From: a virus
Reading direction: 5' to 3' (one strand)
Length of the DNA stretch: 48,983 nucleotides
IMG/VR virus record: IMGVR_UViG_3300032144_000016
Coordinates: 1-48,983 of that record
In this document: positions 1-48,983 of the stretch, one piece after another
Layout: each line of letters starts with the position of its first letter
How positions within the stretch are numbered: position 1 is the first letter of the stretch
The notes under the pieces: model-generated
What the model was told of the DNA's origin: nothing
Seen by the model: the letters and a program-made list of their open reading frames with translations, nothing else
Database searches by the model: none
Program-made: the position numbers and the translations under genes

Positions 1-127
1 TCGTGGCGCCTTGCCGATTGGCCTGGTGTTCATGTGACCATAGAAGGAGAAGTGTACGATGAGCCAAGAGAAAGAATCAGAGAACGGAAGCTCCGCGAAG
101 AAGCAGCGAAAAGCGTGGAACGAGCGA
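1..127. repeat. 127-bp terminal direct repeat, identical to 48857..48983 (circular-assembly overlap)
   Basis: I compared the bases directly and 1..127 equals 48857..48983. An ORF reads through the junction in frame. Confidence 0.95.
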
Positions 128-264
128 AGCGCGCAGGAGCAAGAGGCGTCGGTTCTAAACGGAATCCGAGGCCGGTTGGAAAAGCTGCCACTTCAAAAGC
201 GCGTCGCGCTGCTGGAGTACCTGCTGTCCAACGCACGAAGCGACCTCGCAACGCAGGGACCTGA
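1..264 (+). CDS. rusA: RusA-like Holliday junction resolvase, C-terminal part of the junction-spanning ORF that continues from 48545..48856
   Basis: Frame 1 continues '...GIEVSWRLADWPGVHVTIEGEVYDE' from the window end, with the stop at 262..264. GC3 after ~nt 59 is low, so the long basic tail may be non-functional read-through. Confidence 0.5.
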   Translation, partial: SWRLADWPGVHVTIEGEVYDEPRERIRERKLREEAAKSVERAKRAGARGVGSKRNPRPVGKAATSKARRAAGVPAVQRTKRPRNAGT

Positions 265-319
265 CCGACCCAAGTCGGACCCACGCCAGACGGCGTTTTC
301 TGCTATCATGGAGTCATGA
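59..319 (+). CDS. hypothetical protein (86 aa)
   Basis: ATG start. GC3 is clearly higher (~65-70% by hand count) than in the overlapping RusA frame (~43%). The stop is coupled to the next gene by an ATGA overlap. Confidence 0.55.
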   Translation: MSQEKESENGSSAKKQRKAWNERSAQEQEASVLNGIRGRLEKLPLQKRVALLEYLLSNARSDLATQGPDRPKSDPRQTAFSAIMES

Positions 320-831
320 ACTCGTTCCAGGCGTTGTTCAGCAAGCTAACGGAAACCCCGGAGCCCGTGCCCGAGCGGAACGAGATTGACGTTCCGAAAG
401 AGCACGAGCTTGCTCCGGGGGTCTCCGGCGCCGAGCAGCGCCAGCGCCAGCTGAAGAAGGTCGAAGAGGGCATCTACGGCAAGGCGCTCACCATCATGGA
501 CGGCAGCATGGCGGGCTTCGAGCTCACTTCGCAGGAGCTGGGGGCGAAGGGCCCGCCAGAGCGCTGGGTGCGCGAGCTTGGCGAGCAGGGTGCGCTGGAG
601 CGGTGGAACATCGCCCGGTCAGCCCAGCTCGACAAGCGCAGCGCGCCTATGGCGCTGTCCATCGCGCAGGGCATCCACTCCACGGTGACACGCGCCCGCG
701 CCGCGGAGAAGGGCAAGACGCAGCCGCTGAACGCCATCGTGGTGAACATGACTCTCGGGGAGCTGCCGAAGTTCGAGGAACGCGAGGTCATTGACGCTGA
801 AGGCGAAGAGCAGGAGTGGGGCGATGTATAA
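316..831 (+). CDS. hypothetical protein (171 aa); small-terminase candidate by position only
   Basis: ATGA coupling to the upstream ORF and coding-like GC3. I recognised no motif, so the TerS idea rests on position and size only. Confidence 0.6.
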   Translation: MNSFQALFSKLTETPEPVPERNEIDVPKEHELAPGVSGAEQRQRQLKKVEEGIYGKALTIMDGSMAGFELTSQELGAKGPPERWVRELGEQGALERWNIARSAQLDKRSAPMALSIAQGIHSTVTRARAAEKGKTQPLNAIVVNMTLGELPKFEEREVIDAEGEEQEWGDV

Positions 832-1015
832 GCATGCCTTCAATGGGAACTGTCGCTCGGAGAAGTCGGTGTACAGGTGTCCAGAATGCAAGCACGTTGG
901 TTGTGGCGTGTGCCATGAGCACGACGAAACTAGGGGCGACTGTTCTGCCTGTTCACCGTGCAACGCCTGCGACATGAACGACGCCAAAGACATGGGATGG
1001 CCGGAAGATGTCTGA
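824..1015 (+). CDS. Cys-rich mini-protein (63 aa), paralog of 32594..32776
   Basis: AGGAG lies 7 nt upstream of the ATG. The motif GNC..C.EC....C.VCH.HDE.RGDC..C..C..CD is shared with the minus-strand 60-aa ORF. Confidence 0.7.
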   Translation: MYKHAFNGNCRSEKSVYRCPECKHVGCGVCHEHDETRGDCSACSPCNACDMNDAKDMGWPEDV

Positions 1016-1349
1016 GCTGAAGCCGTGCCCATTCTGTCGAAAGTCTGTGGCTTGTTTCGCTGGACTGAACGTCGGCATGGGAGGTTACCGGCATGTCTAC
1101 TGCGAGAGGGGGCAGGGCGGCTGCGGGGCCTCATCTGGCAACTTCAGCTTCGACTACATCGGGAGAAATGGCCCGGTCGTTACGCGTGAGCAGGCCGAGG
1201 CGAAGGCGGCCGAACTCTGGAACACTCGCGTGGAGACAGCGCGCCTCGCAGCAGTCGAAACGTTGCTGGAGGCTTCCAAGAAGCGCATCAAGGAACTCGA
1301 GGACGAGCTCTACGACCTGCAGTGCCATTTGGATGAGCAAGATGTCTGA
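1008..1349 (+). CDS. Lar-family restriction-alleviation-like protein
   Basis: The N-terminus 'LKPCPFC...', a second Cys pair and 'AAELWNTR' match the recalled Lar_restr_allev pattern (CPFCG ... C..C ... A..aWN.R). ATGTCTGA overlaps on both sides. Confidence 0.65.
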   Translation: MSELKPCPFCRKSVACFAGLNVGMGGYRHVYCERGQGGCGASSGNFSFDYIGRNGPVVTREQAEAKAAELWNTRVETARLAAVETLLEASKKRIKELEDELYDLQCHLDEQDV

Positions 1350-1734
1350 CCCAAAGCCTTCCGAGCGTGTCTGGTTCCGCCATCGCCAAAACGGCCAGCT
1401 CGGGTACCTCATCGAGCGCGACGGGAAGACGAAGATTCGCCTGGACCGTCCGAGCGACCCCTACGCCATCCGCCCGTACAACCCGGATGAGTGGCTCCCG
1501 ATGGTCACGCAGACGCGCGTGCCGCGGCAGGCTGTGGCGGCGATTCAGTGGGCGGCAGACCGCGCGCTGCTCCGCGCGCTCGGTGCGCATCGCGAGGCAA
1601 ACCGGGACTGGCATGGACTTACCGACGCCCAGCGGATAGAATTCATGGACAAGGGCCCAGGGAAGCTGCATGGAGAAGAGCGACGGAAAGTCTGGGAAGC
1701 CATCAAAGAGGCCACCCGTGCCCTCGTCGAGTAG
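1342..1734 (+). CDS. hypothetical protein (130 aa)
   Basis: The ATG overlaps the upstream stop (ATGTCTGA) and GC3 is high. Confidence 0.65.
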   Translation: MSDPKPSERVWFRHRQNGQLGYLIERDGKTKIRLDRPSDPYAIRPYNPDEWLPMVTQTRVPRQAVAAIQWAADRALLRALGAHREANRDWHGLTDAQRIEFMDKGPGKLHGEERRKVWEAIKEATRALVE

Positions 1735-1735
1735 G

Positions 1736-1873
1736 GTGATTCTTTGCCCGCGCTGCGCGCTCGCCTGCGGGGTGAGCGGTGTTCAGTGGCGTCCGGACAT
1801 CTGCGAGACGTGCGAGTGCGTGTCGAACGCTCCGGTGCTCTACGAGGTTGAGGTGCTGAGTGGCATGGCGTGA
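1736..1873 (+). CDS. small zinc-ribbon-like protein (45 aa)
   Basis: GTG start just after the upstream stop. It carries CxxC...CxxCxC and has high GC3. It is below the ORF-track size cutoff when counted from this start. Confidence 0.4.
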   Translation: MILCPRCALACGVSGVQWRPDICETCECVSNAPVLYEVEVLSGMA

Positions 1874-2411
1874 GTTCTTGCCAGTACGCTTCGGTCGGCC
1901 CCTGAGTGGCAAGCTCGATGAGGCGGTGACCTGGGCGAACCGCGAGGCCATCCCGCTTCTGAAGCAGCTACGAGACGTCTTCCAGGGCATGGGCGACGGT
2001 GATGAGTGCGATGTAGTGATGCTGCAAGGGAACGACCTTCAGCTCGAGAAGCCGAAGTCGCGGGTGCTCCACGTGGTTGCTTCGGGGCTGACCGGCGGGG
2101 AGCTCGACTACCGCGAGACCAACGTATACCACCTGGAGCTTGACCAGAGCACGGCGCTCGTTATCACGCCCCCGGAGCTGGCAGCTCGCGATGCGGCGAA
2201 CGATGTGTTCGGCACGTCGGCCCATTGCGTGCTTCGCGTCACCAATGCAGGCGGGTTCAACATCACATCGTGGTCGGCGAATGTGCAGCACAAGAGTGGT
2301 ACGGCGCCGTCGCTCACGAGCATGACCGCTGGGCAGAAGCACTTTTTCTCACTCTACTTCGATGGTACCGACCAGACGGTGGAGGTCATCAACTCGGGGC
2401 CGTTCGGATGA
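1860..2411 (+). CDS. hypothetical protein (183 aa), beta-rich and structural-like
   Basis: GTG start (uncertain). The stop is coupled (ATGA) to 2408. I recognised no motif. Confidence 0.55.
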   Translation: MAWREFLPVRFGRPLSGKLDEAVTWANREAIPLLKQLRDVFQGMGDGDECDVVMLQGNDLQLEKPKSRVLHVVASGLTGGELDYRETNVYHLELDQSTALVITPPELAARDAANDVFGTSAHCVLRVTNAGGFNITSWSANVQHKSGTAPSLTSMTAGQKHFFSLYFDGTDQTVEVINSGPFG

Positions 2412-3766
2412 CGATATCCGTAACAGGGCGCACCTTCTACAATCCTGGCGCTCAGGTTTTCACGCTTTCGTTTACTGTGCCAGCCGTAGCCGAGGGCGAT
2501 GTAATCTTCTTCGCCCTGTTTGGCGGCTCAGGGAACCAAGACAACGAATTCAGCGCAATCATTTATGAGCTGAGAGAGTTCAACTGGGTGCTTGACTCCG
2601 GTCAGGTGAAGTTGATGTACTTCTATAAGGTCGCTAACGGCAGCGAGGGCGGCACTGTTATTTCTTGGTCATGGAGCCCTGCTGATGCTGAAGAGTACAT
2701 CATCGAAGCCGGCGTCATCAATGGAGCGGACCTAGAGTACGGGCCTGCTGTAGCAAAAACGAACGCGCAAAACTCGACCAACCCTGACCCGCCGTCACTG
2801 ACTTTGCCATGGGGCGCAACCGAGGCTCTGTGGCAGTCGCTGGTAAGCGCTGATGACGACGACGTGATGACAGGCGGCCCGTCTGGCGACTTCAGCGCAT
2901 TGCGTACGATTTCTGGCGTTGGCGGCGGCCTGGGCATGACTAGCGCCTACGTCGACAAGGTTGAGACGCTATCCAGCGTAGACCCAGCAAACTACTCGAG
3001 AGGCCTAGAGGAATGGGGCGCAGCCACGATAGCATGGAAAGCTGCCGCATCTGCTCAGCGCCGCCCGGTGGTCTGGCACTCGGTCGAGAGCATCTCGTCA
3101 ACCACTAACGACATAACGGTAACAATTCCTTCCGTGGAAGGGGTTCGTTTTCTGGTTGGGACTTGTCGAGGCGTAGCGCCTAGCTCCGTGGTTCTGGACC
3201 CGCTCGGGCTAAACCTGCCGCTTAGCGTGCTGGATGACGGCTCAACATCAGCGGAACACGATGACGCTGCCACTCATTTTACTATGGTTTGGGGGCTGCC
3301 AGCCGCCGACACTCCGCCGGCTGGGGCGTACACGTTACGGGTTACTACCCCAGATTCTACACAGCGCTCAGTGAACGCTGTGGTGCTTGGCGGCATAGAT
3401 GACGCTGTTGATGTCGAGTCCGTTACAATTGCCATCAACGATGGGCCGATGGCTTCGTTCGGCGTTCCGACGGTGGCCGAGAGCTGCACGATGCTAGTGT
3501 ACGCATCCCGTGTTTCGGTAACCAACGTATCAACCGAAACGTGGCTGCAGGCCGACCTGGATGATTCGCCGCTGATGCAGTATGGCACGTACTTCGCGAA
3601 CGGTTCTGGCCAGCGCGGGGCGACCCCGATGGTTCGTTCGGGCTTAGCGCCTGGCACTCACACGGTGGAGATGGCGAGCAATTCCTCGAGCGCCGTGGTG
3701 GCCATTGCGGTTGTGTTCAAAGACAGGAGCGGCGATGACCCCATCTGGGCGAGCACGGTGTTCTGA
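2408..3766 (+). CDS. receptor-binding/carbohydrate-binding-like beta-sandwich protein (452 aa)
   Basis: ATGA coupling upstream and TGATG coupling to TerL. Local GC is lower. The N-terminal module resembles the C-terminal module of the fibre at 25333..26916 (a '..DPPS.T.P.G..' segment and similar beta-strand pattern). Confidence 0.6.
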   Translation: MTISVTGRTFYNPGAQVFTLSFTVPAVAEGDVIFFALFGGSGNQDNEFSAIIYELREFNWVLDSGQVKLMYFYKVANGSEGGTVISWSWSPADAEEYIIEAGVINGADLEYGPAVAKTNAQNSTNPDPPSLTLPWGATEALWQSLVSADDDDVMTGGPSGDFSALRTISGVGGGLGMTSAYVDKVETLSSVDPANYSRGLEEWGAATIAWKAAASAQRRPVVWHSVESISSTTNDITVTIPSVEGVRFLVGTCRGVAPSSVVLDPLGLNLPLSVLDDGSTSAEHDDAATHFTMVWGLPAADTPPAGAYTLRVTTPDSTQRSVNAVVLGGIDDAVDVESVTIAINDGPMASFGVPTVAESCTMLVYASRVSVTNVSTETWLQADLDDSPLMQYGTYFANGSGQRGATPMVRSGLAPGTHTVEMASNSSSAVVAIAVVFKDRSGDDPIWASTVF

Positions 3767-5271
3767 TGTCGTCGCTCATTTACACGCCTTCAGAGTGGGG
3801 CAAGCTCTACCACGCTTTGCCCTACGACTTCGTGCTCGGCGGCGGCGCCGCTGGCCCCGGCAAGACCGAGGTGTTGCTCTGGGAGCCGCTTCAGCAGATT
3901 CAGGTCGAGCACCAGCGCACGACCGACCCCGACCACCCTCACGCTCTCCCTAAGGGTGCCAGTACGGGTTGGGCGCTCAGTTTGCGCCGCACGCACCCCG
4001 AGCTCCTGGAGACCATCAGGCGCGCACACGTGGCCTTCCCGCAGCTAGACCCTGGGGTGCGTTGGGACGGCAACAACTCGACGTTCATCTTCTCGAGCGG
4101 ATACCGCTACCAGTTTGGGCACTGCCATAACGCGAGCGACTGGGCGAAGTACCTCGGGTTTCAGTTCACCATCCTGATGTTCGATGAGCTCGTGACGTTC
4201 GAAGAGGAGCAGTTCGACCAGATTTCGACGCGCCTCCGCTCGAACGACCCGGTGCTGAGCAAGATGCTAAAGAACCGCGCCATGTCGAACCCGCAGATGC
4301 AGCGCGGCACGGGGCAGACCTACAATGTCAGTGACCCAACCTGGGTGCGTAAGCGCTTCGTCGACCCTGCTCCCGGCGGCAAGACGCTCCACAAGAAGGT
4401 CATCACGCTTTCGGACGGCTCGAAGCAGACCTACACGTGGATGTTCCTGCCCGCGCGGCTGAGCGACCACCCGAACCCAGAGTTCCGGCAGAAGTACGAG
4501 TTCAATCTGCGCAACGCCCCGCCGCACATCAAGCGCGCGCAGCTCTTCGGTGACTGGTACGCCACGGTCGGCAGCTACTACGGGGCCGTATGGAACCCGC
4601 AGCTCCACGTCATCGAGCCGTTCAAGATTCCGTCGGAGTGGAAGGTGTTCCGCTCGATGGACTGGGGCTTCAAGGCCTTCGGCTGCGTGCACTGGTACGC
4701 CTTGGACGAAGACGACAACCTAGTGGTCTTCTACGAGTACACCTTCCGGGGGCGCACCGACCGCGAGGTGGCGCAGGCCATCCGGCGCATCGAAAACGAC
4801 GTCCTGAAGATTCCATGGCGTGACGGCGCGAGTCAGCTCACGGGCCCCGCCGACACCCAGCTCTGGCAGAAGATTGGGCAGTCGGTGGCGTCGATGGGCG
4901 AGGTCATGGCGACCATGGGGGTCAGGTGGACGAAAGCCTCCAAGGACAGCCGGATGCGGAACGCTCAGGAGGTCTACCGACGGCTCGGTGACCACCGGTC
5001 GGGCACGGTCACCCCAGGGCTCACCATCTTCAAAGGGTGCGTGCAGCTCATCCGGACGCTCCCCGCGGTGCAGTCTGAGGATGGCGACCCCGACAACCCG
5101 GCAAAGGACAAGGATTCCCACTGGCACGAGTCGCTCATGTACGGCTGCGCTTTCGCCTCTCGTGGCGGGCGTGGTATACCTTCCCGGGTGAGTGACCAGG
5201 ATTACGCCCGTCAGCGGAAGGCTCGAGTGGAGCAGGAATCCCCCGCGGGCCTGTACGGGAGTAAGCTATGA
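3766..5271 (+). CDS. terL: terminase large subunit
   Basis: Walker A 'GAAGPGKT', Walker B 'ILMFDE', a C-terminal nuclease-like acidic motif ('DKDSHWHES'), the 501-aa size and its position before the portal gene. Confidence 0.85.
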   Translation: MSSLIYTPSEWGKLYHALPYDFVLGGGAAGPGKTEVLLWEPLQQIQVEHQRTTDPDHPHALPKGASTGWALSLRRTHPELLETIRRAHVAFPQLDPGVRWDGNNSTFIFSSGYRYQFGHCHNASDWAKYLGFQFTILMFDELVTFEEEQFDQISTRLRSNDPVLSKMLKNRAMSNPQMQRGTGQTYNVSDPTWVRKRFVDPAPGGKTLHKKVITLSDGSKQTYTWMFLPARLSDHPNPEFRQKYEFNLRNAPPHIKRAQLFGDWYATVGSYYGAVWNPQLHVIEPFKIPSEWKVFRSMDWGFKAFGCVHWYALDEDDNLVVFYEYTFRGRTDREVAQAIRRIENDVLKIPWRDGASQLTGPADTQLWQKIGQSVASMGEVMATMGVRWTKASKDSRMRNAQEVYRRLGDHRSGTVTPGLTIFKGCVQLIRTLPAVQSEDGDPDNPAKDKDSHWHESLMYGCAFASRGGRGIPSRVSDQDYARQRKARVEQESPAGLYGSKL

Positions 5272-7436
5272 ACTCAGCCAGCGCAGCGGTCGTCTACGAT
5301 GAGCTTTTCTCGGTCGAGCCGGACCCGGACCAGAAGGAGCCGGTAGAAGAAGACCTGGTCTACAGCGATGACGAGCCCAACCTGGTGCCCGTGTTCCAGC
5401 GCTCCGAGAAAGGCAAGGAGGCCTTGCGGCGCATCGCCGACCGAATCCGCGGCGAGTTCAGCGAGGCCTGGGACGCGAGCGCGGACTACCGCAAGCGATG
5501 GGCTGCCGACTGGAAGCTGCTCGCCGGTGAGCTCCCTCCCAAGGACGACGAGTTCAAGTACTGCGCGAACGCCAACATCCCCATCTCGCTCGAGAACGTT
5601 TCGCGCATCGCCACGCGCCTCTTCGGTGAGCTCTTCCACGACTTCAAGAACCCCTGCCAGTTCGTCAGCCTGACCGCGGAGGACCGCACGGCAGACGCGA
5701 TGACCAAGCACACCAACTGGCAGTTCCGGACGCAGATTCCCGACTTCAAGCGCCAGATGCACCGCGCGTGCATGGCCTTCGTACACATCGGCGACTGGGT
5801 CTGCCACAGCTACTACGACAGCGAGCGTCAGCAGAACCGGCATGAGGTGTTGACGCCCGATGAGTTCGTGATGCCCTGGACGCAGCAGACGACCATGCCT
5901 GACCTGTCGGATTTGCCCTGGTACGCCAAGATTTGCGCGTTCCACCGGCACCAGCTCCAGGCGCGCAAGAGCGAGTGGGCGGACGTCGAATGGGTGCTGC
6001 AGAACTTCGCGCCGACCTTCGACGACGAGCCGGACCAGGAAGTCGCCGAACAGGTCACGAAGGACCAGGGGCACGACAAGAACGATGGCACCAAGTGGGC
6101 GCCCTTCAAGGTGCTCTGGTGGGAAGGGTGGCTCGACCTGCCGAGTCGGCCAAAGCAGCACTTCGTGCGTCTCCATCTGCACTTAGCCTCAGGGCGCATC
6201 CTGCACATGATGGTGAACGAGGAGGCGGACTGGCAGGATTCGCAGCGCTACGAGCTCGAGATGCAGCAGTACCAGGGCTACCGGCAAGAGCGCGAGTCGT
6301 GGGAGCTTCAGCGCGCCCAGGTCGAGAACACCTTCGACCGCGCCGACGACTACCTCGACACGGTCGCCGACGAAGGGTTGGCGGGCGGTGAGCCCGCGCT
6401 GATGGGCATGATGCAGGTCGACCAGCAGCGACAGGCACAGCTCCAGCAAATCGATGCCATGGAGCCGCAACGCCCCGGATGGATGTCGGACGATGGAGCC
6501 CAGCCAGAGCGCCCGCGCCGTACCCCCGTCTACATGTTCACGCATGCGGTGTGCCTCGAGCCGCTGGTGGGCAATCGTGGCCTCAGCTACGGTCGCATCC
6601 AGGGCGACCTTCAGCGCGCCGTGAACGCCATCGTGAGTCAGTACATCGATGCTGGGACCTTTGGCAACATTCGCTCGTTCATTGCGACGCCAGACGCAGA
6701 ACTGCAGGGGGACCTGGTACTCAAGCCCGGCAAAATCAACTACACGAAGACGATGTCGTCGCAAGACATTACCAAGGCCATCATGCCCATCCAGACGGGG
6801 CAGGCGAACCCGCAGCTGATGGAGGTGGCCGACTTGCTGGTGCAGAACGCCCAGCGCTCCATGCAGGCGAGCGACATCCTCTCGGGGGAGCCAGGCAAGT
6901 CTGGGGAGACCTACAAGGGCGTGGCGGCTCGCATCGAGCAGGCGACGAAACAGCTCAGCGTGCTTGGGCGCAAGATGGGCGACGCCGTGGCGCTCATCGC
7001 CAAGAACAACGCTCGGCTGAACAGCATCTTTCTGCGCGACGAAGAGCTGGTGCGAATCGCCGACATGAAGGATTCGCAGCCCTTTGCCATCGGGCGCAAC
7101 ATGTACCGACAGAACTACGCAGTCGAGATCACTTCCGACATGCGCTTCGCCACGAACGTGCAGAAGGTCGCCGAGGCAGACGAGCTCGTCCAGATGGTGA
7201 TGGGCTTCTCGCAGCCTGGAGGCCCGCTGATGGGCAACCTGGCGATGCAGCACGCGGTCATCGCTGATTCCTTCAAAGCGCGCCAGCGTGACGACTTGGT
7301 GCGGATGATGGGTGCTCCCCCGCCTCCGCCCCCGCAGTTCGGGCCACCTCCGCCGCCGATGCCCCCTCCCGGCATGGAAGGTGCCCCGCCAGGAGGCGGC
7401 CAGGGCGCCCCGCCGCAGGGAGGGCCGCCGCAGTGA
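5268..7436 (+). CDS. portal protein with Pro/Gly-rich C-terminal tail
   Basis: 722 aa, immediately downstream of and coupled to TerL. The call rests on size and position. The tail reads 'GAPPPPPPQFGPPPPPMPPPGMEGAPPGGGQGAPPQGGPPQ'. Confidence 0.7.
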   Translation: MNSASAAVVYDELFSVEPDPDQKEPVEEDLVYSDDEPNLVPVFQRSEKGKEALRRIADRIRGEFSEAWDASADYRKRWAADWKLLAGELPPKDDEFKYCANANIPISLENVSRIATRLFGELFHDFKNPCQFVSLTAEDRTADAMTKHTNWQFRTQIPDFKRQMHRACMAFVHIGDWVCHSYYDSERQQNRHEVLTPDEFVMPWTQQTTMPDLSDLPWYAKICAFHRHQLQARKSEWADVEWVLQNFAPTFDDEPDQEVAEQVTKDQGHDKNDGTKWAPFKVLWWEGWLDLPSRPKQHFVRLHLHLASGRILHMMVNEEADWQDSQRYELEMQQYQGYRQERESWELQRAQVENTFDRADDYLDTVADEGLAGGEPALMGMMQVDQQRQAQLQQIDAMEPQRPGWMSDDGAQPERPRRTPVYMFTHAVCLEPLVGNRGLSYGRIQGDLQRAVNAIVSQYIDAGTFGNIRSFIATPDAELQGDLVLKPGKINYTKTMSSQDITKAIMPIQTGQANPQLMEVADLLVQNAQRSMQASDILSGEPGKSGETYKGVAARIEQATKQLSVLGRKMGDAVALIAKNNARLNSIFLRDEELVRIADMKDSQPFAIGRNMYRQNYAVEITSDMRFATNVQKVAEADELVQMVMGFSQPGGPLMGNLAMQHAVIADSFKARQRDDLVRMMGAPPPPPPQFGPPPPPMPPPGMEGAPPGGGQGAPPQGGPPQ

Positions 7437-7663
7437 AGGGACTAGGCGAGCCTGAGGCTGTGCAAGCGTGGGCGGAGCAGCGGACTAGTCGGGAGTTCTT
7501 TCGGCAGGTAACGGAGCAGCGCGACCGGGCCCTGGCGGGGCTTTTGGCCAGAGCGCGGGCGTCTTCGGACCCCGAGGTGGCGCGCCTGTGCGCGGAGTAC
7601 CTGACCCTAGACCACTTGGTAGCGGGAGTGCTCGCTGCCAGCAAACGGAGTGTGAACGAATGA
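7433..7663 (+). CDS. hypothetical protein (76 aa)
   Basis: GTGA coupling to the portal stop; high GC3. Confidence 0.55.
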   Translation: MKGLGEPEAVQAWAEQRTSREFFRQVTEQRDRALAGLLARARASSDPEVARLCAEYLTLDHLVAGVLAASKRSVNE

Positions 7664-7863
7664 GTGACGCAAAATCTGTGACAATGATGGGAACCTTCGA
7701 AGACCTCTACGACCTGATCGAGCGGTTCGACTCTCGCGAGGTTTCTTCGAGGCGGATAGCCATGGTGAAGACCAAGCTAGACGAAGCAAGGCTGTGGCTT
7801 GCTGACGCCATCTCACATCAGGACTCTTGGGAGAAGTCTGAGAAAACAGGGGTAACGCAATGA
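7660..7863 (+). CDS. hypothetical protein (67 aa)
   Basis: ATGA coupling on both sides; helical and acidic. Confidence 0.55.
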   Translation: MSDAKSVTMMGTFEDLYDLIERFDSREVSSRRIAMVKTKLDEARLWLADAISHQDSWEKSEKTGVTQ

Positions 7864-8531
7864 CAGAATTGCAATCGAACGGAGTGTCGCTCGACGAGCG
7901 CATCGCCCAACTGTTGCCCTTGTATGGGGAGCAGAAGGCAGAGCAGAAGGCCCGCGAAGAGTTCGCGATGAAGCAGGCCAAGAAGGCAGCGCTGGCCCCA
8001 CCGGGGAGCCTGAAGCTGCCGCCGCTGCTCGAGGAGAAGCGTCTTCGGTACGAGATGCCGGATGCCTGCTTCAAGTGGCAGGCCAGCTACGACCGCTGTT
8101 TCGCCTACCAGGTGCCGACCGAGAAGGAAAACTTTCACGGCGGGAGCATCATCGCGCCGGACACGACGCGGGCCTACGAAGAGCGGGTGACGCCCAAGGT
8201 GGTCATCGTTTCGGCGGGGCTCCGCGCGCTCGACAACCTGCGCTCGAACGGCATCGACATCGGGCACACGGTGGTCACGAACCAGATGGTGCCCTACCGC
8301 TTCGAGGTGGGGCTGGGCGTCGACAACAAGATGGCGAGCTTGCTCATCATCCGCGACGGCGACATCTGCGGGTCGCTCGAGCTCATGCAAGCGATAAAGG
8401 ACGGGGAATGCGGCATCGTTCAGCGCATGTGCAAAGACGCCAACGCCAACGAGTTCGTGGAGCACGTGTTCAAAGACCGCGGCGGGCATCTCTGGCAGCC
8501 GGAGACCCCGTGGATTTCGGATGACGGCTGA
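7860..8531 (+). CDS. head-module protein with GroES/Cpn10-like domain (alternative: maturation protease)
   Basis: The central region 'DRCFAYQVPTEKENFHGGSIIAPD...PKVVIVSAG...IDIGHTVV...LLIIRDGDICG' follows the GroES pattern (DRV..., GGI..., G.V.AVG.G, V.VGD.V, L...DIL). It occupies the slot between portal and scaffold. Confidence 0.45.
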   Translation: MTELQSNGVSLDERIAQLLPLYGEQKAEQKAREEFAMKQAKKAALAPPGSLKLPPLLEEKRLRYEMPDACFKWQASYDRCFAYQVPTEKENFHGGSIIAPDTTRAYEERVTPKVVIVSAGLRALDNLRSNGIDIGHTVVTNQMVPYRFEVGLGVDNKMASLLIIRDGDICGSLELMQAIKDGECGIVQRMCKDANANEFVEHVFKDRGGHLWQPETPWISDDG

Positions 8532-8542
8532 AGGAGTGTGAC

Positions 8543-9493
8543 ATGGGTATCGATTTCGAAGACGAACAGTTCGAAGGTTTCGTCCCTGACGAGGGGACTT
8601 TCAAGGTGGAGGTTGACGCGGACCTGGAGAGCGATGGCCCTCCGGACGACGACGGGCCTCCGCCTGACCCGCAGGCGCCGCGCCTTACGCGCGACCAAAA
8701 GAAGGGCGCTCGTTACGATGAGCTCGTGGCGGCGAAGGAGAAGGCCGAGCGCGAGGCAGAGCTATTGCGTCAGGAGAACCTGCGCTATCAGAGCCACTGG
8801 CAGACGCAGCAGCAGTTCGCGCCTCCGCAACAGTCGCAGCCTCAGGCGGACCCCGAGGAGACACGAATCACCGACGAGCTCTCGCAGCTCGATAAGCGTC
8901 GCGAGGAAGTGCAGCGCCTGTACCAGGCGGAGCACTCAACAGGAAAGATGACGCCTGAGCGTCATGCTGAGCTGAACCGGCGGTACGAAGAGCTCGGCGA
9001 GAAAAAGGCAGAGCTCCGAATCGACCTGCGTGACCTGAAGCGGCGTCCCAGCCAGCAGCAAATTGCGCAAATGCAAGAGGTCGAGTATGTGCGAGCCAAC
9101 TGGCCCGACATCGCTGCGGACCGGGACATGTACAACTACGCTTCGTCGCTGGTGTTCCAAGAGCGGACGCTGCGCCAGAAGAAGGGGGACGCGCGCCCGT
9201 TCACGAAGGAAGACTTCGACCGCATCGCCGAGCGCGCCCGCGTCGATCTGGGCGTGAAGCCGCCTCCTGTGTCGGACGCAACGCGGCTTCGCTTCTCCGG
9301 GCACAGCGTTGGCAGCAATGGCGGCGGGGAGCCAACGAGCGACTTCCCTCAGACGCTCACGAAGGACGAGATGCGCATGGCGGTACGGACGTACCCCGAG
9401 CTCTCGAAGAAACAGGCTGCGGCGAAGTTCTACCGCGAGGTGAAGCTGCCAGGCCTAAAAGAGGACGCGGCCGCGCGCCGCGCTTCTGGCTAA
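8543..9493 (+). CDS. scaffolding protein candidate
   Basis: AGGAG RBS. The protein is 316 aa, acidic at the N-terminus, long, charged and coiled-coil-like (Q/E/R/K rich), with a basic helical C-terminus. It lies upstream of the capsid genes and is followed by a terminator. Confidence 0.5.
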   Translation: MGIDFEDEQFEGFVPDEGTFKVEVDADLESDGPPDDDGPPPDPQAPRLTRDQKKGARYDELVAAKEKAEREAELLRQENLRYQSHWQTQQQFAPPQQSQPQADPEETRITDELSQLDKRREEVQRLYQAEHSTGKMTPERHAELNRRYEELGEKKAELRIDLRDLKRRPSQQQIAQMQEVEYVRANWPDIAADRDMYNYASSLVFQERTLRQKKGDARPFTKEDFDRIAERARVDLGVKPPPVSDATRLRFSGHSVGSNGGGEPTSDFPQTLTKDEMRMAVRTYPELSKKQAAAKFYREVKLPGLKEDAAARRASG

Positions 9494-9535
9494 GAGTCGC
9501 CCGCAGGGAAGTCACACTCCCTCTGCGGCGTAGAA

Positions 9536-9585
9536 CCCCCGGGCTGAGGCGCTCCCCCTCTCTTTGGCCCGGGGGTTCGTTTTTC
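9536..9585 (+). terminator. rho-independent terminator candidate
   Basis: Stem CCCCCGGGC (9536..9544) pairs with GCCCGGGGG (9567..9575), followed by TTCGTTTTT. Confidence 0.6.
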
Positions 9586-9614
9586 TTGACTTGGGGGCGG
9601 GCGCCCCGTAGCAT
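9586..9614 (+). promoter_or_regulatory. sigma70-like promoter candidate (TTGACT-N17-TAGCAT)
   Basis: -35 TTGACT at 9586..9591, a 17-nt spacer, and -10 TAGCAT at 9609..9614. It lies in the only sizeable late-region intergenic gap, upstream of the capsid gene block. Confidence 0.45.
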
Positions 9615-9677
9615 TCACGCATCGGTGGTTCGCTGCCCCAGCGCTCTCGCCTGTACCTCGGGGAAGGAACAGGACGC

Positions 9678-10202
9678 ATGGCGGCACGCAAGCAGGTACG
9701 GAACGGCACCAAGAGGCAGGTCGAAGCCCGCAGGGGGACGCGACCAGACCCAATCACCACCATGGTGAACCAGTTCAACTGGGGGCAAATCAGCGGCAAC
9801 GTCGACCGCGAGCGTTTCGACTACCAGTTCTGGCCCCCGCACATGTTGGGCCATGCCGAGATGTACGGCTACCGACCTGTGATGGCAGAAGCCCCCGGTT
9901 CGGCTGGCGCCATCAAGGTCGCGGGCGGGCAGACTTGCAAGCCCGGTGAGCCGCTCCGTGGGATGCGCGACCAGGTGCTTTGCATCCGCGAGAAGTCCTA
10001 TGGGGACCAGTTTCGCGACTACCGCCGCGCCTACGTGTCGGCGATGGACGAGCGTCTCGGGCACGACCCGGTGAAGGCTCGCGAAGGGCACGCTGCTTTG
10101 GTGGGGCGCGATGCCCCCGAAGACGAACACATCGATGTTGGGGTGACGAGCCACCAAAAGCTCCACCTCGGGGAAGACCCGTATCCCGCCTATCAGGAGT
10201 AG
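9678..10202 (+). CDS. hypothetical head-module protein (174 aa)
   Basis: RBS GGAAGGA upstream of the ATG; high GC3. The start could alternatively be the internal Met at ~9759. Confidence 0.55.
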   Translation: MAARKQVRNGTKRQVEARRGTRPDPITTMVNQFNWGQISGNVDRERFDYQFWPPHMLGHAEMYGYRPVMAEAPGSAGAIKVAGGQTCKPGEPLRGMRDQVLCIREKSYGDQFRDYRRAYVSAMDERLGHDPVKAREGHAALVGRDAPEDEHIDVGVTSHQKLHLGEDPYPAYQE

Positions 10203-10205
10203 GAC

Positions 10206-10874
10206 ATGGCAGACAATATCAACCTGAGTGGATTCAGCTGGGTGCGAGGCAAGAACAACTCGTCATGCCACCCGCCCATCTTGAACGTTCCCATCGCTAC
10301 CGGCTACGCCCCAGCGGTGGACCCTGCGGCGGGCAACCACGCAGTTGGCGGCCTGTACCGCGGCGACCCCATCACGCGACTCTCCACGGGCTACGGCGCG
10401 CTCTGCCCTGGCACCGAGGACACCACGGCGCAGCTCCGCGTCTTCGGCATCATGCAGGCCGTAGGCGAGGACGGGTACTGGAACGGAGAAGAGATGTTCT
10501 TCGGCAGCTACCTGCCAAGTGGTATCGCCTACGGGACGAACGAGAGCCGGCGCACCTACATCAAGGTCATCCCGGCGGTGGGCCAAGTCTTCGACGTGGC
10601 GGTCGTGAGCGACAGCATCTCGGCGAAGAGCGACGTCATCACGCTGCTCGGAAACAACGCCGACCACCGACTCACGCTGTTCGACACGAGCGCGGCAGGC
10701 CCCAAGGCGCTCCCCAAACTCTCTCTGGCTTCGCCCGCGACCACTACGGCGCAGTGGCGCATCTGGGACTTCAGCAAAGCGGTCGAGCTGTTCGACTACT
10801 CGGGCGCGTACCCGCGACTCGAAGTGACGGTCAACGAGAGTCTCGAGCCCGAAACCGACGACGATGGTGTGTAA
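10206..10874 (+). CDS. capsid decoration/cement protein candidate (222 aa)
   Basis: AGGAG RBS; a beta-rich protein directly upstream of the major capsid gene. The call is an analogy with phages that place a cement protein there. Confidence 0.35.
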   Translation: MADNINLSGFSWVRGKNNSSCHPPILNVPIATGYAPAVDPAAGNHAVGGLYRGDPITRLSTGYGALCPGTEDTTAQLRVFGIMQAVGEDGYWNGEEMFFGSYLPSGIAYGTNESRRTYIKVIPAVGQVFDVAVVSDSISAKSDVITLLGNNADHRLTLFDTSAAGPKALPKLSLASPATTTAQWRIWDFSKAVELFDYSGAYPRLEVTVNESLEPETDDDGV

Positions 10875-10883
10875 GGAGCAGCC

Positions 10884-11792
10884 ATGAACTACTTGCAATC
10901 ACTGGCCAAGACGCTCAAGCAAACCCTGAACTCGATTCAGGTCGACAAGAGCATGGCGTCCAACCTGTACCTGAACCGGTACTGCACCGTCAAAGGCATG
11001 GAGGATGCCTGGGAAGACGACCTCGACATCGCCGGCCCCGGGCTCGCTTCGCTGAAGCCGGAAGGGCAGGAGATTACTCCAGGCACCATCATGGAAGGCG
11101 TGAAGTGGCGCTACATTGCGCGCACGTACGCCATCAAGTGCCAGGCCTCCCGCGAGTTGCTTGCAGACGGCAAGTACGAGAAGGCCATCGACATGCAGCG
11201 GTTCAACCGCGAGGCCATCATGCTGACCTGCGAGTACCTCGCGGCCACCATGCTCATCAACCGGGACGACTCGAGCTATCTGGGTGGCGACGGCGTCACC
11301 CTGGGCTCGGCGTCTCACCCGGTCACCCGCGGCGGCACCTACTCGAACATCCTGTCGACGCCCGCTGGCCCGAGCACGGGCGCGCTCGAGCAGGTCATGC
11401 AGAACCTGATGGTGTTACCGGGCCGTGACGGCCTGATTCGTCCGGTGATGCCCAAGGCGGTCGTTCATCCGGCGTCGCAGATGGGCGCATGGCGCACGGT
11501 GCTCGAGAGCGAGAAGGACCCGGCAGCGGGCAACTTCTCAGCCATCAACACCGCCCGCGGCAACGACTTTACCTACCGCAACGTGACCGTGCCGTTCTGG
11601 CAGGGCGCGGACAACGACTGGGCGGTCCTCACCGACATGGGCGACGGGCTCATCTGGCGCTGGCGCGAGAAGCCCGCTTCGAACAGCTGGGTCGACTGGA
11701 ACGTGCTCGTGACCAACTTCATCTACCACATGCGCGTGGCATACGGCTGGAGCGACCCTCGCGGCATCTACTTCGGCGGCTCCGGCTCCTAA
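10884..11792 (+). CDS. major capsid protein (HK97-fold type)
   Basis: AGGAG RBS, 302 aa, position after the scaffold and decoration genes, and a sequence character typical of HK97-like coat proteins. Needs HHpred confirmation. Confidence 0.65.
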   Translation: MNYLQSLAKTLKQTLNSIQVDKSMASNLYLNRYCTVKGMEDAWEDDLDIAGPGLASLKPEGQEITPGTIMEGVKWRYIARTYAIKCQASRELLADGKYEKAIDMQRFNREAIMLTCEYLAATMLINRDDSSYLGGDGVTLGSASHPVTRGGTYSNILSTPAGPSTGALEQVMQNLMVLPGRDGLIRPVMPKAVVHPASQMGAWRTVLESEKDPAAGNFSAINTARGNDFTYRNVTVPFWQGADNDWAVLTDMGDGLIWRWREKPASNSWVDWNVLVTNFIYHMRVAYGWSDPRGIYFGGSGS

Positions 11793-11801
11793 GGAGAGAC
11801 C

Positions 11802-12752
11802 ATGACCGAAAGATTCTCACAGCAAGGGCTGGTCCCGTTCTACGGGAACGCCCCACTGCGGACCGAGTTCGGAACGCTGCTCCCTCCTTTCGGCAGAGTG
11901 GTCGGCTACGTCCATGCGAGCGGCGCGTCCTACGTCAACGACAAGTCGCTTGCTCAGGTGGGCGTCTACACGACGGTCAACGCCGCGCTCTCGAAGTGCG
12001 GCTCGGGTCGTGGCGACACGGTCGTGGTCCTTCCGGGGCACACGGAGACGATCGCCGGCGCTGACGGCTGGTCAAGCCTGGTAGCGGGCACGCGCATCGT
12101 CGGCTTCGGCCATGGTGCGCTCCGGCCTACCATCAGCTTCTCCGGGACTGCCTCGCAGCTGCTCTTCGACGTGGCCAGCGTGCTGGTCATGGGGATGCAG
12201 TTCAACGTGGACGGGGCGAACGGCGTCGTGAAGGCGCTGAGCGTCACCGGCGCGGACTTCACCTTTGCCGGCAACCGCGTGCGGCTCGCCAGCGACGCTG
12301 CGCTCAAGGCCACCATCGGCATGGAGCTCACGGCAGCGCGCGCGCTAGTTCAGGGGAACTACTTCTTCGGAACGGCGACCCACAACGTCACGGACGGCAT
12401 CCTGATTGCCTCTGCGGTGGACGGTATCCAAATCGTGGACAACGTCATGCAGGCGGCGGCGACGGCGGCGAACGGGCTTATCCGGACCACGGCGGTGGCG
12501 GCGACCAACCTGCTCATCGCTCGGAACCGCATCGCGAACGAGCACACCTCGAGCACGGCGGGCATCGCCATCGGCAACGCGGCGAGCACCGGCATCATCG
12601 CCGACAACTACGTCGGCGTCCGGAACGACGGCACTTCGACGTCGCAAGGCGTCACGCTGGGGGCGAACTCGCTCATCAGCTGCTTCAACAACTACGTTTG
12701 CGACGAGCCGAAGGAAAGCGGCTTGCTCACCCCAGACGTCGCCGACACCTGA
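11802..12752 (+). CDS. right-handed beta-helix protein 1 (316 aa)
   Basis: AAGGAGAG RBS. 'TVNAALSKCGSGRGDTVVVLPGHTETI' is followed by repetitive G/N/A/I/V-rich turns typical of pectate-lyase-like beta-helices. Confidence 0.6.
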   Translation: MTERFSQQGLVPFYGNAPLRTEFGTLLPPFGRVVGYVHASGASYVNDKSLAQVGVYTTVNAALSKCGSGRGDTVVVLPGHTETIAGADGWSSLVAGTRIVGFGHGALRPTISFSGTASQLLFDVASVLVMGMQFNVDGANGVVKALSVTGADFTFAGNRVRLASDAALKATIGMELTAARALVQGNYFFGTATHNVTDGILIASAVDGIQIVDNVMQAAATAANGLIRTTAVAATNLLIARNRIANEHTSSTAGIAIGNAASTGIIADNYVGVRNDGTSTSQGVTLGANSLISCFNNYVCDEPKESGLLTPDVADT

Positions 12753-12797
12753 GAGAGGTTCGGGCCCCGGTGCCCATGGGGTCCACAGAAAGACCCT

Positions 12798-13115
12798 ATG
12801 CGCACCATCTCGAACAACACCTCAGGAGCAGCGCTCCACGATTACCCCGCCGAGTGCGACGTGTGCGGTTCGGTGTGGCTGCGTAGCGCCATGCGCATTA
12901 GCGAAGGCGGGACGCTGGAGTGTCCACAGCACAAGGGCGCCGACGAGACCGAGCTCTCGCGTCTGAACGCCGAGATGGCGGAGCCCTACAGTCTGCGGCT
13001 CGACAGGGACATCGGCATCATGCGCCCCTACGATGGCCCCGCCGGCACCTACATCGATGACCTCTGGGAAGAGACCTTCGGCCAGCCGCTGCGCGACCCG
13101 CTGGAGGAGCTGTGA
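12798..13115 (+). CDS. hypothetical protein (105 aa)
   Basis: ATG start; the stop is coupled (GTGA) to 13112. Confidence 0.5.
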   Translation: MRTISNNTSGAALHDYPAECDVCGSVWLRSAMRISEGGTLECPQHKGADETELSRLNAEMAEPYSLRLDRDIGIMRPYDGPAGTYIDDLWEETFGQPLRDPLEEL

Positions 13116-13837
13116 CCGTCAACGCCGCGAACACCCACGAGTTCAGCATCAACCGGCTGGTCCACATGGCCTATCGCCGGTGTGTGCTCATCGCCCCAGG
13201 GCAGGAGCTCTCGACGGTGCAGCTCACGGAGGGCACGGACGCGCTCGAGCTCACCATGCGCGACCTGGACGCCCGCGGCGTGGCGCTCCGGAGCGTTCGC
13301 TACGACACCATCCAGTTCACGGCCGATGACGAGTACCTGACGCTCGAAGAGGACGTCTTCGACGTAGGGCACACGGCCATGTGCCTGCCGGCGTCGACCA
13401 CTGACACGACTCGCGCGAGCGACGAGAGTCCCGTGGAGCGTGTCTACCGCGACGACATGCACGAGATTTCGGACAAGTCGGCCACGGGCAACGTGCCGAC
13501 CATGTTCTGGCTCGACAAGTCCGAGACGCCCTACCGTATCAAGGTGTGGCCCATCCCGAACGAGGCGGGCTACCTGCGGCTCGAGGTGACCCGGCTCGCA
13601 GCGAACTCTACCGACGCTTCCAAGACCCCCGACCGCGAGCGGCACTTCGCCAATACGCTGGTCTTCGGCATCTCGCACAAGCTCGCGATGTCGAACGGCG
13701 TGTCGCTCGACCGGGTGATGATGTTCCGCCAGGGCTTCGAAGACGGCGTCGCGCAGTGCCTCGGGCGCGAGAAGGAAGTCGTCGACCGGCAGTTCAAGAT
13801 GGGGCATCGCTCTGGCTACATGACGAGGTACCGATGA
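13112..13837 (+). CDS. head-to-tail adaptor candidate (P22 gp4-like position)
   Basis: The N-terminus 'INRLVHMAYRRCVLIAPGQELS..' resembles the adaptor-family opening helix pattern. The gene is coupled on both sides and sits upstream of the tailspike and hub genes. Confidence 0.4.
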   Translation: MTVNAANTHEFSINRLVHMAYRRCVLIAPGQELSTVQLTEGTDALELTMRDLDARGVALRSVRYDTIQFTADDEYLTLEEDVFDVGHTAMCLPASTTDTTRASDESPVERVYRDDMHEISDKSATGNVPTMFWLDKSETPYRIKVWPIPNEAGYLRLEVTRLAANSTDASKTPDRERHFANTLVFGISHKLAMSNGVSLDRVMMFRQGFEDGVAQCLGREKEVVDRQFKMGHRSGYMTRYR

Positions 13838-14640
13838 GCAGAAACCTTCCGAACGGCATCGCTGAGACGTTGGGCGACACGCTTGTGACGAGCTCGCCGC
13901 TCTTCATCACTGGTGACCTCCACTATGTGGATTCTAGCAATGCTGCTGCGGACGACAGCGCTGGCTACGGGGAGTCGAAGTCGCGCCCATTCGCTACGCT
14001 GGCCTATGCGGTATCGGTGGCGTCCGGCGGCGACATCGTTGTGTTGCTGGAAGGGCACAGTGAACAGTTCGCCACGGAGCTCGACATCACCCAGGCGCTT
14101 ACCATCGTGGCGGCCGGCGAGACCGATGGCGTGCCAACTGTGACGCTCAACAATCTGGCAGCGTCTGGGTACATGTTACGTTTATCGGCCAGCGGGTGTG
14201 AGCTGCGGAACATTCGCTTCGTGCAGCACCCTAGCGCATCGGGCATCCCGCACGTGAACATCGCAGCCAGCGGATGTCGCATCATTGGTTGCCGATTTGA
14301 GGCTGGCGAGGACAACAGCGCGTACTGTGTGACGGTCAACGACTCGCTCGTCACCTGCATCAAGGATTGTACTTTCATTTCGGTCAGCGACGACCCGGCG
14401 AATCAGCCTACTGGCGGGTTGTTGGGGCCTGGCCTCGGCACGCTGTTTCTCGACAACTGCGTGTTTGATGATGGCGATGTTGGCTACAGCTCGTTCGCGT
14501 TCCGTTGGACGACTGCCCCACGCATCCACGCAAGCGGCTGCTCGTTCTTGAACGGCGCAGTGGCGAGCGGCGGCGAGGCGGGGGATGTCTTCTTCGTAGG
14601 CGGAACTATGACCGGTGGAGTTCAGCTCATCGAGGAGTAG
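13834..14640 (+). CDS. right-handed beta-helix protein 2 (268 aa)
   Basis: 'YVDSSNAAADDSAGYGESKSRPFATLAYAVSVASGGDIVVLLEGHSE' is a typical beta-helix N-cap motif, followed by Cys/Asn ladder-like repeats. Confidence 0.6.
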   Translation: MSRNLPNGIAETLGDTLVTSSPLFITGDLHYVDSSNAAADDSAGYGESKSRPFATLAYAVSVASGGDIVVLLEGHSEQFATELDITQALTIVAAGETDGVPTVTLNNLAASGYMLRLSASGCELRNIRFVQHPSASGIPHVNIAASGCRIIGCRFEAGEDNSAYCVTVNDSLVTCIKDCTFISVSDDPANQPTGGLLGPGLGTLFLDNCVFDDGDVGYSSFAFRWTTAPRIHASGCSFLNGAVASGGEAGDVFFVGGTMTGGVQLIEE

Positions 14641-14641
14641 C

Positions 14642-16312
14642 ATGCAGCTCGTTCACGCTTTGGCAGCAGGGATTGTGGGTGCCGAGAACGGCACAGCAGA
14701 GGTGTACAACCGCCTTGGGTCGCAGCGTATCGCCTGCTACTTGGGAGACGGCGGGTTCGAGGCGCTGAACCAGCAGGCCGCTGGCACGGACATCGACCTC
14801 GATGAGTACGGCTCGGCTGTCATCTACGTGACGCAGCTGGCGCTCATCATCGTGAAGGATGCTGGCGGCACCACGGTGCGCACCTTCACGGCTGGCAATT
14901 ACGATGCCGCAGTGGAGGTCATCAGCCCGAGCTTTACCGGCACGGACTACTCGACGGGCGCCTCGGGGGCGAGCAAGCCAACAACGCTCGAGAACGTGCT
15001 TGACCTGGTCTTCGCCAGCTTCGGCACGACCGACTTCAACGTGCTCCTGAGCGGCTCTGCGACGACGGTCGAAAATGCGCTCGGCACCATCAGCGGCTAC
15101 TTCGAGAACGTCAAGGCCGAGGCCTACGGTGCTGTGGGCGACGGAACGACGGACGACTCGGCAGCTATCGCCGCGGCGTTTACGGCGGCGGCTACGAGCG
15201 GACGCATCGTGTTCTTCCCTCCTGGCACCTACCGGGTGACAAGCACGCGCTCTTGGGCAAACGGCATCAGCATGCTCGGTTGTGGCCCCGACAAGAGCAT
15301 CATCCTCATCGACCACGCTTCGGCGGCGCTATTCAGCTCTGCCGCGGTGACTTCGGTGCAATCGGCGACCGGTATCGCTTTCGGTGCGGCTCAGACGCAT
15401 TCGGGCTCTCTCATCACAGCAGTCAGCAACGGGCGCTACATCTTCAGCAACTGCAAGTTCGGCAACGACTTCACTGTGAGCGATTCGACCTACGCCTATT
15501 TGAAGGTGGAGGACGACTCAGTATCCCCGGTGTTCGAGTTGACGAACTGCGAAGTCTACCTCCCGACAGGGTTTGCGGGTCAGGTCGTTTCTGATGGGGC
15601 GTTCACCGCGACGCCGCGCTGCATCTTGACGGGGTGCAAGGTGTTAGCTGCAGGCGCGGTGGGCGATTCGTTCATCTGGTTCCAGGCTGACGTGGTGCAG
15701 GCCACCGGGTGCTACTTCGACGTCACGGCGCCGGCGGCGAGCGCGCAAACAATCTCGATTCTGGGCGGCTCAACGAGCGGTCGGGTCGTCGCCATCGGGA
15801 ACTACGTGACCGGCGCAAGCGAGGACGTGGCGCTCATCAGCGGGAACGGCGGGGTCGTCATTGTCGAGCACGGCAACTACTGTCCAGCCTCGGTGAACCT
15901 CGTGAAGACCTTCACCGGTGGCGGGCTCTCGTCGCTGGGGTCGCGTCTAGGGAGGGTCTACACGGTCAGCCATGGCTCGGTGAGCGACCTCGACTTGAGC
16001 CAGGTGATTCTGGACTACGAGTTCGTAGTTGTGACCGTCACTAGCAACGCGAGCTTTTCGATTGGGACTGGCGGCGCGACTGGGAAAGCTGGGCTTGCCT
16101 TCACGCTCATCATCATCAACAACGCCGGCGGAGCGTCGGGCACTTTCACTTACGCAGTGGCGAGTTTCGCCGGCACTACGAGCGTCACGGGCACGGCACC
16201 GCCGACCAGTATCGCTGCGGTTGGCACGTACCTCAGCACGCGCTACCTAGCGATGAACGGCCCCGATGGGGAGCGCTTCTACCCCGTGGGCGGGAGCTAC
16301 GCAGGTACGTGA
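14642..16312 (+). CDS. tailspike / depolymerase (pectate-lyase-superfamily beta-helix)
   Basis: 'NVKAEAYGAVGDGTTDDSAAIAAAF...GRIVFFPPGTYRV' matches the recalled Pectate_lyase_3 signature. 556 aa. Confidence 0.75.
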   Translation: MQLVHALAAGIVGAENGTAEVYNRLGSQRIACYLGDGGFEALNQQAAGTDIDLDEYGSAVIYVTQLALIIVKDAGGTTVRTFTAGNYDAAVEVISPSFTGTDYSTGASGASKPTTLENVLDLVFASFGTTDFNVLLSGSATTVENALGTISGYFENVKAEAYGAVGDGTTDDSAAIAAAFTAAATSGRIVFFPPGTYRVTSTRSWANGISMLGCGPDKSIILIDHASAALFSSAAVTSVQSATGIAFGAAQTHSGSLITAVSNGRYIFSNCKFGNDFTVSDSTYAYLKVEDDSVSPVFELTNCEVYLPTGFAGQVVSDGAFTATPRCILTGCKVLAAGAVGDSFIWFQADVVQATGCYFDVTAPAASAQTISILGGSTSGRVVAIGNYVTGASEDVALISGNGGVVIVEHGNYCPASVNLVKTFTGGGLSSLGSRLGRVYTVSHGSVSDLDLSQVILDYEFVVVTVTSNASFSIGTGGATGKAGLAFTLIIINNAGGASGTFTYAVASFAGTTSVTGTAPPTSIAAVGTYLSTRYLAMNGPDGERFYPVGGSYAGT

Positions 16313-17739
16313 CCAGAGCCGCTATCCCCTTCGCGCAGCCTCAGGCCTCCGGCATGGCGGGGTCGGGGCCGTCGCACGCCTTCCTAGCGAACTGCATCGT
16401 TGACCGCGACGGGGTGCTGACGCGGCGCCCGGGGCTCGAAGCTTCCTCGCTTTACAGCAGCGTAGTGGACGAAGATGGGCTCGATGCTGTGCATGTAACG
16501 GCCTCAGATGCGGTTTACGCTATCGGTGGCACCTACAACAACCGGCGCGTCTACCGCGTCACTGGTGGCCTCTACGAGCTCACCGGCGTGGACGGGGTCG
16601 GGCGCCTCATCGGCACCGGGCGCCCCGTTATTGCGGAGACGGAAGCTCTTCTAGCCATCGCGACAGGCACCGCGCCGCGGAAGCTGCTCTTCGACGGAGA
16701 CGCGCTTTCAGACCTCGAGAATGCGCCTACAACGTGTACGCACATCATCGCTCAGAGTTCGCGCCTTCTGATGAACGACACCGTGAGCAAGGGACTAGTC
16801 TGGTTCTCGGGGCAGGCGCTTGGCTCGAGTTACGACGGGCACGAGACTTGGGGCGTCACGACGACCAGCGGTTTCTTTAGTCACGAGGCGCGTCCGGACC
16901 CGCTCTTGGCGCTTGCAGAGAACACGAACGAGGTGTTCGGCTTCGGAAGTACCAGTCTCCAGGTTTGGACCCCAGACTCGGCCATCGTCTACTCGGCGGC
17001 GGCGACCCGCGAGTACGGCCTCAGTGCCCCGTACAGCGCCGTGAAGCGCGAACAGCAGTTCTACTTCCTGGACCATCGACGTCGATTCGTGCAGAGCGAC
17101 GGGCGCGGCGCAGAGGTGCTCTCGGGGCCCATCCAGCAGACATTGAACGACCTCGAGACCGTCGATGACGTCTGGGGCTTCTGGTACCAGGAGGGCGTAG
17201 CCGACTGCATCGTGTGGGTATTCCCGACGGCTCGCCGCTGCTTCGCCTATCAGGTCGGCTGGGGCTGGAGCGAGTGGCTCGGCAACGACGGTTCGAACTG
17301 GGCGCCGGTGAACATCGCGAGCGCTTCAGAGCGCCCCTACGGGGGGGAGCGCATCGTGGGCACCCGAGACGGAAAGGTAGCGCGGCTTTCCCGCGGTGCT
17401 GGAGACGACTTCGGCGACCCCATCGTGGCCGAGTCCCGGACTGGGTTTCTGAACAACGGTACCGAGTCGGTGAAGCACTGCCTCTCGGTGTGGGTCACCC
17501 TGAGGCGAGGCACGACTGACGGCACGGAGCGCCCCGTAGGCTGGCTTTCCTACCGAAACGGGCCTGACGAGCCTTGGAGCCGCGTAGCGGTCAGCTGTGG
17601 GGCTACTGGCGACGCGCTCAGTGTGGTACGATTGCCAGGCTTTGGAACGTATCGCCGCCGCCAGTGGCGGTGGGAGTTTTCGGTTTCGGACCTAGAGCTG
17701 GTTTCTGTCGAGGAAGAATTCGAAGTGAGCGAGGTGTAA
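16309..17739 (+). CDS. tail hub protein, P22 gp10-like ('phage stabilisation protein' family)
   Basis: 476 aa (P22 gp10 is ~472 aa). It has recalled gp10-like segments ('RVYRVTGGLYE', 'FGFGSTSLQVW', C-terminal 'RRRQWRWEFSV...'). It lies after the tailspikes and before the ejection proteins. Confidence 0.55.
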   Translation: MTRAAIPFAQPQASGMAGSGPSHAFLANCIVDRDGVLTRRPGLEASSLYSSVVDEDGLDAVHVTASDAVYAIGGTYNNRRVYRVTGGLYELTGVDGVGRLIGTGRPVIAETEALLAIATGTAPRKLLFDGDALSDLENAPTTCTHIIAQSSRLLMNDTVSKGLVWFSGQALGSSYDGHETWGVTTTSGFFSHEARPDPLLALAENTNEVFGFGSTSLQVWTPDSAIVYSAAATREYGLSAPYSAVKREQQFYFLDHRRRFVQSDGRGAEVLSGPIQQTLNDLETVDDVWGFWYQEGVADCIVWVFPTARRCFAYQVGWGWSEWLGNDGSNWAPVNIASASERPYGGERIVGTRDGKVARLSRGAGDDFGDPIVAESRTGFLNNGTESVKHCLSVWVTLRRGTTDGTERPVGWLSYRNGPDEPWSRVAVSCGATGDALSVVRLPGFGTYRRRQWRWEFSVSDLELVSVEEEFEVSEV

Positions 17740-17741
17740 CC

Positions 17742-18152
17742 ATGGGCTTTGCAATGAACGGATTCGGCGGCGGAATGCCCGCAATGGGCAACATGGGGCG
17801 CAACCCATTCGCTGGGCAGAACTTCCAGATGGGCGGGCCGATGAGCGGCATGCAGCGCAACTGGGGACCGCAGAGCTCGGGAGGAGGTAACCCTTTTGCT
17901 GGGCAGAACTTCCAAATGGGCGGCCCGATGGGAGGCGGCCAGCGACAGTGGTCTCTTCAGCCCATGGGGATGAACTTCCAGCCCGGCGGCTTCGGCATGG
18001 GCTTGAACCGTCCCCAGCCCCAGCCTTACGCGCAGCCCAATATGGGCATGGGCCCAGCCCAAGGGAGCGCTCGAGCCAACTACGCGCAAGGTGGCGGCCC
18101 GAACATGTCGATGATGCAGAACTTCCTCGGCGCCGCCGGGGGGAGACGATAA
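17742..18152 (+). CDS. G/M/Q/N/P-rich low-complexity virion protein 1 (136 aa)
   Basis: The ATG is 2 nt after the hub stop. It contains a ~31-aa tandem repeat 'NPFAGQNFQMGGPM.G.QR.W'. Confidence 0.65.
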   Translation: MGFAMNGFGGGMPAMGNMGRNPFAGQNFQMGGPMSGMQRNWGPQSSGGGNPFAGQNFQMGGPMGGGQRQWSLQPMGMNFQPGGFGMGLNRPQPQPYAQPNMGMGPAQGSARANYAQGGGPNMSMMQNFLGAAGGRR

Positions 18153-18155
18153 GTC

Positions 18156-18818
18156 ATGGGCATGGGCATGGGCGGAGGAGGCGGCGGCTTCATGGGCCAG
18201 GTGAACCCGCTCAGCTCTGGGCGCTTCAACGTGCCGGGCACGGGCGGAAACATGGGGATGGACCTGCATCGCATTCCCATTGTCGGGAACATGTTTCAGA
18301 ACCCCTACGACCTGTTCAAGCAGCAGCAGATGCAGAACGCTGCCCAGGCTTATTCGATGTACCGCCCCGAGGCGGCGCAGACGGCCATGAACGCCATGAA
18401 CTCGCAGTCTGCGTCGATGCAGCCGGTCAACAACGCGCTCGCATCGATGTACGGCTCTGGAGCCACGCAAGGCTTCACGGCACAGAACCCCTTCGGACCG
18501 ACGGCGTTTACGCGCGGAGCGGCGGTGGGGTCGAACCCCTACATGCCAGGGCAAGAGCCCCAGCCGGGGCCCGCTGCGACGGGGAGCGACAACACTCAGG
18601 GCGCGGCCGCCACTGCGTGGGACATGTTCAAACGCTACGGCTCCGCGCTCGCCGGAGGCTTTGGCGACGCTGCAAGCTCTGCTGGGGGCGGCCTAGTCAA
18701 CGCTGGACAAGGCGCTGCAGGCAGCGTCGGCACTGGTGTCTCTGCGGCCAATGACTGGGTACGAGATCACCAAGACAACTGGAATGCAGGACTTTGGGGC
18801 GGCGGGAGGTGGTGGTAA
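18156..18818 (+). CDS. G/M/Q/N-rich low-complexity virion protein 2 (220 aa)
   Basis: Starts 'MGMGMGGGGGGFMG', is Met/Gln/Asn/Ala/Gly rich and ends 'GLWGGGRWW'. It is tightly packed with its neighbours. Confidence 0.65.
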   Translation: MGMGMGGGGGGFMGQVNPLSSGRFNVPGTGGNMGMDLHRIPIVGNMFQNPYDLFKQQQMQNAAQAYSMYRPEAAQTAMNAMNSQSASMQPVNNALASMYGSGATQGFTAQNPFGPTAFTRGAAVGSNPYMPGQEPQPGPAATGSDNTQGAAATAWDMFKRYGSALAGGFGDAASSAGGGLVNAGQGAAGSVGTGVSAANDWVRDHQDNWNAGLWGGGRWW

Positions 18819-19787
18819 ATGGGAGGCGGACTCGACTTCTTCGGTGGTGGCGTCCTCGGCGGTGGCCCGAACGGTGGCGGCTTCCAAGACGCGCTGGGCT
18901 TCAACCAGCAGAACCCGGTCACCCAAGGCATGGGCATCGGCATGGGGCCCAACACGGTTGGGGCATGGACGACCCCTGGGCTTCAGCAAGGTACCGCCTT
19001 CGAGGGTGACTACAACATGCAAGGCCCAGGCTCGGCGGAGCAGTACTACGCCGCAGCGGCGCCCTTCTATGGGCAGCAGGGCTTTGGCGACCAGTACTGG
19101 CAGCAGAACCAGGGACGCATTCAAGGCGGCCCGCAAGGGCTAACGAGCAATGCGCAAACTGCTTTCAATCAGGGGCTCCAAACCAGCGCCGACATGTCCC
19201 CCTACTACGACCGCGCGAAGGAGCGAGCTGTTTCCGATGTGGACAAGAGCTTTGCTTCTCGGGGTATGTTTGGCAGCTCTGCTGCGACCGGTCAGGTCGG
19301 GCAAACGGTCGCGGACCTCGAAGCTCAGCGGTCTCGGGACGAAGCTCAGTATGGGCTCCAGCGTGCTGGTATGCTCGGCTCGCTGGGGTCGGGGGCGGAC
19401 GCATCGAACCTAGGCAATGCCGGCATGGACCTGAGCTACCTGCAGGGCGGCGCCAACATGGCGGGCATGTTCGACCAGAACGCGCTGAACCGGGTCAACT
19501 CCGGGATGAACGCCGCGGTTGGCGCGCAAGACGCCCGGCGCACGCGGGTGCAGGACATGTTCGGCAACACCTCAATGCCAGCGATGGCCATGTTCGGCAT
19601 GCAGCAACAGTACCTGCCCCAGATGATGGCGACCGACCAAGCGCTTATGGACTCGAGCATCCTATTCGGCACCGGCTTGGCGCAGGACATGGTGAACAGC
19701 GACCGCTACGCGACCGAGAAGGACCGCGCTGACGCCGACATGGCTGCCGGGCTGATGGGCAAGTTTTTCGGCATGGGAGGCATGTGA
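18819..19787 (+). CDS. G/Q/M-rich internal virion/ejection protein candidate 3 (322 aa)
   Basis: TAAATG junction. The N-terminus is 'MGGGLDFFGGGVLGGGPNGGGF', the protein is Q/G/M-rich, and it ends 'KFFGMGGM'. Confidence 0.65.
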   Translation: MGGGLDFFGGGVLGGGPNGGGFQDALGFNQQNPVTQGMGIGMGPNTVGAWTTPGLQQGTAFEGDYNMQGPGSAEQYYAAAAPFYGQQGFGDQYWQQNQGRIQGGPQGLTSNAQTAFNQGLQTSADMSPYYDRAKERAVSDVDKSFASRGMFGSSAATGQVGQTVADLEAQRSRDEAQYGLQRAGMLGSLGSGADASNLGNAGMDLSYLQGGANMAGMFDQNALNRVNSGMNAAVGAQDARRTRVQDMFGNTSMPAMAMFGMQQQYLPQMMATDQALMDSSILFGTGLAQDMVNSDRYATEKDRADADMAAGLMGKFFGMGGM

Positions 19788-21556
19788 TGGCTCTTGGCCC
19801 TGGCGCAATCGGCAACCTGACGCAGTACATCCCCTACCGGGCAGCGAACCCTGGCGAGTCGTTCCTGCGCGGCGTGGAGTCGCGCGAGCGCGAGCAGCAA
19901 AACCAGTGGTATCGCAGTCAGAAAGAGAAAGAGTACGACCGCGGCATCATCGAAGAGGACCGCAACTTCGCGCTGAAGACCGCCGAGTTCGCGTCCGCTG
20001 AGCAGCGTGCTGCTGAGGCTCAGCGCCTCCGAAAGGCGGCGGCTTACGACGAGCTGTTGGAAGCAGGTCGCGGGAACGACCCCACGCGGCTCCGCTCAGC
20101 CATCTACGCGGCGCAGGCCGTGGGCATCGGCGTGGACGGCGCTGAAGACAAGCTGCGCGAGCTCGAGTCAGGCCAAAGCGATCAGCAACCGGGTCCACCT
20201 GGACAGGAGCAGCCCGGCACCAAGAAGCCGATGTCGCCTGAAGACCAAGCTATCTCGAGCGAACTCGACAAGGTTCGGGGCGACGCGCTGAAAGGGCTCG
20301 GAGACCAAACCCCGCAGCCTGGTGAAAGCATCGGCGATGGGTGGGAAGTGGTCGAGACTCCGCCTGAGGCGAAGACCGAAGCGCCCGCGCCGGCGCAGTG
20401 GCTCACGAACGAGATGGAGGCGCGTGGCGAGATTCCGGTACAGCCCGGGCCTGGCATGGGCATGGGGCTCAGCCCGTTCACTGGGCTGGCGCCGTCCCCA
20501 GGCGAGCAGGCTCTGCCGCCGCAGAGCATGCCGCAAGCTGGTGTTGGTGGGCTTGGCGGACTCAGCCCTGCTCCGGCGCCGCAGAAGCCACGCGGGATGG
20601 TCGCTTACGACATGGACACGGGCGAACCACTAGGTGCCATCGACCACGAGCGCGGCTCTGCGCGGGCCGCGGAGAAGGTTGGCTACGTCTTCGACGCGCT
20701 CGGCTCGAACGCTCGGAACGACAAGGAAAAGCGCGCGGCTGCCATCGCCAAGGACACTGCGATTCGCATGCTCGGACAGCCCGGGGTTACCATCGAGGAA
20801 GCCATTGCCGAAGGCCACAAGCGCTACGATCACGAGACCGGCAACGACACGGCGAAGTCGGTGGCGCGCGGTGGCAAGGAAGAGGAGAGCATCCCTACCG
20901 GCACGTACGGTGGCGGCTTCTCCCAAGGTACCGAGATTGGCCAGCGCGAGCTCCAGCTTCACGACCGCGCCGAACGCATGGGCAAAGACATGTCCGGGCT
21001 CCACAGCGTGAAGAACGTCAACACGGCGGCTGCCATCGGCTCTCAACTCCTGAGCCAGCTGAAGAGCGGGAACTCTGTTTCGCAGAACGAGGTCATCACC
21101 CATCTCATCAAGATGACTCAGGGCGCCAAGAGCACCGACGCCGACCGCCAGTTCTTCCTGAGCTCCTCGGGCAAGCTCGACCAATACGAGCTCATGTTCC
21201 GCAGGTGGGCCGCCAGCGGTTCGCTGCCGCCAGACTTTCGGAAAAACATCGAGGCCTACGTCGGGCTGCTCCAGGCGCACAACCTCGAGCTGAAGGCCGC
21301 CGTGTACGAGAAGGCATACAACCGAGCGATGGAGACGGTCATCTTCTCCGGGCTGCCTCCGGAGCTTCAGGAGCAGTTCGCACGCCAGGTGGCGAATGCT
21401 GCAGTGGGCGAGGGCGGCGGCGGACGGCTCCGTGGGGAGAAGACCCGCGAGAGCATCAAGAGCCGCGAAGAAGGCGAGAAGAGCAAGAAGAGCGGAAGAG
21501 CCGAAAAGCTTGCCGCCGAGGCGGACAAGATTGCGGAGGAGCTAGATGCCCCCTGA
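19784..21556 (+). CDS. internal virion / ejection protein candidate (590 aa)
   Basis: Coupled start, charged coiled-coil segments and Pro/Gly-rich linkers. Its position is analogous to the P22 ejection proteins. Confidence 0.55.
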   Translation: MMALGPGAIGNLTQYIPYRAANPGESFLRGVESREREQQNQWYRSQKEKEYDRGIIEEDRNFALKTAEFASAEQRAAEAQRLRKAAAYDELLEAGRGNDPTRLRSAIYAAQAVGIGVDGAEDKLRELESGQSDQQPGPPGQEQPGTKKPMSPEDQAISSELDKVRGDALKGLGDQTPQPGESIGDGWEVVETPPEAKTEAPAPAQWLTNEMEARGEIPVQPGPGMGMGLSPFTGLAPSPGEQALPPQSMPQAGVGGLGGLSPAPAPQKPRGMVAYDMDTGEPLGAIDHERGSARAAEKVGYVFDALGSNARNDKEKRAAAIAKDTAIRMLGQPGVTIEEAIAEGHKRYDHETGNDTAKSVARGGKEEESIPTGTYGGGFSQGTEIGQRELQLHDRAERMGKDMSGLHSVKNVNTAAAIGSQLLSQLKSGNSVSQNEVITHLIKMTQGAKSTDADRQFFLSSSGKLDQYELMFRRWAASGSLPPDFRKNIEAYVGLLQAHNLELKAAVYEKAYNRAMETVIFSGLPPELQEQFARQVANAAVGEGGGGRLRGEKTRESIKSREEGEKSKKSGRAEKLAAEADKIAEELDAP

Positions 21557-24500
21557 CGCAATGAGACGAGCCCAGGAGCTTCTGGATGACCCGGACACCC
21601 CGGAGGACGCCAAGGCGAAGCTGCGTGCCAAGATGGCCTCCTACAGCGAGAAGGCGCCGCGAAAGCCCATGCTGGGCGACCCTCGAGCGCTCTCCGGCGG
21701 CGAGGCTCTGGAGCAGACGTTCTCCGAGCTCCCCGCCGGCAGGACCCAGCAAGAGGAGCTGGCGAAGTGGGAGACGGTCCGAGAGGGGGCGCCGAAGCCT
21801 AAGGCGGACACCCCGGGAGAGCAGCTTGTTGAGCAGACCTTTGATACGCAGGCGGCAGCCGCAGCGGATGTGCCTTACCCTGAAATGCAGCGCCGGCGGG
21901 CGGAACAGCTTCGAGTTCAGTCTGAGGGGCTTGAGGAGAGCCTCAAGATTCGGAACCTCTCGAAGGACCCGGCGCTTTACGCGCCGCCGGAGTACCGGTC
22001 GCAGCGCTCGCAGATGCCTGGACAGACGCCGTTCCACAATCCCGCTCTGCATGAAGCAATCCCGCACATCGGACACACCGTGTGGGAAGAGCCTTCGCTC
22101 GAGCAGTTTCGCGCCGACATGGATGGCGACCTGCGCGCGCTCGGGCTGAACCCGGAGCGGGTGACTGAAGAGGACCCCATCTACAAGCGCTACGCTGATG
22201 CGATGTGGGCTCAGGCTTACAAGCAAGCAGCTGCCCAGGACCGAAGCATCGTTCGACGCTCTCAACTCCAGGGCGATGACAGCTACGCGATGAGCGTCAT
22301 CAACAATGGTCTGGCCGCCATCATGGGCGCCCAAGAGACCGCCGGCTTCAACGTGCCCGCTGAGCTCGGCGCAGGGGTGATGGTGCCTTTCATGACGCCG
22401 GACAACGACCCCATCGAGGGTGAGCGCCTGGCGCAGGAGATGGTCGTCAACGCGCGCGGGCTCCAGGAGCAGCACCCGGTGGCGAACTTCCTGGGCAGCC
22501 TAGGCGGGGCGCTGCTCCCCGGCGGCGGCTTCCAGGCTGGGCTCGGCAAACTCATGGGCGGGGCCCCGCGCGCGATGGGAGCTGCTGGGCAGCTCGCCAC
22601 GGGCATGGGGGCCGGGGCCGTCATGGGAGCCGGGTCGCAGCTCATCTCCGACACCGTGCGGAACCTCGGAGACATGTCGCGTGGCGCTGACCCAACGCTT
22701 TCGGGCGGCGAGATGGTCGATAGAGCCGGTCTGAGTGGCGTGCTTGGCGGCGCATTCGGCCTTGGCGGCGAGGCGCTCGGTATGGGCGCCCGCGGGCTGA
22801 AGAAGAAGATTCTGGAGTCGCCCTCGGTAGGCAAGGACGTGGCCACGATGGAGGCCGCTGGTATCGAGCCGGGCATCTGGCGCACGGAGCCGCAGGCGGT
22901 GAAGGACGCGCGAGCGCGGACTGCTGCGGCGGGGCTTGGCGGCGACGTGAAGAGCCAGGCAGCGAACGAGCTCCGACAACCCATGGCACGGGCCTGGCGT
23001 GACATCGACGAGCTCGGTAGCGAAGGCGAACTGCCGGCGCTGCAGGACCGCGTAGACGGCTATCTCAGGAGCGAACAGGGCAAGGCAAGGGTTCCGGTCA
23101 CCAATACCGCGAACGCTGTCATCGACCTGTTAGAGTCTCGTGCGTCGGCTTCCGGAGAAGACCTGCCGTTCATGCTGAACCAGGAGAAATTCCGAAGAGT
23201 ACGAAACGACCTTTTCGAAACCAAGACAGTTGCTCCAGACGCAGTGGGGTCGCTCAAGAACGCTGGGTGGCGCGCTCTACCTGAGGAAACCGAGAGCGGA
23301 CTGATTGTGATGGCTCGCCCAAAGCAACTCGATGCCCGTGAGCTGTCTACCGTAATTGACAAGCTCGACGACCTGGCGGGGTTTAGCGGCAAAGAGCTCA
23401 CTGGGCCGAAGGAAAAGGCCTACCGACTCTTCAGCGCTGCGGTGCGCAAGGACCGCGACCAGTTCGTCGGGAACAAGTGGACGGGAAACCTCCGGATGAC
23501 CACGCCGGACGGGGAAACCGTTGAGGGGTTCTCGGCGCTCATGGGACGCCTCTCCGAGGCGAAGCGCGGCAAGACTCGGTTACTTGATGCTGCTGGGCTT
23601 TCAGGCCCGGCGCCTGGCATCAGCTCATCTATCGAGCAAGTCCAGAAGTACGCATCTCGTGCTCCCGGAGAGTGGAAAGAAGAGCTTGCTGACGTACCAC
23701 AGAAGATGCACGAGCTCACGGAGCTAACGAACCAGAAGCTGGCTTCAATGACAGAGCAGGAGCGTAGCGCACTCCGGTCATACACGCGCGAGCATCTTGT
23801 GAAGGGTTACGCTCAGTCGAGCGGAGGCATTGACACTGTCATTGAGAAACTAGCCATCAGCCACCCCACGGACTACGGTACGCTCTATCGTGGGTTCAGG
23901 ATGTCCCCAGAAGAGATTGCTGCTGCGGACAGAGATGGCTTCATCACGAACTCCACCGGGCACGTACCGGCCACCTACAATCAGCAGCTTTCTCTCGCTG
24001 TAGCGGGCAAGGAAAAAGATGGGGTGCCGGTCCTCTTTCGCATCAAAAACGCAGATAAGGGCTACTCGTTCTCGGGGGACAATCTGAGGAAGCTCCAGAA
24101 CACTGTGCTGATTCCTCGCGGGTCGCGCATGCAGATTGTTGGCAGAGAGCGGGTGCCGGTAGAGATGGGTGACGGCAGGACCATTGAGGTCGAGATGTTC
24201 GACCTGAAGACGCGCGCCCCCAAAGTGTTGCCTCGAAGTGCTGTTCGTGAAGGTCTCGGGGTAGACATGACCGAAGAGCAGGCGAAGAAGGTCGACCGCC
24301 TGGCCCAATCCTACCGTCAGCAGGAAGGCACGTCCCGCGGCGACGATGCGGCTTTGGCCGTGGCGCGCGCTGCAGGCGTCGAGAGCGAGCTCAAGATGTG
24401 GGCCGGCATCATGGCTGCCAACCGACTCAAGGCTGGGCGAGAGGGCATCGCAGGAGGCCCAGGCGGCATCCGGGGCTGGCTCAGTGGAAGCGGCCCTCAG

Positions 24501-24944
24501 CTGGTCACGCGAGGGGTGTCGATGCTGAACAAGCTCGGCGCGAAGCCGCTCGGGCAGGCGCCCCAGCCCAGCCAAGAGCTTCGGACCCTGCTCCGGCGCC
24601 TGGTGCCCTTCATGAAGCACGACTCTCCGATGCCGGGCGCACCGCGCCTCCTGGGCATGGCTGGCGGTGGCGGCAGCGCTTGGGCTCAGGGTATGCCCAG
24701 CGAGCAGCGCAAGCAGCAGCTCCTGGAGCCTGGGTACCGTAGCGCGGTCGTAGGCGACCTGCCGCTCGACGAGCTCGTCTACGGCGGCATGGGGCTCTCC
24801 CCCGAGGAGGAGGGCATCTTCACTGGGTTGGTGAATTCCATTAGCCGCGCTGGCACCGGGCTAGCAGAATCGGTAGGAAGAGGAATCGGGCAGAGCATGC
24901 CGAAGCCAGAGCTGCAGAAGCAACCAGAACAGGAGTTGGAGTAA
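21546..24944 (+). CDS. large internal virion / ejection protein (1132 aa) with glycine-zipper segment and ADP-ribosyltransferase-like module
   Basis: Size and position. A Gly-rich hydrophobic stretch lies at aa ~310-420. An ART-like module at aa ~730-890 carries 'ERSALRSYT', 'LYRGF', 'ITNSTG' and 'VLIPRGSRMQIV'. Confidence 0.6.
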   Translation: MPPDAMRRAQELLDDPDTPEDAKAKLRAKMASYSEKAPRKPMLGDPRALSGGEALEQTFSELPAGRTQQEELAKWETVREGAPKPKADTPGEQLVEQTFDTQAAAAADVPYPEMQRRRAEQLRVQSEGLEESLKIRNLSKDPALYAPPEYRSQRSQMPGQTPFHNPALHEAIPHIGHTVWEEPSLEQFRADMDGDLRALGLNPERVTEEDPIYKRYADAMWAQAYKQAAAQDRSIVRRSQLQGDDSYAMSVINNGLAAIMGAQETAGFNVPAELGAGVMVPFMTPDNDPIEGERLAQEMVVNARGLQEQHPVANFLGSLGGALLPGGGFQAGLGKLMGGAPRAMGAAGQLATGMGAGAVMGAGSQLISDTVRNLGDMSRGADPTLSGGEMVDRAGLSGVLGGAFGLGGEALGMGARGLKKKILESPSVGKDVATMEAAGIEPGIWRTEPQAVKDARARTAAAGLGGDVKSQAANELRQPMARAWRDIDELGSEGELPALQDRVDGYLRSEQGKARVPVTNTANAVIDLLESRASASGEDLPFMLNQEKFRRVRNDLFETKTVAPDAVGSLKNAGWRALPEETESGLIVMARPKQLDARELSTVIDKLDDLAGFSGKELTGPKEKAYRLFSAAVRKDRDQFVGNKWTGNLRMTTPDGETVEGFSALMGRLSEAKRGKTRLLDAAGLSGPAPGISSSIEQVQKYASRAPGEWKEELADVPQKMHELTELTNQKLASMTEQERSALRSYTREHLVKGYAQSSGGIDTVIEKLAISHPTDYGTLYRGFRMSPEEIAAADRDGFITNSTGHVPATYNQQLSLAVAGKEKDGVPVLFRIKNADKGYSFSGDNLRKLQNTVLIPRGSRMQIVGRERVPVEMGDGRTIEVEMFDLKTRAPKVLPRSAVREGLGVDMTEEQAKKVDRLAQSYRQQEGTSRGDDAALAVARAAGVESELKMWAGIMAANRLKAGREGIAGGPGGIRGWLSGSGPQLVTRGVSMLNKLGAKPLGQAPQPSQELRTLLRRLVPFMKHDSPMPGAPRLLGMAGGGGSAWAQGMPSEQRKQQLLEPGYRSAVVGDLPLDELVYGGMGLSPEEEGIFTGLVNSISRAGTGLAESVGRGIGQSMPKPELQKQPEQELE

Positions 24945-25333
24945 TGCCGGACGACAGCATCATTGTACAGGCAGAGCATGTCACCATGCCGGTGGCAGGC
25001 CGCATCGCGGCGGTGGCAGTGACTTCGACGAGCGGTGCCACCGACATGAGTGCCACGAACCAGCTCGGGACATATCTGCAGGTAGGAAGATACGTCACCA
25101 TGGTGGCTGACGGGAACGACATCTACATCGCGACCGGTACCACGGACCCGAGCGCCATCGACGACACCAACACGACCGCGGGCAACGCGGCGCGCTGCTA
25201 CCTACTCACGGCGGGAATCCCCCAGAGCTTCGCCTACAACGGCGAAAAGTACTGGGAACTCAAGTGCGCCTCAGGCGAGACGGCGACACTCCGAGCGTAC
25301 GTATCTTCGAGGTTGCCGAGCCAGACGAGCTGA
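24944..25333 (+). CDS. hypothetical structural protein (129 aa)
   Basis: TAATG and TGATG coupling; beta-rich. Confidence 0.55.
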   Translation: MPDDSIIVQAEHVTMPVAGRIAAVAVTSTSGATDMSATNQLGTYLQVGRYVTMVADGNDIYIATGTTDPSAIDDTNTTAGNAARCYLLTAGIPQSFAYNGEKYWELKCASGETATLRAYVSSRLPSQTS

Positions 25334-26916
25334 TGCGACTCCGACGCCATTCACCTCGCAACCGCGGCCGCGGACCGTACGGACGAGCTGCGTCCGGCGG
25401 CGGTGGACCAGCTCCGCCGGCGGCGCCGGTGCTGCAATTGCTATCTGTCATCACCAGCGGCACAGTGCTGCGCGCCACGTACGACGTGAACCTTGACGCT
25501 GCCTCTGCTCCGGCAGCGGGAGCCATCGTGCTCGCAAACACAGTCGCCGTCGTCGGCGGGACATCCACCGTCAGCGGCGTCAACTGCGATTGGCCGCTGA
25601 GCACCCCCATCGGCGAGGATGAGACGACCGCGACCGCCAGCTACACCGCGGGCGCTGCGCCAATCCGCGAGAGTACCGGCGTGACCAATGCCGCGAACTT
25701 TTCGAACCAGGCCATCACGCATACGTCTCCAGCTGTACTGACGCTGAAGGTGTCCCGAATTACGGGAACGTCTGACACCTGGACGCCCGCGCGAACGGGC
25801 ACGAGCACGCATGAGTGCCGCGGGTCCGGCGCAGGAGGCACGCTTAACGACCGCGGAGGTGGCGGAGGCGCGGAGGCGCGCAAGGCATTTAGCCACACCG
25901 GCGGAGTCGGTTACGCGCGTGTCGGTCCGGCAGGCGGCGCGGCTAATAATAATGGCGTGAACTCGACATTTAACAGCACAACTTGCGTGGCCGAAGGCGG
26001 AGGCCTCTCTGGTGTGCGATCCGACGGCGGCCGAGCGTCGGCGTCTACGGGAGATGTAGCGTACGACGGAGGTGCGGGCGGAACCGGTGGCGGCGCGCAA
26101 CCTGGTGGTGCATCAGCGGGCTCTGGCGGCTCTGGGAGCGGGATAACCGCAGGTGCGCTCACGGGCGCCCCAGGGGCATCGGCGAATCGCACGCATGTGC
26201 CGGGCGCTGGCGGAAGATGCACAGCGGGCGCCGCAAACGCCGGTGGCGCAGGTCGCGTGAGAAGTTTCTGGAAAGAAGCCAGCAACGGGTCTCTCCCTGA
26301 GCAGCGCTCACTCGGTGAGTATCGTAGTGCAGGCGATGATACTAACCATAGTATAACACTCCCCCCAGATGCCAAAGCAGGCGACCGTGTGCAAGCGTTC
26401 CTTGGGTGGGATGGTTCTGCTACGGTCACGTCCTTTACCGGTTGGACGCTGGTGTCTACAGTAACAGTCAGCACGACCACGGTCTCAGGGGGCACCTACG
26501 AGCGTGTCCTGGCAGCTGATGCTTCAGCTGCCACAGACCCGGTGGAGATCATCCTGTCAGCTGCGGAGTCGCTTAGCTGCCTGACTGTCGCGGAGCGCAA
26601 TGCCGCCGCCGCTGAAGGCGCAACGCCCTCTACCGGATCGTCAACGAGCGCCGACCCCCCGAGCCACACACCAAGCGGAGGGTCAATTGCGCGGCGTTGG
26701 TACGCTTTCATCGTCGTCGACGGCGGGGGGCCAATCCAGGGAGCACCCGCGAATTACGATGGCTATGGGGTGATGCCGGCGCGCCTGGACGGCTCGACAG
26801 CGGTTAGCTTAGCGCTGCTCTGGCGCGAGCTTACTGCAGCCTCAGAGGACCCGGGCGGTTTCACGATCGTTTCTGCGGCGTGGGTCGGGTTCACCGTTAG
26901 CACGGAGAGAGTATGA
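25333..26916 (+). CDS. glycine-rich tail fibre / receptor-binding protein candidate (527 aa)
   Basis: The central region 'GSGAGGTLNDRGGGGG...GGAGGTGGGAQPGGASAGSGGSGSG' is a glycine-rich domain like those in phage minor tail/fibre proteins. The C-terminal module has low GC and resembles the N-terminus of 2408..3766. Confidence 0.5.
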   Translation: MRLRRHSPRNRGRGPYGRAASGGGGPAPPAAPVLQLLSVITSGTVLRATYDVNLDAASAPAAGAIVLANTVAVVGGTSTVSGVNCDWPLSTPIGEDETTATASYTAGAAPIRESTGVTNAANFSNQAITHTSPAVLTLKVSRITGTSDTWTPARTGTSTHECRGSGAGGTLNDRGGGGGAEARKAFSHTGGVGYARVGPAGGAANNNGVNSTFNSTTCVAEGGGLSGVRSDGGRASASTGDVAYDGGAGGTGGGAQPGGASAGSGGSGSGITAGALTGAPGASANRTHVPGAGGRCTAGAANAGGAGRVRSFWKEASNGSLPEQRSLGEYRSAGDDTNHSITLPPDAKAGDRVQAFLGWDGSATVTSFTGWTLVSTVTVSTTTVSGGTYERVLAADASAATDPVEIILSAAESLSCLTVAERNAAAAEGATPSTGSSTSADPPSHTPSGGSIARRWYAFIVVDGGGPIQGAPANYDGYGVMPARLDGSTAVSLALLWRELTAASEDPGGFTIVSAAWVGFTVSTERV

Positions 26917-27236
26917 CCTACCAAGTTTACTGGGAAGACGAATCCGGAGAGCGCGGCGGAACGTGCGCGACGCTCAAGCAATACGAAGAGCTCAAAGATG
27001 CGGAGTTGCGCAACGTGTGCCGGATACTCGGGAGCACACCCGAGGCCGAACTCGCGAAGGTCGACGAGCGACACCCGCAGCACCTGAGGCTTGAGAAAGC
27101 GACATACGATGCTTGGACCACGGCCAAAGGGTACGACCGGCCGCCGCTGCGGATAGCAACCGAGCAAGTCGAACCCGAAGGCGAGAACCCGCGAGGCGAT
27201 GGCGGCGCCGTTATCAGCGGTGGAGGAAACCGATGA
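26913..27236 (+). CDS. hypothetical protein (107 aa)
   Basis: ATGA coupling on both sides. Confidence 0.5.
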   Translation: MTYQVYWEDESGERGGTCATLKQYEELKDAELRNVCRILGSTPEAELAKVDERHPQHLRLEKATYDAWTTAKGYDRPPLRIATEQVEPEGENPRGDGGAVISGGGNR

Positions 27237-27841
27237 GACGCATGTTGCTCGTGCTGCTCCTACTCACCAGCTGCGCCACCACCCGCGAAGAGTGGCCCGA
27301 GAGCGCCTACCCTGGCGACTTTCCCGAGCGCATTGGCAAGACCTGGCGCACGCTGACCGGCATTGCCGTCGATGGTGAAGCCAACGGAGACGAGATTGAC
27401 TGGGTCGTCGACAGTGTGACAGAGTGCCTGCGCGAGGCAGTACCGGGCACGCTGACGCGTGACGAGTCGCGCCAAGGCCAATGCTTCGCCGAAGACGGGA
27501 AGCGTGAGCCGTTCCGTTACCCGCATCGCTCTGAGCTGGTCGTCAAGATTGGCAGCTGGCACCCGAGTTGCACGAACCCAAAGCGCCAGGTGCTCGACGT
27601 TGAAGTGCCCGAGCGATTCGGCTGCGACCCAAACAAGCCGCGCCCCGAAGGCTGCCCGGCGAAGTGTTACTGGCGCGGCGGGTACCGCTACGTCGACGAG
27701 CGGCACGTGCACATCGCGGTGCCTGAACTGTCGATGCTCGCGGATACGCTCACTCGGTCGATCACCGCGTGCCTAGACCCGTACGCCATCAAGCGAATCA
27801 GCAAGTGCGCCGCTTGGCGCAAACCACCAGGAGAGAAGTGA
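27233..27841 (+). CDS. lipoprotein (202 aa), Cys-rich mature part
   Basis: The N-terminus 'MRRMLLVLLLLTSC' is a signal peptide plus lipobox (LTSC). Confidence 0.65.
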   Translation: MRRMLLVLLLLTSCATTREEWPESAYPGDFPERIGKTWRTLTGIAVDGEANGDEIDWVVDSVTECLREAVPGTLTRDESRQGQCFAEDGKREPFRYPHRSELVVKIGSWHPSCTNPKRQVLDVEVPERFGCDPNKPRPEGCPAKCYWRGGYRYVDERHVHIAVPELSMLADTLTRSITACLDPYAIKRISKCAAWRKPPGEK

Positions 27842-28110
27842 TGCCTGAATGGGAAGAACGAACGTTTCCGGTTGTGCAGGTTGGCTTGGCGTTGTTCGCG
27901 CTGGTCATCGGTGCCGCAGTGGCCTGCTCACCGCAGCAACTCACCCAAGTCCAAGACGCCTCCGACAAGCGCGATGTGATTTGCCGCTTCGTCGATGCCT
28001 GGGCACCGGACCAGCCGGAGCTCGCGCGAATCCAGCAGCTCTGTCAGGCTGGCGCTGACCTGCAAGAGATTGCGGCGGCCTACGCGGGGTGCTCGGAGCT
28101 GGAGCAGTGA
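27841..28110 (+). CDS. small membrane protein (89 aa); holin or lipoprotein/o-spanin candidate
   Basis: GTGATG junction. It has one hydrophobic segment, 'FPVVQVGLALFALVIGAAVAC', with a lipobox-like AVAC. Confidence 0.45.
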   Translation: MPEWEERTFPVVQVGLALFALVIGAAVACSPQQLTQVQDASDKRDVICRFVDAWAPDQPELARIQQLCQAGADLQEIAAAYAGCSELEQ

Positions 28111-28307
28111 ACCACCGAAGTCTGCTCGAGGAGCTGGAGAACGTTGTCCAGAACCAGCCGCTGTGGCCCGGTGACACGATATCGCACTCCGGCGCTTACG
28201 AGCTAGCGCGGCTTGGGCTGATCCGTCGCGGTGGCGAGGGCAATACCTACTGGTTCCCGACGGAAACCGGAATTCAGGTCTACATATCGGGGAGCATGGA
28301 GACATGA
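28107..28307 (+). CDS. hypothetical protein (66 aa)
   Basis: GTGA coupling upstream and ATGA coupling to the endolysin gene. Confidence 0.45.
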   Translation: MNHRSLLEELENVVQNQPLWPGDTISHSGAYELARLGLIRRGGEGNTYWFPTETGIQVYISGSMET

Positions 28308-29128
28308 CCACTCAGCAAGACCACGAGGCAATCCAGAGCGGCTTCGTCGCTGCCCTAGGCCGAGCTGCCACCGACTCAGAAGCGCTCGTGCTGCACGCTG
28401 TGGCCCGATACGAGACCGGCTTCGGGCGCTGGTGGAAGTCCGCCGCGGGGAAGGCGTCGAACAACCTGGGCGCGATTCAGTACAAGACGCCCAAGGCGCT
28501 CGGGCTCGTCGGGCCTCCCTACCCCGAGGTGTCGCCGGACGGTCTCGGTTTCCTGTACCAGGACACAACCCCACAGCCGGACGGTACTAGCAAGAAGTAC
28601 TACGTCTACTTCCGTCGATACGCCTCCCTGCCCGAGGGGGCGAAGGCGCTGGCTCGGACCGTCTACGTGGTCAACGGGCGCTCCAAGGTGCTCGCAGCTG
28701 CCTCCAGAGGCGACGTCTACGGGGTAAGCGCAGCCATGCACGCCACGCGCTACTACGAGGGCTGGGGCGCCACCGTCGAGAAGCGCATCGCGAACCACCA
28801 CAAGGCCATGCTAGGCGCCTTGCGGGCCATCTGCGGCGCCCTTGGAAAGCCACTGCCGTCGATTGGCGCCATGCCGTCAACCGAGCCAGGAGGGGACATC
28901 ACGAGCCATCCCACGCTGCGGAGAGGGTCAGGCGGGCCACTGAACGAGCGTGCGCACGTCAAGACCTTGCAGCAGGCGCTGAACTCTTCCAAGCCAGGCC
29001 TTGCGCTCATCGTTGACGGCAGGTTCGGGCCTGCCACAGAGCAGGCCGTACGCGACTTCCAGAGCGCCTACTCGCTCGTTGTCGACGGTGTAGTCGGGCC
29101 TTTGACTTGGGGAGCGCTTGAAGCGTAA
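28304..29128 (+). CDS. endolysin: glucosaminidase-like N-domain + PG_binding_1 C-domain
   Basis: The C-terminus 'VKTLQQALN...LIVDGRFGPATEQAVRDFQSAYSLVVDGVVGPLTWGALE' is a classic peptidoglycan-binding repeat. The N-terminus 'ARYETGFGRWW...NNLGAIQ' resembles the FlgJ/LytD glucosaminidase motif. Confidence 0.75.
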   Translation: MTTQQDHEAIQSGFVAALGRAATDSEALVLHAVARYETGFGRWWKSAAGKASNNLGAIQYKTPKALGLVGPPYPEVSPDGLGFLYQDTTPQPDGTSKKYYVYFRRYASLPEGAKALARTVYVVNGRSKVLAAASRGDVYGVSAAMHATRYYEGWGATVEKRIANHHKAMLGALRAICGALGKPLPSIGAMPSTEPGGDITSHPTLRRGSGGPLNERAHVKTLQQALNSSKPGLALIVDGRFGPATEQAVRDFQSAYSLVVDGVVGPLTWGALEA

Positions 29129-29428
29129 ATGTGGCGAAACCCGCCAGCTCCACACAAGGATTGTCAGATGACCGACACGGACCAGCATGACACACTACCT
29201 GCGATGCATCCCGACACGCCGCCGTGGGCAGAGTCCCACTACAACCTGATGTTGATGGTGTATCAGGAATTCACTGGGTATCGGCGCAAGAAGGATGCTT
29301 CGACACTGGCGCTGGAGGCGCGTGTTGCGACGCTAGAAGACCGCGTGGCGAAGCTGGAGCAGACTACGATGCTGCCCCCTGCTCAGTCGTCGGACGACGA
29401 CCCAACCAATCCGGGACGAAGGGAGTAG
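29129..29428 (+). CDS. hypothetical protein (99 aa; the start may be 29168)
   Basis: The ATG directly follows the endolysin TAA. The C-terminus is a short coiled coil and there is no TM segment. Confidence 0.45.
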   Translation: MWRNPPAPHKDCQMTDTDQHDTLPAMHPDTPPWAESHYNLMLMVYQEFTGYRRKKDASTLALEARVATLEDRVAKLEQTTMLPPAQSSDDDPTNPGRRE

Positions 29429-29431
29429 CGC

Positions 29432-29818
29432 GTGTGGCTCATGCAAGCGGCCTCGGCCTCAGCAGATGGTTTCACCCCATCAGCCATTATCTTGGCTTTG
29501 GGGGGCGTGGTTACGGTGCTGGCGCGTGGCTGGCAAGTGCGCCTAAAGAACTCGGAGGTCGAGGCGCGCGAAAGGACAGCTCAGCTCATCAAGAACCTGG
29601 AGGAGGGGCAAGCCAAGGAGGCAGCGAGAGCAGACCGGGCCGAGGCGCGAGCGACGTACCTCGAGGACCAGCGCGGTCACCTGGCCACGAAGCTTCTCGA
29701 GGCGCGCCTGCAAGCCCGGGAGTACCAGCGCAGCCAGAGCCCGCCTCCGGACAAACCGACGGGTCCCTACTCCTCGACGCAGACGAGTGCGACGAAGATA
29801 CGTCCATCAAGGGGTTGA
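29432..29818 (+). CDS. N-terminal TM + coiled-coil protein; i-spanin (Rz-like) or holin candidate
   Basis: GTG start. TM segment 'FTPSAIILALGGVVTVLARGW' is followed by a charged coiled coil and a Pro-rich end. It is the last gene of the lysis cassette. Confidence 0.5.
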   Translation: MWLMQAASASADGFTPSAIILALGGVVTVLARGWQVRLKNSEVEARERTAQLIKNLEEGQAKEAARADRAEARATYLEDQRGHLATKLLEARLQAREYQRSQSPPPDKPTGPYSSTQTSATKIRPSRG

Positions 29819-29843
29819 TTGACGAGGTGTGCTCAGGGCTGGA

Positions 29844-30191
29844 CTAGGTTGGCCCCTTCGGCAACGGTCGCCAGTGGGTGACCAGCCGCGCGCAAGACTC
29901 TTCGGTATCGAACCAGCTGCCATCCTCGGCCATCCAACATTCGACGGCTAGAGGCTCGAATTCACTGGTTGTCCAGGTGCGACCAGTTAGAGCGTCGCCC
30001 ATGCCTGTGACCCACGCTTGCACCTTCTTGCGCGGCGTCGGCGGGTCCGAGACTGGTCGCCACCTCAGGGCCTCCTCGAACGCCAGGACCTTCGCGTGCT
30101 CCTCGCCAGCCTTTCGGTCCCAGAATCTAACCTCCTCGATCAGCTCTTCGCGTGTGGCAGACTCGAGAGCGAACAGCTCGACCTCGTTCAC
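29844..30191 (-). CDS. DUF551-like protein
   Basis: The C-terminus 'WRPVSDPP...LVTHWRPLPKGP' matches the recalled DUF551 pattern (W..v.d.lP ... thWmPLPepP). I chose the GTG at 30191 because of GTGA coupling; the longest ORF extends to 30245. Confidence 0.6.
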   Translation of the reverse strand: MNEVELFALESATREELIEEVRFWDRKAGEEHAKVLAFEEALRWRPVSDPPTPRKKVQAWVTGMGDALTGRTWTTSEFEPLAVECWMAEDGSWFDTEESCARLVTHWRPLPKGPT

Positions 30192-31243
30192 CTGCCGCTC
30201 CGCTTCCTGTCGAGCCGCTGGTCGCTCGGTAGCTCGTGACGCCACATGCGCGGACCGGGCGTGAGCCTCATCGCGTCGCAGAACATCTCTCGCTCCCCTT
30301 TGCGAAGGCGTTCGTCCTCGACGCGGCGACAGGCCTTCTCGACCGAGCGGTTCATTGCGGCATCCCGCTCGCTCTCCCGCCTCACCAGCATCGCCCTTGC
30401 CGCCTCCCCGCTCTGCCCGCCGCTAGCGACCTGCTGGGCTAGGAGCGCCTCGTGTCCGGGCCAGAGCTCGGCAGCGACGCCAGGCCAGCGACAGGCGCCA
30501 CAGAGGCCGTCTACGGTGGCTGGGTTGTGGCAGGACTTGGTGGAGCAGGTGTGCTCGGCCAGGAATGCCGTCGCTTCGGCTTTCCTGTACGCTTTGAAGC
30601 GATCGAGCACTTCTGCCGCCTGAGTCTGTGGTGGCGGGACGCGGCGGACTTTGCGGCGCCTGTCCAAGGTCCAAGTCACATTGTGCTCGTCCAGCGTTGT
30701 GCAGTAGGGCGAGCTTGTGACTTGATGCCGGCAGCGCGCCTGGGGCACAACATCGGTAAAGTCTGCAAACTCGAACCACTCCCCCACCGCGAGCGTCCCC
30801 AGCTCGACGACTTCGGACCGGCGAGCGCGTGGCTTGCCCAATAACGGGGTCTTGGAGCAAGGGCCACAGAGGTCGCACCACCCGTAGAAGGTGCACACCG
30901 GAGACGCCCCGCAAGCCCCACAAGCCGCGCACTCCCCCAGGTCGGTCGCGGGCTGCGGGTGCTGCCAGGTGACGTGCTCCAGGTAACGACTCGTGAAGGC
31001 TGACCTGCCACGAATGTAGCGGAACCAGTCGCACCACACTGTGGTTGGCATCGGCTCCTCCGGCGCCCGCAACGTTGCTCGGGTTCCGTCGGTGTGGAGG
31101 AGGCGACAGTGATAGGCATTGGTCGGGTACCACCAACCCCACGGCAGTTCCCCGCCGTCCAGCATCGTCCAGCCGCTCTCGGGGCCACCGAGCCACGACT
31201 CGATTTGCTGATAGGTTGGAAGGCTCTTGGCTAGGTCGGTCAT
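30188..31243 (-). CDS. Cys-rich hypothetical protein (351 aa)
   Basis: ATGA coupled. Contains several CxxC clusters ('GECAACGACG..CTFYGWCDLCGPC', 'CHNPATVDGLCGAC'). Confidence 0.6.
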   Translation of the reverse strand: MTDLAKSLPTYQQIESWLGGPESGWTMLDGGELPWGWWYPTNAYHCRLLHTDGTRATLRAPEEPMPTTVWCDWFRYIRGRSAFTSRYLEHVTWQHPQPATDLGECAACGACGASPVCTFYGWCDLCGPCSKTPLLGKPRARRSEVVELGTLAVGEWFEFADFTDVVPQARCRHQVTSSPYCTTLDEHNVTWTLDRRRKVRRVPPPQTQAAEVLDRFKAYRKAEATAFLAEHTCSTKSCHNPATVDGLCGACRWPGVAAELWPGHEALLAQQVASGGQSGEAARAMLVRRESERDAAMNRSVEKACRRVEDERLRKGEREMFCDAMRLTPGPRMWRHELPSDQRLDRKRSGR

Positions 31244-31431
31244 TCGAACACCTCGTCTAAGACGCTGACAATCAGCGCCATGTTTCCGTGATAGTCATCG
31301 AGTGGGCTCAGGTCACCGCTGAGGCCCATGCGCGCGTCGAGCCGCTCCAGAATCAGGTTCGCGGCATGGTTCTTGGCCCGCGACTTGAGCTGCGACTTCT
31401 GCCTCGCTTCATTCTTTCGGTAGACCATCAC
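31240..31431 (-). CDS. hypothetical protein (63 aa)
   Basis: GTGA coupling upstream and ATGA coupling downstream. Confidence 0.5.
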   Translation of the reverse strand: MMVYRKNEARQKSQLKSRAKNHAANLILERLDARMGLSGDLSPLDDYHGNMALIVSVLDEVFE

Positions 31432-31661
31432 GTCTCATCTCCCGGCTCATCCGTAGACCGCGCCCGCGCCGGTAGCGGGGAGGTTGGTTCGAGCGCCTCA
31501 GCCGCCTCTGTGGCGCACCGGGCTAGGTCACGGAGCTGCTCGACCATCAAGCGTCGCGTGCCGCAGAGGATGGGTAGCCGTACCTTGCGCCACACGAACG
31601 AAAGCCCGTAGTCATCCCTGACAGCCCAACCGTCACCGCTCGGGTATTTCGGGTCGCTCAC
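31428..31661 (-). CDS. hypothetical protein (77 aa)
   Basis: The GTG start is coupled (GTGA) to the upstream stop. Confidence 0.5.
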   Translation of the reverse strand: MSDPKYPSGDGWAVRDDYGLSFVWRKVRLPILCGTRRLMVEQLRDLARCATEAAEALEPTSPLPARARSTDEPGDET

Positions 31662-32272
31662 GTCCGCCCCTTTCCGAGTTCGTCCAGAAGGGCCCGGGCG
31701 CGCTGGCCTCGGTCATTCTCGGCGGTCCACTTGGGCTTGTTGCGTTCCCAGTTCGACCAGTCCGCGTAGAACCCCAGCCCCTCCCGAAGCCGCTCTACCT
31801 GATTGCTGGCGGCGTCGCGTTCGGCGGCGAGGCGGGCGTTGTCGATGCGCAACTGGTCGAGCGTGGACGGCGGGTCGTGCTCTGGGGCTGGAGCGGCAGT
31901 GCTATTCCCGGCGCATTGGCCCAGTAGGTCGCGGGCGTACGCGCATCTCGAGCAGGTGCAGTTACCCGCAGTCAGGCGTGCGCGCTTGTCGCGTTCGCGC
32001 TGGATGGCTTTGCGCACCTCCGGGACGAGCGCGTTGTGCCGAATGATGCCGAATTCCTTGCACAGGTCGACGCGGTCGCTCTGGCACTCTCGCCTCAACC
32101 TGGCGTTCTCCTGCTCGAGCTCGGCGAGGCGGGCCTTCAAGTCGTCCAGTTCGCCTCGGGTGAGGTTGACGTTTCTGGCGCGTGCTGTCTGTTCCATGCC
32201 AGCGAGTATCTCTTCCGCCGTCTCTGGGTACGGAGGTCGAGGGCCCGGGTAGTTGCCTCGCCAGTCGCTCAC
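31658..32272 (-). CDS. coiled-coil hypothetical protein (204 aa)
   Basis: I chose the GTG at 32272 (GTGA coupling with 32269..32601); the longest ORF reaches 32323. Contains leucine-zipper-like segments. Confidence 0.55.
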   Translation of the reverse strand: MSDWRGNYPGPRPPYPETAEEILAGMEQTARARNVNLTRGELDDLKARLAELEQENARLRRECQSDRVDLCKEFGIIRHNALVPEVRKAIQRERDKRARLTAGNCTCSRCAYARDLLGQCAGNSTAAPAPEHDPPSTLDQLRIDNARLAAERDAASNQVERLREGLGFYADWSNWERNKPKWTAENDRGQRARALLDELGKGRT

Positions 32273-32601
32273 GCTCCCGCCTTTCTGAACAAGCGCTTGC
32301 CGTTCTCCACAGCTTCCGTCCACCTGAAGCTGAAGTGATCCGGGCCAGCCGGTAGGATGTCGATCAACTCCAGCAATTTCGACAGCGCCGTTTCGAGCTC
32401 GGCGAGGCGGGCGGAGTCGGCCACGAGCCTATTGAAAACGTCCCAGGTAACGTGAATGCCAGGGTCAAGCGGCCGCTCTGCACCGGCGGCCGCAAGACAC
32501 TGGTGCTTGAACTCAGCTACCAGCTCCGGCGTCGGCGGTTGCATGGTCCCGTCCGGCAGCCGGAACACGAGCGGCGAATCCTTGTAGGGGTTGTCAGCCA
32601 T
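32269..32601 (-). CDS. hypothetical protein (110 aa)
   Basis: ATGGCTGA overlap with the upstream gene. Confidence 0.55.
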   Translation of the reverse strand: MADNPYKDSPLVFRLPDGTMQPPTPELVAEFKHQCLAAAGAERPLDPGIHVTWDVFNRLVADSARLAELETALSKLLELIDILPAGPDHFSFRWTEAVENGKRLFRKAGA

Positions 32602-32776
32602 CTCCGTTGTCCTCCCGCTCCTTGTCGCACACCGGGCACCCGGGGCAGCTCAAGCAATCGCCCCGCGGCTCGTCATGCTTGTGGCAGACGTCGCACATCG
32701 CGTCGCCGCACTCTTTGCAGCCGAACACGACACTCTGCGTCCAACAGTTGCCCTTGCGGTTGTGTCGGTCAGCCAT
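32594..32776 (-). CDS. Cys-rich mini-protein (60 aa), paralog of 824..1015
   Basis: Shares the motif GNC..C.EC....C.VCH.HDE.RGDC..C..C..CD. TGATG coupling upstream. Confidence 0.7.
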   Translation of the reverse strand: MADRHNRKGNCWTQSVVFGCKECGDAMCDVCHKHDEPRGDCLSCPGCPVCDKEREDNGDG

Positions 32777-33045
32777 CAGCCCAGCTCCCCATTCAGAAAC
32801 GCATCTGTGCGCGGGTAGAGCGCTACGAGCTGTTTGCGACGCTCATCGTCTAAATCACTACAAACGAACACATAGACGTCGGAATCCAGGTCTGGACCGT
32901 GTGTCATCCGGTGTTCGTTCTCGGCCATGTCGTCGGCTACCGCCCGGCGCAGCTTCCACCGGAGCGGCATCAAATCCACCCTAGTATCACTGTAAACCCA
33001 TGCGATAATGTCGTCTGTGACAACGTCCACCGGATGCTCAGCCAT
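32776..33045 (-). CDS. hypothetical protein (89 aa)
   Basis: I chose the internal ATG at 33045 (ATGGCTGA overlap with the upstream stop). Confidence 0.5.
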   Translation of the reverse strand: MAEHPVDVVTDDIIAWVYSDTRVDLMPLRWKLRRAVADDMAENEHRMTHGPDLDSDVYVFVCSDLDDERRKQLVALYPRTDAFLNGELG

Positions 33046-33286
33046 TGGGCTCCGGTCCTTCCTGAGCCAACACACAGAGCGCCTTCGGCTGCCCGATGAG
33101 AGTCGCTTGAGGCAACGACGGGGCATGGTTGCACCGATGGCTCATGAGGCGCTGAAGGTCCTCTACGGCCTGCCTGGCTGCCTGCTCGAAAACCTGCCCC
33201 GTCGTGCAATCGTGTCCCCACGGCTGCGTCAGGTGAAACTCCAGAGTGACTTGCACGCGGGCTGTAGCGGTTACTCTCTTGCTCAT
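33038..33286 (-). CDS. hypothetical protein (82 aa)
   Basis: I chose the ATG at 33286 (ATGA coupling). Confidence 0.5.
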   Translation of the reverse strand: MSKRVTATARVQVTLEFHLTQPWGHDCTTGQVFEQAARQAVEDLQRLMSHRCNHAPSLPQATLIGQPKALCVLAQEGPEPNG

Positions 33287-33630
33287 CTCGGCTCCGGTCC
33301 TTCCTTGCCCTGCAGGTTGGCGATGCTCGGGTCCGGCGGCGCTACTACCCAATAGGCAACGTCCTCATCGACTGCCCAACGGAAGCGCTCACCGTCCCAG
33401 TCGTCGACTGTCCATGTCCAGCCGCTGGCGTATTCGTAGCTGGGTACGTACACGAGATATTGCCCGGGTTCTGGCGGCTTGCGTTCCGTCATTCGAACGG
33501 GAGCGTACAGGTCGACTTGGGCGACGATCGCGGCTTCGAGCTGGCTCGACGCCTCTTTCCAGACGGCATTGTCGATGTTGCGCCACCGCTCCACCAACGC
33601 CGCGATCGGCTGCTTCACTGGGTCAATCAT
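33283..33630 (-). CDS. hypothetical protein (115 aa), DUF551-like C-terminus
   Basis: ATGA coupling to the helicase stop. The C-terminus 'VAYWVVAPPDP' is reminiscent of DUF551. Confidence 0.5.
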   Translation of the reverse strand: MIDPVKQPIAALVERWRNIDNAVWKEASSQLEAAIVAQVDLYAPVRMTERKPPEPGQYLVYVPSYEYASGWTWTVDDWDGERFRWAVDEDVAYWVVAPPDPSIANLQGKEGPEPR

Positions 33631-35309
33631 TCTGCTCTCCCTAGGAGCTGGTTCAGCATGCTTGGGTCGATGCCCTTTCTGCCCCAGCCCTTTGCTTTGA
33701 TGTAGGTGATGGCCTTGCTAGCGCCATCGAATGTCACACTGTTATCGAAGATACCATACTGCCCCAAGAGGCGCATCTGCTTCAGCGACGCAAGCCCCTG
33801 CTCCTGGCGCTGCCGCATCGAGTCAAGTAGCTTGCTCGCTGAGCGGCGGTCGAGCTTACCCAGAGTCTGCTCGTCGACGCCTCGAGCGCGGAGCAACACC
33901 ACCTGTTTCTCTGTTGGGGGCTTCACCCCATAGCGTGCGCCCACGCGGTCTTCGCCGAGGTCGACATCAAGCACCTTGAACGGGTCGAAGCTCGTGACCG
34001 TCGCCTTCACCGTGGAGGTCGACTCGCGCACCAGCGCTTGCAGCCTCGCTCTGGACTCGCGAAGCGCCTCGAGCGGGTCGTACTCTCCACCTTCTCCAGC
34101 GGCCACCGCTGCCTTCTTGGCCTCCTTCAGCTCGGCCTCGGTGTAGTCGCCGCCGAGCAGGTCCTCCGGCGTCACCAGGCTGTGGCGCCCAGCGTTGCCT
34201 ACGAAGTTGAGCAGGCGGCAGTTAGGTTTGGCGCTCATCCTGATGAGCATGCGCCGCTGAGCCGCGTCAGCCTGGCGGGGGAGGTGGTCAACGATTCCCG
34301 GCAGCACGCGGAGCCCGCGCCCTACGCCCTGGGCAAACATCCAGCGGGACTTGGTAGGGCGCGCCCAGCCGATGAACTCGACCCGTGGCGCGTCGAAGCC
34401 CTCAACGGCGATGCCGACCTGGCACAGGTACTGGTACCTCCCCGCCTTGAACTCGCTCATCATCGTGCGCCGCTCGTCCGGGTCGGTGCCGCCGTGGACG
34501 AAGCAGGCACTGCCCGGCTTGATGGCGTTGAAGCGGTCGCAGGCGGCCTCCGCCGAGATGATGCCCGGGAAGAAGAGCACGCCGCAGGAGTCTGGTTCGA
34601 GCTCGAGGACCTTCTGCACGATGCCTTCGATGCCCTGCAGGATGGCGAGGTCGAGCTCCCCCTGGGCCAGGTCGCCCTGCGAGAGCGACACGTGGCTGAT
34701 GTCAACCTCCTGGATGTTCACGTTGCGGGCGTCGACCGGCACGAGGTAGCCCGCGTCGATGCCGTCCACGATGTCCATGACGTAGGCGACTTCATCGAAT
34801 ACCTGCCCCAGCGCCTTCTCGTCGCCGCGGTCAGGCGTCGCCGTCATCCCCATCTTCTTGCAGGGGAAGAAGTCGAACACCTTCCTGAAGGTCGGGGCAA
34901 GAATTCGGTGGATTTCGTCCCCTATCAAGAGTTGGAACTTGTCGCGCCCGAACCTGTTTAGACGACGATCCTGCGTGATGCTCTGGAACGACGCGCTCAC
35001 CACACCGGCATAGTGCGGAGCCTTCAGGTCGCCCTGTTCGATGTAGCACTGCTCACCGAGCACCGACTCCAACGTCTTTGCGTTCTGCTCAACCAGCTCT
35101 CTCGTGTGAGCCAGTATCAGTATGTTCTCGCCACGAGACCGGTGGATGCGAGCAATCTCCGCCGCCACGAGACTCTTGCCCGTTCCGGTCGCCATCACGA
35201 GCAGCGTGGAGTCGACGCGCGCCAGGGATTCCTCGATGGCCTCGATGGCCTCTACTTGGTAGTAGCGAGGAATCTTCTGAGCGGCTTGGAGCGGAAGGAG
35301 AAGGGTCAT
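33627..35309 (-). CDS. SF2 DEAD/DEAH-box helicase
   Basis: 'PRYYQVEAIEAI', Walker A 'ATGTGKS', 'LLIGDEIHR' (DExH) and 'MTATPDR'. I chose the ATG at 35309 because of ATGA coupling; the longest ORF reaches 35351. Confidence 0.8.
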   Translation of the reverse strand: MTLLLPLQAAQKIPRYYQVEAIEAIEESLARVDSTLLVMATGTGKSLVAAEIARIHRSRGENILILAHTRELVEQNAKTLESVLGEQCYIEQGDLKAPHYAGVVSASFQSITQDRRLNRFGRDKFQLLIGDEIHRILAPTFRKVFDFFPCKKMGMTATPDRGDEKALGQVFDEVAYVMDIVDGIDAGYLVPVDARNVNIQEVDISHVSLSQGDLAQGELDLAILQGIEGIVQKVLELEPDSCGVLFFPGIISAEAACDRFNAIKPGSACFVHGGTDPDERRTMMSEFKAGRYQYLCQVGIAVEGFDAPRVEFIGWARPTKSRWMFAQGVGRGLRVLPGIVDHLPRQADAAQRRMLIRMSAKPNCRLLNFVGNAGRHSLVTPEDLLGGDYTEAELKEAKKAAVAAGEGGEYDPLEALRESRARLQALVRESTSTVKATVTSFDPFKVLDVDLGEDRVGARYGVKPPTEKQVVLLRARGVDEQTLGKLDRRSASKLLDSMRQRQEQGLASLKQMRLLGQYGIFDNSVTFDGASKAITYIKAKGWGRKGIDPSMLNQLLGRAE

Positions 35310-35590
35310 CCAGAGGTGCCGGTCGTGTCGATGACCACTCCGTTGTACCAAGGGCCTTCGCCAGCAAGAGGATGGCCAGGGAGTAGCGGCATACCGTCGA
35401 ACGAATGGTTTCCTGGGAGCCCCCGAGTTCTCTCGAGCAGTCTATCGAAGTCCTCCTTCGTGAACTGAGTCACTTCATCATACATGATGAAGCCATGCCG
35501 ATTCGCTAGGCCTGACCACTGCAGGAACCTCGGGTTTTGCAGCACTCGCAGGATGCTCTCGAGCAGCCTCGCTCTTTCTTGGTCAGTCAT
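35306..35590 (-). CDS. hypothetical protein (94 aa)
   Basis: ATGA coupled on both sides. Confidence 0.5.
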   Translation of the reverse strand: MTDQERARLLESILRVLQNPRFLQWSGLANRHGFIMYDEVTQFTKEDFDRLLERTRGLPGNHSFDGMPLLPGHPLAGEGPWYNGVVIDTTGTSG

Positions 35591-35799
35591 TGTTTCTCCA
35601 GTGGGAAAACGAGCTCGTTGGCGTCGAATGCCCCGAAAGTTGTTTGTCTCGAACTACCGTACCAATCTGAGAACTCTCTACCGAGAGCCCTCAGCGTGCC
35701 CCAAGCCCGCCAGAAGAGCGGCTCACAGAACTCAAACTCACTACCACTCGGCAAGTCTCCGAGCCTGCACGCTAAACCTCTTGTTCTAGTCACCCCCAC
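35587..35799 (-). CDS. hypothetical protein (~68-70 aa)
   Basis: GTG start overlapping the upstream stop. Local GC and GC3 are lower, so the call is weaker. Confidence 0.4.
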   Translation of the reverse strand: MGVTRTRGLACRLGDLPSGSEFEFCEPLFWRAWGTLRALGREFSDWYGSSRQTTFGAFDANELVFPLEKQ

Positions 35800-36542
35800 A
35801 TCTCCTCTTGCAGCATCGCTTCTTTGAACTCACACAGCGGGTGGTCAGCCCCGCGGGACAGCACCACCGGCAGCCTCGTTGACAGGTACTTCGCTGGCAC
35901 GCTCGCCATCTGGCCCTCGAGCAGGACGCCCTTGGTGAAGCACGGCGCGCACTCTGCCATGACCTCCGGTACGCACTTGCAATAGGGGCAGAGGCCGCAC
36001 GGTGTCACGTCCTGGAGTACAGCCACCAAGTCCTTGATGCGTTGAAGCGCTAGCTTCAGCACATCGCTCGGGTAGAAGTCGTCCTTCTTCAACTTGTGAA
36101 GCATGCGCTCCACCTTCGTGGCGTACCACCACGCTTCGTGCATCTGGTCGCTGAGCTCAATGATGTGCTGCACCCAGCTCTCCTCGACCGCCCTGCCGTA
36201 CGTCTCGAAGTAGCCCCGGAGCGCCGCTGCTCGCCTTGCCGCGAGCCCAGCCATGCGCTCTTCCTTCTGTGACCACTTGCGAATCTCCTGGCGCACGTGG
36301 CGCACCGTGACGCCCCGCTCCTCGGCTACCACCTTCAGCGCCTGCTGCTTGGGCCAGTCGAGGGCCCGCCCTGAAGCGCGTAGCTCCTCAGGCGATAGAC
36401 CCTCAATCTCCGAAGCGAAGCGCATCTGGAGTAGGCGAACCCGCTCCGCAAGCAGCGAGCCGAGGGGGGCGTCGCCGGTCACCAGAGTTCTCCGGTGCAG
36501 GACTGCAGTATCGCTACCACGATCGCAACCCACGATAGGCAC
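35790..36542 (-). CDS. hypothetical protein (250 aa) with C-terminal Cys cluster; possible DNA-binding/replication role
   Basis: Contains 'VTPCGLCPYCKCVPEVMAECAPC'. The start is uncertain (GTG 36542 or later). I recognised no family. Confidence 0.5.
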   Translation of the reverse strand: MPIVGCDRGSDTAVLHRRTLVTGDAPLGSLLAERVRLLQMRFASEIEGLSPEELRASGRALDWPKQQALKVVAEERGVTVRHVRQEIRKWSQKEERMAGLAARRAAALRGYFETYGRAVEESWVQHIIELSDQMHEAWWYATKVERMLHKLKKDDFYPSDVLKLALQRIKDLVAVLQDVTPCGLCPYCKCVPEVMAECAPCFTKGVLLEGQMASVPAKYLSTRLPVVLSRGADHPLCEFKEAMLQEEMWG

Positions 36543-36606
36543 CAGACCACGAAACAGGTCGACGAATTGAACCGTGCGCGAAAGAATCCGTCGTCATCCT
36601 TGTTGC

Positions 36607-37698
36607 TCACGAAGCGGCCCTCGCGGAAAGTTCTTCGTTGGCTGCCTCGATGAGGAACTCCAGGTCACGCGCGTCCACGCTCTTGGGGTCGCTCTTGTTG
36701 ATGCGCTTCTCCATCCAGCTGACGAACTTCGGCCCCTTCAGGTCGAGCAGCTTCGCGAGTCGGTGGAGCTCGTCGATGCGGTCCTTCGGTAGCTCGCTCT
36801 CCTCGTGGGCGGGGGTAGGCTTCGGCGGCGGCGCCGGGGTAGTGTCCCGGGGAGCGTCGTCCATCGAGTCTGGTGGCTCCCAGGCATCGCCGCGCTCGAA
36901 GGGGTTGGATTCGCCACGGGCAGCCTTGGAGGCTTGGTACTCGGCTGCGTCGAGCTCGCGCTGCTGCGCGTCGGTAGGCTTGCCGCGGTTCTGGGCCAGG
37001 CGCTCGGCAAAGCTGCCAGCGGGGCGCTGAGCAGGCTTGGGAGGTGGCTCCGAACGGGGTCGCTCCTGGCGCGCAGCGGGCCTCTGCTGCCCTTGGGAAG
37101 GCTTCTCGACCCGTCCGCCCTCCAGCGCCGGCGGGCGCTTCTGGGGCTGATTCTGGGGCGGCGCCTTGGGCTCACGCTCGTCAACCCCGTCGTCATCCAC
37201 GTCCGGGTCAGCGTCCACGCTCAGAATTGCGTTGAGGCTGTAGCGGCGGACGTAGGTAATCTGCTTGCCGCGGTCCTGGTCGTTGCCAGCGCCGTGGAAC
37301 TCGGCGACCGCCTCAACGCACGCACCGTGGCCGCGCACCCAGGTCGTGATGCGGTAGCGCCCCTGGTCGTCCGGCCCGCTCCAAGGCTGCCAGATGGTGA
37401 CGCCGTGCTGAGCCAGCGGCTTGACCACCGCCTCGAGCACGTTGAGCAGTGGCGCCCAGCTGTACTCGTAGGTGCCACGGTCCCGAGTCACCACCTTGGC
37501 CGTGCGCGACTTCGCGATGACGCCGAACTCGAGGCGCGCCAGGGCCATCTCGGTCATGAACTTGTCGATGGCCTCCTGCGTGCCATGCACACGCACGTCC
37601 GAGACGGTTGGCGGCGCGCGCAGGGCAGCGGCCTTGTCGATGATGCCCTCGAGTCGTTCGAGGTCGGATTCCGGGAATGGGGGATAGGGTTCGGTCAC
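36607..37698 (-). CDS. erf: Erf-family single-strand annealing protein
   Basis: 'AKSRTAKVVTRDRGTYEYSWAPLLNVLEAVVKPLAQHGVTIWQ' matches the recalled ERF core pattern (Y.Y..L..vl..v.p.L...G). It has a long Pro/Gln-rich linker and an acidic end. Confidence 0.65.
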   Translation of the reverse strand: MTEPYPPFPESDLERLEGIIDKAAALRAPPTVSDVRVHGTQEAIDKFMTEMALARLEFGVIAKSRTAKVVTRDRGTYEYSWAPLLNVLEAVVKPLAQHGVTIWQPWSGPDDQGRYRITTWVRGHGACVEAVAEFHGAGNDQDRGKQITYVRRYSLNAILSVDADPDVDDDGVDEREPKAPPQNQPQKRPPALEGGRVEKPSQGQQRPAARQERPRSEPPPKPAQRPAGSFAERLAQNRGKPTDAQQRELDAAEYQASKAARGESNPFERGDAWEPPDSMDDAPRDTTPAPPPKPTPAHEESELPKDRIDELHRLAKLLDLKGPKFVSWMEKRINKSDPKSVDARDLEFLIEAANEELSARAAS

Positions 37699-37931
37699 AG
37701 TGCTTCCGCTTCCTCCAGCTCGTCGATGAGCTGGTCTAGTCGTTCATTGATTGCGTCGTGGAGCTGGATGCACTCCAGCGCCTTGGCGCGGCAGATAGGC
37801 GAGGCCCCGAGGTCGTTCACAGTGAGGCGAGCGAGCGCTACGAGGCTGTCGAAGAGCGACTCGGTTTGCCCTTCGGCGAGCTGCTCCACGAGCTTGCCGC
37901 AGAGGTGTTCGACACGTTGTTCTTGAGTCAT
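37695..37931 (-). CDS. hypothetical protein (78 aa)
   Basis: I chose the ATG at 37931 (ATGA coupling with the small ORF upstream). The stop is GTGA-coupled to erf. Confidence 0.5.
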   Translation of the reverse strand: MTQEQRVEHLCGKLVEQLAEGQTESLFDSLVALARLTVNDLGASPICRAKALECIQLHDAINERLDQLIDELEEAEAL

Positions 37932-38068
37932 GGCTTGATGATGCACTCCAGTCCGAAAGCTGCGAGCTCTTCCTTCAGTGCGTGGTTGACGTAGATGGTC
38001 AACAGGCGGCACATGCGCATCCGATGGTGCCAGGCTTTTGCCTTCTGGCGAAACTGCTCGTTGGTCAT
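37928..38068 (-). CDS. small hypothetical protein (46 aa)
   Basis: Not in the ORF track (<60 aa). Sequence MTNEQFRQKAKAWHHRMRMCRLLTIYVNHALKEELAAFGLECIIKP. ATGA coupled at both ends, with high GC3. Confidence 0.5.
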   Translation of the reverse strand: MTNEQFRQKAKAWHHRMRMCRLLTIYVNHALKEELAAFGLECIIKP

Positions 38069-39294
38069 GAATTCACCCATCGGAACTCAGTATACTCCCC
38101 GCCGTTCGTCATGAAACGGTCGATGGTTTCCTCGCCCAGTTCCGCCCTGGCGAGCTTTTGGTTGAAGGACTTGCGTCCGTTGCGCACCGTGGCCCGCCAG
38201 CGCTTCCCCGCTTCCGGGTCTTCGACGCGAACCTTGCCGTGCAGTACGGCCGCTTTGATGTTTTCGATAGCCTGCTCGGCCTGTTGCTTCATGCGCTGAG
38301 CCGCCAGCAGGGCAGCTAGTGCAGTCTCGTCAGTAAGCTGACCGTTGAGCGCTGGGGCGAGCTCGCCCTCGGTGACAGGCGCCATGTGTTCTGGGCAGTT
38401 CAGGCGCTGGTAGCAGCCCTGGCAGTGCGAGCCTGTGACGGCCTCCCCGCGGTTCCGCGCAGCAGCTTCGACCTGCTCCAGGTGGCGCAAGCCCTCAGGC
38501 GAGTCCACACGGTAGATGCGGTCAGCCCAGCGCCATTCGCCCTCCTCTGCAATCCAGAGTCCGGGGCAGTAGGCATCGGCATTGAATACGGCGCACGCCA
38601 TCCAGCAGTAGCAGAGCAACTGAAGCGACTCGGGGCCGTCGAGAGCCGTGAAGCGCGTGCGCTTGATGTCTGCGAGGAACACGACCTTCGTGCCGTCCTT
38701 CGCGTTTACGAGCCAAAGAAAGTCTGCCGTGCCTTCGATGAAAACCAGCGTCGGCATGACGGTAGCTGGGTTCACTGGCGCCCAGCTCTCATAAACCGCC
38801 AGCGGCACTTCCTTCTCCGCATCGTCGTAGCGGAGCAGTGGGCCCTTCGCCGGCTGTGTGTCGGCGGGCTTGTGCCATGACTTCACCAATTCCTGCTCGT
38901 CATCCGTGAGCGACTCCCATTCTCCAGGGGCGAGCGTACCAGCGCAGAGGCCGTGGAATGCGTGCGAGAGGCGCGCGGACTCGCCGGCGCCATGCTCAGC
39001 ACCGAGGCGCGGGGCGAGGCCGCAGTAGCGCGCAATAGGCAGGGAGGAGGGGCGGTTGCCAATCATAGCTTTCTGTGCGTAGTGCCGCACGACTTGGTTT
39101 TTCTGGTAGCGAACGTTCGGAGCGAGGTAGGCAAGCACGTTGTGGGGCTCGCCGTCCACGTCTACCTGGCCGCAGTAGAGTCCGCTGCGATGCGGGTCGA
39201 TGGTGACTGGCTCCCAATCTTGGGAGCGGGAGTCCTGCCAGCGCACACCTAGCTTGAGGCGATACGCTGGCCCGGGTTGGAGTTTAGGCTGCAC
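38065..39294 (-). CDS. Cas4/RecB-family PD-(D/E)XK exonuclease with extra N-terminal ~65-aa module
   Basis: 'EGTADFLW...LADIKRTR...QLLCY' gives the D/ExK/QxxxY motifs, and the Cys cluster is 'RYCG...CQGCYQRLNC'. GTG start. The N-terminal ~65 aa are homologous to the remnant at 39598..39777, and a Met ('MIGNRP') follows that module. Confidence 0.75.
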   Translation of the reverse strand: MQPKLQPGPAYRLKLGVRWQDSRSQDWEPVTIDPHRSGLYCGQVDVDGEPHNVLAYLAPNVRYQKNQVVRHYAQKAMIGNRPSSLPIARYCGLAPRLGAEHGAGESARLSHAFHGLCAGTLAPGEWESLTDDEQELVKSWHKPADTQPAKGPLLRYDDAEKEVPLAVYESWAPVNPATVMPTLVFIEGTADFLWLVNAKDGTKVVFLADIKRTRFTALDGPESLQLLCYCWMACAVFNADAYCPGLWIAEEGEWRWADRIYRVDSPEGLRHLEQVEAAARNRGEAVTGSHCQGCYQRLNCPEHMAPVTEGELAPALNGQLTDETALAALLAAQRMKQQAEQAIENIKAAVLHGKVRVEDPEAGKRWRATVRNGRKSFNQKLARAELGEETIDRFMTNGGEYTEFRWVNS

Positions 39295-39571
39295 GCCTGT
39301 TCCTATTGGGCGAGATCGCGCCGTCGCCGTTGCCGTTGCCGTAGCCGTTGCCGTAGCCGTTGCCGTAGCCGTTGCCGTAGCCGTTGCCGTAGCCGTCGCC
39401 GTTGCCGTAGCCGTAGCCGTTGCCGTAGCCGTAGCCGTCGCCGTAGCCGTTGCCGTTGCCGTAGCCGTAGCCGTTGCCGTAGCCGTCGCCGTTGCCGTTG
39501 CCGTAGCCGTTGCCGTAGCCGTAGCCGTTGCCGTAGCCGTCGCCGTAGCCGTAGCCGATCGGACGGAACAT
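39284..39571 (-). CDS. (Gly-X)n repeat protein 1, X = Tyr/Asn/Asp (95 aa from ATG 39571; 103 aa from ATG 39595)
   Basis: MFRPIGYGYGDGYGNGYGYGNG...NGDGAISPNRNRRAA. All repeat codons are the GC3-preferred GGC/TAC/AAC/GAC. Both termini are conserved with copy 2. Confidence 0.6.
   Translation of the reverse strand: MFRPIGYGYGDGYGNGYGYGNGYGNGNGDGYGNGYGYGNGNGYGDGYGYGNGYGYGNGDGYGNGYGNGYGNGYGNGYGNGNGDGAISPNRNRRAA
39319..39557. repeat. hexanucleotide array (GCCGTW/GCCGTC)n, ~40 units
   Basis: Strict 6-nt periodicity on the + strand; only the 6th base varies (A, T or C, never G). Confidence 0.95.
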
Positions 39572-39597
39572 CAGAGACCCCAGTTCTCTTCTCATGG

Positions 39598-39777
39598 TCA
39601 GGCTTTCTGCGCGTAGTAGCGCATGGGTGAATTCTTCTGGTAGCGCACGTTAGGCGCGAGATACGAGAACACGTTGTGGAGCGCACCGTCCAGCTCGACG
39701 GTACCGAAGTGGAAGCCGCCGGAGAAGTCGATGGTGACGGGCTCCCAAGAGCCGGAGCGCGAGTCCTGCCAGCGCAC
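39598..39777 (-). pseudogene. truncated duplicate of the exonuclease N-terminal module (59 codons from an internal GTG)
   Basis: 'VRWQDSRSGSWEPVTIDFSGGFHFGTVELDGALHNVFSYLAPNVRYQKNSPMRYYAQKA*' aligns with exonuclease residues ~17-76. A 1-nt indel puts the first ~14 homologous codons (KPQLQPGPAF) in another frame, and the GTG start is lost. Confidence 0.55.
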
Positions 39778-39820
39778 GCCTAGCTTGAGGCGAACGCTGG
39801 GCCTGGTTGGAGTTGAGGTT

Positions 39821-40123
39821 TCAGGGGCGCCTGTTTCTGTGGGGCGAGATCGTGCCGTAGCCGTCGCCGTAGCCGTCGCCGTAGCCGTCGCCGTAGCCGT
39901 AGCCGTAGCCGTTGCCGTAGCCGTAGCCGTCGCCGTAGCCGTCGCCGTAGCCGTCGCCGTAGCCGTTGCCGTAGCCGTCGCCGTCGCCGTAGCCGTTGCC
40001 GTAGCCGTAGCCGTTGCCGTAGCCGTAGCCGTAGCCGTAGCCGTAGCCGTTGCCGTAGCCGTTGCCGTAGCCGTAGCCGTTGCCGTAGCCGTCGCCGTAG
40101 CCGTAGCCGATCGGACGGAACAT
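39821..40123 (-). CDS. (Gly-X)n repeat protein 2, X = Tyr/Asn/Asp (100 aa)
   Basis: MFRPIGYGYGDGYGNGYGYG...GDGYGTISPHRNRRP. The ATG overlaps the stop of the upstream 96-aa ORF (TGATG). Confidence 0.65.
   Translation of the reverse strand: MFRPIGYGYGDGYGNGYGYGNGYGNGYGYGYGYGYGNGYGYGNGYGDGDGYGNGYGDGYGDGYGDGYGYGNGYGYGYGDGYGDGYGDGYGTISPHRNRRP
39854..40108. repeat. hexanucleotide array (GCCGTW/GCCGTC)n, ~42 units
   Basis: Same 6-nt periodic array as 39319..39557. Confidence 0.95.
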
Positions 40124-40413
40124 CAGAGACCCCAGTTCTCTGGAACAGGCACGCAGAATATCTCGGCGCCCTCTGGTATGTCGACGTCAGCAATCGGGCG
40201 CAAGTCTACCTTGGGCCCCTTGCCTTGCTCGACCATGGCAGCAAAGCCGATGCTATCCCACTTGAACACATGCAGCGCCCTTGTCAGCAGGATGCGGCCG
40301 TTCGAGCGGGTCACATCGCCCGCGAATATCCAGCCACGGTCAACCACCACCACTGCGCGATTCCCGGCGGCCTGCTTCACATATGTCTCACCATTCACGA
40401 TTACAGTTTCCAC
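40123..40413 (-). CDS. hypothetical protein (96 aa), translationally coupled to Gly-X repeat protein 2
   Basis: GTG start with AGAAAGAG upstream. 'AVVVVDRGWIFAGDV...' looks like a small beta-rich phage family of unknown function. Confidence 0.6.
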   Translation of the reverse strand: METVIVNGETYVKQAAGNRAVVVVDRGWIFAGDVTRSNGRILLTRALHVFKWDSIGFAAMVEQGKGPKVDLRPIADVDIPEGAEIFCVPVPENWGL

Positions 40414-40554
40414 GTTTTCTCTTTCTGGGCGCTAGGCCCGTTCATAGCTGAGAGCCGCAGAACTCCCGGGAAACCCAGGCTCTTACCGACCACCCTGCAA
40501 GGTGGCTGCACTTGGGAGCACGGTTGCAGTCTGTCTCCACTGACACGCTCTCGG

Positions 40555-40596
40555 TCCCGCCCCTGGGAATCGAACCCAGGCGAGGGCGGCTGAAAG
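40555..40596 (-). other. tRNA 3'-half-like element (anticodon-loop to discriminator); not a complete tRNA
   Basis: The minus strand reads CTTTCAG-CCGCC-CTCGC-CTGGG-TTCGATT-CCCAG-GGGCGGG-A. This is canonical tRNA geometry for positions 32-73, including a perfect T arm. No pairing 5' acceptor strand, D arm or 5' anticodon-stem strand lies upstream. Confidence 0.6.
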
Positions 40597-40739
40597 GACT
40601 AGAAACAGCACGCCAGCCGACGGGGAGTGATTATCGAGAAGTGACCTCCTTCCAAGTGTGGCCGCAGGCGCAGCGGACCAGCATGATAGACACGACGCCT
40701 TTTGCCGAAGAGATTCTGCGCTGGATGATTGCCGCGTGG

Positions 40740-40976
40740 CTACAGGTACGGGTCATAGGTGTCCACCATTCCTCCGAGCTTTGCGTCGAGCACGAACCGC
40801 TGGACGTCAGGCTCACTGAATAGCTTCAGGATACCATCCGAGGCCACGGCGCAGTATGGCTTCCCAGAACCAAGGAAACCGTTAGATGCGTAGGAGCGGA
40901 AGACGGACACCTTGAACGTTGCGCCTCTCAGCTCATGGTAGGTGAAGAACCTTCTTGCGATTGGACCTGGCATCAT
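40740..40976 (-). CDS. hypothetical protein (~77 aa), lower-GC moron-like gene
   Basis: A strong GGAAGGAGA precedes ATGATG at 40976/40973. Local GC is lower than in the flanks. Confidence 0.5.
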   Translation of the reverse strand: MMPGPIARRFFTYHELRGATFKVSVFRSYASNGFLGSGKPYCAVASDGILKLFSEPDVQRFVLDAKLGGMVDTYDPYL

Positions 40977-41042
40977 CTCTCCTTCCTGAACGAGGCTACT
41001 ACACGTAGCCAAGTGTTAGCGTTGCGGCGGACAGCCCAGCGG

Positions 41043-41450
41043 TTACGGCTCATGGGGCGCAACGTCCTTTGCATAGTCGATGCCCTCGATGGCGCTCAGC
41101 GCGCCCTTCAGGTCCGGCATGCTGTAGCCTTCCCTGCGGCATCGCTTCAGTGCCCAGGCAATGCCCCAAGCTGTGACACAGTCTTTGCGAGCGCCGTAGC
41201 AGGCGAGCACGTTGGGCATCTTCCTGGAGTTGAGCTGGGAAAGAACCTGCTGTAGCGCCATGAGCTTCGCGGCCGTGTCTACCGACACGCGGTACCCGGA
41301 CTGGCGCATGAACCTACGGTGACCGCGCTCGGCTTCGGTGGCTTCCGTGAGAAGTCGGTCAATGTCGGCGCTGCCTATAGAGCTGTAACAGGTCGTTTCC
41401 AGCGCCAACCATGCGCGACTGACCTGGGCCTGAATCTGCTTTGGCGTCAT
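41043..41450 (-). CDS. hypothetical protein (135 aa)
   Basis: I chose the internal ATG at 41450, preceded by GAAAGGAC. The longest ORF extends to 41678 but overlaps the next gene. Confidence 0.5.
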   Translation of the reverse strand: MTPKQIQAQVSRAWLALETTCYSSIGSADIDRLLTEATEAERGHRRFMRQSGYRVSVDTAAKLMALQQVLSQLNSRKMPNVLACYGARKDCVTAWGIAWALKRCRREGYSMPDLKGALSAIEGIDYAKDVAPHEP

Positions 41451-41520
41451 CGGTAGAGTCCTTTCGTTTGGGGCCGTGGCCGCCGGTATGAGGCATCGGT
41501 TAGACGCCTCAGGCCAGGGG

Positions 41521-41745
41521 TCAGGGTTCGCGTAGCTCTGAATCTGTGAACCGGCTAATCTCGCCGTGTCTGTCTGCGAGCTGCTCTCCGTACTTGTCGC
41601 ACCAACCAAGCGAGCCGTCAGCGCGACGGAGGATGTGGGTGCAGTCGTCTCCGCTAGGTGGATTGAGGTAGCGTGCATCGGCGAAAAAGCCGGGGCGCAA
41701 TCGGTGCAGAGTGTCGAAGTAGAGGCTTGCTTTGCTATGTTTCAT
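41521..41745 (-). CDS. hypothetical protein (74 aa)
   Basis: GAAAGGACC RBS 5 nt before the ATG. Confidence 0.55.
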   Translation of the reverse strand: MKHSKASLYFDTLHRLRPGFFADARYLNPPSGDDCTHILRRADGSLGWCDKYGEQLADRHGEISRFTDSELREP

Positions 41746-41757
41746 GGTTTGGTCCTT

Positions 41758-41976
41758 TCACTCGTGCTCGCCGCACTCCAAGCAGTAGCGGCCCTGGTCG
41801 TCGGGCAGTTGCCCAACGTGGTTGTGAGGACACTGGCCGTAGGCATAGGGCGACCGGCACTCACCGGTGCCGTCTTCGGAGCAGCCTGCCTCCTCGCAGT
41901 CGAAACAGTAGTCGCCATCCACACCTACGGTCAGCTCGAAGCAGCAGGCACAGTGGCACTGGACGTAACCGCTCAC
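41758..41976 (-). CDS. Cys-rich small protein (72 aa)
   Basis: GTGA coupling. Contains 'CHCACC...CFDCEEAGC...C...C..H...CLEC'. Confidence 0.55.
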   Translation of the reverse strand: MSGYVQCHCACCFELTVGVDGDYCFDCEEAGCSEDGTGECRSPYAYGQCPHNHVGQLPDDQGRYCLECGEHE

Positions 41977-42362
41977 GACTGCAGCTCCAGCATGGTAGCG
42001 ACACGCACGGAGGCCGTTGCGTAGGCATCATGCAGCGAGTGAACAACCCCCATCTCTTGGAGTCGAGCACGGTACTCGGTGGCCTGGAGCAGCGCGTTGA
42101 ATGCAATTCGCTTGTTGGTCGTGGTGAGCGCCGTCAGGATGCACTCTGAGAGCCACGCATCGAGCCGCTCATGGTTGTCTAAGTCGGTCCGCTCATGCAT
42201 CATGGTTGCCCACCCATAGGTCCACTCCTTGACCCAACCGCGGTCATCCAGACGACGGCCGATGTAGCCAGCCCAGTAACGCTCGCCCTCGCTGAGCTCG
42301 GCCCAGTTGGCGATGCGCCGATGGCCGAAGTGCTCGACCCGCTTCTCTGCTGCGCTCACCAC
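41973..42362 (-). CDS. hypothetical protein (129 aa)
   Basis: The GTG start overlaps the upstream stop. Confidence 0.55.
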   Translation of the reverse strand: MVSAAEKRVEHFGHRRIANWAELSEGERYWAGYIGRRLDDRGWVKEWTYGWATMMHERTDLDNHERLDAWLSECILTALTTTNKRIAFNALLQATEYRARLQEMGVVHSLHDAYATASVRVATMLELQS

Positions 42363-42571
42363 GCACCTACCATGCGGCGAGCCTCGTTCTCTTCATCCTT
42401 GGTGAGGTCGTGATGTCGCGAGAACTGCTGGCTGATTGGGTCCAGCGCTCGCACAGTGCCGTCATCGTCGACAGTGACATCGCGCCAGTAACGATAGGTG
42501 CCATCGCTATAACCACAGCCCGAGCTGGCCCTTGCACGGTCGGTCGGCAAACGCACATGCTTGGAGCTCAC
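42356..42571 (-). CDS. hypothetical protein (71 aa)
   Basis: I chose the GTG at 42571 (GTGA coupling). Confidence 0.45.
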   Translation of the reverse strand: MSSKHVRLPTDRARASSGCGYSDGTYRYWRDVTVDDDGTVRALDPISQQFSRHHDLTKDEENEARRMVGAW

Positions 42572-42960
42572 AGCGCACCTACCGGGTTGCCGTTGCGGTC
42601 CCAAAGGTTGTGCGCCTGGATGAGCGTGCGGAGCTCGCCGTACTCTGCCGAGGTCACGTCCGTGTAGCGGAGGCCGTGCTCACAGGCCAGCATGGCATCC
42701 TCCCAAGCGGCGTCCTGGCCGCCCGAGATTGCGTAGTGAAGCTCCGCAGACGCCTCACATGCGGCCTGCTCTGCCGGGGTAGGCAGCAGCGGGTCAGCGA
42801 ATGCCTCGCTCAGGAAGCCCACGTTGAAGCCCAGGCTCAGAGCGAGAGCGGCGGTCCAGCGGATGGTCGCCTTGCTCAGGAGAGGCAGGCGAGGCTTGGG
42901 AATACGGACGGTCCAGTAGCTAGGGCTGGGCACGTCTCGAACGGTCAGGGTGTTTCGCAT
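42568..42960 (-). CDS. secreted/periplasmic small protein candidate (130 aa)
   Basis: ATG 42960 is preceded by AAAGGA and by its own promoter. The hydrophobic segment 'WTAALALSLGFNVGFLSEAFA' ends in an AxA-like cleavage motif. Confidence 0.55.
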   Translation of the reverse strand: MRNTLTVRDVPSPSYWTVRIPKPRLPLLSKATIRWTAALALSLGFNVGFLSEAFADPLLPTPAEQAACEASAELHYAISGGQDAAWEDAMLACEHGLRYTDVTSAEYGELRTLIQAHNLWDRNGNPVGAL

Positions 42961-42980
42961 CGTCAGTCCTTTCACGATAC

Positions 42981-43008
42981 AGTATATGCACGCGGTGCAT
43001 AGTGTCAA
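42981..43008 (-). promoter_or_regulatory. strong sigma70-like promoter TTGACA-N16-TATACT with a palindromic operator in the spacer
   Basis: The minus strand reads TTGACA (43008..43003), a 16-nt spacer containing TATGCAC-CGC-GTGCATA, then TATACT (42986..42981). An RBS and ATG 42960 follow. Confidence 0.65.
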
Positions 43009-43096
43009 GGGAGATTCTGAACTCGAAGCGGGGCTACTTAGGCGGGGACGCGGGAGTGCCCAAGTAGACCCGATTCGGGGCCAGAAGCCCCTAGGC

Positions 43097-43369
43097 CTAG
43101 AGCAGCGTGGCCTCGTAGCGGGCGAGCGCCTGACCGAAGCGGCGGAGCACGCGCGCCATGTCCTCAGCGCCGTTGTACTCAGCGTGGTTCGCCATGGCCA
43201 TGACGCCCGCGGTGTAGGATGGGAACGAGTCCACGGCCCGCTGAGCGGTGTTCAGCGACTCGCCAAAGAGCGGGTCGAGCAGGTCGGCGAGCTGGGCTGC
43301 GTAGCTTTGGAGCGGGTAGCCCTTGAGCTCTTCGGTGGTCAGAGCTTCGAGGTCGGCTTCGATGGTCAT
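43097..43369 (-). CDS. hypothetical protein (90 aa), first gene of the leftward operon
   Basis: An AAGGA RBS precedes the ATG, and a promoter lies ~30 nt upstream. Confidence 0.6.
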   Translation of the reverse strand: MTIEADLEALTTEELKGYPLQSYAAQLADLLDPLFGESLNTAQRAVDSFPSYTAGVMAMANHAEYNGAEDMARVLRRFGQALARYEATLL

Positions 43370-43395
43370 GGTCAGTCCTTTCGTCAGTACAATCG

Positions 43396-43404
43396 ATTAT
43401 AGCA
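43396..43404 (-). promoter_or_regulatory. extended -10 promoter candidate (TGCTATAAT)
   Basis: The minus strand reads TGC-TATAAT ~27 nt upstream of ATG 43369. A GTGCATA motif sits in the -35 area. Confidence 0.55.
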
Positions 43405-43475
43405 GGAAGCGGGCCAACTTATGCACCAGACGCATGAGCCTGATTACGGGCACTTAGCGCTGCCTCCGCATAGCG

Positions 43476-43493
43476 GTGACGTTTTACGGCACT
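43476..43493. repeat. 18-mer GTGACGTTTTACGGCACT, copy 1 (iteron/operator candidate)
   Basis: Exact repeat of 43574..43591. Each copy is internally near-palindromic (GTGACG-TTTTA-CGGCAC). Confidence 0.85.
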
Positions 43494-43573
43494 GAACAAC
43501 GAGCGGATTCTATCGAAGTGGCGTTTTAGCGGGCTTTTTGGGTGCCAAAAATTGTCACCGGCCAACGGGCAGA

Positions 43574-43591
43574 GTGACGTTTTACGGCACT
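43574..43591. repeat. 18-mer GTGACGTTTTACGGCACT, copy 2
   Basis: Exact repeat, 98 bp from copy 1. The two copies flank an AT-rich hairpin (TTTTTGG-gtg-CCAAAAA, ~43535..43551). Confidence 0.85.
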
Positions 43592-44437
43592 TGAAAGCGT
43601 GTGCAGTAGTTGGAGCCCAACCCTCCCGGCCGTAGGAGGCACGCCCTCGTGCCGCCAGAAGGCCCTCTCGCAGCCTGCCTAGCGCGGCTCGACCTGCTGG
43701 TCGCTGGTAAGCTCGACGCTTCCTAGAGGCGCTACCATCAACTCATCCGGATGGCACGATGCCTGTCTATAGCCTCGGCGCTGCTACAAGGCCGGCCGCT
43801 GGGTCAGTTGCTAGAGTGGGTACGTGAGCACCCAGGTATCGAGTGACCTGCTGCTACTTCGTTCACCCTGTGCCTCTACTTCACACGTAGGCTCTACCCC
43901 CCAACATGTCCGTCCTTCTGTGCCTACTGTCTCTAGCCTCGAGGCCCTACCCTAGGGGCTCTCACCTGTGGGTGAGAACCCACACACCGTGGGTACCCCC
44001 TACGCCCGGGGGGAGGCGGCGGCAAGAAGAGGGGGCGGCTCTCTCTCGCCAGAAAAACTCACGCCTAGGAACCCTGGAAGTCGTTCCCCACGCGCGTTGC
44101 CAGCGCGCGGCCCAAGCGGCACTGGTAGCGAATGTCGGAAAGAACCATCGTTCTTCCCTATCAGCCTGTAGCGCCGCAGGCCCCGTCGGAAACGACCTGT
44201 TCAGCTCAAGGGGCGTGGTCGCCACACAGGAAGGCTGCAGGTCTTCGCTTGCCCGTAGGAGGCCCTAACGGTTCTCCTACTGCGTTCCGTGGCACGCGGG
44301 CTTTTAAAGCCCTATGCTTGTCACGAATTTCCGAGTGTCAAGATGCCTTGGTGCAATTTAGGTAGGTGGGGGTGAGTTCAGTACTTTTCTGTTGCGTGGC
44401 AATATAGAGATGCTACGTTTCTGTTGTGACAAAGTTG

Positions 44438-44602
44438 ATGACTCTCTCTCTAGAAGAGGAAGACCGCAAAAAACTCGAACATTTGGCTGCCGACGACTGT
44501 CGGACGCTGGCCGGCATGATTCGCTGGCTCATCCGCAGTGAGGTTGACCGGCGCGAAGGCCGCGCTGAACGTGCGGAGGCTGCCGACATTGGCGCCACAT
44601 GA
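44438..44602 (+). CDS. ribbon-helix-helix (CopG/Arc-like) DNA-binding protein (54 aa)
   Basis: Not in the ORF track (<60 aa). 'MTLSLEEEDRKKLEHLAADDCRTLAGMIRWLIRSEV' fits the RHH beta-strand and two-helix pattern. Alternative in-frame starts are GTG 44426 and TTG 44435. Confidence 0.6.
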   Translation: MTLSLEEEDRKKLEHLAADDCRTLAGMIRWLIRSEVDRREGRAERAEAADIGAT

Positions 44603-44606
44603 ACTG

Positions 44607-45107
44607 GTGTTGCGTCTTTTTGGGGAACGCGCCGAGTGGGCCCTCGGCCACGCCGACCTGCCTGAGCTCATTCGGCAGTACTTCGCGCTTGGGTTGGTGT
44701 CTGCAGAACGGGTGCCCGGCTGGCTCCGTTACGTGGCTCGCAGGTCACTTGATGGGGCTCAGCCCTGCGCGATGGAGCGCGAGTTCGTGAACCACTACGT
44801 ATCGCGGCTTGGCGGCGCTGGCGTCGCTACGGTTGTCCGCTCGAATAGCTTCGAGTTCGGAACCGGAGGGTCCTGCCGCACGGTCCAGGCCATCAGCGGT
44901 CACGTGGCGCAGCTGAGGCTCCACAAGGCCCGCTCTGTGGCTGTCGCCATGCCGGGGACGCGGCGGGAGCTTGCGCCGCTGGTGCGCCGTACGCCGCTGC
45001 CTCGAACTCCGCCGGAGAAGTCGCTTCCAGCTCCATATCGCAGCTTCCCGCTTGGTCCACCACAGGGCCTGGTGCTCAGGATTCGTTTCGAACAGGAGGA
45101 AAAGTGA
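44607..45107 (+). CDS. hypothetical protein (~166 aa)
   Basis: GTG/TTG start just after the RHH stop. The longest ORF begins at 44538, inside the RHH gene. Confidence 0.45.
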   Translation: MLRLFGERAEWALGHADLPELIRQYFALGLVSAERVPGWLRYVARRSLDGAQPCAMEREFVNHYVSRLGGAGVATVVRSNSFEFGTGGSCRTVQAISGHVAQLRLHKARSVAVAMPGTRRELAPLVRRTPLPRTPPEKSLPAPYRSFPLGPPQGLVLRIRFEQEEK

Positions 45108-45400
45108 ATAAAGACAGGTGGATATTGGCAGAGGCTCGCCAGTTTGGCCAGTGGCTCTCCGTGTCGGCAAAAGCGTCCAACGTCGACCCTACAACCCAAG
45201 GTCTGCTGTACCAGGTGCTGGGTTGGCTTAGGAAGAGCAAGTTTCCCTCGAAAGCGATGCTCGATTTCGCTGGCGATGTAGCGAAGTTGCATGGGCTGCC
45301 GAAGCCTCCAAAGTGCCCGTTTGGGCGAGGTGAGGGGCCGGCACAGGTGGCTGTAACCCGCGCTCGTGAGCGCCTCTCCAGGATGGTGTCACTAGGATGA
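45104..45400 (+). CDS. hypothetical protein (98 aa)
   Basis: GTGA coupling upstream and ATGA coupling downstream. Confidence 0.5.
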   Translation: MNKDRWILAEARQFGQWLSVSAKASNVDPTTQGLLYQVLGWLRKSKFPSKAMLDFAGDVAKLHGLPKPPKCPFGRGEGPAQVAVTRARERLSRMVSLG

Positions 45401-45618
45401 CCGACATAGAATCCCTCAAAACCGCCTACTTCGTGAAGACCGTCTACGAGATGGGCGGCCATATGCCCTTCGAAGCCTACAAGGCTCGCTGCCACGAGTG
45501 GGACTGCGCCGACTCCGCAGAGCGCCTGGCCATCATCCGTGCTTCGCAGCCCAACGGAGGCCGCGCCGTCGGCTTCAGCAAACAGGCGAAGAACTTCGGC
45601 TTCCAGAGGACCGTGTAA
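45397..45618 (+). CDS. hypothetical protein (73 aa)
   Basis: ATGA coupled. Confidence 0.5.
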   Translation: MTDIESLKTAYFVKTVYEMGGHMPFEAYKARCHEWDCADSAERLAIIRASQPNGGRAVGFSKQAKNFGFQRTV

Positions 45619-45740
45619 TGTACCAGGTACTATGCGGCTGGCTTTGCTTCGAAACGCCGGTGCTGGCACACGCCGAGGAGATAGCCCGCGAGCACATCGC
45701 AGCCGGTGAGCAGGTCTGTATCTACTGGGTGCCAGCATGA
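45618..45740 (+). CDS. small hypothetical protein (40 aa)
   Basis: TAATG coupling upstream and ATGA coupling downstream. Sequence MYQVLCGWLCFETPVLAHAEEIAREHIAAGEQVCIYWVPA. Confidence 0.4.
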   Translation: MYQVLCGWLCFETPVLAHAEEIAREHIAAGEQVCIYWVPA

Positions 45741-45964
45741 GCGAGACCTACTACCGCATGCGCACACTCGCCACGCTCCTCGGCGAGACGCCCGCCATCC
45801 TCCGCTACTGGGAGGACGCCTTCGGGCTCACCATCGCCCGCCTGCCGAGCGGGCAGCGCCTGTACACCCCGCGCATGGTCGAGCGGCTCCGCGAGATTCA
45901 GCGGCTCATCCGCGTCGAAGGACACACGGTCGCCGGCGCGAAAAAGAAACTGCGCTCCACGTGA
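45737..45964 (+). CDS. MerR-family HTH DNA-binding protein (75 aa)
   Basis: 'YYRMRTLATLLGETPAILRYWEDAFGL...SGQRLYTPRMVERLREIQRLI' is the classic MerR N-terminal HTH-wing pattern. Confidence 0.7.
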   Translation: MSETYYRMRTLATLLGETPAILRYWEDAFGLTIARLPSGQRLYTPRMVERLREIQRLIRVEGHTVAGAKKKLRST

Positions 45965-45972
45965 AACACCGG

Positions 45973-46000
45973 TTGACTTCATACGCGCCGTGCATATACT
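45973..46000 (+). promoter_or_regulatory. sigma70-like promoter TTGACT-N16-TATACT
   Basis: -35 at 45973..45978 and -10 at 45995..46000. The spacer ends in GTGCA, as in the minus-strand promoter at 42981..43008. Confidence 0.55.
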
Positions 46001-46008
46001 TCCTGCGT

Positions 46009-46086
46009 ATGATTCGAACCGCAGACATCGTCACCTGGGCAGCGCTCGCGTTCGCCTGGGGCTTTTGCATCGGAGTGGCGCTGTGA
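46009..46086 (+). CDS. small hydrophobic peptide (25 aa)
   Basis: MIRTADIVTWAALAFAWGFCIGVAL. The ATG is ~9 nt after the -10 (near-leaderless), and the stop is GTGA-coupled to the next ORF. A weak call. Confidence 0.3.
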   Translation: MIRTADIVTWAALAFAWGFCIGVAL

Positions 46087-46331
46087 ACGACCAACCCATC
46101 AACGAAGTGGCCTACGTGGTCAGCCAGGAGGGCGTCTTTCAGCACACGCAGGACGGCTGCTGGGCGGCGCGCAACGTCGACCGCTCGAAGCTGCTCCTGG
46201 TGCGCAAGGCCGACAACGCCATCCTGGCCTTCATCAAGGAGCCGGACGCGAACAGTAAGAAGCGGCTCGAGCGGCTTGCCGCGGTGCTCGAGGCGTACCC
46301 CGGCGAACGTGTGCAGATTCACAGGAGATAG
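46083..46331 (+). CDS. hypothetical protein (82 aa)
   Basis: GTG start coupled to the upstream peptide; high GC3. Confidence 0.5.
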   Translation: MNDQPINEVAYVVSQEGVFQHTQDGCWAARNVDRSKLLLVRKADNAILAFIKEPDANSKKRLERLAAVLEAYPGERVQIHRR

Positions 46332-46332
46332 C

Positions 46333-46722
46333 ATGGACGGACTCAACAGGGTTTTCTTGGTAGGCACGCTCGGCGCCGACGCGGAGCTGCGCGAAACGAA
46401 CGGTGGTCCAGTGCTGAGCTTTCGGGTGGCGACGACAGAGAGCTGGTTCGACCAGAACAGCCAGCAGCGCAAGGAAGCCACCGAGTGGCACCGGTGCTTC
46501 ATGTTCGGGAAGCATATGCCGAAGCTGGCGCAGTACATGAGCAAGGGCACACGGGTCCACTGTGAGGGCAGCCTGCGCACGCGCTCTTGGGACAAGGATG
46601 GGCAGAAACAGTTCGTCACCGAGGTGCGCGTTTCGAAAGTCATCCTGCTTGGCTCAGGAGACCGCCGCGACAACAGGCAGCAGCAGCTCCCCGGGAGCGA
46701 CGATGACGATTTCCCCATCTGA
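46333..46722 (+). CDS. ssb: single-stranded DNA-binding protein
   Basis: AGGAGA RBS. 'NRVFLVGTLGADAELRET..G..V.SFRVAT...W...........EWHRC..FGK.A' is the OB-fold SSB pattern, with the acidic tail 'DDDDFPI'. Confidence 0.9.
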   Translation: MDGLNRVFLVGTLGADAELRETNGGPVLSFRVATTESWFDQNSQQRKEATEWHRCFMFGKHMPKLAQYMSKGTRVHCEGSLRTRSWDKDGQKQFVTEVRVSKVILLGSGDRRDNRQQQLPGSDDDDFPI

Positions 46723-46909
46723 GGTCGGCAAACGCATCTACGAGGCGCGCTACGCTCTCGGCATCACCCAGGAGGAGCTCGCCTTCCGGGTGAACGTGAG
46801 CCAGGCCACCATCTCGCGCAAGGAGAAGGGCGAGGCGATGGACCTCGCGCTCCTGATGCGCATCGCGGAGGCGCTTGGCACCACGACAGCAGCGCTCGTG
46901 GGCGAATGA
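46703..46909 (+). CDS. XRE-family HTH regulator (68 aa)
   Basis: 'GKRIYEARYALGITQEELAFRVNVSQATISRKEKGE' is the HTH_3 pattern. The gene overlaps the ssb 3' end by 20 nt. Confidence 0.7.
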   Translation: MTISPSEVGKRIYEARYALGITQEELAFRVNVSQATISRKEKGEAMDLALLMRIAEALGTTTAALVGE

Positions 46910-47132
46910 CAACCCGTTTGCTCAGAACGGGAAGTGCACGGAGCAGGGGCGACTCTTCCTCGAGCTCACCGAGGAGTGTCGCATCGTCCGCTGGGAAGGT
47001 CTCGAGCGCACGGAGCGAGTGCTGACGCGCAAGGAATGGGTCGAGCTGTGGCTGAAGGGTGAGCAGTGGGTCGACGACTGGGTAACACGCATGAAGAAGG
47101 AAGCGCTGAAAGCACATGGGCAAAGAAAGTGA
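46875..47132 (+). CDS. hypothetical protein (85 aa)
   Basis: TTG start (uncertain); high GC3. Confidence 0.45.
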   Translation: MAPRQQRSWANDNPFAQNGKCTEQGRLFLELTEECRIVRWEGLERTERVLTRKEWVELWLKGEQWVDDWVTRMKKEALKAHGQRK

Positions 47133-47338
47133 AGATGCCAACCGACCTCTCGACACTCGAGACCGCAATGCTGTGGAGGCTCTACGTCGAGCCGGTGACG
47201 CTACCTACGCGCTTCGCAACGTTCAGCATCACGCGCGCTTTCCTGGTGAGCATGGAGCAAGGGTTTTCGCAGGGGGACTTCCTGCCGCCGGCTATCACTT
47301 TGAGCTCCGTGAGGGGAGCATTCACGAGTGTGGAGTAG
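47129..47338 (+). CDS. hypothetical protein (69 aa)
   Basis: GTGA coupling (an ATG follows at 47135). GC3 is much higher than in the overlapping 132-aa frame. Confidence 0.5.
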   Translation: MKMPTDLSTLETAMLWRLYVEPVTLPTRFATFSITRAFLVSMEQGFSQGDFLPPAITLSSVRGAFTSVE

Positions 47339-47346
47339 GCCAATGG

Positions 47347-47514
47347 ATGGTGGAGTTCGCGGCGATGCAGGCGGTGGACATCGACAGCGTGCAGCGGCAC
47401 AGTCGGAAGCTCCAGGAGATGGCGGCGGCGCTCGGCGGGGACTATCTGGGCTGGCGGACCCAGCCGGTGAGGCTCCAAAGGAAAAACCCATACGGCCCCT
47501 ATTCAAGAGGGTGA
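47347..47514 (+). CDS. small hypothetical protein (55 aa)
   Basis: ATG start, high GC3, and a stop GTGA-coupled to the next gene. Confidence 0.4.
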   Translation: MVEFAAMQAVDIDSVQRHSRKLQEMAAALGGDYLGWRTQPVRLQRKNPYGPYSRG

Positions 47515-47849
47515 TTCGCGCATGGCCCATCGACGTACCAGACCGCTTGAGCGAGGTCGAGATACCAGTGATGCACCCGGCTGCGAAGGCTGTGCGCGCG
47601 TTCGGCAAGGGGCGCGGCGTCGTGGAGCTGCTCGACACACCCTGCGAAGCCATGGGAGAGCTCGACGAATCGGAGCATCGACTGTGGTTGATACTGGTGC
47701 CGCGGAGCGGGGCGCCCTATCGCGAGACCGGCATCCCGTCGTCAGCAGGCGAGCACATCGGCATCTTTTGGGACAACAGGACTTCGATGGGGTATCACGT
47801 GTTCACCCGTAAAGGCGCTCAGCGCGCCACTTCAGGACGGCGGCCGTGA
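47511..47849 (+). CDS. hypothetical protein (112 aa)
   Basis: GTG start, coupled. The 3' end overlaps the convergent minus-strand gene by 47 nt. Confidence 0.5.
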   Translation: MIRAWPIDVPDRLSEVEIPVMHPAAKAVRAFGKGRGVVELLDTPCEAMGELDESEHRLWLILVPRSGAPYRETGIPSSAGEHIGIFWDNRTSMGYHVFTRKGAQRATSGRRP

Positions 47850-48057
47850 TGGTCTCGACGTCCTTCTCGGAGAGCGTATGACGCGGCCTGGTCTCGATGC
47901 TGAGCCCCTGGCGCTTCAGGATGCCGAGCGTCGACCGCTGGTCTCGGACCCCGAGCGCGCGCGAGAGCGTCTTCAGAGTCCAGCCGCGGTCCTGGTTCTG
48001 CCAGATGTTCAGCCGCCGTGGCGGGTTGTTGCAGAAGTCTCGGTGGTGCGAAGCCAC
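47803..48057 (-). CDS. HTH DNA-binding protein candidate (84 aa), the lone reverse-oriented gene in the rightward operon
   Basis: GC3 is very high in this frame and low in the antisense + frame. 'GWTLKTLSRALGVRDQRSTLGILKRQG' looks like an HTH. GTG start with no obvious SD. Confidence 0.5.
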   Translation of the reverse strand: MASHHRDFCNNPPRRLNIWQNQDRGWTLKTLSRALGVRDQRSTLGILKRQGLSIETRPRHTLSEKDVETITAAVLKWRAERLYG

Positions 48058-48071
48058 CCAAGGAGTGTAGC

Positions 48072-48548
48072 TTGAAGCTCAGGGTCTCTCCATCGCTGCC
48101 GCAGTATTTCGAGCAGTACCAGGCCTGGTGCCAGAAGCGCGGAATCCCGCCGAAGAGCATCTTCTTCGCCGCCGGCGCGCACGTGTGGGTAGAGGCGGAG
48201 GGGCACGGGCTCGTGCTTGGTGTGGCGCTCCAGGAAGCCCAGAGCTTCATCTTCGCAGAGGAGCTGGTGGGCAACCCCGACGTTCCGGGGCGCGTCGTCT
48301 ACCGGGCAGCGGAGCTCGCCATCGCGTCGTTCCTTCAGCACTGCACCGTGAAGGCGCGGGTGCCGGTGGCGCACACGACCGTGCGGGGCCTGGCGCGTCT
48401 GCTCCGCCGGAAGGGCTTTGAGGCCATCCCCGGCGTCACTATGTCTCGGGTTCCGTTCATCCAGGTGGTGGCGCAGAAGAAGGCGCTGCCGTCGAAGCCA
48501 AAACGAAAGGGCACCCCACGCAAGGGGCCCAGAAGGAAGAAGGCGTGA
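48072..48548 (+). CDS. hypothetical protein (158 aa) with basic C-terminal tail; weak GNAT-like feel
   Basis: AGGAG lies 6 nt before TTG 48072. The tail is 'KKALPSKPKRKGTPRKGPRRKKA'. The family is not established. Confidence 0.45.
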   Translation: MKLRVSPSLPQYFEQYQAWCQKRGIPPKSIFFAAGAHVWVEAEGHGLVLGVALQEAQSFIFAEELVGNPDVPGRVVYRAAELAIASFLQHCTVKARVPVAHTTVRGLARLLRRKGFEAIPGVTMSRVPFIQVVAQKKALPSKPKRKGTPRKGPRRKKA

Positions 48549-48983
48549 TTCGGCGCGAGCTCCACATCTACAGTCGCTTCCCGTCACTGAACGAGTTGAT
48601 AGACGCTGCGCGCAACGGGCACGCCTACAACGCGCTGAAGAAGAAGTGCGAGAACAAGGTGGCGACGGCGCTCAGGATGCAGCCGTTCCCGGAGTCCTTC
48701 GCGGTGGCGCACGTGAAGTACGAGTTTCTGGAGCTTTCTAAGAAGCGTGACCCGAGCAACATCTGTTCGGCCGCCATCAAGGTCATCGAGGATGCGCTGG
48801 TGAGACTGTGCGTGCTCAGTGGTGACGGTTGGAACGTGGTGACCGGTATCGAAGTTTCGTGGCGCCTTGCCGATTGGCCTGGTGTTCATGTGACCATAGA
48901 AGGAGAAGTGTACGATGAGCCAAGAGAAAGAATCAGAGAACGGAAGCTCCGCGAAGAAGCAGCGAAAAGCGTGGAACGAGCGA
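48545..48983 (+). CDS. RusA-like Holliday junction resolvase (N-terminal part; the ORF continues across the circular junction to 264)
   Basis: GTGA-coupled start. 'FPSLNELIDAARNGHAYNALKKK' and 'KRDPSNICSAAIKVIEDALVRLCVLSGDGW' match the recalled RusA/YqaN-type pattern (R.D.DN....K...D.L...g...DD). Confidence 0.65.
   Translation, partial: MIRRELHIYSRFPSLNELIDAARNGHAYNALKKKCENKVATALRMQPFPESFAVAHVKYEFLELSKKRDPSNICSAAIKVIEDALVRLCVLSGDGWNVVTGIEVSWRLADWPGVHVTIEGEVYDEPRERIRERKLREEAAKSVERA
48857..48983. repeat. 127-bp terminal direct repeat (copy of 1..127)
   Basis: Identical to 1..127. Confidence 0.95.

Follow-up and report, generated by a model that had tools for sequence, protein, structure and literature searches.

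What could a virus do with a protein in which every second residue is glycine, and is such a protein encoded at all? The question is raised by IMG/VR virus record IMGVR_UViG_3300032144_000016, of which positions 1 to 48,983 were analyzed (the window, 48,983 nucleotides). The original prediction that two minus-strand open reading frames (ORFs) encode (Gly-X)n polymers, with Gly at every second residue, is borne out by the translations and by TRF. In both proteins, here called GX1 and GX2 (Table 1), Gly is encoded by GGC throughout the array, and the X codons are TAC, AAC, or GAC only, except in the last unit of each array. GX1 has 40 Gly-X units (X = 19 Tyr, 15 Asn, 5 Asp, and 1 Ala) and GX2 has 43 (26 Tyr, 9 Asp, 7 Asn, and 1 Thr); as had been noted, the copies share the termini MFRPIG... 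and ...ISP[HN]RNRR. An alternative in-frame ATG upstream of GX1, at 39595, would add MRRELGSL. TRF reports periods of 12/18 with 90% to 93% matches for both underlying hexamer arrays and finds no further array of this type in the window. The possibility, named with the prediction as one that would refute it, that the arrays are assembly artefacts is contradicted, because similar arrays recur across hundreds of independent contigs and in cultured phages with finished genomes; the exact repeat numbers in the window could be mis-assembled.

Table 1 Positions of the Gly-X genes and their surroundings in the window
Feature	Position	Strand	Description	Basis
ORF96	40123..40413	-	96-aa Sm/LSm-like small beta-barrel (predicted), DUF6948-like fold	AF2, Foldseek
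GX2	39821..40123	-	Gly-X polymer protein, 100 aa, MFRPI-(G-[Y/N/D])42-GT-ISPHRNRRP	
Hexamer array 2	39854..40109	-	(GGC-[T/A/G]AC)n	TRF and sequence
Duplication unit 2	39590..40141	-	Last ~20 nt of ORF96, GX2, and 59-aa ORF	Alignment, mean column identity 90%
59-aa ORF	39598..39777	-	Unit-2 copy of small domain (..VRWQDSRS..WEPVTID..YLAPNVRYQKN..YAQKA)	
GX1	39284..39571	-	Gly-X polymer protein, 95 aa, MFRPI-(G-[Y/N/D])39-GA-ISPNRNRRAA	
Hexamer array 1	39320..39557	-	(GGC-[T/A/G]AC)n	TRF
Duplication unit 1	39067..39589	-	Relic of ORF96 3' end (AGAGAACTGGGGTCTCTGATG), GX1, and small domain	Alignment
Unit-1 copy of small domain	39067..39294	-	N-terminal ~75 aa of 409-aa ORF, fused in frame to nuclease	
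Exonuclease core	38065..39066	-	PD-(D/E)XK (Cas4-like)	PHROG 69 exonuclease, E 8.7e-5; PADLOC PD-(D/E)XK, E 6.6e-5

The Gly-X frame had been chosen as the coding one, a choice that holds, but the argument overlooked a rival. A third minus-strand frame, (Ala-Thr)n, is stop-free across the arrays, and its codon usage is acceptable (ACG is the preferred codon for Thr, and the variable base falls in the synonymous third position of Ala). It is also the frame of three neighbors, ORF96, the 59-aa ORF, and the exonuclease, and is open from 40413 to 38065 but for four TGA codons. Only comparative data can decide between the two. Among relatives, the arrays of L164 and L203 consist of GGC-NAT and that of L241 of GGG/GGA; in all three Gly-[Y/N/D/S/H] is kept and the +1-frame product is altered, reading Ala-Met in L164 and L203 (and Ala-Met/Leu/Lys in L242). 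Degenerate arrays (L241, L165, L196, L198, and L205) retain the Gly-X periodicity with other codons, and 107 synonymous non-GGC Gly codons are tolerated. Array alleles with the same flanks always differ in length by multiples of 6 nt, as a coding repeat had been expected to do. TGA is a genuine stop here: of 48 long ORFs, 28 end in it, closely spaced structural genes among them, and 11 of 81 ORF96 homologues end in TAA or TAG; the genes 3' of the array are unrelated among relatives. These comparisons reject (Ala-Thr)n and indicate that GX1 and GX2 are genuine protein-coding genes of the Gly-X frame.

When 81 viral loci were collected via ORF96 alone, without using the arrays, a Gly-X polymer gene was present directly 3' of the ORF96 homologue in 76; in four of the remaining five the contig ends within 64 nt, with the start of an array already visible. 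Barrel and polymer genes overlap at stop and start (TGATG or ATGA; 1 or 4 nt) in 70 of the 76 pairs, consistent with the translational coupling proposed for the window, where the GX2 ATG overlaps the ORF96 TGA as TGATG (40121-40125). An SD-like G-run supplied by conserved Trp-Gly codons is likewise found in 70/76. Proteins of the family (34 to 164 aa) begin with 4 to 8 residues of the form [FM]-[RK]-P-[VI]-G, continue through 15 to 75 Gly-X dipeptides, and have a short basic stretch, G-T-[VIC]-[SN]-x-x-R-x-R-R, at the C-terminus; a basic tail is present in 62 of 64 relatives. The window cassette has the same make-up, with barrel and polymer overlap-coupled on one strand and the polymer termini conserved. 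X is mostly Tyr, Asp, Asn, or Ser, whereas Thr, Phe, Cys, Lys, and His occupy this position less frequently, and many relatives have Asn-, Ser-, Lys-, or His-rich polymers. The absence of His is thus no general rule, this residue being common in arrays linked to DUF6948.

DUF6948 (PF22253) is the other barrel of the cassette: it precedes a Gly-X gene in three independent genes and in the cultured phages NK-7, Koroua, PhiPLPE, and IKEMa6-1 (cultured hosts Ralstonia, Pectobacterium, Iodobacter, and Vibrio), and in L017 domain and array form one ORF. The polymer genes after DUF6948 are annotated as "fibroin-like" or hypothetical, called in another frame, or missed; their products contain more Ser and His, and in most of them the FRPVG and RNRR termini are absent. 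Of 107 arrays selected by pattern, 75 are preceded by a barrel gene at a distance of no more than 400 nt, and of 84 barrel domains 76 stand immediately 5' of an array; other architectures account for about 30% of arrays. The two window genes thus belong to a large, so far undescribed phage gene family that nearly always accompanies a gene for a small Sm-like barrel protein; its repeat number is hypervariable and changes in whole hexamers. It is very probable that a translated Gly-X polymer is obligately paired with a barrel. The conserved unit is this pairing, in which the original prediction had not recognized ORF96 as the key partner. The proposed link to recombination genes is not conserved, the cassette elsewhere lying among small early genes or beside nucleotide-metabolism or tail genes. 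A literature search found no paper describing the Gly-X polymer family, and Pfam, PHROGs, NCBIfam, and PADLOC gave no functional match, in keeping with the earlier statement that no function had been described.

ORF96 homologues make up more than 2300 clusters of ~98 aa. The AF2 model of the window protein (pLDDT 92.4) is a strongly bent five-stranded antiparallel beta-barrel, as in the Sm fold. Its best Foldseek matches in the PDB are archaeal Sm/LSm proteins (TM 0.6 to 0.7), and the best 50 are nearly all Sm/LSm chains (E 6.5e-4 and up, target-normalised TM <=0.73). In BFVD the top named viral matches are DUF6948 proteins, three of which match at E 6.7e-5 to 5.7e-4 and TM 0.57 to 0.70. An Sm/LSm-like fold is confidently predicted, at the fold level only (Foldseek E ~1e-3): neither ORF96 nor 68 family members have an LSM/Hfq Pfam match at E<=0.1 or Sm1/Sm2 motifs, and a profile search against PDB sequences returned nothing at E<=10. 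No family in Pfam, PHROGs, NCBIfam, or PADLOC matches the ORF96 of the window, which thus does not reach the DUF6948 gathering threshold of 27 bits. Six of the 68 family members match that domain weakly (best E 0.02), and the profile-profile comparison (hhalign) is not significant (E 0.17). The likeness of ORF96 to DUF6948 is one of predicted fold and of genomic behavior, and homology is unsupported by sequence. By residue count ORF96 is slightly acidic, so that nucleic-acid binding is not obvious; two Trp residues of the barrel, W52 and W94, are conserved. Small beta-barrels also comprise the peptide-binding SH3 and Tudor folds.

The GX module is a ~0.55-kb tandem duplication on the minus strand with ~90% DNA identity, through which the second polymer gene of the window arose, a small domain being copied along. 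This was seen only after the original prediction: the module extends beyond the polymer genes and includes the ~60-aa small domain. GX1 has no barrel gene of its own in front. The 59-aa ORF shares 66% amino acid identity with residues 17-75 of the 409-aa ORF (E 2e-28), which has an internal ATG at 39066 and, if GTG 39294 is its start, contains the GX1 TAA 11 nt within it. No homologue of the 59-aa ORF was found in ~240 fetched loci, nor any family match in Pfam, PHROGs, NCBIfam, or PADLOC. The exonuclease, whose translation has C-terminal CxxCxxxxxC cysteines, is context and lies outside the conserved cassette.

The AF2 model of GX2 has a pLDDT of 31.5 and no secondary structure, and the chain is predicted to be disordered; this disorder and the dominance of Gly, Tyr, and Asn are FUS-like or prion-like. 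Amyloid fibrils form by self-assembly of synthetic GYGYGYG peptides (PMC8163036), and SmB, SmD1, and SmD3 require their GR dipeptide tails for Cajal-body targeting (PMC5909452). In the model that we favor, barrel and polymer would be co-produced and act as a complex. The polymer would be a disordered multivalent chain, with Tyr as 'sticker' and Gly-Asn-Asp-Ser as 'spacer', that self-associates into a condensate or an amyloid-like assembly; the basic tail and/or the barrel would anchor it, at an early stage of infection, on nucleic acid or some other target, and repeat length would provide a tunable valence. The parallel would be Sm/LSm proteins with Gly-Arg or Q/N-rich tails that drive RNP-body assembly, here split over two genes. 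As a whole, a coding paired cassette together with barrel-polymer self-association is the best explanation, with a probability of roughly 0.45. Taken by itself, a condensate or RNP-scaffold mechanism, drawn by analogy, is possible but doubtful. A bolder generalization is less likely still: that tailed phages of many bacterial phyla use a dedicated two-gene system of Sm barrel and hypervariable polymer to build, soon after infection begins, a membrane-less compartment or amyloid-like scaffold on nucleic acid. Repeat number, altered by hexamer slippage, would then be an evolvable valence dial, and the near-invariant GGC/NAC codons would reflect further selection, acting on translation or slippage.

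Of the competing explanations, the one that survives best, although unlikely, is an anti-defense or host-takeover effector, in which the acidic, aromatic, disordered polymer would be an ssDNA/RNA mimic or decoy that titrates a host nuclease, nucleic-acid-binding protein, protease, or kinase, and the barrel its chaperone or solubiliser. The cassette is found among small early genes and, here and in several relatives, just upstream of a PD-(D/E)XK exonuclease and Erf, a position occupied in lambda and P22 by anti-RecBCD genes. Hypervariable length and duplication are typical arms-race traits, and GX2 has a net charge of -5 with regularly spaced Asp and Tyr. However, GX1 has only five Asp and a net charge of -1, the polymers rich in Asn, Ser, Lys, or His and the near-constant basic tail do not fit a mimic well, the synteny with recombination genes is not conserved, and PADLOC and anti-defense families gave no match.

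Somewhat less likely again is a tag-and-receptor system, in which an SH3/Tudor-type barrel would recognize Gly-X tails and gather the proteins that bear them, stand-alone polymers being competitors or scaffolds. Gly-X arrays are indeed fused to at least four unrelated domains, including DUF7666, a 'GAC-DGV' N-domain, and a ~170-aa C-domain, and a barrel gene precedes some of these fusions (L243; weak matches in L027, L093, L094, and L119). W52 and W94 could make an aromatic binding surface, and Tudor barrels bind the Gly-Arg tails of Sm proteins (PMC5909452, background). The window itself argues against this system, as the two arrays detected by TRF leave no other Gly-X-tagged protein in it.

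The codon uniformity of the arrays bears on a third explanation, an improbable one, that (GGCNAC)n is a DNA- or RNA-level element (iterons, a recombination hot spot, a contingency locus, or a codon/tRNA-demand device) and the ORFs are incidental or secondary. GGC accounts for 95% of array Gly codons, compared with 39% to 47% in flanking genes, even in phages of 43% to 46% GC; the uniform GC3 codons pointed out in the window arrays are real, but ordinary codon bias is excluded as their cause. Contigs frequently break within arrays. The codon boxes read by queuosine tRNAs are precisely those of Tyr, Asn, Asp, and His, a set that is not exclusive because Ser (TCC/AGC) is a common X among relatives. 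Against an element of this kind, the in-frame start, N-terminus, basic tail, and stop are all conserved, the degenerate arrays keep the Gly-X periodicity, whole arrays have NAT in place of NAC yet encode the same amino acids, and Rfam gave no match. The near-fixed GGC hints at an extra nucleotide- or translation-level constraint beyond the barrel-polymer model.

A modified-peptide (RiPP-like) precursor or a silk-type beta-sheet material is very improbable. The short ORF, repetitive core, and conserved flanks would suit such products, and the alternating Gly is silk-like (the NCBI name of the NK-7 gene is 'fibroin heavy chain-like'), but no recurrent modifying enzyme, protease, or transporter/exporter family lies beside the cassette in the neighborhoods examined, the proteins have no signal peptide or fibroin terminal domains and are far short of thousands of residues, and the gene context is early and intracellular. 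Hardly credible is a polyprotein joining ORF96, linker, small domain, and exonuclease by TGA read-through or recoding in the open (Ala-Thr)n frame, which is contradicted by the functional TGA stops, the homologues ending in TAA or TAG, the unconserved +1 product, and the unrelated downstream genes.

The barrel-polymer cassette can be compared with several known systems. Silk fibroin heavy chain, (Gly-Ala/Ser)n, shares Gly at every second position, but X in the phage proteins is bulky and polar (Tyr/Asn/Asp), the proteins are tiny and intracellular, and the likeness is compositional only; GX1 and GX2, at 95 to 100 aa, have no terminal domains and no Pfam fibroin match. A collagen-like phage protein is ruled out by the period, two residues (6 nt) rather than the Gly-X-Y triplet. 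Hfq of Acinetobacter and Moraxella has a Gly-rich C-terminal repeat. Like the plant glycine-rich RNA-binding proteins of RRM + GGYGG type (PMC4117745), it joins a nucleic-acid-chaperone fold to a Gly/aromatic low-complexity tail, but these are single polypeptides with irregular repeats and are cellular, not viral. Similar in composition (Gly, Tyr, Asn, Ser, Asp) are FUS-type [G/S]Y[G/S] domains and GYGYGYG/NYNYNYN peptides, and synthetic GY heptapeptides form amyloid fibrils (PMC8163036, PMC10510724); the phage polymer differs in its strict two-residue period and in standing alone rather than being a domain of a large RNA-binding protein.

Among phage proteins, the T4 GoF/MotB.1/Frd.2 family is also small and early; an LSm-like barrel is predicted for it and an RNA-related role suspected (PMC12152347), but it has no sequence kinship to ORF96 and no Gly-X partner and is confined to Tevenvirinae. 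That 2025 paper presents its LSm-like fold family as the first reported from phages and says nothing of the present cassette. The uncharacterised DUF6948 has the same predicted fold and is likewise followed by, or fused to, a Gly-X polymer, although ORF96 falls short of the threshold set for it in Pfam and comparison of the two profiles gives no significant match. SmB, SmD1, and SmD3 with their Gly-Arg tails, and LSm4 with its RGG or Q/N-rich tail, likewise combine an Sm-fold barrel with a low-complexity Gly-X dipeptide repeat, which in Sm proteins targets a membrane-less body (PMC5909452). In the phages, by comparison, barrel and repeat are encoded by two genes that are translationally coupled, X is not Arg but Tyr/Asn/Asp/Ser, a repeat 4 to 8 times longer takes up ~85% of the polymer protein, and the likeness of the barrel is that of a predicted monomer fold without Sm1/Sm2 motifs. 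If the cassette does build such a compartment or scaffold, it would be a viral, split-gene counterpart of the eukaryotic bodies driven by Sm tails.

The two Gly-X polymer genes lie in a 49-kb phage-like contig (60-66% GC) with its structural genes on the plus strand and an early block on the minus strand. Tandem Repeats Finder detected only two arrays of the Gly-X kind in the window, one in each polymer ORF (GX1 and GX2). Translation confirms the original observation that Gly occupies alternate positions of both ORFs, with all Gly codons being GGC. The claim that X is limited to Tyr, Asn, or Asp holds for the array bodies, where only TAC, AAC, or GAC codons are used, but not for the last unit, which has Ala in GX1 and Thr in GX2. 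The noted overlap of the GX2 start with the stop of the upstream 96-aa ORF (ORF96) is present in the sequence.

Features of the Gly-X module in the window
Feature	Position	Strand	Description
GX1	39284..39571	-	MFRPI-(Gly-X)40-ISPNRNRRAA
GX2	39821..40123	-	MFRPI-(Gly-X)43-ISPHRNRRP
ORF96	40123..40413	-	96 aa; its TGA overlaps the GX2 ATG (TGATG)
59-aa ORF	39598..39777	-	Free-standing small domain, upstream duplication unit
Small domain fused to N-terminus of 409-aa nuclease ORF	39067-39294	-	Downstream duplication unit
Gly-X arrays	39320-39557 and 39854-40109		Tandem Repeats Finder

Both polymer genes fall within a tandem duplication of ~0.55 kb (~90% DNA identity), each unit of which consists of the last ~20 nt of ORF96 (AGAGAACTGGGGTCTCTGATG), the polymer gene, and a ~60-aa small domain (VRWQDSRS..WEPVTID..YLAPNVRYQKN..YAQKA). 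The small-domain copies in the 59-aa and 409-aa ORFs share 66% identity (E 2e-28). The linker running from the polymer stop to the small domain differs between the units by +4 and -1 nt indels and is therefore read in different frames in the two copies. No family matches the small domain, and none of ~240 fetched loci holds a homologue; because of this absence elsewhere it was rejected as a third component of the cassette. Downstream of the arrays are genes for a PD-(D/E)XK nuclease, a 105-aa ORF, and an Erf annealing protein, with a helicase further on. The polymer genes had been tied to these recombination genes, but adjacency to exonuclease and Erf genes is seen in the window and some relatives and is missing in others; it is therefore not a defining feature, and the linkage was rejected as a rule.

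None of Pfam, PHROGs, NCBIfam, and PADLOC held a meaningful match for ORF96, the polymers, or the 59-aa ORF; matches to TrAA12 and "serine-rich" families were compositional, far below threshold, and were discarded. Most of the large window ORFs tested have no Pfam domain, and the terminase is a sub-threshold match. The window phage is very distant from any cultured phage, with no megablast match among these to positions 38000-41000. A minus-strand segment at 40545-40590 looks like the 3' portion of a gene for a tRNA or tmRNA (T-arm CTGGG-TTCGATT-CCCAG, then GGGCGGG-A-CC) and could be an attP core. ARAGORN and Rfam called nothing in this segment or in the whole window, the fold z-score of the segment is -0.13, and no integrase was found among 10 window ORFs scanned.

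ORF96 homologues (~98 aa each) form >2300 clusters, and relatives occur at 434 IMG/VR loci. In 80 loci chosen solely by ORF96 similarity (81 ORF96 copies), a Gly-X polymer ORF directly follows 76 of the copies, while four of the remaining five are on contigs that end within 64 nt with the array start already visible. In 70/76 pairs the stop codon of the first gene and the start codon of the second overlap, by 1 or 4 nt, and a Shine-Dalgarno-like G-run precedes the polymer start, also in 70/76. A common N-terminus, [FM]-[RK]-P-[VI]-G, characterises the polymers, and 62 of 64 have a basic tail. The ORF96 homologues end in a near-invariant Trp-Gly-Leu (64/81 copies). These codons (40126-40134 in the window) supply a TGGGG, 7-11 nt ahead of the polymer start, that probably doubles as its ribosome-binding site. 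Where the flanks are identical, allele lengths are always an even number of residues apart (94/96/116/164, 95/101/139, 86/110, and 124/130), in multiples of 6 nt. Together, these loci show a conserved, translationally coupled cassette in which a predicted Sm-fold barrel is paired with a Gly-X polymer that is hypervariable and ends in a basic tail. Metagenome-assembled genomes (MAGs) carrying the ORF96 type belong to Burkholderiales, Dechloromonas, Novosphingobium, Chloroflexota, Planctomycetales, Verrucomicrobiota, and others.

Metagenomic contigs very often stop inside an array or just past its start (L129, L134, L139, L142, L144, L173, L199, L214, L218, and many of L001-L120). The arrays are thus assembly breakpoints, and assembled repeat numbers, including those of the window, are uncertain. 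Some single phage contigs carry two barrel genes or two cassettes (L214/L215, 76.8 kb; L217/L218, 94.9 kb), and some proteins have tandem barrel domains or a barrel preceded by a short stretch of Gly-X (L026, L089, P0121, P0122, and P0155 are further examples of such arrangements).

The pairing was also recovered starting from the arrays. The search of IMG/VR for Gly-X arrays that had been proposed, run as a scan for six or more GGC-DAC units, matched at least 120 contigs; essentially all of those listed have an open Gly-X frame, with Ser, His, Phe, Cys, Lys, and Arg as further X residues. Among 120 listed pattern-matched loci, a barrel gene ends within 400 nt upstream of 75 of the 107 arrays with enough upstream sequence (42 ORF96-type and 33 of a second type, DUF6948, PF22253), and 76 of the 84 barrel domains within the 1.05 Mb of these listed loci are directly upstream of an array. 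A protein search gave three genuine and mutually independent DUF6948 genes, and behind every one of them comes an overlapping gene for a Gly-X polymer; in L017 DUF6948 and the array are within one ORF. The genomic behavior of the two barrel types is the same.

The AlphaFold2 model of ORF96, predicted from a 68-sequence alignment, is a compact beta-barrel plus a single helix (pLDDT 92.4). Foldseek matches of this model in the PDB are almost only Sm/LSm proteins (1i8f, 3by7; E ~1e-3; target-normalised TM up to 0.73), and the best named matches among viral models are DUF6948 proteins (E 7e-5 to 6e-4), known in Pfam solely as a domain of unknown function. An ORF96 profile had no match among PDB sequences. 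Weak DUF6948 matches were obtained for 6 of the 68 ORF96 family members (best E 0.02), and homology between the two barrels was not significant by pairwise BLAST, profile-against-sequence search, or hhalign profile comparison (E 0.17). Sequence homology was therefore rejected, and a common predicted fold was kept.

ORF96-type barrels were not found by tblastn in 50,697 cultured-phage records, while DUF6948 is present in 15 of them. The cassette is found in cultured Ralstonia, Pectobacterium, Dickeya, Iodobacter, and Vibrio phages and is thus directly testable. Public records mis-handle the polymer gene. The 137-aa Gly-Ser/Tyr/Asp polymer following DUF6948 in Ralstonia phage NK-7 is annotated as "fibroin heavy chain-like protein," and the 89-aa polymer in the same position in Pectobacterium phage Koroua as "hypothetical protein." The polymer ORF of Iodobacter phage PhiPLPE (L237, ~1190-1400) is unannotated, that of Vibrio phage IKEMa6-1 is in a record without any annotation, and one following DUF6948 on a MAG contig (L236, ~2802-2965) was left uncalled. 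For gene_25 of Chlorobiaceae phage CV-1-33 (L242:1486-1731) the annotators took the one that reads Ala-Met/Leu/Lys; an AGGTGG site precedes a separate ATG for the Gly-X frame, which overlaps the end of DUF6948.

In the window, the third minus-strand frame across the arrays is a stop-free (Ala-Thr)n whose Ala codons take up the variable base at their synonymous third position. ORF96, the 59-aa ORF, and the nuclease ORF are read in this frame too, such that one minus-strand frame is open from 40413 to 38065 save for four TGA codons. The Gly-X frame had been argued for from codon preference. That argument cannot exclude the Ala-Thr frame, since its codons (GCT/GCA/GCG and ACG) are acceptable in the window genome; the evidence that decides for the Gly-X frame is comparative. 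The arrays of L164 and L203 use GGC-[T/A/G]AT throughout, so their +1 frame would give Ala-Met, and in L241 the array is degenerate and relies on GGG and GGA codons, yet all three keep Gly-[Tyr/Asn/Asp/Ser/His]. TGA is the commonest stop in the window (28/48 long ORFs, among them structural genes packed so tightly that they overlap at ATGA), making genome-wide recoding unlikely, and 11 of 81 ORF96 homologues stop at TAA or TAG. No canonical -1 slippery heptamer was seen at the ORF96/GX junction in the window. On stop usage in the window and in homologues, the L164/L203 codons, and the CV-1-33 frame, an (Ala-Thr)n polyprotein made by TGA recoding or read-through was rejected as extremely unlikely. 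Our conclusion is that selection acts on the Gly-X product and that the agreement of the Ala-Thr frame with its neighbours in the window is fortuitous.

Gly codons in arrays of L128-L207 are 95% GGC (2128/2239) versus 47% in flanking genes, and in loci of <52% GC the values are 96% versus 39%. The same dominance holds in cultured-phage loci (L237, L238, and L239; fetched stretch ~46% GC) and spans genomes of 43-66% GC, while X codons are ~91% NAC versus ~55% in flanking genes. Slippage-driven homogenisation explains uniformity within arrays and the wholesale NAC-to-NAT switch in L164 and L203, but fails to explain GGC persistence across lineages. The four codon boxes read by queuosine tRNAs are those of Tyr, Asn, Asp, and His. 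These same amino acids dominate at X (His in DUF6948-linked arrays), Ser being the main exception, and a link to tRNA modification or decoding is possible.

Gly-X arrays also occur in fusion with further uncharacterised domains, at least four in number, to which neither Pfam nor PHROGs assigns a function: a ~170-aa C-terminal domain (..FVAK..HGET..DWHHRLTGSC..DAYGG..), an N-terminal "V-D-x-L-D-x-GAC-x-DGV" domain (GAC-DGV, which in some cases comes with the same SPNRRRR tail), DUF7666, and a "..WIVALTGEVVGDEEKYGALTREILGEAI" C-terminal domain (L023, L027, L093, L094, L119, L243; L011, L021, L117, L120, P0321, P0338; L036, P0271; L029, L100).

AlphaFold gave no structure for GX2 (pLDDT 31.5), consistent with intrinsic disorder. 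The polymers have the Gly, Tyr, Asn, Asp, and Ser composition of prion-like or FUS-like low-complexity domains, and GYGYGYG and NYNYNYN, made as synthetic peptides, assemble into amyloid fibrils (PMC8163036, PMC10510724). In surveyed prokaryote and phage low-complexity regions, the longest of which in phages was 115 aa, aromatic residues and Asn are strongly depleted (PMC6821194), making the Gly-X polymers atypical.

We infer that barrel and polymer act together. In our preferred but tentative reading (probability roughly 0.3), the polymer would self-associate through multivalent Tyr contacts, and early in infection the barrel and/or the basic tail may tie it to nucleic acid or to a different target. 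A less probable alternative is that the polymer acts against host defences, as a decoy or nucleic-acid mimic chaperoned by the barrel, and a tag-and-receptor system, in which Gly-X tails are bound by the barrel, is somewhat more doubtful still. Action of the array at the nucleic-acid level is unlikely, and a RiPP precursor or silk-like material is very unlikely.

If the pairing is functional, it is a widespread phage cassette, on the scale of the ORF96 clusters and IMG/VR loci with DUF6948 on top, that has been overlooked or mis-handled by annotation pipelines. The cassette would then provide a minimal sticker-spacer polymer of natural origin, tunable by genetics and paired with a folded protein of its own, useful for bacterial condensate and amyloid biology, for phage early-gene function, and as a biomaterial. 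Full-text literature searches found no description of Gly-X polymer proteins or of the barrel-polymer pairing, in agreement with the earlier statement that no phage function had been described for such proteins. The closest functional analogy to the cassette is with Sm proteins carrying Gly-Arg dipeptide tails, which are required for Cajal-body targeting (PMC5909452).
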